This document shows, piece by piece, positions 1 to 50,767 of a DNA stretch of 50,767 nt. The stretch spans positions 1 to 50,767 of the forward strand of contig DAHVUT010000026.1 in the NCBI GenBank assembly GCA_027328425.1. The letters run 5' to 3'. Under the pieces are notes generated by a model. The model saw only the letters and a program-made list of their open reading frames with translations, searched no databases and had not been told where the DNA came from. Both the position numbers and the translations under genes were made by a program. Positions within the stretch are counted from its first letter, which is position 1, and every line of letters starts with the position of its first letter. This stretch comes from Candidatus Micrarchaeota archaeon. Lineage in GTDB: Archaea > Micrarchaeota > Micrarchaeia > Micrarchaeales > CABMGC01.

Positions 1-243
1 AAGAGCGCCCCGGCCCTGGTGCCCAGGACGTGGTACGGGATGCCTGCATACTCGAAGGACGGCAGCGTGCTGTGCTGGTACCAGGGTGCGTACAAGTTCA
101 AGACAAGATACGGGTTTGTAGGCTTCAGCGACAAAGCAAAACTCGATGAAGGAAACATGTGGCCCATCTCCTTTGCGCTGAAGAAACTGACGGGCGCCGA
201 AGAGGCGAAGATTGCGGCGCTTGTCAGGAAAGCATTGAACTGA
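1..243 (+). CDS. DUF1801/YdhG-like protein, 5' truncated by window edge
   Basis: Frame 1 is open from base 1; [30 protein letters not shown] resembles the DUF1801 family. Confidence 0.75.
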
Positions 244-319
244 GGCCCGCTTCCCCGCCCAGCGCAAACGCCCCGAAAATGCAAGTGTTGCATTTTAAAA
301 CATAGCGCCCAATAGGAAT

Positions 320-880
320 ATGCAACGGGGAAAACGGCAGCTGGAGATGGATTCTGCCTTTGACGAGCACAGGAACATCAGCCTCAAGCTTGCCGATTAC
401 GACGAGATCTTCTCGGTCTTCGACCCTAGGCCACATTCGGAGAGGGCGCTGTCCGTGGACTTTCTCGACGAGGCCAAGCGCGCAAGCATAGACAAACCCA
501 CCGGCCGGATAGAGGTGAGGCTTCTTGTGCCGAAGAGGCTCAGGGACCTGGAGGAAGAGCGGACGATAAAAAGGAGACTGAGGAACCACTTCGAGAAGCA
601 TTCCGGTGTGCTCAAGAAGAAGCGCCGGGCCACGATGCGCAGTGGATCGGCTTTCTTCATATCAGGTGTGCTGATAATGCTGCTCACCGCGTTCATACTC
701 TATGTGTATAAAGGCAACGACATAGCGGCAAACTTTCTGTTGATACTCTTCGAGCCGGCGGGCTGGTTCCTGTTCTGGGAGGGCCTGGACATGCTGCTCT
801 TCGAGGCAAAGAAGACGGACCCCGAGCTGGAGTTCAACAAGAAGCTTGCCAACGCGCACATAAACTTCCAGTCGTACTGA
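320..880 (+). CDS. hypothetical membrane protein (2 C-terminal TM helices)
   Basis: 186-aa ORF; soluble N-terminus then two hydrophobic segments and GWFLFWEG; TTTTAAAA TATA-like box upstream. Confidence 0.7.
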   Translation: MQRGKRQLEMDSAFDEHRNISLKLADYDEIFSVFDPRPHSERALSVDFLDEAKRASIDKPTGRIEVRLLVPKRLRDLEEERTIKRRLRNHFEKHSGVLKKKRRATMRSGSAFFISGVLIMLLTAFILYVYKGNDIAANFLLILFEPAGWFLFWEGLDMLLFEAKKTDPELEFNKKLANAHINFQSY

Positions 881-895
881 AACGCAGACATGCTG

Positions 896-1294
896 CTAGA
901 TGCTGAGCAGCTGCCTGAGCTCCTTTATCTCCTTCTTCCTTATTTCGTTCCTCCCAGGGTAGGCGAAATGCAACAGCCTGCTGCTGTACCTGGGCAGCAC
1001 GTGTATGTGGAAGTGGTGCACGCTGCTCACGCCTCCTATGTTGACCCCTATGTCCATCCCGAAGCATTTCAGCTTCCTCATCTCCAGCCGCCCGAACTTC
1101 CTCGCGACCCTGAACATGTGCGAGATGGTGGCGTCGGGGGCCGAGAGCATGTCCTTGTAATGCCTCTTCGAGACAACTAGCAAATGCCCCCTCTCCACAG
1201 GGAGCTTGTTTATCAGGACGCCGCACACCCTGTCTGCGTAGATCATCCTAGAAACTTCTCCCTGCGGCATCGTGCAGAATACGCACTTTCGCAT
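896..1294 (-). CDS. HIT family nucleotide hydrolase
   Basis: CVFC zinc motif, GHLLVVSKRH, histidine triad HFHIHVLPR; start set at ATG 1294. Confidence 0.9.
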   Translation of the reverse strand: MRKCVFCTMPQGEVSRMIYADRVCGVLINKLPVERGHLLVVSKRHYKDMLSAPDATISHMFRVARKFGRLEMRKLKCFGMDIGVNIGGVSSVHHFHIHVLPRYSSRLLHFAYPGRNEIRKKEIKELRQLLSI

Positions 1295-1367
1295 AGCCGA
1301 CCCGTTTGGACTAGGCACACGCTGCTTATTAACACATAAGGACGGCCACAGCAACATACTGCGGCTT

Positions 1368-1445
1368 TGTTTAATAAGTCAAAATCTGTTTAAAAAGTCA
1401 TATTTTTGATAACCGAAAGTGTTTAAAAATCAGGATTTTTAAACA
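1368..1445. repeat. array of TGTTTAAnAAGTC-like boxes ending in a perfect 12-bp inverted repeat
   Basis: TGTTTAATAAGTC 1368-1380, TGTTTAAAAAGTC 1387-1399, TGTTTAAAAATC-ag-GATTTTTAAACA 1420-1445. Confidence 0.75.
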
Positions 1446-2038
1446 AAGCCCCTTGGCCTTAAGGGCTTAATTATCTGGTCAGGCGACACCATTCCCTGCG
1501 ATAGTTCCTTAGCCTTGAGGGTAGCCAATATATTCTCGACTATCTCCCTTGCCGCATCCATATTGTGTTCCGTCTTCTTAAGCATCGGTACAGGCTGCAT
1601 CACCTGCATTGGCAGGGGCACCGGTGGCATCAAGACTGCGGGAATCATTTCTATGTCAATATCGAAATATACCTTCCGATCAAAATCAAGACCATACTGC
1701 TTTTCTATATAATCAATGCTCCTGATACCCATGTACTTCAGCAGTTCGTCCTCCTCTTCAACAAGCCTCTCGAATTCTTTGATAAGGCTTGCGTAAACTC
1801 TGCTGCGCCTTTCGGCCTTTTCCTTGTTTCCCTTCGTGCTTTCGTTTTCAGCCTTCAGCGGCACGGACAAACCGCGCCTGTAGACCTTCTCGATGGGATC
1901 CTTCATGCTGCCAATGGCATGCACCACACGGTCACTGCAGCGCCTTCCCATAACCTTGTCCATCTCTTTCTCAAGCCCAAGTATGTTCATTACGTCAGAT
2001 GCCTTGCTCTTATCTGCTTCCTTCGTCGAGATTGCCAT
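1439..2038 (-). CDS. hypothetical protein (charged, helical, Pro/Met-rich linker)
   Basis: ORF open to 2098; ATG 2038 (or 2053) lies downstream of a TATA-like AT-rich stretch; no motif recognised. Confidence 0.65.
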   Translation of the reverse strand: MAISTKEADKSKASDVMNILGLEKEMDKVMGRRCSDRVVHAIGSMKDPIEKVYRRGLSVPLKAENESTKGNKEKAERRSRVYASLIKEFERLVEEEDELLKYMGIRSIDYIEKQYGLDFDRKVYFDIDIEMIPAVLMPPVPLPMQVMQPVPMLKKTEHNMDAAREIVENILATLKAKELSQGMVSPDQIIKPLRPRGFV

Positions 2039-2197
2039 GATCCATAGGCTCATCGGTAGTATAAATACTTTATTGCGTAATTTGCCAATCGCCAGCACTT
2101 TAAAAAACTATCTGCCATCGGGGCTTTGTCTGACACGTTTAATTGTAACACTCATTAACAGTTGTTGGTTTAAAGCTGAGATATTCAGAAAGTAAAA

Positions 2198-2244
2198 TGT
2201 TTAATAAGTCGGTAGACTGTTTAAGAAGTGTCACTATTTAAACA
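2198..2244. repeat. second array of TGTTTAA boxes ending in an imperfect inverted repeat
   Basis: TGTTTAATAAGTC 2198-2210 is identical to 1368-1380; TGTTTAAGAAGTG-t-CACTATTTAAACA 2218-2244. Confidence 0.75.
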
Positions 2245-2308
2245 AAGTCGCATCCCGTTTGGCGCGGAAAAATTAATATGCGCAGACGCGTACTTCGGGG
2301 TTGGCCGG

Positions 2309-2773
2309 CTACTTCCCGCCACCACCCAGGATCTCCTTCTGAACCCTCCTAAGCGAGGCGTCGCTCGCCCTAGGGCCTAGCAGCGTGGTGATATAGCCCT
2401 TGTACCTGGACATGTACACCCTTTCGTGCTCATACGTTATCGTCTCCTTCCCACTTACACCAGCCGTAGGATAGAGCTTGGCATGAAGATGGGCCACACC
2501 GGTGCCCTCAAACACCAGGTTGACCCTCTGCACATCCAGTCGTCTTCTGATAATGTTCGACACCTTCTTCGCGGCCACAATGAAATTCATGAGTTCCTTG
2601 TCACCAAGCTCTGAGAATATGCTGCCGGCGTGCCTTTTCGGTATCAGCACTGCCTGCCCCCTTGTATTGGGAAATATGTCAAGGAAAGCAAGGTAGTCCC
2701 TGCCCTCGTATATCTTGTACGCCTGGATTTCGCCCCTGGCGATGCCGCAGAAGATGCAGCCTTTCCGTTGCAT
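2309..2773 (-). CDS. HIT family protein (HxHxK variant)
   Basis: CIFC, AFLDIFP, LIPKRH, GVAHLHAKLYP. Confidence 0.9.
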   Translation of the reverse strand: MQRKGCIFCGIARGEIQAYKIYEGRDYLAFLDIFPNTRGQAVLIPKRHAGSIFSELGDKELMNFIVAAKKVSNIIRRRLDVQRVNLVFEGTGVAHLHAKLYPTAGVSGKETITYEHERVYMSRYKGYITTLLGPRASDASLRRVQKEILGGGGK

Positions 2774-2904
2774 AACGCGTACTTGCGCACATGCGCTTTT
2801 AATGGTTGCGCATGCGGCCGTGCAGCCGTTTCAGGAGTGCGGGGCTGCATAAGGTATATAAAGGTTCCATGGGCATAGCCTAATTTATAACAGGGTTATA
2901 GCGT

Positions 2905-3276
2905 ATGTCCAGCAAGTACGAAGTTACGGCGGAAGGATATGTGCCTGCGGCGCGCTCCATAATAGCGCATACGCTGATAGAGAAGTACCACAAAAGCGAG
3001 GTTGAGGTTGCCAAACACATGGGCGTTGCGCAAGCGGCCGTAAGCAAGTACATGACGGGCAAGTACTCTGAGAGGCTGAAGCGCAAGATGGAGGAGCTCA
3101 ACGCAAAGATAGGCGAGAACAGGCAGCTGTTCGATTTCTACATAAAGAACGTCGCCAGCGGCGATGACGAGCACGCGAACGCGTGCGTCTGCGCGCTCTG
3201 CGGCATGGCCAACGGTTTCTCGTGCTCGTTCTCCAGAGCGCTGGCTGCAAAAGCGGCGCAGGCAGGCGCCAAATAA
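2905..3276 (+). CDS. HTH transcriptional regulator (COG2522-like) with Cys-rich C-terminus
   Basis: SEVEVAKHMGVAQAAVSKY helix-turn-helix; CVCALC..C tail; first gene of the suf operon. Confidence 0.8.
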   Translation: MSSKYEVTAEGYVPAARSIIAHTLIEKYHKSEVEVAKHMGVAQAAVSKYMTGKYSERLKRKMEELNAKIGENRQLFDFYIKNVASGDDEHANACVCALCGMANGFSCSFSRALAAKAAQAGAK

Positions 3277-3283
3277 TGATTGC

Positions 3284-4690
3284 ATGACGGGTTCGGAGAG
3301 CCTCATGACAGAGGCAGACTATAAGGAACGTTACGGATTCGTTACCGATGCGGAGTACGTTGAGTTCGACAAGGGCCTTTCCGAGGAAACGGTGAGGAAG
3401 ATATCGAAGCTGAAGGGTGAGCCCGAGTGGGTGCTGGAGAAGAGGCTGCTCGGCTACAGTGTATTTGAGAGCAAGCCAACGCCGAAGTGGGGCGCCGACC
3501 TGGGCGACATAGACTACAACGACATATACTACTACAACAACCCAAAAACAAAGGAGGGCACGAAGTGGGAGGATGTGCCGGAAGAGATAAAACAAACATT
3601 TGATAAGCTGGGGGTACCCGAAGCGGAGAGGAAGTTCTTTGCCGGGGCCGAGGCTCAGTTCGATTCAGGCGTTGTCTACTCACACATCAACGAGGAGCTG
3701 GAGAAGCTTGGCGTGATATTCACTGACACGGACACGGCCGTGAAGAAGCACCCTGAGCTCGTGAAGAAGTACTTCGGCACGGTCATACCGCCTACGGATA
3801 ACAAGTTCGCAGCGCTCAACTCGGCCGTATGGAGCGGCGGCAGCTTCATCTATGTGCCAAAGGGGGTCAAGGTTCCGATGCCGCTCAACGCATACTTCAG
3901 GATAAATGCAGAGCGTTCGGGTCAGTTCGAAAGGACACTTATCATCGCAGACGAGGGGGCGGAGGTGGTCTATTTGGAGGGTTGCACGGCCGCGATGTAC
4001 TCCGCCAACTCTCTGCATGCCGCTGTTGTGGAGATAGTAGTGCACAAGAATGCAAAGGTGCAGTACGTCACTATACAGAACTGGGCAAAGAACATCTACA
4101 ATCTTGTTACGCAGCGCGCATACGTCTATGAGAATGCGCACATGTCTTGGATCGATGCAAACATAGGCAGCAAGACAAACATGAAGTACCCCTCCATATA
4201 CCTGAGGGGGAGGAACTCGCAGGGCGAGATACTCTCGATAGCGCTGGCTTCCGACGGGCAGGTGCAGGATTCCGGGGGCAAGGTCTACCATATCGCACCG
4301 AACACCGCCTCGAAGATAGTATCGAAGAGCATATCCAAGGGAAGCGGGCTGACTACATTCAGAGGCCTGGTGCACATAGGCAAGGAAGCTGAGAACGCCA
4401 AGGTGAACACAACATGCAACGCGCTGCTGCTCGATGGCGACGCTAAAACAAACACTTACCCGTATGCAGACATACAGCGCAACGACGCGCTGCTGAGCCA
4501 CGAGGCTAAGGTAGGCAAGATAAGCGAGGACGACGTGTTTTACCTCATGTCCAGGGGCATACCGGAGGGCGACGCCATAGCGATGATAATATTGGGCTTC
4601 CTCAACGACCTGACCAAGGTGCTGCCGATGGAGTATTCGCTGGAGTTGAAGAGACTGATAAAACTCGACATGGCAGGTTCGGTGGGCTGA
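3284..4690 (+). CDS. sufB: Fe-S cluster assembly protein SufB
   Basis: AALNSAVWSGGSFIYVP, GQFERTLI, YLEGCTA, LHAAVVE, FYLMSRG; start ATG 3284 (alternative 3305). Confidence 0.97.
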   Translation: MTGSESLMTEADYKERYGFVTDAEYVEFDKGLSEETVRKISKLKGEPEWVLEKRLLGYSVFESKPTPKWGADLGDIDYNDIYYYNNPKTKEGTKWEDVPEEIKQTFDKLGVPEAERKFFAGAEAQFDSGVVYSHINEELEKLGVIFTDTDTAVKKHPELVKKYFGTVIPPTDNKFAALNSAVWSGGSFIYVPKGVKVPMPLNAYFRINAERSGQFERTLIIADEGAEVVYLEGCTAAMYSANSLHAAVVEIVVHKNAKVQYVTIQNWAKNIYNLVTQRAYVYENAHMSWIDANIGSKTNMKYPSIYLRGRNSQGEILSIALASDGQVQDSGGKVYHIAPNTASKIVSKSISKGSGLTTFRGLVHIGKEAENAKVNTTCNALLLDGDAKTNTYPYADIQRNDALLSHEAKVGKISEDDVFYLMSRGIPEGDAIAMIILGFLNDLTKVLPMEYSLELKRLIKLDMAGSVG

Positions 4691-4700
4691 GGGCGATCGC

Positions 4701-5924
4701 TTGAACGATAACGAGATGCTAGTGGAGCGGGCTGTTGCAGGATTCGCAAGACTGCCTTTCGACAAGGGCGAGCTCTACAAGAGGTACAGCACCGAAATTA
4801 AATTCTCCGGCGCAGCCAACCGCGAGACAGACAGCGTGGAGGAGATCATGAAAAGCATCATGAGCTCGGCAGGAATGAAATTCGACCTCCACAGCACAGA
4901 CGGGGGGATAAGCACGGGCAGCAGCATCGTAAGCACATCGGAGATTGCGGCTGCGGGCGCAACGCCGGCAGGGGGCGCTTCATTCGAGGATAGCCTCTAC
5001 GGCTACATGAGGAGCGTCGGCTACAGCATAGTAGAGATCGACGTGCCTGAAGGCGCGGCTGCGAAGCTGAACTTCCTCCTGCTCAACGAGAACACAAAAG
5101 CGCAGCCTGTAATAGTGGCAAACGTAGGGAAAAACGCAAGCCTGGGGCTCTTCGAGTGGATAGGCTCCACCGATGGTGCGACGGCCACGCGGACAGCTAT
5201 CAATGTAATCAACTCGGGCCCCGGCTCCAGCGCCGAGATAAGCACACTCCACAACGAGTCGGATTTGTGCGACGTTGGCGTGCTCAACAGCATAACGGCC
5301 CATGAGAACGCATCCGTCCGGCTCAACTGCGTCTACAACGGCGGCAAGAGCACAAAGTCGAGCACGATGGCGAACGCCGAGGGGCGGGAAAGCAGGATAG
5401 CGGTGAACGAGATAGTTCTAGGCAACGGTTCGCAGTCCTTCGACCTCGGCACATATACGCTCAACGCAGGAACAAGGACCGACACTACACTGATGAGCGG
5501 CGCGGTGCTCAAAGACAAAGCGCTCTGCACACTCAAAGGATACGCTAAAGTGGCGAGCGGAGCGGACGGCTCCCACACATACGTGGAGGAAAAAGGATTG
5601 GTCATGGACAGCGGAGCACGGATGAGGCCGCTGCCCGACATGAGCATAGACTGCAAAAACGTGGCGTTCGCGTCGCACAGTGCGTCCGCGGCCCCTATAG
5701 ACGCGGAGAAGCTCTTCTACCTGATGAGCAGGGGCATCGAAGAGGCGCGGGCGAAGCGATCGTTCGTGGCAAGCTTCCTGTCCAAGTACCTCGCAAGCAT
5801 AGCCAACGACACTGTCAAAGAGATAGCTATATCTGCGCTCCTTGACAAGCTTGATAATGGCAGGCACGCAGTCGTGCCGCAGATAAGCCCGCAGAACCTG
5901 TGGATAGTGCCAGGTGCGAAGTGA
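4701..5924 (+). CDS. sufD: Fe-S cluster assembly protein SufD (divergent)
   Basis: C-terminal ASHSAS..LFYLMSRGI SufBD motif; lies between sufB and sufC; TTG start. Confidence 0.85.
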   Translation: MNDNEMLVERAVAGFARLPFDKGELYKRYSTEIKFSGAANRETDSVEEIMKSIMSSAGMKFDLHSTDGGISTGSSIVSTSEIAAAGATPAGGASFEDSLYGYMRSVGYSIVEIDVPEGAAAKLNFLLLNENTKAQPVIVANVGKNASLGLFEWIGSTDGATATRTAINVINSGPGSSAEISTLHNESDLCDVGVLNSITAHENASVRLNCVYNGGKSTKSSTMANAEGRESRIAVNEIVLGNGSQSFDLGTYTLNAGTRTDTTLMSGAVLKDKALCTLKGYAKVASGADGSHTYVEEKGLVMDSGARMRPLPDMSIDCKNVAFASHSASAAPIDAEKLFYLMSRGIEEARAKRSFVASFLSKYLASIANDTVKEIAISALLDKLDNGRHAVVPQISPQNLWIVPGAK

Positions 5925-5928
5925 TGCT

Positions 5929-6651
5929 ATGAAAATTGAGATAAAGGACCTGCATGTGGAAGTCGAAGGCAACGAGGTGGTAAAGGGGATAAGCATCGCC
6001 ATAGAGGAGGGCGAGTTCCACGTGCTGATGGGACCGAACGGTTCGGGGAAGACTACGCTGTCGAGGACGATACTCGGGCATCCCGGGGCCAAGGTCACGG
6101 GGGGCGACATACTGGCCGACGGGAAGAGCATACTGAAGCTCGGCGCTGACAAACGGGCGAAGCTCGGCCTCTTCCTCACTTTCCAGAACCCGGTCGAGAT
6201 AGAGGGACTCGGCCTGATGAACTTCCTCAATACGGCCAACGCTTCACTGAAGGAAAAGGGCTCGTTCAGGGAGTTCATGACTGACGTGAAGGACACAGCG
6301 AGAGAGCTTGACCTGAAAGACGACCTCATGGGGAGGTCCCTCAACTATGGATTCTCGGGTGGGGAGAAGAAGAAGGTGGAGGTGCTGCAGCTCAGGCTCC
6401 TCAAGCCCAGGATAGCTATACTCGACGAACCCGACTCTGGGCTGGACGTAGATGCGGTGAGGATAGTTGCAGAAAACATAAACAAATTCAGGCAGGAGAC
6501 TGGCGCTGGCATCTTGCTGATAACGCACTACAGCAGGATATTGAACTACATGAAGCCCGAGTACGTACACGTCATGGTCAACGGGAAGATAGTCGAGGAA
6601 GGCGGCAAGGACCTTGTGGAGAAGATAGAGAAGGAGGGCTACAAGTACTAG
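5929..6651 (+). CDS. sufC: Fe-S cluster assembly ATPase SufC
   Basis: MGPNGSGKT, FSGGEKKK, LDEPDSGLDVDA, ITHY. Confidence 0.97.
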   Translation: MKIEIKDLHVEVEGNEVVKGISIAIEEGEFHVLMGPNGSGKTTLSRTILGHPGAKVTGGDILADGKSILKLGADKRAKLGLFLTFQNPVEIEGLGLMNFLNTANASLKEKGSFREFMTDVKDTARELDLKDDLMGRSLNYGFSGGEKKKVEVLQLRLLKPRIAILDEPDSGLDVDAVRIVAENINKFRQETGAGILLITHYSRILNYMKPEYVHVMVNGKIVEEGGKDLVEKIEKEGYKY

Positions 6652-6660
6652 GCGAAAGGC

Positions 6661-7902
6661 ATGGAGTTTGACGTGGAGAAGGTAAGGAAGGATTTCCCAA
6701 TACTCGCTACGCAGATGAACGGTAAGCGTCTCATTTATCTCGACAGCGCCGCAACCTCGCAGAAGCCCAGGCAGGTTATAAACGCGGTGGCGAGGCACTA
6801 CAGGAAGCGCAACGCCAACATACACCGCGGGATATACAAGCTGTCCGAAGAAGCGACTGAGGAGTACACCAAATCAAAGGATGCGGTGGCCAGGTTCATA
6901 CACGCGAAGGGCTACAGGAACATAGTCTATTTCAGGAGCACCACCGAGGCCATAAATGCGGTGGCTAGGGCGTGGGGCGACGCCAATGTGGGCAGCGGGG
7001 ACCACGTGCTCATAACCGAGATGGAGCACCACAGCAACATCGTGCCCTGGCAGATGCTGGCAAAAAGGAAGGGGGCCCACCTCGACTATGTCAAGCTGAA
7101 GGACAGGAGCGAGCTTGACATGGAGGATTACAAGAGCAAGCTGGCGCTCAAGCCGAAGATGGTGGCTGTAACTCACGTGTCAAACGTCCTGGGAACTATA
7201 AACGGCGTGAATGAGATAACAAGGATGGCGCACGAAACAGGAGCAAGCGTGCTCATTGACGGCGCCCAGTCGGTGCCTCACATGCCCGTGGGCGTTTCGG
7301 GCATGGATGCTGACTTCGTTGCGTTCTCTGGTCATAAGATGCTGGGGCCCAGCGGCATAGGGGTGCTGTACGGGAAGGAGGATGTTTTAGAAACGATGGA
7401 GCCCTTCCACGGTGGCGGCGACATGATAAGGAGCGTCGACTTCCAGGAATCCACGTGGAATGAGCTGCCGTGGAAATTCGAGGCGGGCACGCAGAACATG
7501 GAGGGCGCTGCCGGCCTCGCCGCTGCCGTCAAGTACCTGAAGAAGCTCGGAATGGAGAACGTGAGGGCGCACGAGAAAGCGCTGACGCTCTACGCGCTTG
7601 ATAAGCTGAAAGATGCCGGTGTTACAGTGTACGGCCCCGGCAATGAGGAGATAGACAGGCGGGGTAGCGTGATTTCATTCTCGATGAAGGGTGCGCACGC
7701 ACACGACATAGCGCAGGTTCTTGATAGCGAAGGTATCGCTGTGAGGTCAGGGCACCACTGCGCGATGCCGCTTGTAACTAAAGTGCTGAACGAGCCTGCT
7801 GTACCGAGGATGAGTTTCTACATATATAACACGCAGGTGGAAATCGATGCGGCCGTTGCCGCGCTTGGAAAGGTCAGGGAGGTACTGAAGAGAGGCGCGT
7901 GA
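6661..7902 (+). CDS. sufS: cysteine desulfurase, SufS type
   Basis: YLDSAATSQKP, EHHSN, SGHKMLGP (PLP lysine), RSGHHCA. Confidence 0.97.
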   Translation: MEFDVEKVRKDFPILATQMNGKRLIYLDSAATSQKPRQVINAVARHYRKRNANIHRGIYKLSEEATEEYTKSKDAVARFIHAKGYRNIVYFRSTTEAINAVARAWGDANVGSGDHVLITEMEHHSNIVPWQMLAKRKGAHLDYVKLKDRSELDMEDYKSKLALKPKMVAVTHVSNVLGTINGVNEITRMAHETGASVLIDGAQSVPHMPVGVSGMDADFVAFSGHKMLGPSGIGVLYGKEDVLETMEPFHGGGDMIRSVDFQESTWNELPWKFEAGTQNMEGAAGLAAAVKYLKKLGMENVRAHEKALTLYALDKLKDAGVTVYGPGNEEIDRRGSVISFSMKGAHAHDIAQVLDSEGIAVRSGHHCAMPLVTKVLNEPAVPRMSFYIYNTQVEIDAAVAALGKVREVLKRGA

Positions 7903-7945
7903 TTGGTTTCTTGAAGTGCTTGGATCCAAAACCAAGGTTACAGCC

Positions 7946-8794
7946 TCACAGCAGCCTAGTAAGGATCACAGCAAAGAAGACAAATGCAAGATACGGAGAG
8001 GAAAACTTGAAGAGTGGCCAGGCAACGGACTGGTTTGCGGCAACCCTGTAGCTAAGATAGAGTATCAGCAGAAGAGGTATTAGGATCATGGCGAGGTAAT
8101 ATGCGCCCAGAAAAAGTGCCAAAGAGAGCGAAACAAGCGACATAAGGATGTTGAAAAACACTATCGCCATCGTGCCTTTTCGCGGTGTCTCGACGGCGCT
8201 AAACATGGGCACGCCCGCCCTCCTGTATTCTTTCCTGAATCTCAATGCAAGCGACCATATGTGGCCCGGTATCCAGAGAAGCACGAGCATGCCTAGGATA
8301 ATCCCGGGAATCGTGATTGTGCCGGCAGCGGCTGCCACTCCGGCCCAGACGCAAAAGCTGCCTGCAAATCCGCCTATCAGGACTGCAAACCTGCTCCTTC
8401 TCTTGAACACTGCGGTGTACACCAGCACATAGAAGACAACACCAAGCGCAATCATGAGCGATGTGAGCCAGTTTGCCAGGCCTCCCGCCACGATGCCTAA
8501 CGACACGAGAGTCACGCCCCACGCGGTGCCGGTAAGCGGGCTTACAGCACCACTTACGCTCGCCCTGCTCGCTGTCCTTCTCATTTTCCCATCTATGTCT
8601 ACCTCAAGCATCTTGTTCAGGAGCTCGGCGCCCATGCTGCTCGCGAGGACAGCCACCAAAACCGAAACAAGGGGAAGCAGAACGAACCCGTTCCAGCTGC
8701 TGCGCGCTATTCCAAATCCCGCCAAAGCAGAGAGAACAAGGAGCGCGACTATCCTTGGCTGCGCAAGGCTGAGATAATCATACAATCTTGCCAT
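7946..8794 (-). CDS. ctaB: protoheme IX farnesyltransferase (heme O synthase, UbiA family)
   Basis: NKMLEVDIDGKMRRTASR, YTAVFKRR, IGG, WIPGHIWSLA..EYRRAGVPM. Confidence 0.88.
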   Translation of the reverse strand: MARLYDYLSLAQPRIVALLVLSALAGFGIARSSWNGFVLLPLVSVLVAVLASSMGAELLNKMLEVDIDGKMRRTASRASVSGAVSPLTGTAWGVTLVSLGIVAGGLANWLTSLMIALGVVFYVLVYTAVFKRRSRFAVLIGGFAGSFCVWAGVAAAAGTITIPGIILGMLVLLWIPGHIWSLALRFRKEYRRAGVPMFSAVETPRKGTMAIVFFNILMSLVSLSLALFLGAYYLAMILIPLLLILYLSYRVAANQSVAWPLFKFSSPYLAFVFFAVILTRLL

Positions 8795-8869
8795 CTAGAA
8801 TGACCTTATGGGTTGTCTAATGGAAAGGAACCTGTATAAACTTTCACAATACTAGGAAACCGCCGCTCT

Positions 8870-10318
8870 TTGAGCGAACCTGTGATCAACACGATATTGA
8901 CTGGGCGCAAGCTTATAGCGTTCGCCATAGTATGGGACGTAATCTTCACTGCAGCAGTGCCTTTCATGAACCTCGGATACAGCGTAAACTCTGCAAATCT
9001 CAACTATGCGTCAATGGGCTACAGGGCGGTAATGTACCTTCACGGGCTTCTTGTCGCGTACGTTGCCACGCTTGCACTCATAGTCTGTGAACTCTTCACA
9101 ATAAACGGACGAAGCATGCAGGGGCATGCAAGGGCGGTGATAAGATACAGCGCCCTCTTCGGGGTGCTGCTGGGAGGAATAGGCGGCATAGTGAACTTTG
9201 GCTACATAAACGCTTCCGGAATCGGCATAATCAACGACATGCCCACGTGGATTCAGATAGCATCGTTTTTGGCGCTTGACGAGATGGCGGTTGCGCTTCT
9301 CGCTTTTTTGGTCACAGCTCCGAAGTCTGCTGGTGTAGGATACAAGAATGCCGGCCTGCCCTACTATCTTCTCACGCTGAGCGTTGCCTCCGCGCTGATA
9401 GGCGCAATCATGGGACATCTCGGCGGCTGGATAATAGCTTTCGGCAATCTGCCCGCGCCTTTCAGCGGCTATGCCTCATGGCTGGGGCTGGATACGACCA
9501 CCTTTGCCGCAAATCTTGTCGGAAGCCATTCGCACGAGATGGCTGTGGCGCTAATGGCCGGCATAGTCGCGCTTACAGCGCAGCGCTTCGGCTATTCCAG
9601 GCTTGGAAAGAAAGGCAGGTCTCTGGCACGCTTGGGGCTTGCTGTAGCAATAACCGGCGTGATACTGATGACAGGCGTATACGTGGCTGCGGGCGCTTAC
9701 AACTATTCCATACCCACACTCTTTGTCTCGGGGCCCAACGGCGCCAACGGCATAGCTTTTGACGATCTGCTTACTGGACTGGTCGGCATGGGGGCGCTGC
9801 TGCTGGCCATAGCGCTCATTGGGCCATGGTACAGAAAGGTTTATGGAAGCAATCCGGCAAAAGCAGCGGTGCTCACCACATGGATCATAGCGATACTTAC
9901 CGTACCGGTGCTGGGCTACTGGATAGAGATGAACGAGTCGTTCTATGGCGCGGGTGGGAGCATAGCAGGGGCTGCTGGTGCGGCAACTGACGCAACATAC
10001 ATGATTTTCCACCAGCAGCTTGCATTCTTCGTCATGCCGGCTCTTGCAGCTGCTATCCTAGCGATGGATTACTACCTGAAGTCTGAAAGGAAGAAAAAGA
10101 TACTGAGCCTGGCTGCTATAGGTGGAAGCTGGCTGTCGTTCGCTGGAGGCATTTCATACGTCTTCGTAAGCCCCGCTGGCGCCAACATTTTCCTTGTTTT
10201 GGAATATGCCGGCGCGGCGGTTATAGCGCTGAGTGCGCTCGTAGTGGCGCTCTACCTTTTTGGGGCGCTGGAAGACAGGGATGCTCTCGGCGGGCAGCAA
10301 CCGCCTACTGCCACCTAA
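8870..10318 (+). CDS. 12-TM His-containing membrane protein, probable heme-copper oxidase-fold homolog
   Basis: About 12 hydrophobic helices; His58 (YLHG), His220/222 (SHSH) and His381 (FHQQ) spaced ~161 aa apart; divergent from ctaB; TTG start. Confidence 0.6.
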   Translation: MSEPVINTILTGRKLIAFAIVWDVIFTAAVPFMNLGYSVNSANLNYASMGYRAVMYLHGLLVAYVATLALIVCELFTINGRSMQGHARAVIRYSALFGVLLGGIGGIVNFGYINASGIGIINDMPTWIQIASFLALDEMAVALLAFLVTAPKSAGVGYKNAGLPYYLLTLSVASALIGAIMGHLGGWIIAFGNLPAPFSGYASWLGLDTTTFAANLVGSHSHEMAVALMAGIVALTAQRFGYSRLGKKGRSLARLGLAVAITGVILMTGVYVAAGAYNYSIPTLFVSGPNGANGIAFDDLLTGLVGMGALLLAIALIGPWYRKVYGSNPAKAAVLTTWIIAILTVPVLGYWIEMNESFYGAGGSIAGAAGAATDATYMIFHQQLAFFVMPALAAAILAMDYYLKSERKKKILSLAAIGGSWLSFAGGISYVFVSPAGANIFLVLEYAGAAVIALSALVVALYLFGALEDRDALGGQQPPTAT

Positions 10319-10361
10319 GAAATAAAACGTATAAATCATTTGGTTGTATCTCGCTTAGCTG

Positions 10362-11012
10362 ATGCGCATGGATGTCCTTTCTGTAGAGATTGCGACAATC
10401 GTGTTCCTAGCGCTTAGTTCAATACTCTCCCTGTACCTGACCAAGAATTATCTTGCGGAGAGGAAAAGGAATTACCTTTACTGGAGCATCGGGTTGTGGC
10501 TCTTCGCGCTCAGCGATCTTTTTGAAGCGGCCTTCGCTTTCGGGGCATACAGCCAGCCGGCCGGGCAGGCATACCTCTTCCTTACCGCGTTTCTAACCAT
10601 ACCGATAGCCACGGGATCCCTCACGCTTCTCAATTCCAGGCGTGGGATGATGGCTTACATTGCATATTCCGCAGCCACCTCATTGTTGCTCATCTACTAT
10701 ACGTTCACCACTGCTGTCGGCAACATAGTAGTTGACTCTGTGGTCAGCGGCAGCATACCTGTGAGCATAATACTCTGGTCTTCTGCAATAACCTTCCCCG
10801 CTCTGGCCATAATAGTGGCTGTTGCCGCGTGGTCTTACTTCAGGACAAGGAGGAAGAAGCTGTTGTGGATAATACTTGGCATGCTGACATTCGCGTCCGG
10901 GGGCGTGCTCTACGTCGCCTCATTCCCGGCCTCAATATACTACACTGAGTTCGCGGGTCTGGTAATGCTGTGGCTTGGGTTCTTTGATTTTGGCACACTG
11001 AGGCGGAGCTGA
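10362..11012 (+). CDS. hypothetical 7-TM membrane protein
   Basis: 216 aa, about seven hydrophobic segments, YWSIGL motif. Confidence 0.75.
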   Translation: MRMDVLSVEIATIVFLALSSILSLYLTKNYLAERKRNYLYWSIGLWLFALSDLFEAAFAFGAYSQPAGQAYLFLTAFLTIPIATGSLTLLNSRRGMMAYIAYSAATSLLLIYYTFTTAVGNIVVDSVVSGSIPVSIILWSSAITFPALAIIVAVAAWSYFRTRRKKLLWIILGMLTFASGGVLYVASFPASIYYTEFAGLVMLWLGFFDFGTLRRS

Positions 11013-11068
11013 GAATTCAATGGCCAAACTTTAAGAGTGTTGGGAAGTTATCATAGTACGGTGTTGCG

Positions 11069-11614
11069 ATGCGCCTGCCAGGGGTTGGAATCCACGTGGA
11101 TAATTGGTTCGTCAGGAACGCAGGATTCTTCACAAGGTCGGTAGAGGTGCTGTTTGGCTTGATATGGCTTGCGGACGCGAGCCTGAAGTTTCAACCCGGA
11201 TTCGCAAACTCGTTCAGCGACCTGATAGCGGGGAGCGCAGCCGGACAACCGGCATGGCTGCAGGGCTGGTTCAGCTTTTGGGTCAGTGTCACCTTGCCAA
11301 ACCCAACGCTTTTCGCCTACTTTGTCAGCCTTTGCGAACTTGCACTTGCGCTTGCCCTGATTCTCGGATTTATGAGGAAAACCACCTATGCCGGCGGCAT
11401 GCTCTTCAGCATGATAATCTGGTCCGTGCCCGAAGGCTTCGGTGGGCCCTACGGGCCCGGCTCTACCGACATCGGCACTGGCGTGATATATGCGATTGTA
11501 TTCCTGCTGCTTCTCGGACTGAACGCGATGGACAGGAACAACGATTACACGCTTGACAAGATTATAGAAAAACACGTGAAGTGGTGGAGCACTCTGGCGG
11601 AACTTAAAAGGTAA
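11069..11614 (+). CDS. DoxD/DoxX-like membrane protein (TQO small subunit family)
   Basis: FGLIWLADASLKFQP, ELALALALILG, EGFGGPY..STDIG. Confidence 0.7.
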   Translation: MRLPGVGIHVDNWFVRNAGFFTRSVEVLFGLIWLADASLKFQPGFANSFSDLIAGSAAGQPAWLQGWFSFWVSVTLPNPTLFAYFVSLCELALALALILGFMRKTTYAGGMLFSMIIWSVPEGFGGPYGPGSTDIGTGVIYAIVFLLLLGLNAMDRNNDYTLDKIIEKHVKWWSTLAELKR

Positions 11615-11686
11615 AGCTTCCTATTTTGCTTCTTGAGCCGCCCGAATTAGATATATAAGTCTTAGATTGGTAGGTTATCTGATTCG

Positions 11687-13468
11687 ATGCTTTTTGAGGA
11701 GGTCGCCAATTATTACGACAAGCTCGAGAGCACATCGTCCAGGCTCACGATGATAGACGTACTTACAGAGATGCTCTTGAAGGCGAAGAAGGGCGAGGTC
11801 AGGGACATAATATACATGACGCTCGGCACGCCGGCCCCCGCTTTCAAGGGCATAGATCTCGGCATGGCTGAAAAGCTGGCCGAGGAGGCAATCGCCACGG
11901 CCACGGGCGAAAGCAGGGAGAGCGTGGACAGGAGCTTCAAGAAGACAGGCGACCTCGGAACAAGCGCGGAGCAGATGGTGAGCACGGGCAGGCTCAGGCG
12001 CATGGGCAGCGGCAAGTTCGATGTCGGAGACGTCATGGGCACGATGCTCAAAATCGCGGGCACTTCGGGCCCGGGCAGCAAGGACGCAAAGATAAAACTG
12101 CTCGCGAACCTCATAGCTGCAAGCAGGCCCGTGGAGGCAAGGTACATAGTGCGCTTTGCGCTCGGAGAGCTTAGGCTCGGGGCCGGAGACGCTACAATAC
12201 TCGAGGCGCTGTCGCAGGCGGCGACCGGCGACAGGGAGTTCAAAGACAAGCTGGAGGAAGCGTACAACATCTGCAGCGACCTCGGCCTCGTGGGCGAGAC
12301 GCTGATGCGCGAGGGGAAAAAGGGCATAGAGGAGTTCAAGGTCACTCTCTTCGAGCCGATAAGGCCCGCGCTGGCAGAGAGACTGCCTACGGCCGAGGAG
12401 ATACTCGCAAGGATGAACGGCAGGTGCGCCGTCGAGAGCAAGTACGACGGGCTGCGGACGCAGGTGCACATGGACAGGGCTAAGAAACGCGTTGAGATAT
12501 TCTCAAGGAGGCTGGAACGTGTCACCGACATGTTCCCGGAGCTCACGCAGGCTGCACTGAAGGAGGTGCACGCGGATAGCGCCATACTCGACGGCGAAGC
12601 GATCGCGTACGACGAAGCTACGAACCAGTTCCACCCGTTCCAGGAGACGATGCAGCGCAAGAGGAAGCACGGCATAGAGGAGAAGAGCGAGGAACTGCCT
12701 CTGCACCTCTTTGCGTTCGACCTGCTGTACCTCAACGGCGAGAGCTACCTGAACAGGCGTTATGCAGAGCGGCGCGATGAGCTCGAACGCGTAGTCAAGG
12801 GCGACGGAACCATAAGGTTCTCAGACCGCATCATTGCAGAAAAGCCAGCAGCGCTCGACAAATACTTCGACGAGGCTGTGGAGGACGGCCTGGAAGGGAT
12901 AGTCGCCAAGGACCTCGGGGCGCCGTATATCGCAGGCGCCAGGAAGTTCAGCTGGATAAAGATGAAGAGGAGCTACAAGGGCGAGCTCGAGGATACGGTA
13001 GACCTCGTGGCAGTGGGCTACTACAGGGGCAAGGGCATAAGGACTGAGTTCGGCTTCGGCGGCATACTCGCCGCAGTCTACGATGACAAGAGGGACATGT
13101 TCGAGACAATTACCAGGATAGGCACAGGCTTCACCGAGGGGATGATGCGCACATTCAAGAGCACGCTCGAGAAGACAAGGGTGGCAAAGAAGCCTGCGCG
13201 CGTCGATGCGCTGGTAGAGCCCGACTTCTGGATAGAGCCCAGGTACGTGGTTACGGTCAAGGCTGACGAGATAACGAAGTCGCCGATGCACACCGCAGGG
13301 AGGCACAGGGAGGGCGAGGGCGAGGTGGGCTACGCCCTGCGGTTCCCGAGGATTGTCGGCGGAGGGATAAGGGAGGACAAGAGCCCCGAGGACGCCACTA
13401 CTGCGAATGAGATAGAGGAGATGTTCAAGCAGCAGAGGAAGACAAAGATAAGCGAAGCTGCACCGTAA
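11687..13468 (+). CDS. lig: ATP-dependent DNA ligase
   Basis: ESKYDGLR adenylation motif, ILDGE, FAFDLL, EGIVAK, WIKMK, LRFPR. Confidence 0.98.
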   Translation: MLFEEVANYYDKLESTSSRLTMIDVLTEMLLKAKKGEVRDIIYMTLGTPAPAFKGIDLGMAEKLAEEAIATATGESRESVDRSFKKTGDLGTSAEQMVSTGRLRRMGSGKFDVGDVMGTMLKIAGTSGPGSKDAKIKLLANLIAASRPVEARYIVRFALGELRLGAGDATILEALSQAATGDREFKDKLEEAYNICSDLGLVGETLMREGKKGIEEFKVTLFEPIRPALAERLPTAEEILARMNGRCAVESKYDGLRTQVHMDRAKKRVEIFSRRLERVTDMFPELTQAALKEVHADSAILDGEAIAYDEATNQFHPFQETMQRKRKHGIEEKSEELPLHLFAFDLLYLNGESYLNRRYAERRDELERVVKGDGTIRFSDRIIAEKPAALDKYFDEAVEDGLEGIVAKDLGAPYIAGARKFSWIKMKRSYKGELEDTVDLVAVGYYRGKGIRTEFGFGGILAAVYDDKRDMFETITRIGTGFTEGMMRTFKSTLEKTRVAKKPARVDALVEPDFWIEPRYVVTVKADEITKSPMHTAGRHREGEGEVGYALRFPRIVGGGIREDKSPEDATTANEIEEMFKQQRKTKISEAAP

Positions 13469-13542
13469 ACAAGGCGAAGCCCGCTTAGACGATAGGCGTA
13501 TCATATCAAAAATGGCTTAAAGCCAGGGAGCCGAGCAACTGC

Positions 13543-14283
13543 ATGGGCGATACTGCAATAGCACGGAGCACTGCATCTGCGCATCACGTCGGGTTTGCGC
13601 ACAAAGACGTGGGCGCGCCTCAGAAGACAGCGAAGCAGTTTGATCGCACGGTGCTGTTTGTGGATATGGACGGCACTACGTTGAATTCACTAGGGCCTAT
13701 AGCAAACAAGCATCTTGATTACGTATTCGACATACTGCACATGCCAGAAACTCTAAGAGAACACCGTTATGTGCGCGCTATTTTCGCAAATGTGCTGCTC
13801 CCGCTCTATGAGATGCAGAAGAAGGACAAGGATGGCGTGAACGGCGGTGTGCTCAACGGAGTCAAGCCGCACGACAACATGCTAAAAATAATGCGTAGAT
13901 TCGAGAAGGAAGTCACTATAATAGGGTTCACTGGAAACGAAAACGCCAATCCGAGCAATGGAAATCTAGAGAAGATGCTGAAGAAGCTCCATGAGAAAGG
14001 GATGGATAACGGGATTGTCTATTGCCCTTCTGATGAAAAGTCGAGCTACATACGGAAGTACATGGAGGAAAACGAGACAGCAAGAGTGATCTGGATAGAG
14101 GATAGCACAGTGGCCTTGAAGGACGCAATCCGCGATGGCCTCAGGGGGAACTTCCTGCTTGCGGGGGACTGGTTTAACTTTATTCCTGCAAAGATTGCAG
14201 AGAAGATGCGCATTGTCGGGGTCGGGTACATAAAGGACTACGAGTCTATGGAGAAAGCGATTGGCAAAGCAATAAGGACTTAA
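13543..14283 (+). CDS. HAD superfamily hydrolase (divergent)
   Basis: LFVDMDGT motif I, GFTG motif II, WIEDS motif IV-like. Confidence 0.65.
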   Translation: MGDTAIARSTASAHHVGFAHKDVGAPQKTAKQFDRTVLFVDMDGTTLNSLGPIANKHLDYVFDILHMPETLREHRYVRAIFANVLLPLYEMQKKDKDGVNGGVLNGVKPHDNMLKIMRRFEKEVTIIGFTGNENANPSNGNLEKMLKKLHEKGMDNGIVYCPSDEKSSYIRKYMEENETARVIWIEDSTVALKDAIRDGLRGNFLLAGDWFNFIPAKIAEKMRIVGVGYIKDYESMEKAIGKAIRT

Positions 14284-14284
14284 C

Positions 14285-14332
14285 TTTGATTAGCGAGAAA
14301 CCCCACACCCTTTACGGGTGGGAGCATGCCAC
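14285..14332 (+). mobile_element. minimal IS200/IS605 remnant (fused left end / right end hairpin)
   Basis: 14280-14323 matches 22986-23029 at 38/44 nt; tail AGCATGCCAC resembles the right-end tail GGTATGTCAC (24471-24480). Confidence 0.7.
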
Positions 14333-14435
14333 AGCAAGCTGCACCATTTTCATTTACTTTTAGGCGATTTCGCATACGCCAGTACACGCTATTTGCCCTA
14401 ACTAAAGCTAAATTTCTTTTACATTGGTATAATAT

Positions 14436-14450
14436 ATACACATTGTGTAT
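14436..14450. promoter_or_regulatory. palindromic operator candidate upstream of the ftsZ pair
   Basis: Perfect 7-1-7 palindrome ATACACA-T-TGTGTAT, nested in TGGTATA (14425) / TATACCA (14458) arms. Confidence 0.4.
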
Positions 14451-14541
14451 CTAATACTATACCAGGTACCATGCTGTTCCCGTAATTTGCGGAATGCAGA
14501 AACTATTTAAACTTAATCGCAATAGCATAATTGGCGATCAG

Positions 14542-15579
14542 ATGACGGACTTTACCACAGAGATACTGGGTACCGGAGGGCAGAACGCTGTTTCTGAAAT
14601 AAAGATAGTGACTATCGGAGTTGGCGGGGGCGGAAACAACACCGTCAACCGTTTGCTGAAGGTTGGAGTTAAGGGCACCGAGCTCGTAGCTATCAACACG
14701 GATGCGAACCACTTCAAGATAATAGACGATAGGATAAAGAAGATGCTCATAGGCAAGACCATAACGAAGGGCCTTGGCGCGGGAGGCGACCCCACCATAG
14801 GCATGAAGGCCGCAGAGGTGGACAGGCAGGCGCTTGAGGAGATGCTGAACGGGGCGCACCTCGTGTTCCTCTGTGCTGGAATGGGAGGCGGCACAGGCAC
14901 TGGAGCCGCGCCTGTCATAGCGCAGATCGCAAAGGAGGCCGGGGCCATAGTGGTGGCCATGGTCACATACCCGTTCGACCTGGAGCGCGTAAGGAAGGTG
15001 AAGGCCGAGGAGGGCATCCAGCAGCTGCGCAAGCACTGCGACAGCGTGGTGATAATAGACAACAACAGGCTGGTGAAGCTTGTGCCAAACCTGCCGATGA
15101 ACGAAGCGTTCGCAGTTGCGGATGATGTGCTCGCCAAGGCGATAGGGGGCCTGGTGTGGACTATAACGCAGCCGAGCCTGATCAACATCGACTTCGCGGA
15201 TGTGAAGGCGATAATGGGAAGCGGAGACATAGGCTTCATATCAGTAGGCACGGGCAAGGGCACCGACAAGGTGACAAGCGCGAGCGAGGCCGTCATAAAG
15301 AACAAGCTGCTGGACGTGAGCTTTGAGAACGCGAAGGGCGCTCTCATACACATCTCTGGCGCATCGGACCTCACGCTTGGAGACGCGATAAAGGCTGGAG
15401 ACATAATAACGGAGCAGATGGATCCGAAGGCCACCGTCAAGTGGGGCGCCAGGATAGTGCCCGGCTTCGAGGGCCAGCTCGAGATAGTCGCGATAGTCAC
15501 AGGCGTCAAGGGCGAGAGCATACTGGGAAGGTTCGCGGAGAAGAAGGAAACAAGCTACTCGGGCCTGGACGCCATATGA
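14542..15579 (+). CDS. ftsZ: cell division protein FtsZ (copy 1)
   Basis: GVGGGGNN, GLGAGG, GMGGGTGTG, PSLINIDFAD; start ATG 14542. Confidence 0.97.
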   Translation: MTDFTTEILGTGGQNAVSEIKIVTIGVGGGGNNTVNRLLKVGVKGTELVAINTDANHFKIIDDRIKKMLIGKTITKGLGAGGDPTIGMKAAEVDRQALEEMLNGAHLVFLCAGMGGGTGTGAAPVIAQIAKEAGAIVVAMVTYPFDLERVRKVKAEEGIQQLRKHCDSVVIIDNNRLVKLVPNLPMNEAFAVADDVLAKAIGGLVWTITQPSLINIDFADVKAIMGSGDIGFISVGTGKGTDKVTSASEAVIKNKLLDVSFENAKGALIHISGASDLTLGDAIKAGDIITEQMDPKATVKWGARIVPGFEGQLEIVAIVTGVKGESILGRFAEKKETSYSGLDAI

Positions 15580-15595
15580 TACTAGGGTGTTATGG

Positions 15596-16612
15596 GTGGC
15601 AGACGAGTTTGACTACGACGCATTCACGCCGAAAGTTGCTGTAGCAGGAGTCGGAGGAGCCGGGAGCAACCTTGTGAACAGGCTCTTCAGCAACAACATC
15701 AAGAGCGCCACGACCATAGCTGTGAACACCGACCTTGCGCACCTCAACATGATAAAGGCGCACAAGAAGGTGCTCATAGGCAGGGAGCTCACAAGCGGCC
15801 TCGGGGCCGGAGGCTTCCCCGAAGTGGCTGCCAAGTGCGCAGACATGAGCAAGGGGGACCTGGAGAAAGTGCTCGAGGGCTACAACCTTGTGTTCGTAGC
15901 CGCTGGAATGGGAGGCGGCACAGGCACCGGAGCCGCGCCAGTGGTCGCAAGGACGGCCAGGGAACTCGGCGCCACGGTCATAGCCACGGTGACGTACCCG
16001 TTCGCGCTCGAGAGGAGCAGGAAGCAAAAGGCGGAGTGGGGCATAGAGCAGCTGAGCAAGGAAGCGGATGCTGTCATAGTGGTGGAGAACGAAAAGCTGC
16101 TTGAGTACGTGCCAAACCTGCCGATGGAGAAGGCATTCGAGCTTTCGGACAACATAACAGGCAATGCGGTCAAGGGCATAGCGGACACCATAATGCTGCC
16201 GAGCCTGATCAACCTGGACTTCGCCGACCTGAGGACCGTTGTCAAGGAGACAGGCACAGCGGTGATAAGCATAGGCACGGGCATGGGAACGGATAGGGTG
16301 GCGCAGGCGGTGAGGAGCACGCGCACGCACCCGCTGCTCACAGTGGACTATGAGGGCGCAAAGGGCGCGCTCATACACGTGTCCGGAGGCAGCGACCTAA
16401 CCATAGAAGAAGCCACAAGGATCGGAGAGGGCGTTACAGAGGAGCTCGCTGCTGACGCGAACGTCATATTCGGAGCCAGGCTGATACCCGAGCTCCGCGA
16501 CCAGATAAGGGTCATGTCCATAGTCACTGGCGTCAAGGCGAAATTCGGAGTGAGGAGGAAGGTAGAGGAGACGGAGCGCCTGAGGATGGAGGCACTGGAG
16601 CAGATACTGTAG
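15596..16612 (+). CDS. ftsZ: cell division protein FtsZ (copy 2)
   Basis: GVGGAGSN, GMGGGTGTG, PSLINLDFAD; GTG start 15596 (alternative 15587). Confidence 0.95.
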   Translation: MADEFDYDAFTPKVAVAGVGGAGSNLVNRLFSNNIKSATTIAVNTDLAHLNMIKAHKKVLIGRELTSGLGAGGFPEVAAKCADMSKGDLEKVLEGYNLVFVAAGMGGGTGTGAAPVVARTARELGATVIATVTYPFALERSRKQKAEWGIEQLSKEADAVIVVENEKLLEYVPNLPMEKAFELSDNITGNAVKGIADTIMLPSLINLDFADLRTVVKETGTAVISIGTGMGTDRVAQAVRSTRTHPLLTVDYEGAKGALIHVSGGSDLTIEEATRIGEGVTEELAADANVIFGARLIPELRDQIRVMSIVTGVKAKFGVRRKVEETERLRMEALEQIL

Positions 16613-16667
16613 CCCCTGCCTTTTATTAACTTTCGTTGCCCAGTACCCTAGCTTTTACAGTGATTTT

Positions 16668-17078
16668 TTGGCAGACGAGACAGGCTACAATCTGAAATCC
16701 GCAAGGGAGATAGGCAAGGGGAGCTTCGTAATAATAGACGGGATACCGTGCAGGGTGGTTAACGTGGAGACGTCAGCTCCTGGAAAGCACGGTGCGAGCA
16801 AGGCGAGGATAACGGCCATAGGCGTATTCGACGGCTCCAAGAAGACGCTGCTGCTGAGCGGACACTCCGAAGTGCCCGTGCCCGAGATACTGAAAAAGAG
16901 GGCGCAGGTGGTCTCGATAACTGAGAGCACGGCACAGCTCATGGACCTGGATACGTACGACATATTCGAGGTGCCCATACCCGAGGAACTCAGGGGGCAG
17001 ATAAAGGCAGGAGGGGAGGTAGAGACTATAGAGGCCATGGGCAAGCGGGCCATAATGAAGGTAGTGGGAGGTTCTTGA
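16668..17078 (+). CDS. eif5a: translation factor aIF5A
   Basis: SAPGKHGASKA hypusine loop; TTG start. Confidence 0.95.
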   Translation: MADETGYNLKSAREIGKGSFVIIDGIPCRVVNVETSAPGKHGASKARITAIGVFDGSKKTLLLSGHSEVPVPEILKKRAQVVSITESTAQLMDLDTYDIFEVPIPEELRGQIKAGGEVETIEAMGKRAIMKVVGGS

Positions 17079-17079
17079 G

Positions 17080-17463
17080 ATGGCAATAAAGGACATCAAG
17101 GTGGCTAATGAAGTGCAGAACAAGCAGCTGGGCAGGCGGGAGCTCGTGCTCGAAGTGACCAATGATGGCAGCACGCCCTCGCGCGACGAGCTCAGGGACG
17201 CGATTGCGGACAGGTTCAACATGAAAAGGGAGAACATACTCGTGATAAGCGTGATGCAGGGCTACGGAGAGATGCGCAGCAGCGTGCTGGTTCACGAGTA
17301 CGGCGATGCGAGCGCGAGGAAGCTGGCGCAGGAGCACATAATCGCCAGACACGAGAAGAAGCAGAAGGAGGCCGGAGAGGCCAAGGAGCCGGCGAAGGCG
17401 GACACGCCAAAGGCTGCAGAGAAAACGGAGGAGAAGAAGGGCGAGGCGGAGACGAGCGGGTGA
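17080..17463 (+). CDS. rps24e: ribosomal protein S24e with charged C-terminal tail
   Basis: NKQLGRREL..TPSR..GYG; lies upstream of S27ae. Confidence 0.85.
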   Translation: MAIKDIKVANEVQNKQLGRRELVLEVTNDGSTPSRDELRDAIADRFNMKRENILVISVMQGYGEMRSSVLVHEYGDASARKLAQEHIIARHEKKQKEAGEAKEPAKADTPKAAEKTEEKKGEAETSG

Positions 17464-17467
17464 TTGA

Positions 17468-17617
17468 ATGGCAGAGGCTGTCAAGAAGAAAAAGGAAGTG
17501 AACGCTTACAGGGCGCCCGCAAGGACGTGCAAGAAGTGCGGGGCGCGAATGGCAGAGCACAGCGACAGGTTTGCCTGCGGCAGGTGCGGCTACACCGAGT
17601 TCAAGGAACAAAGGTAG
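17468..17617 (+). CDS. rps27ae: ribosomal protein S27ae (49 aa, absent from ORF track)
   Basis: Manual translation [50 protein letters not shown]4 zinc ribbon, [15 protein letters not shown]. Confidence 0.92.
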
Positions 17618-17623
17618 TGGTTA

Positions 17624-18349
17624 GTGGCCGGAACCGCAAGCGTGCAATCAAAGGCAAAAAAGGCGGCATACTTCGCACTGATACTGTTTTCCATCATGTT
17701 TCTGTTCAGCGTGGCGGCTGAGGGCATTTACTACATGTACCTGCTGGCCACGGGAGCGGGCGCTCAGGCGGCGTACCAGCTGCTCCAATCCAACACCACG
17801 ATGCTGGAATACGTACTCACTGCAGCCACATCATTCTCATTCTCCGCTGCGGCGCTGCTTTACCTGCGTTTCGTAGACAAGAGCAGGAAGCCAGTGCACG
17901 CCAGACTCGGTTTATCGGCAGGCAGGCTCACGCTCGGGAACGTAGGGCTCGGCATCCTGCTCTTCGCGATCGTGCTCGCTTTCGAGGCGCTCGTCTCGGT
18001 GATAGGCGGGGAGGCCGGCATCAGCATACAGACGAACGTGAACCTGCTGCTCGCCGGGGCTCCAACCTGGTTCCTCATTTTCACGGTCTTTATCGCACCC
18101 ATAAACGAGGAGGTGCTCTTCAGGGGCCTCATGGTGCCCAGGATAGGCATAGTCGCGAGCGCGATACTGTTCGCACTGCCGCACATGACGTACGACTCAA
18201 CGTTCGCCATAGAGGTGATAGCCGCCCTGCTTTTTGGCGTGCTGGCAGGCTACGTCTACAAGAGGACTGGTTCGCTCTACGCCAGCATAACGGCCCACAT
18301 GCTCGTCAACGCCCTGCCCGTGCTCACGCTCCTCCTGCTGAGTGCATAG
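17624..18349 (+). CDS. CPBP (CAAX/Abi) family intramembrane metalloprotease
   Basis: EEVLFRG, FALPH, SITAHMLVN motifs. Confidence 0.9.
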   Translation: MAGTASVQSKAKKAAYFALILFSIMFLFSVAAEGIYYMYLLATGAGAQAAYQLLQSNTTMLEYVLTAATSFSFSAAALLYLRFVDKSRKPVHARLGLSAGRLTLGNVGLGILLFAIVLAFEALVSVIGGEAGISIQTNVNLLLAGAPTWFLIFTVFIAPINEEVLFRGLMVPRIGIVASAILFALPHMTYDSTFAIEVIAALLFGVLAGYVYKRTGSLYASITAHMLVNALPVLTLLLLSA

Positions 18350-18350
18350 C

Positions 18351-19052
18351 ATGCCGGTACGCTACAAGCTCGTACTCGTGGAACCAAAATACCAGATCAA
18401 CCTGGGCTACATGGCGCGGGTAGCCATGAACTTCGGCGTCAGGCGCCTCTGCGTAGTAAGACCCAGGGCGAGGCTCACGGGCAAGGATGCAATAAAATAT
18501 TCTAAGCACGCGCACTCGCTCCTCGAGAGCGCGAAGGAGTACAAGAGCGTGGGCGACGCGCTGCGCGGCTGCGGGCTTGTGATAGGCACCACCGGCATAA
18601 CAGGCAAGACCAAGGCAGGTTTCAGGCGGATAAGCTTCGCCGAGGATATAGCAAGGAAGCTCGGCGCGATGAAGAGCAGCACGATTGTGGCGCTACTCAT
18701 AGGGAGGGACGACACGGGGCTCACGCCGCAGGAGATAGAGAGGTGCGACGCGATGGCGTACATACCCACAAGCAGCGAATACCCTGTGCTCAACATATCG
18801 CACGCGCTGGCGATACTGCTCTACCTGCTCGAGCGCGAGCACATAGAGAGCGCCGGAGTGGCCGGGATGGAAAAGGAAGAGGCGAAGGAGAGCGAAATGA
18901 GGACGCTGCTGCGCGAATTCGGCAGGCTAACGGAAGGCAAAAGACTGCGCAACAGGCGCAACGTGGCTAGGGTATTCGAAAGAATTGTGAGGAACGCGCA
19001 GCCAAGCAGGAGCGAACTGCACGCTCTCATCACAGCAATAAAGCAGCAATAG
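18351..19052 (+). CDS. trmJ: SPOUT RNA methyltransferase, TrmJ family
   Basis: VLVEPK..NLGYMARVAMNFG, GRDDTGLT..EI, YPVLNISHA. Confidence 0.85.
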   Translation: MPVRYKLVLVEPKYQINLGYMARVAMNFGVRRLCVVRPRARLTGKDAIKYSKHAHSLLESAKEYKSVGDALRGCGLVIGTTGITGKTKAGFRRISFAEDIARKLGAMKSSTIVALLIGRDDTGLTPQEIERCDAMAYIPTSSEYPVLNISHALAILLYLLEREHIESAGVAGMEKEEAKESEMRTLLREFGRLTEGKRLRNRRNVARVFERIVRNAQPSRSELHALITAIKQQ

Positions 19053-19439
19053 CTACTGCTTCGCCATCCCCGGCTTCTTCCTCTTTATTATCTTCACTTT
19101 CGCCGGCGTTATGAGCACACGCGTGTCATCTATCTGCGCTATGTCGCCGTTTATCTTCGCGGCGTAATCCTTAAGCGCCGTAAGCACGTTGTTCCTTGTG
19201 TTGGGCCTCTTCGCGAGCTCCTCTATGCTAAGCAGCAGTATGTTCTTCTTGCCGAGCTCATCCTCTATGAACTTCACCTCGTCCTCGCTCGATATCGTCA
19301 CGGGCTTCACGTACATGTCCGCTGGCTCGTGCATCATGTCAACGTCGTCCATCTCGGCGCTGTTCATGTACTCTTCTATGTCCATCTCCTTTGAGGAGGT
19401 AACACCAAATGCTTGCCCTAGTTTGTCAAAAACTCCCAT
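19053..19439 (-). CDS. sepF: cell division protein SepF (archaeal type)
   Basis: N-terminal amphipathic MGVFDKL; C-terminal INGDIAQI..VLITPAKVKI. Confidence 0.85.
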   Translation of the reverse strand: MGVFDKLGQAFGVTSSKEMDIEEYMNSAEMDDVDMMHEPADMYVKPVTISSEDEVKFIEDELGKKNILLLSIEELAKRPNTRNNVLTALKDYAAKINGDIAQIDDTRVLITPAKVKIIKRKKPGMAKQ

Positions 19440-19565
19440 GTTCTACACCGGTCGCAACCATATATGTTATGTATCATCTTTTTAATCTTTTCTTTGCGGC
19501 GACAATAGTGGCGGGCATGCAAACGAATGATTTTTAGACGCAGGCATCATACGCTGTGAAGAACA

Positions 19566-19683
19566 CCGAGGCAAGCCTTGGGGCATCGAGTGGCTGACTT
19601 TCGTGAGGTTCCCCTCGAAATTTGCAGCCCCGCCGCAAGCGGTCGGGGCATTCCCGGCGGCAACGGGCCGCATACTCGATGTC
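19566..19683. ncRNA. unassigned structured RNA candidate
   Basis: GGCATCGAGT (19582) / ACTCGATGTC (19674) helix encloses several hairpins; extra hairpin at 19566-19581; intergenic; no family recognised. Confidence 0.35.
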
Positions 19684-19721
19684 GACTGCGGCTGGGGCGC
19701 TGAATGGCTAGGATTGCGCCG

Positions 19722-21839
19722 TTACACCTGGACCTGGTCCATTATCCTCTTGGCCGTCTCCTTGCCGAAGAGCCTCTCCACTCTCTCCGCAGAGCCAGGA
19801 AGCCTGAGGTCGGACACGCATCTTATTCCGTTGTCGTACATGAGCCTGGCCCTCACCCTTCCCACCTGCTCAAGCCTTACCAGGTCGAGCAGCTCCTTGC
19901 GTATTCCGTACTTGGCGCGCACCCTTATCTCGAGCAGCTTCGTCATGCCCAGGTGAGACAGCTTGGCCAGCTCCGAGGCGGCATAGAGGAGCCAATCTGC
20001 ATTCGTCTGCTTTGCGAATAGGGTTCCGGGGGTGGTGCCGTAGTTCTTGACTATGTCGCGCTCCTGTTTCTCGTCTATCCAGTCGCGCAGCATAAGGGCG
20101 GTGCTCAGAGGCTTGACAGGGTCATAGTAGCCGTAAGAGCCATCGAAGTTCGCCCCAGTGCCCTCCAGCATGGGCTCGTAGTTGAAGAAGAGCTCGTTGG
20201 CCTCTTCGGTAATGCGCACGTATGGCCGCATCTCGGCGGTGTTGCAGATTGCGAACAGGTATGCGACCTCGTCCTTCGCCCTGGGAAGCGCGTCCAGCAG
20301 CCACCTGGCGGAGAGCGGGTCTATGTAGAGCTCGCTTATCCTGTGTCCTATCCTTGTGGGCGCGTATACGCTGCCATGCCTGGTTATGAAGCCCCAGGAC
20401 TCGAGCTGCTTCAGCACGTCGGCCAGCAGCTCCTCCAGCTCCCTCGTGCTAGCGAACTGGAAGCCGTAAAGTGTTTCGTTGAGGAACGAGAGCATGCCTT
20501 CGCGCGTCTTGAGCATCTGGGTCGCGACGAAGCCAAGCACGTGCATGCGAAGCACGGGCAGCACGCCCAACTTGGAGCGTATCGGCTCAAGATCTGAGTT
20601 CATGTAGCGCTCGTAGAGGTCCATTATCTCCGCCTTGCTCCTAGCTATGAGCAGCGCGCGGCCCTCCGTGTCGTACTTCGGCCTGCCGGCGCGCCCGAAG
20701 AGCTGCGTAACCTCGTTTACGCTGAGTTTCTCTGCGCCCGCACCGTCGCTGTACCTGCTCGTGTCCCTCACGAGCACGGTATGCGCAGGAAGGTTCACGC
20801 CCAAAGCCAAAGTCGGTGTGGAGCATATGACCTTTATCAGGTTGCGCCTGAAAGCATCCTCTACGAGCTTGCGCTGCACGTTCACAAGTCCGCTGTGGTG
20901 GAAGGCCGCGCCCTTAGCCACTATCTTCGCAAGCCTCTCGCACTGCACGGTGGGCCTTCCGAGCGCATGGAGTATATCATCGCTTAGCTTGGACAGCTGC
21001 GCCTTCTCGTTGGCCGTGAGCGATTGCTCAATTATGCGCGCAGCCTTCTCCGCGCTGGCCTCCGCGTTGCGCCTCGTGCTCAGGAATACGAGCATCTGCT
21101 TCTTCCTGGCCAGCGTGTCCTGCACAACCCTGGATTCGGGCAGCACGCTGGATCCGGCGAGCTCCTCCTCGCTGCCGAGATAGTATGCCTTGCCGTTGAA
21201 GACCACTCCCTTGTCCAGCTTCACGGGCCTGTACTCGCTCTCCACAAGCTCGGCGTGAAGCCAGGCGGCAAGCTCGTTGGCGTTGCCTATTGTAGCGCTG
21301 AGCGCAAGGAGCTGCGCATGTTCGCAGAGCCTGCGCAGCTTCGTGATGAGCACCTCCAGCGTAGGCCCCCTGCCCGCGTCATCGAGCATATGCACCTCAT
21401 CGAAGACGACGCACCCCACGTTGTCCAGCCAGTCAAGGCCGTGCCTTATCAGGCTGTCAAACTTCTCGGTAGACACGAATATTATATCGTATTCCGAGAG
21501 CCATTTGTCGAGCGAATCAAGGTCGCCTATGGACATTGCAATCCTGATGAAAGGATACGCTGTCTTGAACTCCTCGAACTTCTCGCTTACGAGGGCGCGC
21601 ATGGGGGCCACGTACACCGCCTTCTTGCCGTAGCCAAGCACCCAGCGCAGCATCGCCAGTTCGGCTATGAAAGTCTTGCCGCTTGCGGTAGGCGACGCCA
21701 CCACCATGCTGGTTCCCGACAGCAGACCGCGCTTTATTGCAAGCTCCTGCGGCGGGGTGAGATCTTTTATGCCGCGCTGCGCTATGGACTCGAACATTTC
21801 GTTGGGAACGCGACCCTTGAGCTCGCTTGCCTGCATCAT
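19722..21839 (-). CDS. hel308: Ski2-like DNA helicase Hel308
   Basis: PTASGKT, DEVH, LSAT, FHHSGL, GVNLPA, QLFGRAGRP, VGRVRAR. Confidence 0.95.
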   Translation of the reverse strand: MMQASELKGRVPNEMFESIAQRGIKDLTPPQELAIKRGLLSGTSMVVASPTASGKTFIAELAMLRWVLGYGKKAVYVAPMRALVSEKFEEFKTAYPFIRIAMSIGDLDSLDKWLSEYDIIFVSTEKFDSLIRHGLDWLDNVGCVVFDEVHMLDDAGRGPTLEVLITKLRRLCEHAQLLALSATIGNANELAAWLHAELVESEYRPVKLDKGVVFNGKAYYLGSEEELAGSSVLPESRVVQDTLARKKQMLVFLSTRRNAEASAEKAARIIEQSLTANEKAQLSKLSDDILHALGRPTVQCERLAKIVAKGAAFHHSGLVNVQRKLVEDAFRRNLIKVICSTPTLALGVNLPAHTVLVRDTSRYSDGAGAEKLSVNEVTQLFGRAGRPKYDTEGRALLIARSKAEIMDLYERYMNSDLEPIRSKLGVLPVLRMHVLGFVATQMLKTREGMLSFLNETLYGFQFASTRELEELLADVLKQLESWGFITRHGSVYAPTRIGHRISELYIDPLSARWLLDALPRAKDEVAYLFAICNTAEMRPYVRITEEANELFFNYEPMLEGTGANFDGSYGYYDPVKPLSTALMLRDWIDEKQERDIVKNYGTTPGTLFAKQTNADWLLYAASELAKLSHLGMTKLLEIRVRAKYGIRKELLDLVRLEQVGRVRARLMYDNGIRCVSDLRLPGSAERVERLFGKETAKRIMDQVQV

Positions 21840-21858
21840 GCAATGCTATCTGCTTTTT

Positions 21859-22911
21859 CTATAATAACCTTTTGTATTCAGCGAACGTCCTGCGCACCAT
21901 GCGCTGCCACGTGAAGCCCCTTGCATACCCTATCGCCCGCTTCGATGCAGGCCTGGGGTCTGATGAGAGTGCAATCGCTTTCTCGACAATCTCCTCCTCC
22001 GTGCCCTTGAATGCATACCTGCTTGTTTCCTCGGGTATCGTTGCATCCTTCAGCACAAGCGTGTTTGTGCCGCTGGCCATCGCATTGAGTATTGGGAGCC
22101 CCTGTCCCTCGTAAGTCGAGAGGTGCAGATAGGCTGCTGCGCGGCTCATGTACTCCGCAACCGTGTTGTCGTCTGCCCTGTAATGCAGCAACACGTTCCT
22201 ATCCGAGACGTGCTTTAAGCCCTGCATAACGGAAGCCAACACCGGCTGCGCGTCAGGGCTGGAGGTGAATATGTGGAGCCTGGACTTCCTCTCCGCGGCT
22301 ACCTTGTCGAAGACGCGGAGCAGGCCCTCCAGGTTCTTGTGCCTCAGGTGTATCGTGCCGAGGTACACGAAATCGCTGCGTTCGCCCCGCCATACGCGCG
22401 TGCGCAGGTACGCCTCGTCCACGCCAAGGGGTATTATCACGTTCCTCTTCGAAGCATCATACACGCAGTACTGCTTCATGCTGCTTTTCAGCTCCTTCAG
22501 CGTCTGGGAACTGTTGCATATGTTCGTGTCTGTGTCAGCATAGTTCCCTGTGGCTATCCTTTTCACCATGCCGGCAGCTATGTTGAAGCTCTCCGTGAAC
22601 CTTGGCTTATAGCGCTGCTGGCTCCCGCTCCTGTACTTGGAGAGCAGCCTGAGATCGTGCCACATCGTGAGCATCCTGGCCTTGCCCTTCCTCACGCGGA
22701 GCACGTCAGGATACATGAGGTGCACTATGTCCGATCCGGTTATTATGGCGGGGTAGAAAGGACGCACAATTTTAGGCAGCTTGTAAGTGGCTATGAGCCT
22801 CGTAATGGCCTTGCCCCTCACCCCCTTGTAGATCTCTGCAGAATACCTGCTTATGCCGTCGTTTGCGGAGAAGTCGAAGTCGCGGCCTACGAGCGTAACC
22901 CTCATATACAT
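21859..22911 (-). CDS. glycosyltransferase family 4 (GT-B fold)
   Basis: GISRY, HKNL, STYEGQGLPILNAMASG, FTW. Confidence 0.88.
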   Translation of the reverse strand: MYMRVTLVGRDFDFSANDGISRYSAEIYKGVRGKAITRLIATYKLPKIVRPFYPAIITGSDIVHLMYPDVLRVRKGKARMLTMWHDLRLLSKYRSGSQQRYKPRFTESFNIAAGMVKRIATGNYADTDTNICNSSQTLKELKSSMKQYCVYDASKRNVIIPLGVDEAYLRTRVWRGERSDFVYLGTIHLRHKNLEGLLRVFDKVAAERKSRLHIFTSSPDAQPVLASVMQGLKHVSDRNVLLHYRADDNTVAEYMSRAAAYLHLSTYEGQGLPILNAMASGTNTLVLKDATIPEETSRYAFKGTEEEIVEKAIALSSDPRPASKRAIGYARGFTWQRMVRRTFAEYKRLL

Positions 22912-23035
22912 GCCTTACTGGTTATCTGGGCAATGCAACCTTTTTATTGTTGGTGCGTGGCGCTTTGCGGCAGAGAGAACCAATTTTAACTTTAATTAGC
23001 GGGAAATCCCATACCATTTATGGGTGGGATAAAAG

Positions 23036-23149
23036 TAGCGTCCTGACATTTGATAGTTCCACTATTCGAGGAGAGCGAATCTTTTTCTCGACGATACGAT
23101 AAATATGGAATTTTATCACGCCTTTACAGAGAGAAATGTCAGGATCCTA
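23036..23149. mobile_element. 114-bp MITE nested in the IS left end
   Basis: 16-bp imperfect TIRs TAGCGTCCTGACATTT / AAATGTCAGGATCCTA (inner 11 bp perfect), flanked by ATAAAAG / ATGAAAG (7-bp TSD with 1 mismatch). Confidence 0.65.
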
Positions 23150-23210
23150 ATGAAAGCGAGGGCAGAAGTATTATATATCCTATGGTGTATATATTGCGTA
23201 GAGGTTGTGT

Positions 23211-23333
23211 ATGAAACAGAGAACAAACATACAAATTGAACACAAAACATTAGAGAAGCTACAAAAATTGCGGATAACAAAGAGAGAAACCTACGACGAG
23301 ATTATCAATAGACTGATGGCTTTGGTGAAATAG
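23211..23333 (+). CDS. 40-aa ribbon-helix-helix (antitoxin/CopG-like) DNA-binding protein
   Basis: Manual translation MKQRTNIQIEHKTLEKLQKLRITKRETYDEIINRLMALVK; beta-alpha-alpha pattern; stop overlaps the tnpB GTG. Confidence 0.75.
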   Translation: MKQRTNIQIEHKTLEKLQKLRITKRETYDEIINRLMALVK

Positions 23334-24469
23334 TGGACAGAACATACAAGTTCAGGCTGTATCCGACAAAGGTACAACAGAAGAACCTTGACATGCATAG
23401 GTATATCTCAAAGACACTGTGGAACTGCCTCCTTGAGTTTGCGATAAAGAAGTATGAAGAAACGGGGAAATTTCCCACAAGGTCTCAGTTGCAGTTGGAG
23501 GTAAAGAGCGTGGGCATGCACTCACAATCCTCACAGGAAATCTCTCACAGATTGAACGATGCACTTTTCAGATGCTTCAAACTTAGGAAACAGGGAAAGA
23601 AGGCGGGCTTTCCTAGATTCAGGAACATAGACAGGGCAAAGTCAATCCATTATCCGCAGTCTGGTTTCTCGATAACAGGGAAGAAACTGCGAGTAACGCC
23701 TTTCGGAGAAATCAACACTATAATCCACAGGTCAATCGAAGGCAAAGTAAAGACGCTGTCCCTGAAAAGGGAGTCATCTGGAAAATGGTTTGCGGTATTC
23801 ACGGCGGAACAGGAAGAAAAGTCATTCATATCCAACGGCAAGGAGCAGATTGGAATTGATTTGGGCCTGAAGACTTTTGCCGCTCTCTCCAATGGGAAGA
23901 AGACGGAGAACCCAAGGCATCTTGCAAGGTGGGAGAGGCTGCTTGCGAGGAGGCAGAAACAGTTGTCGGGCAAGAAGAAAGGGAGCAGGAACAGGTTCGA
24001 GGCGAAGAGGAAGGTCGCTACCATTTACGAGAAAGCCCAAAACACAAGGACGGACTTTCTGCACAAAATATCTACGCGGTTAGTGAATGCATACTCTTTG
24101 ATAGGTTTGGAGAGGTTGCGGGCACAGCAAATGGCGGAACGTGCGTATGGCAAACAGATAAACGATGCGGGCTGGAGCAGGTTTGCGAACATGCTGACAT
24201 ACAAAGCTGGGAACGCTGGTTGTCAGATAGTGTTCGTGGACGCAAAGGGAACGACAAAGACCTGCCATGTCTGCGGCAACAGGCAGGACATGCCCCTCTA
24301 TGAGAGGACATACGTCTGCGGCAACTGCGGTTCTGTTACCGACAGGGACATAAATGCGAGCATAAACATATTGCACAGAGCATTACCGATGGGCAATCGG
24401 GAAGTTACGCTTGGGGAGACGCCTACAGGGTTGTCGAAGAACCAAGAAGCTCACATCCTTCAGGGGTGA
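23333..24469 (+). CDS. tnpB: RNA-guided endonuclease TnpB
   Basis: YKFRLYPT, GFPRFR, GIDLG (RuvC-I), LERL (RuvC-II), CHVCG/CGNCG zinc finger, DRDINASINI (RuvC-III); catalytic D-E-D intact. Confidence 0.97.
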   Translation: MDRTYKFRLYPTKVQQKNLDMHRYISKTLWNCLLEFAIKKYEETGKFPTRSQLQLEVKSVGMHSQSSQEISHRLNDALFRCFKLRKQGKKAGFPRFRNIDRAKSIHYPQSGFSITGKKLRVTPFGEINTIIHRSIEGKVKTLSLKRESSGKWFAVFTAEQEEKSFISNGKEQIGIDLGLKTFAALSNGKKTENPRHLARWERLLARRQKQLSGKKKGSRNRFEAKRKVATIYEKAQNTRTDFLHKISTRLVNAYSLIGLERLRAQQMAERAYGKQINDAGWSRFANMLTYKAGNAGCQIVFVDAKGTTKTCHVCGNRQDMPLYERTYVCGNCGSVTDRDINASINILHRALPMGNREVTLGETPTGLSKNQEAHILQG

Positions 24470-24504
24470 GGGTATGTCACACCTTTTATGCAAACTATTA
24501 GTGC
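24370..24504 (+). ncRNA. predicted TnpB omega/reRNA (scaffold to 24480 plus flanking guide)
   Basis: Established position overlapping the tnpB 3' end and right end; CCGAT-GGGCA-ATCGG and right-end hairpins; boundaries inferred. Confidence 0.55.
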
Positions 24505-24576
24505 GCCCTGGTAACTCAGTGGTAGAGTGCGAGTTTTGTAAACTCGAAGCCGAGGGTTCGACCCCCTCCCAGGGCT
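24505..24576 (+). tRNA. tRNA-Thr(UGU), no intron, CCA not encoded
   Basis: Cloverleaf: GCCCTGG/CCAGGGC acceptor, ACTC/GAGT D arm, CGAGT-TTTGTAA-ACTCG anticodon arm, GAGGG-TTCGACC-CCCTC T arm, U73. Confidence 0.97.
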
Positions 24577-24622
24577 AGGAGAAAATCGAGTGGAGATTAT
24601 TGCCCGATTAGATAAGTATGCA

Positions 24623-24970
24623 TCAGGAGATATTGTGTAGCAGCTCTTCTATCTCCTTGCCGAAGCCGGCCGTCTCTTTTATCCATAACGGAACGTCGTG
24701 CTCTGATTTTACAAACTTGAGAAGCTCTCCACGTATTTTGGTTGTCTTCGCCTTTAATCCTTTGTTTTTTGTCGTAAGCCCGGCCTGCTCGAGGCTGTCA
24801 CAGGCGTTGAGCACGTGCGCCCCTGCACTGACAAACGCATCCTCGTCCAAGTATGCCCCGCCAAAAGGCTTTTTCTTCATCGCTTTTTGGGCGGTCATGA
24901 TGGCAACCAATATCTCCTGGATAGCGTCGTTCAGCCAACGGCCCGCCATCCGCTCGTAGAAGTCTGGCAT
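24623..24970 (-). CDS. hypothetical protein (helical)
   Basis: 115-aa ORF with TATA-like sequence upstream on the minus strand; no motif. Confidence 0.6.
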   Translation of the reverse strand: MPDFYERMAGRWLNDAIQEILVAIMTAQKAMKKKPFGGAYLDEDAFVSAGAHVLNACDSLEQAGLTTKNKGLKAKTTKIRGELLKFVKSEHDVPLWIKETAGFGKEIEELLHNIS

Positions 24971-25161
24971 TGTGTGCGCACCTCTATGCGATTATATAGA
25001 AATACGGCACTTTATAGCGTTATGCATTGCCCCAACGATGCAGTTCAAGAGCCAAAGAGATGGAAAAGCCAGCCTAACTGGCCTTCGGACTGGAGGCGGC
25101 ATTAAGCTCGATCATGCATAGCGTTTTTAAATCCTCATAGATACAGAGTTAAGGGATTGGA

Positions 25162-25551
25162 ATGCGTCTTCAAGAACGTCTAATCATCCTGGGCATCCTG
25201 ATTGCAGCCATGCTCGCTTTTATCGCCCTGAATGCATGGGGGATTGCGTTCATACTCCTGCTTGTGTTCCTGGGGCTATCTGGAATAATAGTCATATGGT
25301 GGATCTTCCTGCTTCTGCTCGTGGTATTCGGAATTGCTTTTCTATTCATTGCACCGGCCATACCGGGAGGCGTGAATTATTGGCCTCTGATTCCGATTCT
25401 GGCAGCGATTGCGACAGCCTTCGAGGCATACCGTCTTGGCAAAATCCCGACCGGCATCACCCTTACCAAGAAGGAAAGCGAGAAGCAGGAGCGCGCCAGA
25501 AAATACGCAGAGGACGTGCTCAAGGAGGCGAAGAAGGAAAAAGACAGGTAA
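25162..25551 (+). CDS. hypothetical membrane protein
   Basis: Long hydrophobic N-terminus with 3-4 TM and a charged C-terminal tail; TTTTTAAA upstream. Confidence 0.7.
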   Translation: MRLQERLIILGILIAAMLAFIALNAWGIAFILLLVFLGLSGIIVIWWIFLLLLVVFGIAFLFIAPAIPGGVNYWPLIPILAAIATAFEAYRLGKIPTGITLTKKESEKQERARKYAEDVLKEAKKEKDR

Positions 25552-25593
25552 ACAGGGGCGTGGAAGCAAGGGCGAGGGCAGGAAATCCGCATT

Positions 25594-25815
25594 TCAGCCA
25601 TACATCTTCTTCTTCAACCAGAAGCCGTATATGACATAGCCCGCAATGAAGATGACGAAGATGATGATGAAAGTCCGCGAGCTTATGGCTTTCGCTGAGA
25701 CAGCCCAAAGGTCGAACGCAAGCACAAGAAACCATATGAAATAAAAGTAAGTTAGGAATATCTTCTTTATGTCTGCCATGGCATCTTCCGCTTCAACACT
25801 AGTATATTCGCCCAT
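25594..25815 (-). CDS. small 2-TM membrane protein
   Basis: 73-aa ORF with two hydrophobic segments; start could be 25779. Confidence 0.55.
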   Translation of the reverse strand: MGEYTSVEAEDAMADIKKIFLTYFYFIWFLVLAFDLWAVSAKAISSRTFIIIFVIFIAGYVIYGFWLKKKMYG

Positions 25816-25856
25816 ATATTATTAAAACTTAGTTCAGATGTTTACTGGTGCGGTTC

Positions 25857-26144
25857 ATGGTCAAGATTAACAGCGAAAAGGAGGCCGAACAACTCGCCCT
25901 GGAATGGGCTGCTGAAGCAGTCGAGAAGTTGAATGACGAAAAACACATGAACTGCAAGGACCCGAAGGTTTCGTCAAAAGCAGTGTATGATGAGGATCTC
26001 CGCATATATGATGTGGTGGTGGAACTCTGGTGCAGGTCAATCATATTCAACCAGAAATTGATGTACAGGCTGAGCATAGGCACGAATGGAAAGATACAAG
26101 ATGTAAAGCAAATAGACGAAGGAGTTGACATGCCTCCGCAGTAG
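25857..26144 (+). CDS. hypothetical protein
   Basis: 95-aa ORF; helix then beta-rich pattern (PepSY-like at best). Confidence 0.55.
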   Translation: MVKINSEKEAEQLALEWAAEAVEKLNDEKHMNCKDPKVSSKAVYDEDLRIYDVVVELWCRSIIFNQKLMYRLSIGTNGKIQDVKQIDEGVDMPPQ

Positions 26145-26218
26145 AGGCTTGGTGCATCTGTTTTCAGCATTAGCAAGAACTTTAAACCTTGGCAGCGCAA
26201 TAGCTTCAGTCCTTGGCA

Positions 26219-26926
26219 ATGGTGGATGGAATGGGCGGACTAGAAAACGTGAAGATGTGGCTTGAGCCGAAAGAAAAGCTGCTGTTCTACTGTGACAGCG
26301 CGGTTGAGGGGCACGTGAACAAATTTGGAGAAAATCCATTTCCAAACCCGCGAGTAGTGGGGGGTATGGTTACCGGAAACACAGCGATAACAGACTTCCG
26401 CATATTCGGAACATCGGGCGGTATGCTAGGCGGTCCGAGAATGATGTTCGAGTGGATAACCGATCCGGATTATGCCACCTTAAGGGTGAAGGGGGCAATA
26501 CAGTACGAGGGAAGGGCCCTGGCCAAGGGAAAGACGCCGCAGGACATGGGAAGAATCAAAGATCCGTTTTCAGGAAAGGAAACAAAGAGCGCGATTATTC
26601 ACGTGGCCAGCGATGCCGAACTTGTGACAAGGAAGTCCCTCATTTCGACTGACTACACAATAGGCGTAAATGTGGCGATGATGAGGTCTGGTTTGGCTGA
26701 AATGCGGGAAAAGCATCCGCTGCTATCAAAGCTGGTGGCGAGCGACAAGCGCTTCTACGAACTGCATGAGATCAGGTTCAAGAAACCGGTAATGAAGGAG
26801 ACCGGGTCGAGCGAGGAGGCTGTCGATGGTGCTTACAACGTAGTGCTCGCCGTGCTCCAGAAGCAGCTAAGGTCAATGACGACCGATAAGCTGGACAAAC
26901 TCTACTCGCTTGCGGGATCGGAGTAG
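26219..26926 (+). CDS. hypothetical protein, possible PH-like domain
   Basis: WLEPKEKLL...GNTAITDFRIF resembles the L.P.E...G.l.lTd.Rl pattern of prokaryotic PH-like domains. Confidence 0.6.
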   Translation: MVDGMGGLENVKMWLEPKEKLLFYCDSAVEGHVNKFGENPFPNPRVVGGMVTGNTAITDFRIFGTSGGMLGGPRMMFEWITDPDYATLRVKGAIQYEGRALAKGKTPQDMGRIKDPFSGKETKSAIIHVASDAELVTRKSLISTDYTIGVNVAMMRSGLAEMREKHPLLSKLVASDKRFYELHEIRFKKPVMKETGSSEEAVDGAYNVVLAVLQKQLRSMTTDKLDKLYSLAGSE

Positions 26927-27067
26927 AAGGGCAGAAGGCTAACCGAAAAGCAAAGCAACCGGGGTCAGAAGAGTTTCGTGTCTGGAGACGCCACGGTGTA
27001 TCGCCCGATACCGTGTGTACTGCAAATTCTTTTCGGGCCGTTCCTCCTGAAGCTGTTCACCTAGCGG

Positions 27068-27832
27068 TCATGACGAGGGAAGCTTGCCCTCCTCGATCAT
27101 TCTCTTCAGCTGGTCAAGATCCTTCTGCGTATTCATCGTGACCCAGCTGTTCTGGGGTATTACTATAGCGTATATCTTTCTTTCCTCGGCCAGCCTTGGC
27201 AATATCGCATACTCGAAACCAACGTTGCCCGGTTTCTTGAGATCTATGAGCTTGATGAAATACTCGTAGGCAGCGGGCTCAAATATTCTCATTCCTGTTG
27301 AGGTGAGCAAAGGCACCAATGGCTTTTCCTCAAATTTGATTACGAGCCCCTTTTCATCAGTTGTGTCAACGCCAAACGGATACTGGTGCGCTTTCTCAAC
27401 AATGTCGCTTGCGACAACACCTAAGGAGTTAACTGCGCGCACATGCTCCTCAAGCACCTTCGAAGGGATGTTTGGGTCAAGAAATATATCATCGGGCTGC
27501 ACATATATCGACCTCCTCGACCTGTCTATCTTCCCCTCTTCGAGCGCCTGCTTGAACGCCTTACCGTTGCCTATGCCTTTCTCATAGTCGTACACTATAT
27601 TACTGTTTATTCCGTTCCAGCCATTTTGCTCTATGTGCTTCGTAACCTCCTTGTCACCATGCGCAAGCACGAAAGTGAAGTCGTTAATGCCATTCTTCCT
27701 ATAGAATTCCACAAGCCGGTCAATCAAAGTAGTCTCTCCTAACTTGACCAGCGCTTTGGGCATGTTCATCCCAAGGCGTTTGGCCTCGCCTCCTGCCATG
27801 ACGACTACTTGCGTATCTTTGTTGCTGCCCAT
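27068..27832 (-). CDS. sugar-phosphate nucleotidyltransferase (NTP_transferase family)
   Basis: VVMAGGEAKRL..PKAL, FEEKP; start ATG 27832. Confidence 0.88.
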   Translation of the reverse strand: MGSNKDTQVVVMAGGEAKRLGMNMPKALVKLGETTLIDRLVEFYRKNGINDFTFVLAHGDKEVTKHIEQNGWNGINSNIVYDYEKGIGNGKAFKQALEEGKIDRSRRSIYVQPDDIFLDPNIPSKVLEEHVRAVNSLGVVASDIVEKAHQYPFGVDTTDEKGLVIKFEEKPLVPLLTSTGMRIFEPAAYEYFIKLIDLKKPGNVGFEYAILPRLAEERKIYAIVIPQNSWVTMNTQKDLDQLKRMIEEGKLPSS

Positions 27833-27960
27833 GAAGTGTTTGATTCCCAGTGCCCTTAAAAGGATTGCGTTACGCTTAGAAAAGGGCGCACCAACCGGTT
27901 CCACTCGGATAAACATTTAAAGAAGGAAATGATAAATATTATTTACAAAAGTTAAATTCG

Positions 27961-28788
27961 ATGAAGGACTACAATGAGACAGCACTTGATTCAGCAGGCG
28001 CCATCTCTAGACATTCTTGGCTTCAAAGCAAAAAAGTAGTAGTTGCAGATTTGGACGGCACACTTGCCCCAAGCAAGAGCCGCATAAGCAACGATGTCGC
28101 TGCAGCAATAAATGAATTCCTAAAAAGCAAAAAGCTAGTTGTGATATCCGGCGGACGTTACGCCCAGTTCGGACGCCAGCTTCTTGAAGGAATTTCTAAG
28201 GATCCGGAGCTTCTGAAAAATCTGTATCTTTTCCCTACCAACGCCGCTTGCATGTATATTTTCACGGATGGGTCATGGGAGATGGTGTATAAGGAGAGGC
28301 TGAAGGCTGATGAAAAATCAAATATATTCGATGCCTTCGATAAGGCGCTTGGGCTCTCTGGCTATGAAAGACCAAAAATGAGCTACGGGGAGATTATAGA
28401 AGACAGGGAAACGCAGATAACTTTTTCTGCGCTTGGAAACGATGCGCCTTTAGAGGAAAAGAGACTGTGGGACCCGGACCAGAAGAAGCGCCTGCTTATA
28501 AGAGATAATCTGCTGAAGCTAGCACCGGAGTTTGAGATAAGAATAGGCGGCACAACCTCAATAGACGTTACGAGGAAGGGCATAGACAAGGCATACGGGA
28601 TAGAGAAGATAAGCGAAATGCTCAACACGAGCGTGAAAGAAATGCTTTTCATAGGTGATGCACTCTTTGAGGGTGGCAACGATTACGCTGTGCGCAAAAC
28701 AGACATAGACTGTCTGCAAGTAAGCAACCCTGGGGAGACAGCTGAAATTCTTAGGGCTGCAACAACGCACAAGGAAAGAGCAAGATAG
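27961..28788 (+). CDS. HAD-IIB hydrolase, eukaryotic-type phosphomannomutase-like
   Basis: DLDGTL, ISGG, EDRETQITFS, GGTTSIDV..GIDK, FIGDALFEGGNDY. Confidence 0.85.
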   Translation: MKDYNETALDSAGAISRHSWLQSKKVVVADLDGTLAPSKSRISNDVAAAINEFLKSKKLVVISGGRYAQFGRQLLEGISKDPELLKNLYLFPTNAACMYIFTDGSWEMVYKERLKADEKSNIFDAFDKALGLSGYERPKMSYGEIIEDRETQITFSALGNDAPLEEKRLWDPDQKKRLLIRDNLLKLAPEFEIRIGGTTSIDVTRKGIDKAYGIEKISEMLNTSVKEMLFIGDALFEGGNDYAVRKTDIDCLQVSNPGETAEILRAATTHKERAR

Positions 28789-28827
28789 ATTGCAGAAAGA
28801 ATGGGATTGAGCACAAGCAAATAATTA

Positions 28828-29895
28828 TTAGACGCCAGAGGGCGTGTAAACGCTCTTGCTGGAGTTGACGAAGACGGTGTACGTAGAACCCACGAAACCG
28901 CTCCCGCCGCTCCCGGTGCGGTTGAGCCATACAAGCACGATGTACTCGCCCGCACCATACTTTTGCATCAGGCTTTTCATGCCAAAGGCTATGCCGAGCC
29001 TGTTGCTGCTGGTCGAATACTGATCTGCAACTATCGTGTCTATGCCAGGGTAGTAGTAGCTGGGATTGCCCACGACACCGGCCACTATGTTGCCATAGCC
29101 GTACGATGACGTGTTGTCCAGCTGGGCTCTTGTCATGTTCCGCACCGGGCTGTCATATATTATCTGCACCGATGAGAATGTGTAGGGCTGCGCAATTGTG
29201 CCGTATAGCAGCATCTCGTCGCTGCTTTGGTTTATGCCGTACTTGCTCCATGCGATGTAATTGTCGATGAAGTCCTCGGTGAAATACACGCTGCTCGCGT
29301 TGTAGGCTATGCCTATGCTCACTTGGTTGTGGTACGGGTCGAGTATGTTGTCCCTGTGCCCGTTGTTGCAGCACTGGCTGTCGTTGTACATCATGCTGTA
29401 CTCCATCTCCTGCAGCGCCTGCGTGACGTTTATGTCGCCGCTGCAGCCGAAGATTCCGCACTGCGCGCTATACCTATAGGCTATGTTTTCGCTGACCGCT
29501 CCCCTGCCGCCGAGGAGCGTGTAGCGCATGTATGGTTTCATGCCGAAAACGTCCCAGTGGCTGAAGTAGTCTCCGACGAGCATGCTCGCGGAATGCTGCT
29601 GCGCGGAAGGCTCGGTGGACAGCGTGACGTTGCCCAGCCCGTACGCGTTCCTGTCTTTGTTTATCAGGTTGAGTGCATAAGCGAGGAGCTGCGCGTTTGC
29701 CTGGGTTACGTTCGCCGTGCCCGTGCTGTTAGCCACGCTCTCGTTGCCTATCTGCGACGCGTTCGCATTCGTGTAGTTGGAGACTATGCCTGCTATCGGG
29801 CCTATTCTGTCGATGTAGCCGAAGAAGAGGAAGGCGAGCACCAACATTATGGCTATAAGAGTTAGCACGTTAGCTACCGCCCCAGTGGTGCTCAT
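28828..29895 (-). CDS. CAP/SCP domain surface protein
   Basis: N-terminal TM; LINKDRNAYGL, AQQHSASM..YFSH, ENIA, GHRDNILDP, VSIGIA. Confidence 0.88.
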   Translation of the reverse strand: MSTTGAVANVLTLIAIMLVLAFLFFGYIDRIGPIAGIVSNYTNANASQIGNESVANSTGTANVTQANAQLLAYALNLINKDRNAYGLGNVTLSTEPSAQQHSASMLVGDYFSHWDVFGMKPYMRYTLLGGRGAVSENIAYRYSAQCGIFGCSGDINVTQALQEMEYSMMYNDSQCCNNGHRDNILDPYHNQVSIGIAYNASSVYFTEDFIDNYIAWSKYGINQSSDEMLLYGTIAQPYTFSSVQIIYDSPVRNMTRAQLDNTSSYGYGNIVAGVVGNPSYYYPGIDTIVADQYSTSSNRLGIAFGMKSLMQKYGAGEYIVLVWLNRTGSGGSGFVGSTYTVFVNSSKSVYTPSGV

Positions 29896-29954
29896 GCTGC
29901 TGATTTGGCAGCTCAGCTTAAAGTAACATTGCTCTGGCTACGGTTCTGCTGCCC

Positions 29955-30198
29955 TGAAGCGGCGTGCCGTAGCCTCCCTTCTGTTTTAGGTGGCATTCGA
30001 CTAAGCGGCTTTATGCCTTGCACGCTCCTCGTGCGCACACCGGCCGTTCCATGCATACGTGCACGCTCGTAGTGTCATCGCTTGTGTACATGTATGCTCG
30101 CGTTTCTGTTCCGGATCGGGCCTTGAGCCCAACACGCACTCTGCGTGGGGAGAGCTTCCTCAGTCACGTGGACCGTGAGCCACCCGCACACCGCTTCA
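29955..30198 (-). ncRNA. rnpB: RNase P RNA (compact, ~244 nt)
   Basis: Minus strand: P1 TGAAGCGGTGTGC/GCACGCCGCTTCA; CR-I GAGGAAGCTCTCCC; CR-II ACAGAAAC; CR-III GGAACGG; CR-IV GCTTAGTCGAAT; CR-V AACAGAAGGGAGGCTA. Confidence 0.9.
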
Positions 30199-30235
30199 TA
30201 TAATATCCTTTGCGCCCGTATATAAGGCTAGCGGT

Positions 30236-30514
30236 ATGGTGGCGATAACTGGCGCTGAGCTCTCCGGAATCTGGCTGATGGTGGCCATAGCGATAGTTAT
30301 ACTGATAGTGTGGAAGCTGGGCAAGCTAATGTTCAAGCTCATCTTCGGACTGATAAGCAACATAATAATGGGCTTCATCACGCTGCTGGCCGTGAATTAT
30401 TTCTTCGGCCTCTCCATACCCTACAGCCTGCCCGTCATAGTGTCTACCGTATTCTTCGGACTGGGAGGCATAGGTACCATAATAATACTCAAGCTCTTCG
30501 GGATCGCAGTGTGA
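30236..30514 (+). CDS. BofA-like small membrane protein
   Basis: Three hydrophobic segments; NIIMG..LLAVN..GLSIP..FFGLGG pattern. Confidence 0.7.
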   Translation: MVAITGAELSGIWLMVAIAIVILIVWKLGKLMFKLIFGLISNIIMGFITLLAVNYFFGLSIPYSLPVIVSTVFFGLGGIGTIIILKLFGIAV

Positions 30515-30518
30515 GCCA

Positions 30519-30713
30519 CTACTTTGCCAGGTCCACGTCGGATTTCTGCACCGTCTTCCTGCCAGCGTGCTTCGCCAGCCTAACCGCCTTCTTTGCGAGC
30601 GCATAGGCCATGCTGTTCATAAGCTCTGCCAGTTCCCTGGAGGCGCTGTCGCTAACTCTCACTGCACCCGCGCCCTTCAGTATCCTCTTGGCAGCCTGCT
30701 CCGAGATCGCCAT
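30519..30713 (-). CDS. archaeal histone (HMf-like, 64 aa)
   Basis: KRILKGAGAVRVSDSA..AKKAVRLAKHAGRKTVQKSD histone-fold signature; start ATG 30713. Confidence 0.93.
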   Translation of the reverse strand: MAISEQAAKRILKGAGAVRVSDSASRELAELMNSMAYALAKKAVRLAKHAGRKTVQKSDVDLAK

Positions 30714-30751
30714 GAGTAGGATTAAATAGCAAAACTTAAAACAATAACAGC

Positions 30752-31216
30752 ATGCACATAAGGGAACTGGAGTGGGGAGACTCGAGCAGCGCAATGAGGC
30801 TCATGTTGGAGCTCTACGACGAGAGCCCCGTGTCCAGCACTTTCGACCACAGGCCCAGTGCGGACGAACTCGACAGCGTTCTCTCCGGGAAGCTGGACGG
30901 CATCGCAGTGGGCAGCATAGTGGACCTGGTGGCCGAGGACCGCGGGCGCATAGTGGCGGAATGCGAGCTCGTGGGCACGGGCTCGGGAAGCGGCGTTATA
31001 GGCATAATGGTAGAATCAGGAAGCAGACGGAAAGGGCTGGGCAGGAAGCTCATCTTCAGTGCAATGCGGCTTGCGGCAGGAATCGGAGTAACCAGGGCGT
31101 ATGCAAGCGTACGCAGGGAGAACCGGCGCGCCCTTGCGTTCTTCGAGGCCTGCGGCTTCACAAAAGAAGATGGCGCTGAAATAGTAGTCATGTCAAGGAG
31201 CGTATCAGGCGCTTGA
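30752..31216 (+). other. GNAT family acetyltransferase
   Basis: VESGSRRKGLGRKL acetyl-CoA motif A; N.RALAFFEACGF. Confidence 0.88.
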
Positions 31217-31825
31217 GTTGTAGACAGCAAGCAGCGTGCCGTTCAGCTGGGACAGCAGCACGCTCACGGTATGGTTGACCCTGGGAGCGGAGTACTCAAC
31301 GAGCCACGCTTTCGTGTAGTTCACCCCGTGCGTGTCGATGCTCTGATAGAAGCGCGAGATCACGCTGACGTTGTGGAAACCGTACTGCTGCACAAACGAC
31401 ATCACGCTGGATATGCCAAGCGTGTACGACCTTGTTACAGCGGCAGGGAAAGAGGAGAGCAGGAAGCTGCTGTTCTGCTGCAGGCCGTATATCCTGCAGT
31501 CCTGCGTGTACGTGTTCTGCACCCTGTATACGAAGCCGAACTTGGGGTAGTCGAACGTGTACGAGTAATACGACGGGCACGGCGAAGTGGCGTTCACGAC
31601 CACCGACGCTGCTATGTACCAGCTGCCTGTGTAGTTCGATGGTCTCTCGTTGGTTATGTTTATCATAGCGCTAGGGTACGCGTTCTGCAGATCAGCGGTA
31701 ATGAGCGATGCTGCCTGCTTCTCGCTTACGTGGCTAAGTATCGTGCTCTGGAGGGCGTAGTACACGCCGAGCAGTATCACTATCACGACCACGGCCAATA
31801 CCACTGTCTTCGCGAGCAGATCCAT
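31205..31825 (-). CDS. hypothetical membrane-anchored/secreted protein
   Basis: N-terminal hydrophobic helix; S/T/N/Y-rich with multiple NxS/T sequons. Confidence 0.7.
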   Translation of the reverse strand: MDLLAKTVVLAVVVIVILLGVYYALQSTILSHVSEKQAASLITADLQNAYPSAMINITNERPSNYTGSWYIAASVVVNATSPCPSYYSYTFDYPKFGFVYRVQNTYTQDCRIYGLQQNSSFLLSSFPAAVTRSYTLGISSVMSFVQQYGFHNVSVISRFYQSIDTHGVNYTKAWLVEYSAPRVNHTVSVLLSQLNGTLLAVYNSSA

Positions 31826-31867
31826 GCTCTAGACTGAAATAAGCAGATATAAAACGTTTGCTCAGCC

Positions 31868-33070
31868 TCATCCACCAACCACGCTTGCCGCCCGCAGGCT
31901 CCTTGACACCACGTTCCCTATGCCCATGAGCTTCAGCATACCCGCGAGCGCCTCCGGCTTCGTAGCTGTCTTCGGATGCTTGGCGTTGATGGAGCAAACA
32001 TCAGGGTACTGCATTATTGATGTGCCGTACGTGCCTATGCGCTTCGCAATCTCCACAATCTCCATCTTGTCGAAGCCTATGAGGGGCCTCATGGTGGGCA
32101 GCTTAGAGCCGCGCTGCTCGGCTACCAGGTTGGCAGCAGTCTGCGACGCCACCTGGCCGAGGCTGTCCCCTGTATACACGAAGTATGCCCCTTCCTTGCC
32201 GGCCACTTTCTCGGCGAGCCTGAGCAGGAACGCCTTAAACAATATCGGCTCGTACCTTCCGAACCTGGCAGCCTTGGCCTGGAATATGTGCGATGGCACG
32301 TAGTACGCCTTAGCGCGGGGAGAGTAGCTGGACAGTTGCGCGATGAGCTCCGCTATCTTGCTCGATTCTGCAGTCTTGTTGTCAATGAATGCGTGCGCGT
32401 GCACATATATGGGCTCAGCGCCGCGCTTCATCGCATACCACGCGGCCACAGGCGAGTCTATGCCCCCCGACAGCAGCACCACACATTTACCGGACGAGCC
32501 GACGGGCAGGCCGCCTGCACCCCTGTACCTGTCGAGCGAGACGAAGGCCGCATCCGCCTTCACGTTCACGCGCAGCTCCCTCTCGTAGCCCTTTGTCGTG
32601 GTCTCCACGCCCATCTCCGAGATGCTTTTCTGCAGGCGCGCCACCACCTCCTTGGAATCGAACGGCAACTGCTTGTAGGCCCTGTGCGAACTTATAAGCA
32701 CGCTCTTCGGCCTCGGCTCCGTGCCAAGCAGCGAGACCGCAGCGCGCTCTATGCCCTCCATCGTAGGCCTCGCCTCGAGTGCGGGCTCTATGGCGCTGAG
32801 CCCGAACACCTTCTGCAGCCCTGCTATTATTGCTCCGGAATCACTGGCGCTGCAGCGGAGCTGCAGCCTGTCGAAATCCCTGCGCAGCGAGAAGGCACGG
32901 CCTGCAAGCTGGGCCTTTATGTTCCTTTCCAGAAGAAGTATGTAGCCGTCCCTGTTGCCTCCCTTCAGCCAGAGCTCGCCGAACTTAAGCACTATAAGCT
33001 TCTCCATGCCGCCCCCGGTCGCCGATATATCTTCCTTGACAGAAAGCGTTGCCTTCCTGCGAAGCGCCAT
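31868..33070 (-). CDS. thiI: tRNA 4-thiouridine synthase ThiI (THUMP + PP-loop, no rhodanese domain)
   Basis: KFGELWLKG.NR, GGLPVGSSG, LSGGIDSPVA, GDSLGQVASQT, RPLIGFDK; start 33070 or 33007. Confidence 0.93.
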   Translation of the reverse strand: MALRRKATLSVKEDISATGGGMEKLIVLKFGELWLKGGNRDGYILLLERNIKAQLAGRAFSLRRDFDRLQLRCSASDSGAIIAGLQKVFGLSAIEPALEARPTMEGIERAAVSLLGTEPRPKSVLISSHRAYKQLPFDSKEVVARLQKSISEMGVETTTKGYERELRVNVKADAAFVSLDRYRGAGGLPVGSSGKCVVLLSGGIDSPVAAWYAMKRGAEPIYVHAHAFIDNKTAESSKIAELIAQLSSYSPRAKAYYVPSHIFQAKAARFGRYEPILFKAFLLRLAEKVAGKEGAYFVYTGDSLGQVASQTAANLVAEQRGSKLPTMRPLIGFDKMEIVEIAKRIGTYGTSIMQYPDVCSINAKHPKTATKPEALAGMLKLMGIGNVVSRSLRAASVVGG

Positions 33071-33080
33071 GTGCCTATTG

Positions 33081-33254
33081 CTACCTGCCTGCTTTTGTAA
33101 CTTCCTTCTGCTCCTTGTGCTTCTGCTTGCGCTGCTGCTGCACGTCGAACTTGAAGCAGCGGTCCGAGCAGTAGTATTTTACTGCGCCCATTTTCCTGAC
33201 GTACATGACGCCCGTGCCCTTCTCTATCTCCCTTGTGCAGTAAGAGCAACGCAT
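33081..33254 (-). CDS. rpl24e: ribosomal protein L24e (57 aa, absent from ORF track)
   Basis: Manual translation [35 protein letters not shown]...; canonical L7Ae-S28e-L24e order. Confidence 0.93.
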
Positions 33255-33258
33255 GCAA

Positions 33259-33534
33259 TCACCTTACCATAATGCGCTTGTCCTCCCTGCTCGTGTCGGA
33301 AACGCGTATTATGTCGCCCACCTTTATCCTTCCGCTCACGTTCCTCCTTCTCACCCTGCCCTTGTCCTTGCCATCGAGTATCTTCAGCATTACCTGGCGT
33401 ATCGAGCCGAACATGCCTGTGCGAATGGGCGCTACCTCCACCACTTCTGCCATGAAGCCGTCGAACTTCCTCCCCTGCGCCGCTTCCTGCTTGGCTTCTT
33501 GTTTAGCTTCCTGCCTTACCTGTTCTTCGGCCAA
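33259..33534 (-). CDS. rps28e: ribosomal protein S28e with N-terminal extension
   Basis: AEVVEV..RTGMFG..QV..RRNVSG.IKVGDII. Confidence 0.9.
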
Positions 33535-33560
33535 TTCAACACACCGACGTCATGAAATGC

Positions 33561-34094
33561 TCAGTTTGCACCGGCCGCCGGCGCTTCCGCGCTCGCTTCT
33601 GGCGCAGCCTGCTTCTGCTCCTCCTTTGGCTGCTCCTTCGGCGCCTTCTCCTTCTTCTGCTTAGGCTTTGCCTCCTTCGGGGCCTGCTCTTGCTTTGGCG
33701 CCTCGGCCTTCACCTCCTGCTTGGCTCCACCCTGCTTGGTGGCCGCCCAGTTGGCTATCTCCTTGACCTGCGCGTGGGCGTCGCCTGGCTTCTCTATCGC
33801 TATGGCTGCGCACGGCACTCCGAGACCGGCAGCCTTGCCAAGGTCGAGCTTGGCGGGCACGAAGACGAAAGGCTTCCTCTTCTGCTCGCAGAGCGTAGGC
33901 AGGTGCATCACCACCTCCTCCGGCTCCACGTCGCCGGCTATAAGCACGAGCTCGGCTGTGCCGCGCTCTATGCTCTTTGTGACCTCGTTGACTCCCTTCT
34001 TCACAGAGCCTCCCTGCTTCGCAAGACGCACAGCGTCCAGCGACTTGTCCACTATCTCCTTTGGCGCTTCGAATTTCACATAGCTCTTTGCCAT
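33561..34094 (-). CDS. rpl7ae: ribosomal protein L7Ae with C-terminal K/E/A/Q/P tail
   Basis: KKGVNEVTKSIERG, AGDVEPEEVVMHLP.LC, LGKAAGL. Confidence 0.96.
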   Translation of the reverse strand: MAKSYVKFEAPKEIVDKSLDAVRLAKQGGSVKKGVNEVTKSIERGTAELVLIAGDVEPEEVVMHLPTLCEQKRKPFVFVPAKLDLGKAAGLGVPCAAIAIEKPGDAHAQVKEIANWAATKQGGAKQEVKAEAPKQEQAPKEAKPKQKKEKAPKEQPKEEQKQAAPEASAEAPAAGAN

Positions 34095-34157
34095 TACCTA
34101 CACCTCGTTTCATTGGTGCTGAAAAATAAGCACCGGGCCCCGCGCTTGCGCGCAGGA

Positions 34158-34496
34158 CTAGACTACCATTGCGCAACGAGGGTTTAAATTACCTACACTT
34201 GGGGCGTGCAACACGTACCGGGCTGCGGGCCATTTCACTTCCTTGTCGGCCCACACGACGCGCCGCGAATTCTCGCCATCGGGCACGAATTTCACCGGCC
34301 TGCTGTCGTAGCTTTCATTGCCTGTTTCCTTCTTTGCGCGTTTCCTGAAGAGCAGTTCCCTGAGCATGAACCTTAAAGGAGTAAGCACAACTGATTGGGT
34401 GGGGTGGGAAAGAGGCAGGGCAGGTGTATCTGTTGTGGGTGGGGTGAAAATAGTGGCGCTAAGCGCACCAGGCCATGCCCCGTTGCCCTTTCCCAT
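34158..34496 (-). CDS. hypothetical protein
   Basis: 112-aa ORF with an AT-rich promoter-like region upstream; no motif. Confidence 0.4.
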   Translation of the reverse strand: MGKGNGAWPGALSATIFTPPTTDTPALPLSHPTQSVVLTPLRFMLRELLFRKRAKKETGNESYDSRPVKFVPDGENSRRVVWADKEVKWPAARYVLHAPSVGNLNPRCAMVV

Positions 34497-34592
34497 GTGA
34501 TGTATTATGGTTCTTATGATTTATATACATTATTTATTTTCGTAATTTATTTGCAAAAGCTTCGGTTTTATTAATAGCTCTCTCCCGAACAT

Positions 34593-35609
34593 TCACTTCC
34601 AGATGAACCTATAGTTTGCAGCAGCATCCAGGTTCCTAAGCGGCAGCAGCCCCTTGAGTGTTTTGATTACAAACGCGTGCCTTTCAACCATATCTTCGTT
34701 TTTCAGCAGTGCGCTATGCCACTTTACTGCATTATATAGTGCTTGCTTCTTCTCCCTGTCGAACGCCATGCCAAAGGATCTGAAACTACCGGTTAAGGGT
34801 GCAATCATGGGGTAGCAGTTGAGCAAGGGCGTTTCTCCGGCCTCAGTCATGTAGCGGGTTCGCATTAATGGGAATGCATTACTTGTGGTGTCTTTGCCAA
34901 ACCTATATCTAAAGAAGTAGGCAACAATGCTTCCGTACCCTGGCTTCTGAACTGCTATTGTAAACCGCCGCACTATCTGCTGCTTGATAAACTTGAATAC
35001 CCTGTATCGCACAGTATCCTCGTTGATGCCTGTGAGCCCTGCAATCTCCCTGTATCCTATCCTTGAGTTTCTGTTGAGCTCCTTAAGGATCTGCTTGTCT
35101 TTCTTATCTGTTTTTATCTCCTCTCTTATGAAGTTCACAAAATCATCACTCAGCGGCACGTAACCTAGTTGCGGAAACACAAATTCCGAAGGTCTTATCT
35201 CAGGCGTATAATCTGACAAAGCGGCAGTGATGTCAGTCTCCCAACGTATATAGCTTATCGGCGAACCGGCAGCGGCGAACACAAGCATATCAAAATCCCC
35301 TTTGGTAAGGTACACATCCTGCGCAAATGTGTCTGTTTTGAAAAGATCGTAGAGGAAGTCCTCGCTTGGCTTCTTCTTGAACCTGAACATAAGTATGTGC
35401 CTCTCAGGGAAGCCCAACCTATCCATATCCACCTCTAGGGTGAAGCGTATATCGAGCTTCTGCACGAGCCTGTCAACGATTTTTGCAGCAGTTGCAGTGG
35501 AGCATCCTGCCGCTCTGGCTAGATGCGTAAAGCTTGCTCTGGCATCTGTGCTAAGCTCACGCAGCACAATCCTATCCTTGTTGGTGAGCAGCGGTTCGTC
35601 GTAGGCCAT
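34593..35609 (-). CDS. Lrp/AsnC-family regulator with two HTH modules
   Basis: DRIVLRELSTDARASFTHLA..GCS and DKQILKELNRNSRIGYREIAGLTGINEDTVRYR. Confidence 0.85.
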   Translation of the reverse strand: MAYDEPLLTNKDRIVLRELSTDARASFTHLARAAGCSTATAAKIVDRLVQKLDIRFTLEVDMDRLGFPERHILMFRFKKKPSEDFLYDLFKTDTFAQDVYLTKGDFDMLVFAAAGSPISYIRWETDITAALSDYTPEIRPSEFVFPQLGYVPLSDDFVNFIREEIKTDKKDKQILKELNRNSRIGYREIAGLTGINEDTVRYRVFKFIKQQIVRRFTIAVQKPGYGSIVAYFFRYRFGKDTTSNAFPLMRTRYMTEAGETPLLNCYPMIAPLTGSFRSFGMAFDREKKQALYNAVKWHSALLKNEDMVERHAFVIKTLKGLLPLRNLDAAANYRFIWK

Positions 35610-35723
35610 GATAATGCTGCACTAGAAAGGCATAAATTAACTCATATAAAAATCCGTAATTCGCGTAAATAAATTTAGTTATTTATGCATGGTTCTTATT
35701 ACCCGCTTTCCTAATGACAGTGC

Positions 35724-36980
35724 ATGAGGACACAGCACAAGGCTGCGTTAGCGCTTGCCTTTCTGGTAATGCTCTACACATTCTATACAATACTGCTTCA
35801 GATAGGTGGCAGTACGATAGGGTTGATCCCCCAGCTCTTCTATGCCTTTTTTGTTGCAGCCATCGTATCGTTGCTCCTAAGTATGATTATGAACAGGGGG
35901 AGGGGGCTCGTATCCATACTCCGCAACCCAAAGATGCTCGCAGCCATACTCCTATTGGGCTTGGCCAATAGCGCTTTGTCCCAGCTTTCGCTGGGTTTTG
36001 GAACGCTGGGCACCAACCCCAGCATCGCATCGATAGTCTACCGCAGTTGGGTCATATTCGTAGTGCTGCTTACTCCGTTAGTCCTAAGGCAGAAAATCAG
36101 GCGGATGCAACTCATCGCCACACTAATCGGATTCGTTGGCCTTTATCTAATCGCAAGCGGGGGCACTCTGTTTGGGTTCAATTATGGCCAGTTGCCGTAT
36201 CTTGGCCTGGTGCTGTTTGCAGCAATGTGCAGCGTAGCACTAACGTTGGCGTACAGCAAGTACACATTTGATATATTTGGGGCCGTTGTACTGTTCAACC
36301 TTGCGTCTTTCGTGATGCTCGGCCTGTTGGCTGTGGCAACCCATACTAATTTGGCCATAAGTTTCCCCCCATCTGCATTGTTCACTGTATTGTTTTACGG
36401 AGCATTCAGTTTTGGCATAGCCTCTAGCCTCTACTACTACTCTGTGAAAGCGGCAGGGCCGAATGTCGTTGGCAACGTATTCCTGATAATACCGTTCCTC
36501 ACTATCCTGTTCGCCGCAATCTTCACAGGTACAGCAATCAAACCATATTACGTGGCGGCTGCCCTGTTGATCAGCGCGGGCGTACTGCTGCAAAGGCACT
36601 ACTCAGCACGGCAGGAACACATAACTAAGAACAGCATGCTGGACAGGTTCACAATATTTGACGTGACTGGAGCATTCATCGACAGCAAGAATCATGAAAT
36701 ACTGCATTACATTTCGAGCAACAGGAAAGCATTCGCAATAAGGATAGGCAAGAATGCCTTCGATACAGGACAGCACGCACACATTTTCAATGACCGCAAC
36801 TGCATCGCGTTCACTAATTATGCGCCGCACGAAGGAATAAAACGAAACGAGTTAGAGTTCATAGGCAAAGCAATGGGCATCCAGAACGGCGAATCCGTGC
36901 TCATAGGCATGGGCGACCCTGACAGCCTTGAAGACGCATTCGCAGAATTCATCTCTGCCTCTGGAGCAAACTCGGGGTAG
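35724..36980 (+). CDS. DMT/EamA family transporter with soluble C-terminal domain
   Basis: About 10 TM in two EamA-like repeats, then ~125 soluble aa; divergent from the Lrp regulator. Confidence 0.8.
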   Translation: MRTQHKAALALAFLVMLYTFYTILLQIGGSTIGLIPQLFYAFFVAAIVSLLLSMIMNRGRGLVSILRNPKMLAAILLLGLANSALSQLSLGFGTLGTNPSIASIVYRSWVIFVVLLTPLVLRQKIRRMQLIATLIGFVGLYLIASGGTLFGFNYGQLPYLGLVLFAAMCSVALTLAYSKYTFDIFGAVVLFNLASFVMLGLLAVATHTNLAISFPPSALFTVLFYGAFSFGIASSLYYYSVKAAGPNVVGNVFLIIPFLTILFAAIFTGTAIKPYYVAAALLISAGVLLQRHYSARQEHITKNSMLDRFTIFDVTGAFIDSKNHEILHYISSNRKAFAIRIGKNAFDTGQHAHIFNDRNCIAFTNYAPHEGIKRNELEFIGKAMGIQNGESVLIGMGDPDSLEDAFAEFISASGANSG

Positions 36981-37039
36981 CGATAGCAGGCTGAGAATCA
37001 GAAATGCGGTCACAACATTGGCTGATAAAAGCGGCCGGC

Positions 37040-39232
37040 TCAGTCCATGTACTCCTGCGGCTTCGGCGGCTCCTCCTTGAGCCCCTTCCTCTTCCTTATC
37101 TCCCTGACCACTTTCTCCTGCAGATCCTTCGGCAGCTTCTCGTAGCCGGCATACTCGGAATACCATATTGCCCTGCCGGCAGTGGCGCTCCGCATCTCGT
37201 TCGAGAATCCTTTGATGACCTCGGCCACCGGCATCTTCGCCACTATGGTAGCGGCCTCGCCTTCCTGCGAGACCTCCTGCACCTGCCCCCTCCTTCCCTG
37301 CAGCAGCGTTATTATAGTCGACATGTACTCCTGCGGCACGTTGACAGTGAATATCTGCTTCGGCTCGAGCAGTTGCACGCCTGCGAGCAGCATGCCCGCC
37401 CAGATCGGACGCCTCATCGCCGGCATTATCTGCGCCGGACCCCTGTGCACCGGGTCCTCGTGTATCGTGGCGTCGTTGATCAGCACCTTAATCCCGTAGC
37501 ACTTCTCCTTGACAAGGGGCCCCTCGCGCACTGCCTCCTCGAAGCCGTCTATCAGCAGCTCCTCCACCTCGTTGAGGTACTGCACCCCGTGCGTGGCGTC
37601 TATCAGCACGCTGGCCGTGGCCACATCCCATATGCCCCTCGCCTCCTCCCTCGGCATGCCCGCCTCGACGAGCGCCTCCAGATACTGCTTGCCCTTGGGC
37701 GTGCCCTCCTTGATCGAGCCGTTCTCTATCAGCTCGAGCACCCCCTTCTCGAGCGGCATTATGGTGACCTCGAACTTGCTGTGCCTGTTCGGCGTCTTGC
37801 CCTCTATCTCCTCGGTCTTGCCCTCTATAGTCTCCTTGTAGAGCACGATCGGGTCGCTCGTTATTATCGGTATCTTGAACTCGTCGCGTATCTTCGTTTC
37901 CACTATCTCCAGGTGCAGCTCGCCGTTGCCGCTCACCAGGTGCTCGCCAGTCTCCTGGTTCAGGCTCACCACCAGCCCCGGGTCTATCTTCGAGAGCTCC
38001 CTGAGCGCCTCTATCAGCTTGAGCGTGTCCTTTGACTCCTTAGTGTCTATCGTCTTGGTCACAACAGGCTTGGCGTAGTGCGTTATCTGCTCGAAGGGCA
38101 GTATGCTGCCCTCGCTGAGCGTATCGCCTATCATAAGGTCCTTTATGCCCACTATCGCCGCTATGTTGCCCGCCGCAACCTCGTCTATCTGCACGCGGTC
38201 GTTGCTCATGTACAGGCCCACCTGCTGTATCTTCTCCTGGTCCGGCCTGCCTGATATGTAGACCATCGTGCCCTTCCTTATGGTGCCGGAGAACACCCTG
38301 CCTATCGCCACCTCGCCGCCGTGCGGGTCGTAGCTTATGCCTATGACCACCACATTGGCCTTCGAACCCGAATCCACATTGCGCATTGCCTTGCCGTCCT
38401 CGCTCTCCATGTCGCCCTTCCAGAGGTGGGGTATCCTGTAGGGCTGCGCCACCTTCGGGCTCGGGAGGTGCTCTATTATCATGGTGAGCGTCGCCTCGTC
38501 TATCGGCGCCACTTCCTGCAGCTTCGCTATGTCGTTAGCCTCGGTGAGCGCGTATATGTCCTTGAACGTGATCTTGTACTTGTCCATTATGCGCGTCGAT
38601 ATGGCCCAGCGCTCCTGAGCGCTGCCTATGCAGACGCTGCCGTCCTCCACGCTGACCTTCCACTTGCTCGAGAGCTCCTCCGGAGCGTAGTTGGCTATCA
38701 GCTTGTTGACCTCGTTTATGAGCTTGAGCAGCCTTTCGAACGTCTGCTGCGGGTCGAGCTTCAGCTCAGTCAGCAGCCTGTCGACCTTGTTTATGAAGAG
38801 CACGGGCTTCGCCCTCTCCTTCATGGCCTGCCTGACCACTGTCTCGGTCTGCGGCATTATGCCCTCGAGAGCGTCCACCACCACGATCACGCCGTCCACG
38901 GCCCGCATCGCCCTAGTAACGTGGAAACCGAAGTCGACGTGCCCCGGCGTGTCTATGAGGTTTATTATGTACTCCTTGCCCTGGTAGTCAAAGGCGAGCG
39001 ATATGTTCGCCGACTTTATAGTCATCTTCCTGTCCTTCTCTATGGCCTCGTAGTTCGTGTAGAGCACTTCGCCGGCCACCTGCTTCGATATTATGCCAGC
39101 CTTGGCGAGCAGCGAGTCGGTGAGCGTCGTCTTGCCGTGGTGGACGTGCGCCACTATGGCCACGTTCCTTATCTGGTCCACATTGCGCATTATCTTTGCT
39201 ACTTCCTCTGCTACGAGCTCCTTCCTTACCAT
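37040..39232 (-). CDS. fusA: elongation factor aEF-2
   Basis: IRN..AHVHHGKTT, DTPGHVDF, NKVD, GELHLE, HEDPVHRGPAQI diphthamide loop. Confidence 0.98.
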   Translation of the reverse strand: MVRKELVAEEVAKIMRNVDQIRNVAIVAHVHHGKTTLTDSLLAKAGIISKQVAGEVLYTNYEAIEKDRKMTIKSANISLAFDYQGKEYIINLIDTPGHVDFGFHVTRAMRAVDGVIVVVDALEGIMPQTETVVRQAMKERAKPVLFINKVDRLLTELKLDPQQTFERLLKLINEVNKLIANYAPEELSSKWKVSVEDGSVCIGSAQERWAISTRIMDKYKITFKDIYALTEANDIAKLQEVAPIDEATLTMIIEHLPSPKVAQPYRIPHLWKGDMESEDGKAMRNVDSGSKANVVVIGISYDPHGGEVAIGRVFSGTIRKGTMVYISGRPDQEKIQQVGLYMSNDRVQIDEVAAGNIAAIVGIKDLMIGDTLSEGSILPFEQITHYAKPVVTKTIDTKESKDTLKLIEALRELSKIDPGLVVSLNQETGEHLVSGNGELHLEIVETKIRDEFKIPIITSDPIVLYKETIEGKTEEIEGKTPNRHSKFEVTIMPLEKGVLELIENGSIKEGTPKGKQYLEALVEAGMPREEARGIWDVATASVLIDATHGVQYLNEVEELLIDGFEEAVREGPLVKEKCYGIKVLINDATIHEDPVHRGPAQIMPAMRRPIWAGMLLAGVQLLEPKQIFTVNVPQEYMSTIITLLQGRRGQVQEVSQEGEAATIVAKMPVAEVIKGFSNEMRSATAGRAIWYSEYAGYEKLPKDLQEKVVREIRKRKGLKEEPPKPQEYMD

Positions 39233-39237
39233 AAAGA

Positions 39238-40023
39238 TTACCTTGCGCTCCTCGCTATGCGTTCAGCCTCCACGCGTCTCTTTATCGCGTAGCTGCTCGC
39301 ATCCTTGTTTGCGGCGAGCACGAGCTCGTCCGCAAGCGCCTCGGAGAGGCTCTTCCTGCTCTTGAAAGCGCTTATCAGCGCCGAGAGCGCCACGTTGCGC
39401 AACGCCACGTCAAGGCGCCTCGCTGCGCTTATGCCTGTGGCCACGTTGTAGTTGATGCCTCCGTACCTCACCCTGGTGGTGTCTTCTATAGGTGCGGCGT
39501 TCTCGAGCGCATCAACGAGCACCTGCAGCGGGTTCTTGCCAGTGCGCCTGCTTATGTTCTCGAACGCCTGCTCGACGACATGCATCAGCTTGAGCTTCTT
39601 GCCCTGGAGCGCGCCCTTGGTCCTTATGACCCTGCCGCCTATCTTGGCGCCTGTGCCTCCGCGCATCATCTTGTTTATCAGGCGTTCCACTATGTTGGTA
39701 TGGGCCGCATAGTACGTCCTGTGCCTGCGCCTGCCGAACGTGTTGGGATAGGCGCGCGGGGAGAGCGTTATGTAATTGGCCAGGCTCGGGTCGTCGACAG
39801 TCACATCCGTCGAATCGTACTTGCCGAAGAACAGCGGAGAAAGCAGGGCGGCTGAGCCTGCGGGCTTGGCAGCGCCCCTGGGGCTTCTCCTGCTTGCGCC
39901 CCTGGCCTTCGGAGCAGCTTGCTCCTGCGCGGGAGCCTCCTGCTTTGGCGCCTCCTGCATCGCCCCCTGCCTCTCAGCGTTCTCCCGAACATTGACCTTG
40001 TTATCGCTAGCTTCCTCAGCCAT
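39238..40023 (-). CDS. rps7: ribosomal protein S7 (uS7) with N-terminal extension
   Basis: IVERLINKMM, NPLQVLVDALENAAP.E, RRLDVALR, ERIARSAR. Confidence 0.96.
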   Translation of the reverse strand: MAEEASDNKVNVRENAERQGAMQEAPKQEAPAQEQAAPKARGASRRSPRGAAKPAGSAALLSPLFFGKYDSTDVTVDDPSLANYITLSPRAYPNTFGRRRHRTYYAAHTNIVERLINKMMRGGTGAKIGGRVIRTKGALQGKKLKLMHVVEQAFENISRRTGKNPLQVLVDALENAAPIEDTTRVRYGGINYNVATGISAARRLDVALRNVALSALISAFKSRKSLSEALADELVLAANKDASSYAIKRRVEAERIARSAR

Positions 40024-40027
40024 ATTA

Positions 40028-40456
40028 TCATCTCTTGGGCTTCTCCATCCTGCCCTTGACTATCTGGTAGAGGTCGGCCCCGTTGAGGCCCACAACCCTG
40101 TACTTCAAGCCTGCTATGCTCCCCATCTGGCCTCTCTGCGAGCCGCCCATTCCCTGTATCATGACCTCGTCGTGCTCCTCTATGAAGTTTATAGCTCCGT
40201 CGTACGGCACGTACGCGCCTACGACCTTGCCGTTCTTCACGAGCTGAACGCGCACGCACTTTATGAGCCCCGAGTGCGGCTGCTTCTGCTGGAGCACGAA
40301 CTTCTGCAGCACGATCGCCCTCGCCATGGGCACCGTGCCCACGGGGTCGTACTTCTGCTTCAGCTTGAAGTACTTCCTCTTCCACCACTTCTTGAGCAGG
40401 CGCTCGCGCTTGCGCTTCTTTACAAGCTTCAACGCAGCGAATTCGCCCTTTGCCAT
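40028..40456 (-). CDS. rps12: ribosomal protein S12 (uS12)
   Basis: KQPHSG..KCVRVQLVKNGK, DGAINFIEEHDEV. Confidence 0.96.
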   Translation of the reverse strand: MAKGEFAALKLVKKRKRERLLKKWWKRKYFKLKQKYDPVGTVPMARAIVLQKFVLQQKQPHSGLIKCVRVQLVKNGKVVGAYVPYDGAINFIEEHDEVMIQGMGGSQRGQMGSIAGLKYRVVGLNGADLYQIVKGRMEKPKR

Positions 40457-40460
40457 AGCA

Positions 40461-40766
40461 TCATTCCTTGTACTCGTTCTCGAGTATCTTCGAGTTGCCT
40501 GCCTCGATGACTGCCAGGCTGCTCACCGAGTGCGGCTTCCCGCACACAGTGCCGAGCTCCATGGAGTTGCCCTTGAACTTCATCAGCCTTATGCCAGCTA
40601 TCGCGCAGGCGTGCTCTATGTCGGCGCTGGAGCCGCTCCTGCCCACTTCGCTGATTATTACGAGCTTGGCAGTATTGCTGTTTATGGCGCGCATGCTCTC
40701 CTCCGCGCCGAGCGCCACTTTGCCTGTGCCTATAGCGAGCCTTATGTCGCTGTTCAAGTCAGCCAT
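40461..40766 (-). CDS. rpl30e: ribosomal protein L30e
   Basis: AIGTGKVALG, GNSMELGTVCGKPH, GNSKIL. Confidence 0.93.
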   Translation of the reverse strand: MADLNSDIRLAIGTGKVALGAEESMRAINSNTAKLVIISEVGRSGSSADIEHACAIAGIRLMKFKGNSMELGTVCGKPHSVSSLAVIEAGNSKILENEYKE

Positions 40767-40886
40767 CGAATCTAACCGCTAATGAAAAAGCGTTTCCCAA
40801 AGAAACCGCGCATATAATGGCTGCGCTAAAGTATATAAAGTGTGCCTGACTCCGCGCTGCGCAATGCAGCCGGCCCGTCTTTGGCA

Positions 40887-41444
40887 CTAATCGCGCTTGC
40901 GGGGCAACGCCTGCCTGTTTTGCTGTGCCTCTTCAAGCAGAAGTATTGCATGCTTGGCCCTATCAGCAGCAATCGCGGCAGGGTATTGACCTATGCCACC
41001 TGACGGTACAGGCAACCTGAGTTTTAATTTTGCTGATTTGTATAATCCTTCAAGCAGCGTTTCCTGGCCCCAACCGAGCTGCTCCTCGATCGCACCGACA
41101 TATTCAGCGACAATTTCCTCGACTGTTCTGTTGCTATCGTCTCTTTTAGTGACGTCCTTGACCAGACGGCCCGATAAGCCTTCCAGATGCATCACTAGGT
41201 TGCGTATCCGGATCTCAGGGTCGTCGCCCACACTGGGCGTCTTTGGGCCTATTCCTTCTCTGACGGCAGGCGTCTCTCTCTGTCTGCTTGATACCCTTTT
41301 GACTCTGCTATCTTTTTCACCGACATAACTATCAGGCAACTTTGATTCTGGATAGATATATGCTTTTGCTTGTGCCCCATTTGACGAAAATCGGTCGGGT
41401 GCAGTTCCCGGCCTGCGCCGCCGTAGGAAGCAATTGTGGCGCAC
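40887..41444 (-). CDS. hypothetical protein
   Basis: 185-aa ORF; GTG start overlaps the TAG of the upstream gene. Confidence 0.55.
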   Translation of the reverse strand: MRHNCFLRRRRPGTAPDRFSSNGAQAKAYIYPESKLPDSYVGEKDSRVKRVSSRQRETPAVREGIGPKTPSVGDDPEIRIRNLVMHLEGLSGRLVKDVTKRDDSNRTVEEIVAEYVGAIEEQLGWGQETLLEGLYKSAKLKLRLPVPSGGIGQYPAAIAADRAKHAILLLEEAQQNRQALPRKRD

Positions 41445-42115
41445 TATGGTCGTGGAGCTGCTGCGCCTTTCAGGAAATCCATGAGCGTCATGGTGTCTGG
41501 CTTGCCAAAATTGTTCAACGCGCCCAAGAACTCTCCCATGTTATTTAGTATTTTGTCAGGCTCGGCGAGCAGCTCGCCTGCTTTCTCTCCGATCTGACCC
41601 AAGTAGGCATGGAGGTTCACAACGTTCGCTTTCACTGTGCGCTTCAAGTTGTAAGAGAGCAGCATCTGGAGCCCATTCGACAGCGCGGTCGCACCGTCCT
41701 TCTTATAGCTGTTGAGAATGTCGCACACAACCAGATCAGTGAATGCGTTCACTCTTTCGTCCATCTCCTCCCGATCGGAAGGGCTCATTACAGTGCCCAT
41801 GGTCCCCTTTACGGCGCCGTGTATCGCCGCAATAGAGAGCCCGAGCCTCGAATAGCTCTTTTGCACTACCGGGTCGTTCCTCAGCATCAGATTAAACGAA
41901 TCATACACCATGTGCACCGGCCTAGGTGCATCGCCTGTATCCAGCACAGCCTTTACGTAGCTCGCGTATGGCGCGTACTCCTCCCCCCTGCGCATTTCAG
42001 AGTCGCCCCTGACTGCCTGCTTGATTTTGGCCGTGGCTTCAGGGCTCGCCGGAGGCGCAGTATCATCCCACAGTCGATTGGCCTCACTTTCGTGCGTCTC
42101 CCTCTTCCCGATCAC
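41444..42115 (-). CDS. hypothetical helical protein
   Basis: 223-aa ORF tightly packed with its neighbours. Confidence 0.65.
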   Translation of the reverse strand: MIGKRETHESEANRLWDDTAPPASPEATAKIKQAVRGDSEMRRGEEYAPYASYVKAVLDTGDAPRPVHMVYDSFNLMLRNDPVVQKSYSRLGLSIAAIHGAVKGTMGTVMSPSDREEMDERVNAFTDLVVCDILNSYKKDGATALSNGLQMLLSYNLKRTVKANVVNLHAYLGQIGEKAGELLAEPDKILNNMGEFLGALNNFGKPDTMTLMDFLKGAAAPRP

Positions 42116-42125
42116 TACATCACGC

Positions 42126-42692
42126 TCACATCCTATGGTCGAGAGAGCCCAGGCACGAGTCGACAGCCTCTTTCACATCGCCAGGCGGAAGGTTTTCGCT
42201 CATGCTTTTGAGTATTTTAACCGCAGTCCTGCCATCGGCAAGTTCAGCTGACGCCAACTCCACGATCGTGCTCAGGATCAGAGGATCGGCATTGGGCGAG
42301 GAAATCGCCAATTCCTCTACCTTCCCCAGCACCATCGGTAGCGCCTTCTGCCATTCTGCATCCTGAAGCACATTTTTCATGGATGAGAAGTCCTCCATCA
42401 CGTGCGTGACGCTACTCTCTCCGAACGCCTTGCTTCCAAAATTACCGACCACCATGTCCACAACACCTCCTTTTTCTTTAGGCGCACCGGTCCTTTCCCT
42501 GAGGTCGCTCATCAGCGCCATTTGCAGTTCACGTTGCTCCTTTGGATCCATTTTCTTTTGGTCAGACGCCCGCTTCTTCTGCTGCTGGTCTATGGCCATA
42601 CTGTCAACTTCCATTTCGGCGCCTCCAAATGAGACGAGACTATTGTGGGCTGTCCACGTGTGTACCTTATCCAATCTGCTCATATTTGTCAC
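42126..42692 (-). CDS. hypothetical helical protein
   Basis: 188-aa ORF (start 42692, 42683 or later); TATA-like sequence near 42715. Confidence 0.6.
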   Translation of the reverse strand: MTNMSRLDKVHTWTAHNSLVSFGGAEMEVDSMAIDQQQKKRASDQKKMDPKEQRELQMALMSDLRERTGAPKEKGGVVDMVVGNFGSKAFGESSVTHVMEDFSSMKNVLQDAEWQKALPMVLGKVEELAISSPNADPLILSTIVELASAELADGRTAVKILKSMSENLPPGDVKEAVDSCLGSLDHRM

Positions 42693-42780
42693 AAACAGGC
42701 TTTGCCTTGGGGGGATATATACTTTTGCTTATGCCGCATCCTGAGACGCGCACCGGCCCTTCCGGAACCAGGAACACGTG

Positions 42781-43458
42781 CTACCTAGATATGTAACCGT
42801 GACCGTTATTTTTCTGCTGCGCTGTCCCGTCTTTTGGATTGCAGTTCTGCTGCTTCGGTTCTGCTTCAGGGTCGTCATTCTGACTCCCTGCACTGCTTTT
42901 GGAGTCATCAGCTTCGCGTTTTGTTTTGTCGCGCTGGAGTTTACGCATTCTGTCTTTAAAATAGCTGAAAGTGCCGTGGCCGAACACGCTACTGGAAGGT
43001 GCTACGCCCTCTCCGCCCTCGCGTTGCCCTGTTTTGTCTTTTGGCGCATCCGTCTGCTGCTCTTCGCTGCTCGTCGAGAGCATTTTCTGCACAATTTTAT
43101 CTTTAAAGGCATCAGTGGTTTTGTAGCCAAGCAGTGTTTTGAACGCCTCGCGGACTCCCCCTTCGTCTTTTGCAACGGCACCTGCAACCTCATCTATCGC
43201 GTCGCTCAGTCTGGCTTCGTTCTTGTTGGTGACAGACACGCCCAATTCGATTATCAGATACTTCAGCCTGCCGTTGCGGGCCTTATTGTCACTGCCATAT
43301 CTATCATCCAGCCAGCGCCTGAATTCTTCGGAGCACGCCTTAACATCCCTGCCGTCCGTATCCAGCATTTCCTTCTTGAACTGATCGTAGCTCAGCTTAT
43401 TCTCATGCTTATGTTCTATCTTAGTGGCCACCCCGGCCACCATGCCCCCGTCCACCAT
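42781..43458 (-). CDS. hypothetical protein with charged, low-complexity C-terminus
   Basis: 225-aa ORF; TATA-like sequence near 43482-43490. Confidence 0.6.
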   Translation of the reverse strand: MVDGGMVAGVATKIEHKHENKLSYDQFKKEMLDTDGRDVKACSEEFRRWLDDRYGSDNKARNGRLKYLIIELGVSVTNKNEARLSDAIDEVAGAVAKDEGGVREAFKTLLGYKTTDAFKDKIVQKMLSTSSEEQQTDAPKDKTGQREGGEGVAPSSSVFGHGTFSYFKDRMRKLQRDKTKREADDSKSSAGSQNDDPEAEPKQQNCNPKDGTAQQKNNGHGYISR

Positions 43459-43506
43459 AACCCTGTTTTGCCGCTGGGCAAATATAATACTTTGCAGTAG
43501 GTTTGG

Positions 43507-44556
43507 CTACTTATGTGCAGAAAGCGTTGTGTTGCAGCCGGCCGGAGTTGCGAGCTGGCCGCTCAGCAGCAGCTTCACATAGCCCAGCGCGGGCACATCG
43601 GCCACGACGTAGCCCACGACGTCGCTCTGGTTGACCGGATAGTTGCCGAACTCAATGTCGAGCGCCTGGTTGTTGTCTCCTTTGGTCAGGAAATAGTATG
43701 TGCCGCTGACGTTCAGCGCCGCATACACCCTGTGCACTATGTCACCGCTGAACGCGTCGTTGCCCGTCGCCCTGTACACTATTATAGGATTGCTGTAGTT
43801 CTCCGTCAGGCTCGTGTTCAGTATGCCTATGCTGGAGGTGTACAGCGCCTTGAAGACGTAGTTCCCGTACGAGAGGTTGCCGAGCGAGTAGCTGTACCAT
43901 ATGGGCAGGCCTGCCTGGCCGCCGACCCTGCAGCCGGCTATGCCGCCAGGTCTGCCGTAATAATCGGCCGCAGAGACGCAGACAGTGTTGTACAGGCCGA
44001 CGTTGTACGGCGTGCTGTTCTCGAGCACGTACGTTATCCTGGATGCGTTGCCGTAGTATGCAAAGTACGCCAGGAACTCGTTCGACATGTTGCGCTGCAT
44101 CGCGTCGAAGGCCGATGCGCTCATGCTAACCACAGGAATATGCTTCTGGGCCACGAAAGACGAGAAGTTGCCTATGCCATGAAGCACCACGAGGTCGCCC
44201 CTGTGCATCGTCGGCAGCATGCTGCAGCTCGAGACTGCGTCCAGCGGGGCCGCCGTCTGGAGGAAAGCTGCGAGGAGCACCCACACGACTATGGCGGCAC
44301 CCACAGCTATGCCTATGTCCAGCAGCCCTCTCTTCGCACCCTCGTTTGCTATGCTTGCCTTCACCTCAAGTACAACAAGCGCTATTATGAGCAGCACGGC
44401 CGCAGCGCCCACAAGTGCGCTGCCGTAGAGCGCGTAGAGCGCTATAAGCGCGAACAGCAGTATGTAAAGGAGCCATAGGTAGAGCTCGCTCCTCCTATTA
44501 CCTTTTTTCGCAGCCCCGGGTCCTTGCCTCCTCTGCGCGTTCCTTCTAGCGTTCAC
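43507..44556 (-). CDS. signal peptidase I (S26, Sec11-type) with large insertion
   Basis: VSSCSMLPTMHRGDL (catalytic Ser), IVHRV (His), TKGDNN. Confidence 0.88.
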   Translation of the reverse strand: MNARRNAQRRQGPGAAKKGNRRSELYLWLLYILLFALIALYALYGSALVGAAAVLLIIALVVLEVKASIANEGAKRGLLDIGIAVGAAIVVWVLLAAFLQTAAPLDAVSSCSMLPTMHRGDLVVLHGIGNFSSFVAQKHIPVVSMSASAFDAMQRNMSNEFLAYFAYYGNASRITYVLENSTPYNVGLYNTVCVSAADYYGRPGGIAGCRVGGQAGLPIWYSYSLGNLSYGNYVFKALYTSSIGILNTSLTENYSNPIIVYRATGNDAFSGDIVHRVYAALNVSGTYYFLTKGDNNQALDIEFGNYPVNQSDVVGYVVADVPALGYVKLLLSGQLATPAGCNTTLSAHK

Positions 44557-44580
44557 GTGTTGACATCGAATGCGAAATTA

Positions 44581-47500
44581 TTATTGCTTTCCTACGCTGC
44601 CTGCGCTGGGCACGCCTGTGACCTCGATGCCGTACACCTTGGAGTCGCCGGCGCTCTTTGCCACGCCTATGGCGGCGTCCGCGCTCACTATGAGGGTGTC
44701 GTTATGGCTCACCACTATGAACTGCGCATTGCCGCTCATCTGCTTTATGAGCTGCGACAGCCTCTTAGAGTTCTCCTTGTCCAGCGCCGTGTCTATCTCG
44801 TCGAATAGGTATATCGAAGACGGTTTGCACATGTGTATCGAGAACAGCAGCATCATCGACAGCAGCGACTTCTGCCCGCCGCTCATCCCCCTCTGCCTGC
44901 CCACGAAGTTGTCGTCCTCTATGCTTATCACCATGCCCGACTCGAGCGGGTTCCCGTGGTCCTCGAGCGCGAGCGTGGCCTTGCCAGGATATATGTAGTT
45001 GTAGAGCCTGCTGAAGTTCTTGTTAACTTCGTTGAACGTAGTCATGAACGCACTCATCTTCTTCGCCTCTATCTCCTCCATCATCGCGAGCACGGCGTGC
45101 CTCTCAGACTCGAGCGTGTCGAGCTTCTCCTTCGCTTCCCTCACGCTCCTCGCCTTCTCCTCGTACGCCTCCGGCGCCTTGAGGTTCACGTTGCCCAGCG
45201 CCTCCACCTTCGCGGCCGCCTGCGACGCCTCCCTCTCCAGCTGCTCCGGGTCACCCTCGACAATTTGGCAGTCCGCGCTCGTGTAGGCCGCCAGCTCAGC
45301 CGTCAGATCGTTGAGCCTGGTAGAGCCCTGTCCCTGCTTTACAAGCAGTTCGCTCGACCTCTTCCCCAGGTCGCCGGCGAGCGCCTCAGTGGCTGCGATC
45401 CTGCTCGCTAGCGTTTCCAGCTCCCTGCTTATCGCTTCCTGCTTCTCGAGAGCCTGCTTGCTGCGCTTGCTGCTGCCTAGCATCCTCGCCTCAGTCTCCT
45501 TCTGCAGCACCAGCAGCTCCTCCCTCCTCTTAGCGTCCCTCCCCAGGCCGGCATCAGCCTCTTCCATGAGCTTGCCTTTGGCCTCCAGCTCCCTATTCCT
45601 CTGCGTGATGGAAGCTGCGAGCATGTCGCTCTCCTTCTGCAGCTCGGCCACCTTCACGCTTGCTTCGCGCATCTCGGCGTTAGCGCGCTCCAGCTTCTCG
45701 CGTTCCGCCTTGCCGATGCCCTTGCCCGCCAGTTCGGCGCTCTCCCGCATGCTCTCCTCATAGGCATCGGTGCGCTCCTTCCTGCACTCCTCCAGCTCCT
45801 GGGATGCGGCGGTTATGGCGGCCTGCGCGGCTGCCAGCTCCTCCGCTGCCCTTGCGCTCTCGCTCACTGCCGAAGCCTGCTCCGCCTTCAGCGCCTCCAG
45901 TTTTGCGGAGACGCCCCTGCACACGGAATTGTGCTCGTTCACTAGAGCCGAGTATGAAGCAGAATGCATCTCAGCCTCGGCCGCACGGCTCCTAAGCGCG
46001 AACAGGCTGCTGTCCATCTCCTTAGCGCGCGAGAAGAGCCTGCCCTTCTTCTCCTCCAGTTCCCTTATCCTCCTCTCGACAGAGCCCAACGACGACGGCC
46101 TGCTCCTGCTGCCGCCCGAGAGTATGCCCGAGCGTTCTATCAGCTCGCCCTGCGGCGTCACCCACCTGTGCGCGCCTATGCCCGCGCGCTTGGCCGCGTC
46201 TATGCTCTCCACCAGGTATGTGTTGTTGAATACGTAAGAGAAGACGCTGTCGAATTTGTCATCGTAGTCAAGCAGGTCAGAGACGAGCTGAAGGCCCTTG
46301 ACCCCGTTCTCCTGCTCGGCGCGGAGCTCGCGCAACGGTATGAAAGTGGCCCTGCCCAGGTTGTTCGCCCTCAGGTATGAGATCATGCCCTTGGCCGAGT
46401 CGACGGAATCCACTACAAAGTAGTTGAACCTCGAGCCGGCTGCCGCCTCGATGGCCTCAGCGTACTTGTCATCGTAGCTGCAGAGTTCTGAAACAGCGCC
46501 GTAGAAACCATTGGACTTGCCGAACATATCCCTGAGCCTGCCCTGCACCACCTGCTCCCGCGGCTTCGACATGGCGCGCTGCTCCTTAAGGCTTATGAGC
46601 TCCGAGTCGATCGCGCCGAGCTCGTTGCGCAGCCTCTCCGACTCGCCCCCTGCTTCCTGCGCCTCTTTCGAGAGCTTCTGCTTGGCTGCTAGCGCATCAG
46701 CCGCCTTCGCCCCTGCGTCCTCGGCCTGCGCCTTCTCGCCTGCGAGCCTGTCGTTCAGCTCGCGCAGCTCCTTGCCGATTGCCTCCGCCTTCGCTTCGAG
46801 AAGCGTGACCTGTGTCTGCAGCCCCGCAGCAACCTCGCGCTTTGCGGCCAGTGTCTTCTCCCTGCCGACCACAATCCCGTCGAGTTCCCTGACGCGCTTG
46901 CCCATGTCCTCGCGCGCCGGAGCCGCCCTTGCGCCTGATTTCTTCGCCTCGGCTTCCAGTTCCGCCAGCCTGCCCTTGTGCTTGAGCAGGGAGCCCGTGT
47001 TTGCCTCTATCCGCTTCTGCATCGAGTCGAGTTCCGAGCGCACCGCAGCCATCTCTTCTCCCAGCTTCTTCGACGCACTCTTCCAGTTGCCTATCCTCAC
47101 GTCCAGCGCGCTCAGCTCGTTGCCTATCTCGGTGAACTTCCTGTTCGTGCTGTCGGCAGCGTTCGAGTGCTCTGTCAGGAGCTGCAGGAGTTCCTTCCTC
47201 TCGCCCTCCAGCTTCTGCGTCTTGCCCAAAAGCTCGCCCAGCTTCGCCGACAATCCTGCCTTGTCGGCCTCGATCCTCTCTATTTCCTTGGCGTAGGAGG
47301 CGCTGGCTAGCTCCGCCGCCTTCTTCCTGCCAACGAGTATGCTGTACTGCAGCGAGGCGCGCCTCTTCACGAGCTGCGCATAGCTCTCCGCAGCCGCCTT
47401 CTCCTTTGCGAGCTCGTTCAGGAACACGAGTCTCTCGTCGAGCATCGCCTGCGCCGCCGCCATCCGCGCCGCCACCTTGTCCAGCTCTGTCATCGCCTCC

Positions 47501-48003
47501 GCCTTCTTGGAGTCGAACTCCTGTATGCCTGCAGCTACGTCTATGAACTCCCTGCGCTGCTTCGCGTTGGCCTCTATTATCTTGTTGATCTCACCCTGCG
47601 CTATGGTGCTCGTCTCGTCCACGTGCACCCCGTGGCTCTTCATGACCTCGAGCACCTCCTGTCGAGTCATGCGCTTGCCGTTGAGCTTGTAGAGCGTCTT
47701 GCCATCCGCACGCACCCACTTCGCCAGCTCGATGTGCGCATCGCCGTCGAGCTCGAGCTTGACTACCGCCTTAGAGTTAGAACCGCTGCCCCTGGCGGAG
47801 GCCTCTCTTATCAGGTACTGCAGCCTGTCCACGCGGAGCCTCCTGAGCGACGTCTCGCCCAGGCAGAACAGCAGCGCGTCCACTATGTTGCTCTTTCCCG
47901 AGCCGTTCGGCCCCACCACGCAGTTGAATCCTTTGTTGAAAAGCAGGTCTACGTGCTTGAACGACTTGAACCTACCTATGCTCGCGGATCGTATATGGAG
48001 CAC
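44581..48003 (-). CDS. smc: chromosome segregation protein SMC
   Basis: FKSF, GPNGSGKSN, coiled coils, hinge GRATFIPL, LGNVN, MSGGQKS, FDEIDTALD, QFIVVSH. Confidence 0.97.
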   Translation of the reverse strand: MLHIRSASIGRFKSFKHVDLLFNKGFNCVVGPNGSGKSNIVDALLFCLGETSLRRLRVDRLQYLIREASARGSGSNSKAVVKLELDGDAHIELAKWVRADGKTLYKLNGKRMTRQEVLEVMKSHGVHVDETSTIAQGEINKIIEANAKQRREFIDVAAGIQEFDSKKAEAMTELDKVAARMAAAQAMLDERLVFLNELAKEKAAAESYAQLVKRRASLQYSILVGRKKAAELASASYAKEIERIEADKAGLSAKLGELLGKTQKLEGERKELLQLLTEHSNAADSTNRKFTEIGNELSALDVRIGNWKSASKKLGEEMAAVRSELDSMQKRIEANTGSLLKHKGRLAELEAEAKKSGARAAPAREDMGKRVRELDGIVVGREKTLAAKREVAAGLQTQVTLLEAKAEAIGKELRELNDRLAGEKAQAEDAGAKAADALAAKQKLSKEAQEAGGESERLRNELGAIDSELISLKEQRAMSKPREQVVQGRLRDMFGKSNGFYGAVSELCSYDDKYAEAIEAAAGSRFNYFVVDSVDSAKGMISYLRANNLGRATFIPLRELRAEQENGVKGLQLVSDLLDYDDKFDSVFSYVFNNTYLVESIDAAKRAGIGAHRWVTPQGELIERSGILSGGSRSRPSSLGSVERRIRELEEKKGRLFSRAKEMDSSLFALRSRAAEAEMHSASYSALVNEHNSVCRGVSAKLEALKAEQASAVSESARAAEELAAAQAAITAASQELEECRKERTDAYEESMRESAELAGKGIGKAEREKLERANAEMREASVKVAELQKESDMLAASITQRNRELEAKGKLMEEADAGLGRDAKRREELLVLQKETEARMLGSSKRSKQALEKQEAISRELETLASRIAATEALAGDLGKRSSELLVKQGQGSTRLNDLTAELAAYTSADCQIVEGDPEQLEREASQAAAKVEALGNVNLKAPEAYEEKARSVREAKEKLDTLESERHAVLAMMEEIEAKKMSAFMTTFNEVNKNFSRLYNYIYPGKATLALEDHGNPLESGMVISIEDDNFVGRQRGMSGGQKSLLSMMLLFSIHMCKPSSIYLFDEIDTALDKENSKRLSQLIKQMSGNAQFIVVSHNDTLIVSADAAIGVAKSAGDSKVYGIEVTGVPSAGSVGKQ

Positions 48004-48113
48004 TCACACCACTGGTCGCAATACCATTTTGCCATCACAATATTAAAGCCTTCTGCTCGCAGACGATGGAAGCATATTTATTCTTTCCAGTGTACTGTAA
48101 CCTGATGGGGCGC

Positions 48114-49076
48114 ATGAAAACTGAAGTAAAAGCACACACACACACACACAAGCAAGCTAGCAAGCTAGCACGCCATAGCGCCTACTACCGCTCCCAGTCC
48201 GCCATGGAATACCTGATGACCTACGGCTGGGCCATACTGATCATAGCCGTTGTCCTGGGCGCCCTCTTCAGTTTGGGGGTCTTCAACGGCGCGAACTTCG
48301 CCCCGAAGGCGCCGCCCGGCGCCTGCCAGGTCTTCAGGCCAAATGGGCCAGGAACAACAAGCTTTGTAAATCTTGAAGGAGTCTGCAACGGCGAGCTGCC
48401 GGAGTATGTGGCGAGTTTTGAAACCTCGCCAGCATACGTCCTAATAGCCAATGATCCCTACCTTCCCAGCGCCCCGGCCGCAAGCAGGAGCATAATTACA
48501 TGGATTGACCCCACTACCATACCGCACAGCACCAACCCTGACATATTTGGCGGCACGGTTTTTACGATGCCCCCAATAGGCTCGCGCAATCTAGACGTGT
48601 GCGGTGCTTTCAACCTTTTAATAAGTAACTGGAACGCTCTATTCCTTCACAAATGCATCAACGACATAACGAGTGCGGTACACTCGTACGAAAATACGTG
48701 GGAATTTGTCGCTGTAGTGTACAACAACGCCTCTGACACCGTAACATTTTATATAGACAGCCAGGTAAATGTGCAAACAAACAACGGGATGTACCCAGCC
48801 AGCCAAAACTTGACAGCAGGTGGCTGGGATACTAACGCTAACACAATTACCGGCTATATTTCAAACTTTCAGGTCTACAATACCTCACTCTCCCAACCTG
48901 AGATCAATGCACTTTATACCGAAGGCATCGGCGGGGCGCCCATCGACCTGCAGAACCTTGTGGGCTGGTGGCCGCTCAACGGCAATGCAAATGACTACAG
49001 CGGCAACAACAATGACGGCACTGCCTCCAATGTCATATACACAAGCTCGTGGACCTCTGGATATAGTGCGCCTTGA
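48114..49076 (+). CDS. class III signal peptide (pilin-like) LamG/ConA-domain surface protein, in-frame copy
   Basis: RS|QSAMEYLMTYGWAILIIAVVLGAL (Glu at +5); WEFVAVVY, GYISNFQVYNTSLS..EI, LVGWWPLNG..NDYSG LamG-like motifs. Confidence 0.85.
   Translation: MKTEVKAHTHTHKQASKLARHSAYYRSQSAMEYLMTYGWAILIIAVVLGALFSLGVFNGANFAPKAPPGACQVFRPNGPGTTSFVNLEGVCNGELPEYVASFETSPAYVLIANDPYLPSAPAASRSIITWIDPTTIPHSTNPDIFGGTVFTMPPIGSRNLDVCGAFNLLISNWNALFLHKCINDITSAVHSYENTWEFVAVVYNNASDTVTFYIDSQVNVQTNNGMYPASQNLTAGGWDTNANTITGYISNFQVYNTSLSQPEINALYTEGIGGAPIDLQNLVGWWPLNGNANDYSGNNNDGTASNVIYTSSWTSGYSAP
48133..48150 (+). repeat. (CA)9 microsatellite in the signal-peptide coding region
   Basis: Read directly; followed by AGCA-AGCTAGCA-AGCTAGCA. 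Confidence 0.95.
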
Positions 49077-49185
49077 CTGCAAGTTAGATACGCCAAATAT
49101 TTATTGTATATCAAAAAGTAAAGCTTTATTGAATTATATTACTTTATATAGTAAAGCTTTTAAACTTCAATATTTATGAAGTATC

Positions 49186-50478
49186 ATGGAAACCGAAACG
49201 ATAAAAAGGATAATCCAAGACCAGGAAGCAGAAAGGAACAGAATTCTCGCCCAGTCTGATATAATAGATAGGAGCGCAGGCAGGAGGATCGCAGAGCGTG
49301 CACTTGAGCACCCCAATATGTTCATAATATTGGGGATAAGAAGGAGCGGAAAATCCACACTTGTATGGCTCTTGCTTAAAGGAAAATCCTATGCCTACAT
49401 CAACTTCGATGATGAGGCCCTCTACGGAATAAAGTCTACAGACCTAAATACTATTTTAAAGGCGTTCTATGAACTCTACGGAGAAAAGATAGAGTATATA
49501 GCTTTGGATGAAATACAAAACATAGACGGATGGGAACTGTTCGTTAACAGGTTGGCCAGGAGCAAGAAAGTTATAATAACTGGTAGCAATTCTGCGCTGT
49601 TGTCCGGTGAGCTGGCAACACACCTTACGGGCAGGCACTCGGATTTCATTCTGTTCCCCTTCAGTTTCAGGGAATATCTGGAATACAGGAAGACAGATAT
49701 TACCAGAGTAAAGCAGAAACAGTTCTCCACAGAAACTGCGTCTATGATGTCAAGAATGCTCTCTGACTATGCAAAGGTCGGCGGAATGCCAGAAGGGTAC
49801 AAATTCGGAAAGGAGAGGATAAAGACCACATTCGGAGATGTAATAACCAAAGACGTAATAAGAAGACATAATATAAGAAATGCGAAAGCCATTGAGGATC
49901 TTGCAAAGTACTTGGTTTCCAATTTCGCAAAAGAGATAACATACAGCCGCATTCGCAGTGCGGTAGGAATAAACAGGGTGGCCACAGTTAGCATGTATGT
50001 AAGCTACCTTAAAGAGGCATATCTCATCTTTGAACTTTCCCGCTTTTCTTTCAAGCTGAAGATGCAGTCCATAGCCCCGAAGAAAGTATACTGTACCGAT
50101 ACAGCATTTATAAATGCAATAGCATTCACTCTCTCTGACAATGTAGGAAGGCTGATGGAAAACATTGTTGCAACAGAGCTATTCAGACGGAAAAATTACA
50201 GTGATACCGACATGGAGGTATTCTACTGGAAGGATCATTACAATCGTGAAGTTGATTTCGTAGTTAAAAAAGGGAAACGTGTCACAGAACTCCTACAAGT
50301 GACTTATGCGGGTTCTAGAGGTGAGATAAATGAAAGGGAAAAAGAAGCGCTCATGTATGGGGCAAAAAGCCTCAGGTGCAACAACCTTGTTATAATAACC
50401 TGGGACTACGAAGGCGAGATAAGAGAATCGGGCAAAAGGATAAAGTGCATTCCTCTCTGGAAGTGGCTGCTGGGATAG
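49186..50478 (+). CDS. AAA+ ATPase (COG1373 type, AAA_14 + DUF4143)
   Basis: GIRRSGKS, YINFDD, LDEIQ, TGSNS, LTGR, PFSFREY, GGMP, KKVY..D, EN, EVDFV; AT-rich. Confidence 0.9.
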   Translation: METETIKRIIQDQEAERNRILAQSDIIDRSAGRRIAERALEHPNMFIILGIRRSGKSTLVWLLLKGKSYAYINFDDEALYGIKSTDLNTILKAFYELYGEKIEYIALDEIQNIDGWELFVNRLARSKKVIITGSNSALLSGELATHLTGRHSDFILFPFSFREYLEYRKTDITRVKQKQFSTETASMMSRMLSDYAKVGGMPEGYKFGKERIKTTFGDVITKDVIRRHNIRNAKAIEDLAKYLVSNFAKEITYSRIRSAVGINRVATVSMYVSYLKEAYLIFELSRFSFKLKMQSIAPKKVYCTDTAFINAIAFTLSDNVGRLMENIVATELFRRKNYSDTDMEVFYWKDHYNREVDFVVKKGKRVTELLQVTYAGSRGEINEREKEALMYGAKSLRCNNLVIITWDYEGEIRESGKRIKCIPLWKWLLG

Positions 50479-50528
50479 CAATGCGAGGCTATTTATGTTT
50501 TTCTTGGCAGTTTAGCAGTGTGGGCTGC

Positions 50529-50767
50529 ATGGAAGCGGAAAAGTTAACACACACACACACACACACACACAAGCTAGCAAGCTAGCGCGCCATAGCGCCT
50601 ACTGCCGCTCCCAGTCTGCAATGGAGTACCTGATGACCTACGGCTGGGCCATACTGATTATAGCCGTTGTCCTGGGCGCCCTCTTCAGTTTGGGAGTCTT
50701 CAACAGCGCAAACTTCGCCCCGAAGGCGCCGCCGGGCGCCTGCCAGGTCTTCAGGCCGAACGGGCCA
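50529..50767 (+). pseudogene. second pilin-like paralog, frameshifted within a (CA)12 tract (candidate phase-OFF allele); runs off the window
   Basis: ATG 50529 reads MEAEKLTHTHTHTHKLAS* (TAG 50583-85); the pilin frame (ATG 50621) is 92 nt downstream; 50570-50767 matches 48153-48350 with 12 mismatches in 198 nt. Confidence 0.8.
50548..50571 (+). repeat. (CA)12 microsatellite in the signal-peptide coding region
   Basis: Read directly; followed by AGCTAGCA-AGCTAGCG. Confidence 0.95.

What the first reader, a model, noticed from the sequence alone, without database searches (positions are those of the whole stretch)
48114..50767. Candidate (CA)n slipped-strand phase variation of pilin-like adhesin genes in a DPANN-type archaeon
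Seen: both paralogs have a CA tract ~19 nt after the ATG, inside the class III signal peptide. Copy 1, with (CA)9, reads MKTEVKAHTHTHKQASKLARHSAYYRS|QSAMEY in frame. Copy 2, with (CA)12, terminates at TAG 50583. Deleting one CA unit (or adding two) gives MEAEKLTHTHTHTQASKLARHSAYCRS|QSAMEY with no stop. The productive frame has no ATG/GTG/TTG between its upstream stop (50513) and 50621. Of 12 differences in the shared 198 nt, 10 are synonymous, so copy 2 looks selected rather than dead. Established: SSR tracts in 5' coding regions switch bacterial surface genes ON/OFF, and the cleaved signal peptide is a place where length change does not alter the mature protein. Inference: stochastic switching of host-attachment or virus-receptor pilins, which I do not know to be described for DPANN archaea.
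Basis: partly seen in the sequence, partly recalled or inferred. Interest (0 to 1): 0.92.

Follow-up and report, generated by a model that had tools for sequence, protein, structure and literature searches.

The report
Repeat-tract switches on archaeal pilin genes
Short CA-repeat tracts sit just after the start codon of several adhesive pilus-type genes in a tiny symbiotic archaeon, and tract length decides whether each gene can be read, much like the on/off switches that some bacteria use for their surface proteins.

Summary
The window is a whole contig of a 542-kb Micrarchaeota (DPANN) genome. That genome has only four dinucleotide tracts of 8 or more units. All four are (CA)n, and each lies 18-19 nt after the ATG of the long leader of a class III signal peptide in a LamG-domain pilin-like paralog. 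Two are in frame and two are out.

In 61 related genomes, 30 of 30 (AC)>=6 tracts and 7 of 8 (AG/CT)>=7 tracts are in this same leader context. The stretch between tract and cleavage site has no stop in the productive frame in 35 of 35 loci. The other two frames are stop-free in only 4 and 0 of 35. In 24 of 35 loci no start codon follows the tract, so the tract must be translated.

Every out-of-frame locus is restored by one repeat unit. Of 15 complete out-of-frame genes, 14 keep a full-length open frame.

This is best read as simple-sequence contingency loci, the archaeal counterpart of H. pylori oipA. Switching within a population was not shown: only contigs were available, and the tool masked the tracts. 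I found no published description.

The parts
48074..48082 (+). TATA-like box of copy 1 (ATATTTATT). The first ATG (48105) lies 28 nt after its start and the ATG at 48114 lies 36 nt from its centre.
   Evidence: Read. In one search the first ATG lies 19-38 nt after a TATA-like motif in 26 of 30 loci that have such a motif. Promoter function is inferred, not shown.
48114..48194 (+). Leader of copy 1, the n-region of a class III signal peptide: 27 residues ending in R-S. An in-frame ATG at 48105 may be the true start.
   Evidence: P0001 in the protein database starts at 48105.
48133..48150 (+). (CA)9 tract, read as His/Thr repeats. In frame: ON state.
48151..48166 (+). 8-nt unit (AGCAAGCT) repeated twice directly after the tract. 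It is part of the leader.
   Evidence: The C3 variant differs from copy 1 here by a net +2 nt.
48195..49076 (+). Mature pilin-like protein of copy 1. It has +1 Gln, +5 Glu, a hydrophobic helix, a low-confidence linker and a LamG/ConA-like beta jelly-roll, and ends at the stop codon.
   Evidence: Pfam Laminin_G_3 E 1.4e-10. The model shows helix 33-56 and a beta domain with pLDDT about 90. Fold matches are to pentraxin/LamG-type domains.
49186..50478 (+). AAA_14 / DUF4143 ATPase gene lying between the two pilin copies. The same gene type precedes SSR-bearing pilin genes at other loci.
   Evidence: Similar gene ends (...PLW.W/RLLG*) lie upstream of C10, L049, L031 and L059.
50491..50497 (+). TATA-like box of copy 2 (TATTTAT), with its centre 35 nt before the ATG.
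   Evidence: Inferred promoter.
50529..50585 (+). Short frame of copy 2 from the ATG through the tract to the premature TAG (50583-50585): OFF state.
50548..50571 (+). (CA)12 tract. With 11 or 14 units the ATG would be in frame with the pilin.
50612..50767 (+). Start of the mature pilin-like protein of copy 2 in the productive frame (from +1 Gln), open to the contig end.

Best explanation
These are simple-sequence contingency loci. Each gene encodes a modular type IV pilin-like protein: a class III signal peptide, a hydrophobic helix and a LamG/lectin-type domain. Each is transcribed from a TATA-type promoter as a leaderless or near-leaderless mRNA. Translation starts at the first AUG. A pure dinucleotide tract follows 3-69 nt later, inside the poorly constrained, later-cleaved leader: (CA)n here, (AG)n or (CT)n in some relatives. 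Slipped-strand mispairing during replication adds or removes units. These genomes show no MutS or NucS, so such slips would go uncorrected. Each +/-1 unit shifts the frame, so the ribosome either reaches the [K/R]-[S/A]|QSAME cleavage site and the pilin body (ON) or stops within about 10-25 codons (OFF). Changes of three units only lengthen the discarded leader. Several paralogs carry their own tract, so a population can display different combinations of lectin-type pilins. Shown: the anatomy, the frame logic, the extreme concentration of tracts at this position, length differences between paralogs and orthologs, and intact OFF genes. Inferred: the slippage rate, reversibility within a population, the promoter and transcription start, pilus incorporation, and the ligand (probably host-cell surface glycans).
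For: (1) Concentration. In this genome, 4 of 4 dinucleotide tracts of 8 or more units lie 18-19 nt after the leader ATG of LamG-pilin paralogs. In 61 related genomes, (AC)>=6 occurs in 7 genomes as 30 tracts, all 30 in this leader context. Of these, 27 are directly followed by the QSAMEY N-terminus. The other 3 are cut by contig ends and were assigned by leader homology. In the closed genome G004 the count is 3 of 3. (AG/CT)>=7 gives 8 tracts, 7 in pilin leaders. (AT)>=7 gives 3, none in leaders, and (CG)>=7 gives none. (2) The tract is translated. The stretch between tract and +1 Gln has no stop in the productive frame in 35 of 35 loci. The other two frames are stop-free in 4 of 35 and 0 of 35. 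No ATG/GTG/TTG follows the tract in that frame in 24 of 35. The -2 charged, -1 small, +1 Gln and +5 Glu residues are kept with synonymous variation. (3) Frame logic. Of the 35 loci, 17 are ON and 16 are OFF; L039 has no ATG and L062 lacks its 5' side. Each of the 16 OFF loci is restored by +1 or -1 unit. Within one leader family of G052, 9, 9 and 15 units are ON and 8 and 8 units are OFF. C10 with 14 units and its G004 orthologue with 11 units are both ON. (4) OFF genes are not decayed. 14 of 15 OFF loci with complete sequence keep a 269-313 aa open mature frame, against 274-294 aa for ON loci. Copy 1 and copy 2 differ by 10 synonymous and 2 non-synonymous changes. (5) Different repeat units (Thr-His, Arg-Glu, Leu-Ser) occupy the same position, which points to mutability rather than to a particular peptide. 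(6) Leaderless layout. The first ATG lies 19-38 nt after a TATA-like motif in 26 of 30 loci that have such a motif. (7) No MutS_V or NucS_C was found in the 6 tract-bearing genomes tested, 3 of them 93% complete. (8) Same locus, different state. C3:1-140 is identical to C27:47932-48071, but the tract region differs by a net +2 nt and C3 is OFF. The C10 protein (P0124, ON) clusters at 90% identity or more with a protein from another assembly that was called only from the internal Met (P0010). (9) Pilus machinery is present: Peptidase_A24 and a T2SSE ATPase.
Against: No read-level data exist. Read laying returned only Logan contigs and skipped 48122-48174 and 50539-50587, so heterogeneity and reversibility within a population are unshown. 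The ON fraction is 17 of 39 assessable loci (22 OFF including L039). By my own normal approximation this is not distinguishable from the 1/3 expected for random frames, so it carries no weight either way. L046 and L054 differ by dS about 0.11 yet both carry exactly 9 units, so tracts are not wildly unstable, or the ON length is selected. 11 of 35 loci have a possible start after the tract. One is an ATG (L056, giving M-K-L|Q) and two are TTG at -3 (L036, L037), so in a minority the tract could lie in a 5' UTR. One OFF orthologue (L035, G004) is truncated at 150 aa and may be a true pseudogene. Tracts occur in only 7 of 61 relatives for (AC)n, so the feature is patchy. Paralogs share ancestry, so the locus counts are not independent. 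No Pfam or NCBIfam model recognises the signal peptide.
Confidence: 0.68

Rival explanations
1. The tracts are tolerated mutational hot spots with no switching function. They persist in the leader because it is unconstrained and the family is redundant. OFF copies are recently inactivated genes on their way to loss.
For: The ON fraction of 17 of 39 is close to random. L035 is truncated at 150 aa. The distribution is patchy, 7 of 61 genomes for (AC)n. The family is highly redundant, with up to 53 matches per genome.
Against: 14 of 15 complete OFF genes keep full-length frames. No comparable AC or AG tract sits in other unconstrained DNA of these genomes: 30 of 30 and 7 of 8 are in leaders. Three repeat unit types recur at the same position in different leader families and in two taxonomic families. 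Pairwise dN/dS involving OFF copies is 0.31-0.43, though dS is near saturation.
Confidence: 0.14
2. The (CA)n tract is mainly a translational enhancer. It is an unstructured A/C-rich element just downstream of the AUG that helps ribosomes load on leaderless mRNA. Frame changes are a side effect.
For: CA repeats downstream of and near the start codon strongly enhance translation of leadered and leaderless mRNA in E. coli. I saw this in passages of the review PMC9031893, which cites Martin-Farmer and Janssen 1999; I did not read that paper. In every AC locus that was oriented, the tract reads AC/CA on the coding strand and never GT. In about half of the loci an ATG lies within 28 nt upstream of the tract. 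The predicted mRNAs are leaderless.
Against: (AG)n and (CT)n occupy the same position in other paralogs. In several families the tract lies 33-61 nt after the ATG. An enhancer does not explain why half the loci are out of frame yet intact. This reading is compatible with the main explanation rather than exclusive of it.
Confidence: 0.08
3. Translation normally starts downstream of the tract, at a non-canonical codon or at the Met of QSAMEY. The tract would then be 5' UTR and its frame irrelevant, though its length might still tune transcription or mRNA stability.
For: 11 of 35 loci have an ATG/GTG/TTG after the tract in the productive frame. Gene callers start several database homologues at MEYLMTYGW (P0005, P0008, P0010, P0014, P0017, P0023).
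Against: 24 of 35 loci have no such start. The productive frame is stop-free from the tract onward in 35 of 35 loci, against 4 and 0 of 35 for the other frames. The -2/-1/+1 residues are conserved as amino acids. A start at MEY would remove the cleavage site and the +1 Gln that the EppA type of archaeal prepilin peptidase requires (PMC4371748, passages).
Confidence: 0.07
4. The out-of-frame tract lengths are assembly or consensus errors in low-coverage metagenome bins.
For: Several source contigs have coverage of 1-4x according to their record names. Contigs break at or next to long tracts (L059-L062).
Against: The same layout recurs in independent assemblies from several studies, including a 771-kb single-contig genome at about 9.5x with one ON and two OFF loci. 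OFF loci span many lengths. Errors would not produce the tracts themselves or their position.
Confidence: 0.03

Closest known systems
Helicobacter pylori oipA and related Hop adhesin genes: CT dinucleotide repeats in the signal-peptide coding region
   Same: A dinucleotide tract lies in the 5' coding region that encodes the signal peptide of a surface adhesin from a paralogous family. Unit number sets the frame, giving ON or OFF by slipped-strand mispairing (PMC10564699: abstract, passages).
   Different: It is bacterial, with a Sec type I signal peptide of an outer-membrane protein and a CT unit. Here the organism is an archaeon, the tract lies in the n-region of a class III (prepilin) signal peptide, the unit is mostly CA, and switching has not been observed.
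Neisseria opa genes (pentamer repeats in the leader-peptide coding region) and pilC (G tract in the signal-peptide region)
   Same: This is a multi-copy family of adhesins in which each locus carries its own coding-region repeat and switches independently. pilC is a pilus-associated adhesin.
   Different: The repeat details are recalled, not taken from a call. The review PMC11868660 (passages) confirms only that 11 opa genes are phase-variable. The repeat units, domain of life and protein folds all differ.
Modular type IV pilins of Streptococcus sanguinis (PilB; the PilA-PilC glycan-binding complex)
   Same: A pilin-type N-terminus is fused to a functional binding module that gives the pilus adhesive specificity (abstracts in the listing: PMC8179133, PMC9934059).
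   Different: They are bacterial, no repeat-tract control is described in what I saw, and the modules differ. The homology here is to LamG/pentraxin-type jelly-rolls.
Expanded LamG-like protein family of 'Ca. Mancarchaeum acidiphilum' Mia14 (Micrarchaeota)
   Same: It is the same phylum and the same kind of expanded jelly-roll LamG-like family. Some members are linked to type IV pili loci and genomic islands, and a role in host interaction was proposed (PMC5498576, passages).
   Different: The passages I read mention neither repeats in these genes, nor phase variation, nor the class III signal peptide of these proteins. The supplementary tables were not seen.
EppA-type archaeal type IV pilins (Methanococcus maripaludis)
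   Same: The processing site precedes the hydrophobic domain, with a charged -2, a small -1, a conserved +1 Gln and a +5 Glu (PMC4371748, passages).
   Different: The leaders here are unusually long (about 20-60 residues) and carry a repeat. The mature protein is about 290 aa with a LamG domain, not a small structural pilin. Processing and pilus incorporation are untested.

Membership tests
Archaeal type IV pilin-like protein (class III signal peptide) | The processing site precedes the hydrophobic domain, with G/A/S at -1 and a charged residue at -2 | tested here: met
   Copies 1 and 2, C3 and C10 have R-S before Q. Across relatives the pair is mostly K/R plus S/A, with some L, N or C at -1. 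The criteria come from PMC4371748.
Archaeal type IV pilin-like protein (class III signal peptide) | +1 Gln and +5 Glu (EppA-type substrates), followed by a hydrophobic helix of about 20 residues | tested here: met
   QSAME followed by YLMTYGWAILIIAVVLGALF is invariant in 26 of 26 aligned homologues. The model shows helix 33-56.
Archaeal type IV pilin-like protein (class III signal peptide) | Prepilin peptidase and pilus assembly ATPase encoded in the genome | tested here: met
   Peptidase_A24 at C2:34906-35190 (36.1 bits, above cut-off). T2SSE at C12:8724-9311 (73.8 bits).
Archaeal type IV pilin-like protein (class III signal peptide) | Recognised by a curated profile for class III signal peptides or archaeal pilins | tested here: not met
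   Pfam at E<=0.1 gave only Laminin_G_3 and a sub-threshold AFP_2. NCBIfam gave nothing above cut-off. Such short N-terminal motifs are weakly modelled, so this is weak negative evidence.
Archaeal type IV pilin-like protein (class III signal peptide) | Cleavage by the prepilin peptidase and incorporation into a pilus | not testable with these tools
   Needs N-terminal mass spectrometry and purification or imaging of pili.
Simple-sequence contingency locus (SSR-mediated phase variation) | A pure repeat tract, long for the genome, over-represented at the locus class | tested here: met
   4 of 4 long tracts in this genome. 30 of 30 (AC)>=6 and 7 of 8 (AG/CT)>=7 in 61 genomes.
Simple-sequence contingency locus (SSR-mediated phase variation) | The tract is placed so that unit number changes expression (inside the reading frame, near the 5' end) | tested here: met
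   Frame analysis. All 16 OFF loci are restored by +/-1 unit.
Simple-sequence contingency locus (SSR-mediated phase variation) | Tract length differs between strains, orthologues or paralogs while the flanks are conserved | tested here: met
   Copy 1 (9 units) against C3 (8 units, net +2 nt) at the same locus. C10 with 14 against G004 with 11. Copy 1 with 9 against the G004 orthologue with 11. G052 family with 8, 8, 9, 9 and 15. Counter-example: L046 and L054 both have 9.
Simple-sequence contingency locus (SSR-mediated phase variation) | High-frequency, reversible length change within a clonal population | not testable with these tools
   Only Logan contigs were served and the repeats were skipped. 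Raw reads or culture are needed.
Simple-sequence contingency locus (SSR-mediated phase variation) | ON/OFF change of the product and of a phenotype | not testable with these tools
   No RNA run holds the stretch. No culture or proteome was available.
LamG / concanavalin A-like lectin superfamily | Profile match and beta jelly-roll fold | tested here: met
   PF13385 E 1.4e-10, 41.9 bits against a cut-off of 27.6. The model's beta domain has pLDDT about 90. Foldseek best hits are pentraxin domains at E about 5e-10, TM (target) about 0.6.

The most novel reading that the evidence does not exclude
Micrarchaeota, and perhaps other DPANN episymbionts, run a multi-locus contingency system, which would be the first simple-sequence phase-variation system documented in Archaea. 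Each of several lectin-type pilin paralogs would be toggled independently by a dinucleotide tract in its cleaved leader, giving combinatorial surface repertoires for attaching to hosts or evading viruses. The tract and the conserved flanks of the gene would also serve as recombination joints that reshuffle promoters, leaders and hypervariable LamG cores. Hints for this are the chimeric leader P0012 and the replaced core at 48414-48927 in population contigs.
Probability: 0.5. Interest if true: 0.85.

Novelty: new variant of a known kind. Interest (0 to 1): 0.78.

Why it matters
Phase variation by simple sequence repeats is a textbook strategy of host-adapted bacteria. A 2025 review lists its distribution across archaeal phylogenies as future work (PMC11868660, passage). 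I found no paper describing it for archaeal pilins or for DPANN. DPANN archaea depend on physical contact with a host cell, and how they choose, hold and change hosts is an open question. Here is a defined, sequence-readable switch on an expanded family of lectin-type pilins. Existing metagenome reads could turn it into a direct assay of which adhesins are ON in which population. It would also show that localised hypermutation evolved independently in an archaeal lineage that appears to lack mismatch repair. A practical consequence follows. Gene callers truncate the OFF alleles to the internal Met or miss them, and assemblers break contigs at these tracts, so the family is systematically mis-annotated.

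Tried and rejected
(1) Read-level tract lengths. The look-up of sequencing runs found 8 DNA runs from 3 studies, all kept as Logan contigs. Read laying on 4 of them skipped the repeats (48122-48174, 50539-50587) and no contig piece bridged a tract. This gives no evidence for or against length heterogeneity.
(2) The metagenome-contig scan with the tract-plus-anchor pattern gave only 4 contigs with 5 loci. The viral-contig scan gave 0.
(3) The orthologous position downstream of smc was searched in the 13 genomes of the genus including G000. Only G000 and G004 have a pilin gene there, so no wider orthologue series could be built.
(4) Pairwise dN/dS among 28 full-length SSR-bearing genes was mostly uninformative because the paralogs are near saturation. 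Only 4 pairs had dS<1.
(5) The Rfam scan of 47800-50767 gave only a noise hit, rivX at 18 bits against a gathering score of 100.
(6) NCBIfam gave no family above cut-off. PMC4858521 held none of my search terms.
(7) A (Thr-His)n peptide function such as metal binding was considered and rejected, because (AG)n (Arg-Glu) and (CT)n (Leu-Ser) replace it at the same position.
(8) Transcriptional slippage or programmed frameshifting on the tract was considered. I know of no precedent for dinucleotide repeats (recall) and nothing here supports it.
Full report
WHAT IS THERE. The window is the whole contig C27 of a 542,088-bp, 27-contig genome estimated 72% complete. At 48114 an ATG opens a 320-codon frame. 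It reads a 27-residue leader containing a (CA)9 tract (48133-48150), then R-S|Q-S-A-M-E-Y, a hydrophobic stretch and a Laminin_G_3 domain (Pfam E 1.4e-10).

After an AAA_14/DUF4143 ATPase gene (49186-50478) a second copy starts at 50529 with (CA)12 (50548-50571). It runs into TAG at 50583-50585. The pilin frame continues in another phase to the contig end. Removing one unit or adding two joins the ATG to the pilin frame. Over the shared 198 nt the copies differ at 12 sites, 10 of them synonymous.

NOT CHANCE, AND NOT JUST TWO GENES. A census of the whole genome finds seven dinucleotide runs of 5 or more units. The four longest (8, 9, 12 and 14 units) are all CA/AC and all sit 18-19 nt after an ATG in the same kind of leader. 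These are the two window copies, C3:202-217 and C10:3438-3465. Apart from these and the 8-nt repeat beside them, the genome has no repeat above my listing thresholds other than scattered two-copy 8-mers, one pentamer repeated three times and a single T8.

C10 is in frame. C3 is out of frame. C3:1-140 is identical to C27:47932-48071 (the smc 5' end and intergenic DNA). It then differs by a few substitutions and a net +2 nt at the tract. C3 is therefore an alternative haplotype of the copy 1 locus within the same bin.

The genome has 17 genes with this kind of N-terminus. The others have ordinary leaders without repeats, most of them short.

LINEAGE AND FAMILY. A degenerate pattern, (AC)6 followed 40-100 nt later by the coding sequence of MEYLMTYG, is expected 0.00 times in shuffles of the window. 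It hit 23 stretches in species-representative genomes, all titled Candidatus Micrarchaeota archaeon, from 8 bins. It hit 4 metagenome contigs with 5 loci and no viral contig.

The protein family is very large. All 61 related genomes have matches, with up to 53 per genome. The protein database returns 3,480 hits, annotated at most as 'LamG-like jellyroll fold domain-containing protein' of Micrarchaeaceae. The expansion of LamG-like proteins in the cultured micrarchaeon Mia14 has been published, along with their linkage to type IV pili loci and a proposed role in host interaction (PMC5498576, passages). Those passages do not mention repeats.

CENSUS IN RELATIVES. (AC)>=6 occurs in only 7 of 61 related genomes. 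The counts are G000 4, G004 3, G005 1, G016 3, G033 5, G048 4 and G052 10, which makes 30 tracts. All 30 lie in the pilin-leader context. Of these, 27 are directly followed by the QSAMEY N-terminus on the same strand. The other 3 are cut off by a contig end but have leaders homologous to complete loci. In the single-contig genome G004 the count is 3 of 3.

(AG)>=7, or (CT) on the other strand, gives 8 tracts. Seven are in pilin leaders, one of them reading (CT)9 on the coding strand. One lies at the 3' end of an unrelated frame. The four (AG)6 runs, the three (AT)7 runs and the absent (CG)7 are background.

For tracts of 7 or more units, 35 of 39 are therefore in this one kind of position. These tallies include G050, which the tool flags as unpublished. 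It contributed no tract.

IS THE TRACT TRANSLATED? I analysed 35 loci with a tract within 130 nt of the +1 Gln.
- The productive frame has no stop between tract and Gln in 35 of 35.
- The two other frames are stop-free in 4 of 35 and 0 of 35.
- No ATG, GTG or TTG follows the tract in the productive frame in 24 of 35.

The residues around the cleavage site fit the published rules for archaeal prepilin-peptidase substrates of the EppA type: charged at -2, mostly S/A at -1, Gln at +1 and Glu at +5 (PMC4371748, passages). They are kept with synonymous variation. Translation must therefore begin upstream of the cleavage site, and in most loci the only available start is upstream of the tract.

In 26 of the 30 loci with a TATA-like motif, the first ATG lies 19-38 nt after the start of that motif, most often 27-28 nt. 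This fits leaderless or near-leaderless mRNA. The motif search was crude and the promoter is inferred.

ON AND OFF. Taking ATGs whose frame runs into the tract, 17 loci are in frame (ON) and 16 are out (OFF). L039 has no ATG and L062 lacks its 5' side. Each of the 16 OFF loci is restored by +1 or -1 unit. In the AG group one locus is ON, five are OFF and one is ambiguous.

Within families with near-identical flanks the state follows unit number.
- In G052, 9, 9 and 15 units are ON and 8 and 8 units are OFF.
- In G048, three paralogs with 12, 13 and 15 units are all OFF where 11, 14 or 17 would be ON.
- C10 (14 units) and its G004 orthologue (11 units) are both ON, three units apart.
- Copy 1 (9 units, ON) has a G004 orthologue with 11 units (OFF).

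The overall ON share of 17 of 39 does not differ clearly from one third, so it carries no weight either way.

ARE THE OFF GENES DEAD? Of 15 OFF loci with complete sequence, 14 keep an open mature frame of 269-313 residues, like the ON loci at 274-294. The exception is L035 at 150 residues. Frames of about 290 codons do not stay open by accident. The OFF alleles are thus either very recent or repeatedly back in use.

Direct dN/dS tests were mostly saturated. The few usable pairs involving OFF genes gave 0.31-0.43.

One observation points the other way. L046 and L054 differ by dS of about 0.11 yet both have 9 units.

THE PROTEIN AND ITS MACHINERY. The AlphaFold model was built from 26 sequences (mean pLDDT 75.8). 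It has a disordered leader, a helix at residues 33-56 directly after the cleavage site, a low-confidence linker and a confident beta jelly-roll. Foldseek's best matches are pentraxin and other LamG/ConA-like binding domains (E about 5e-10). This is a generic ligand-binding fold and says nothing about specificity.

The alignment shows conserved N-terminal (about 31-101) and C-terminal (about 250-320) parts around a variable core.

The genome encodes a Peptidase_A24 prepilin peptidase and a T2SSE-type ATPase. MutS_V and NucS_C were not found in G000 or in five other tract-bearing genomes, three of them 93% complete. Absence in incomplete bins is not proof.

WHAT WAS NOT SHOWN. The decisive test is tract-length heterogeneity in reads, and it could not be done. 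Eight DNA runs from 3 studies hold the stretch, but all are served as Logan contigs. The tool skipped both repeat regions.

Indirect hints exist.
- The C3 and C27 haplotypes differ in state at one locus.
- P0124 (the C10 product, ON) clusters at 90% identity or more with P0010 from another assembly. P0010 was called only from the internal Met, as expected if the leader is out of frame there.
- Contigs break at the longest tracts.

None of these proves switching.

COMPARISON WITH WHAT IS KNOWN. Mechanistically the closest case I could document is H. pylori oipA. CT dinucleotide repeats in its signal-peptide coding region set ON/OFF by slipped-strand mispairing (PMC10564699). From memory, the Neisseria opa family and pilC work the same way. 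The review read here confirms only that the 11 opa genes are phase-variable.

CA repeats just downstream of a start codon are also known to enhance translation of leaderless mRNA in E. coli. This comes from passages of PMC9031893; I did not read the original paper. This may explain why CA, and never GT, is on the coding strand. It is a complementary role, or a minor rival explanation.

I found no paper describing repeat-mediated phase variation in DPANN or of archaeal pilins. I checked 'phase variation' passages in three of the six papers and found unrelated uses or reference-list entries only. One 2025 preprint states that contingency loci have been studied in archaea, but its references that I could see (13 and 14) are not archaeal. 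A 2025 review treats archaeal distribution as future work.

VERDICT. The most likely reading (about 0.68) is a set of simple-sequence contingency loci controlling lectin-type pilins in Micrarchaeota. This is a known kind of switch in a new domain of life, a new signal-peptide class and a new gene family. The step from 'built like a switch' to 'switches' still needs reads or culture.

Noticed in passing
window 47932-48420 versus G000:C3:1-490; window 48385-48953: Contig C3 starts with 140 nt identical to C27:47932-48071 and then diverges into a mosaic pilin gene. In run X1 the copy 1 core (48385-48953) has contig depth 11.8, against 284-414 for the flanking smc and ATPase DNA. A contig at depth 308 joins 48414 to 48927 with other sequence in between. 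The copy 1 LamG core in this bin is therefore a minor population variant, and the core looks exchangeable between conserved flanks.
   Followed up: partly
window 49186-50478; also G000:C10 about 3340-3370, L049, L031, L059: An AAA_14/DUF4143 ATPase gene ending in ...PLWKWLLG* directly precedes SSR-bearing pilin genes at several unrelated loci and genomes. This suggests a duplicated two-gene ATPase-pilin module.
   Followed up: partly
protein P0012 (ENA contig of 1523 nt): This is a chimeric leader. It has the start of the copy 1 family (MGRMKTEVK), a short His/Thr tract, then the post-tract leader of the C10 family. This hints that recombination joins leader modules at or near the tract.
   Followed up: no
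L058 (G033:C36), L078 (G033:C76), proteins P0029 and P0024: Some leaders contain a second, degenerate copy of the cleavage motif (for example ...KSQSAMEYRNF...KS|QSAMEY) upstream of the real one. Part of the signal peptide appears to have been duplicated into the leader.
   Followed up: no
window 48151-48166 and 50571-50586; C3:222-237: An 8-nt unit is repeated twice directly after the CA tract. The C3 haplotype differs from copy 1 exactly at the junction of the tract and this repeat.
   Followed up: partly
G000 and G004, G016, G033, G048, G052 (whole genomes): No MutS_V and no NucS_C domain was found in any of the six tract-bearing genomes. This is consistent with absence of the known mismatch-repair routes, though the bins are 72-93% complete.
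   Followed up: partly
L035 (G004:C1 about 739,700-741,700): The G004 orthologue of copy 1, downstream of smc, is out of frame at its (AC)11 tract. Its mature frame also stops after 150 residues, so it may be a true pseudogene or carry a second frameshift.
   Followed up: no
L069 (G017:C39:5802-5819): This is the one long AG/CT tract not in a pilin leader. (CT)9 lies near the 3' end of an unrelated open frame, with no pilin N-terminus within 3 kb.
   Followed up: no
L005 (G007:C22) versus L043 (G005:C5): Related leaders differ in tract purity. L043 has a pure (AC)8 tract and is out of frame. L005 has an interrupted, degenerate CA-rich stretch and is in frame. This is what a tract locked ON by point mutations would look like.
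   Followed up: no
proteins P0005, P0008, P0010, P0014, P0017, P0023: Database gene calls for several family members begin at the internal Met of QSAMEY. This is probably because their leaders are out of frame or lack a start, so OFF alleles are systematically annotated as N-terminally truncated proteins.
   Followed up: partly
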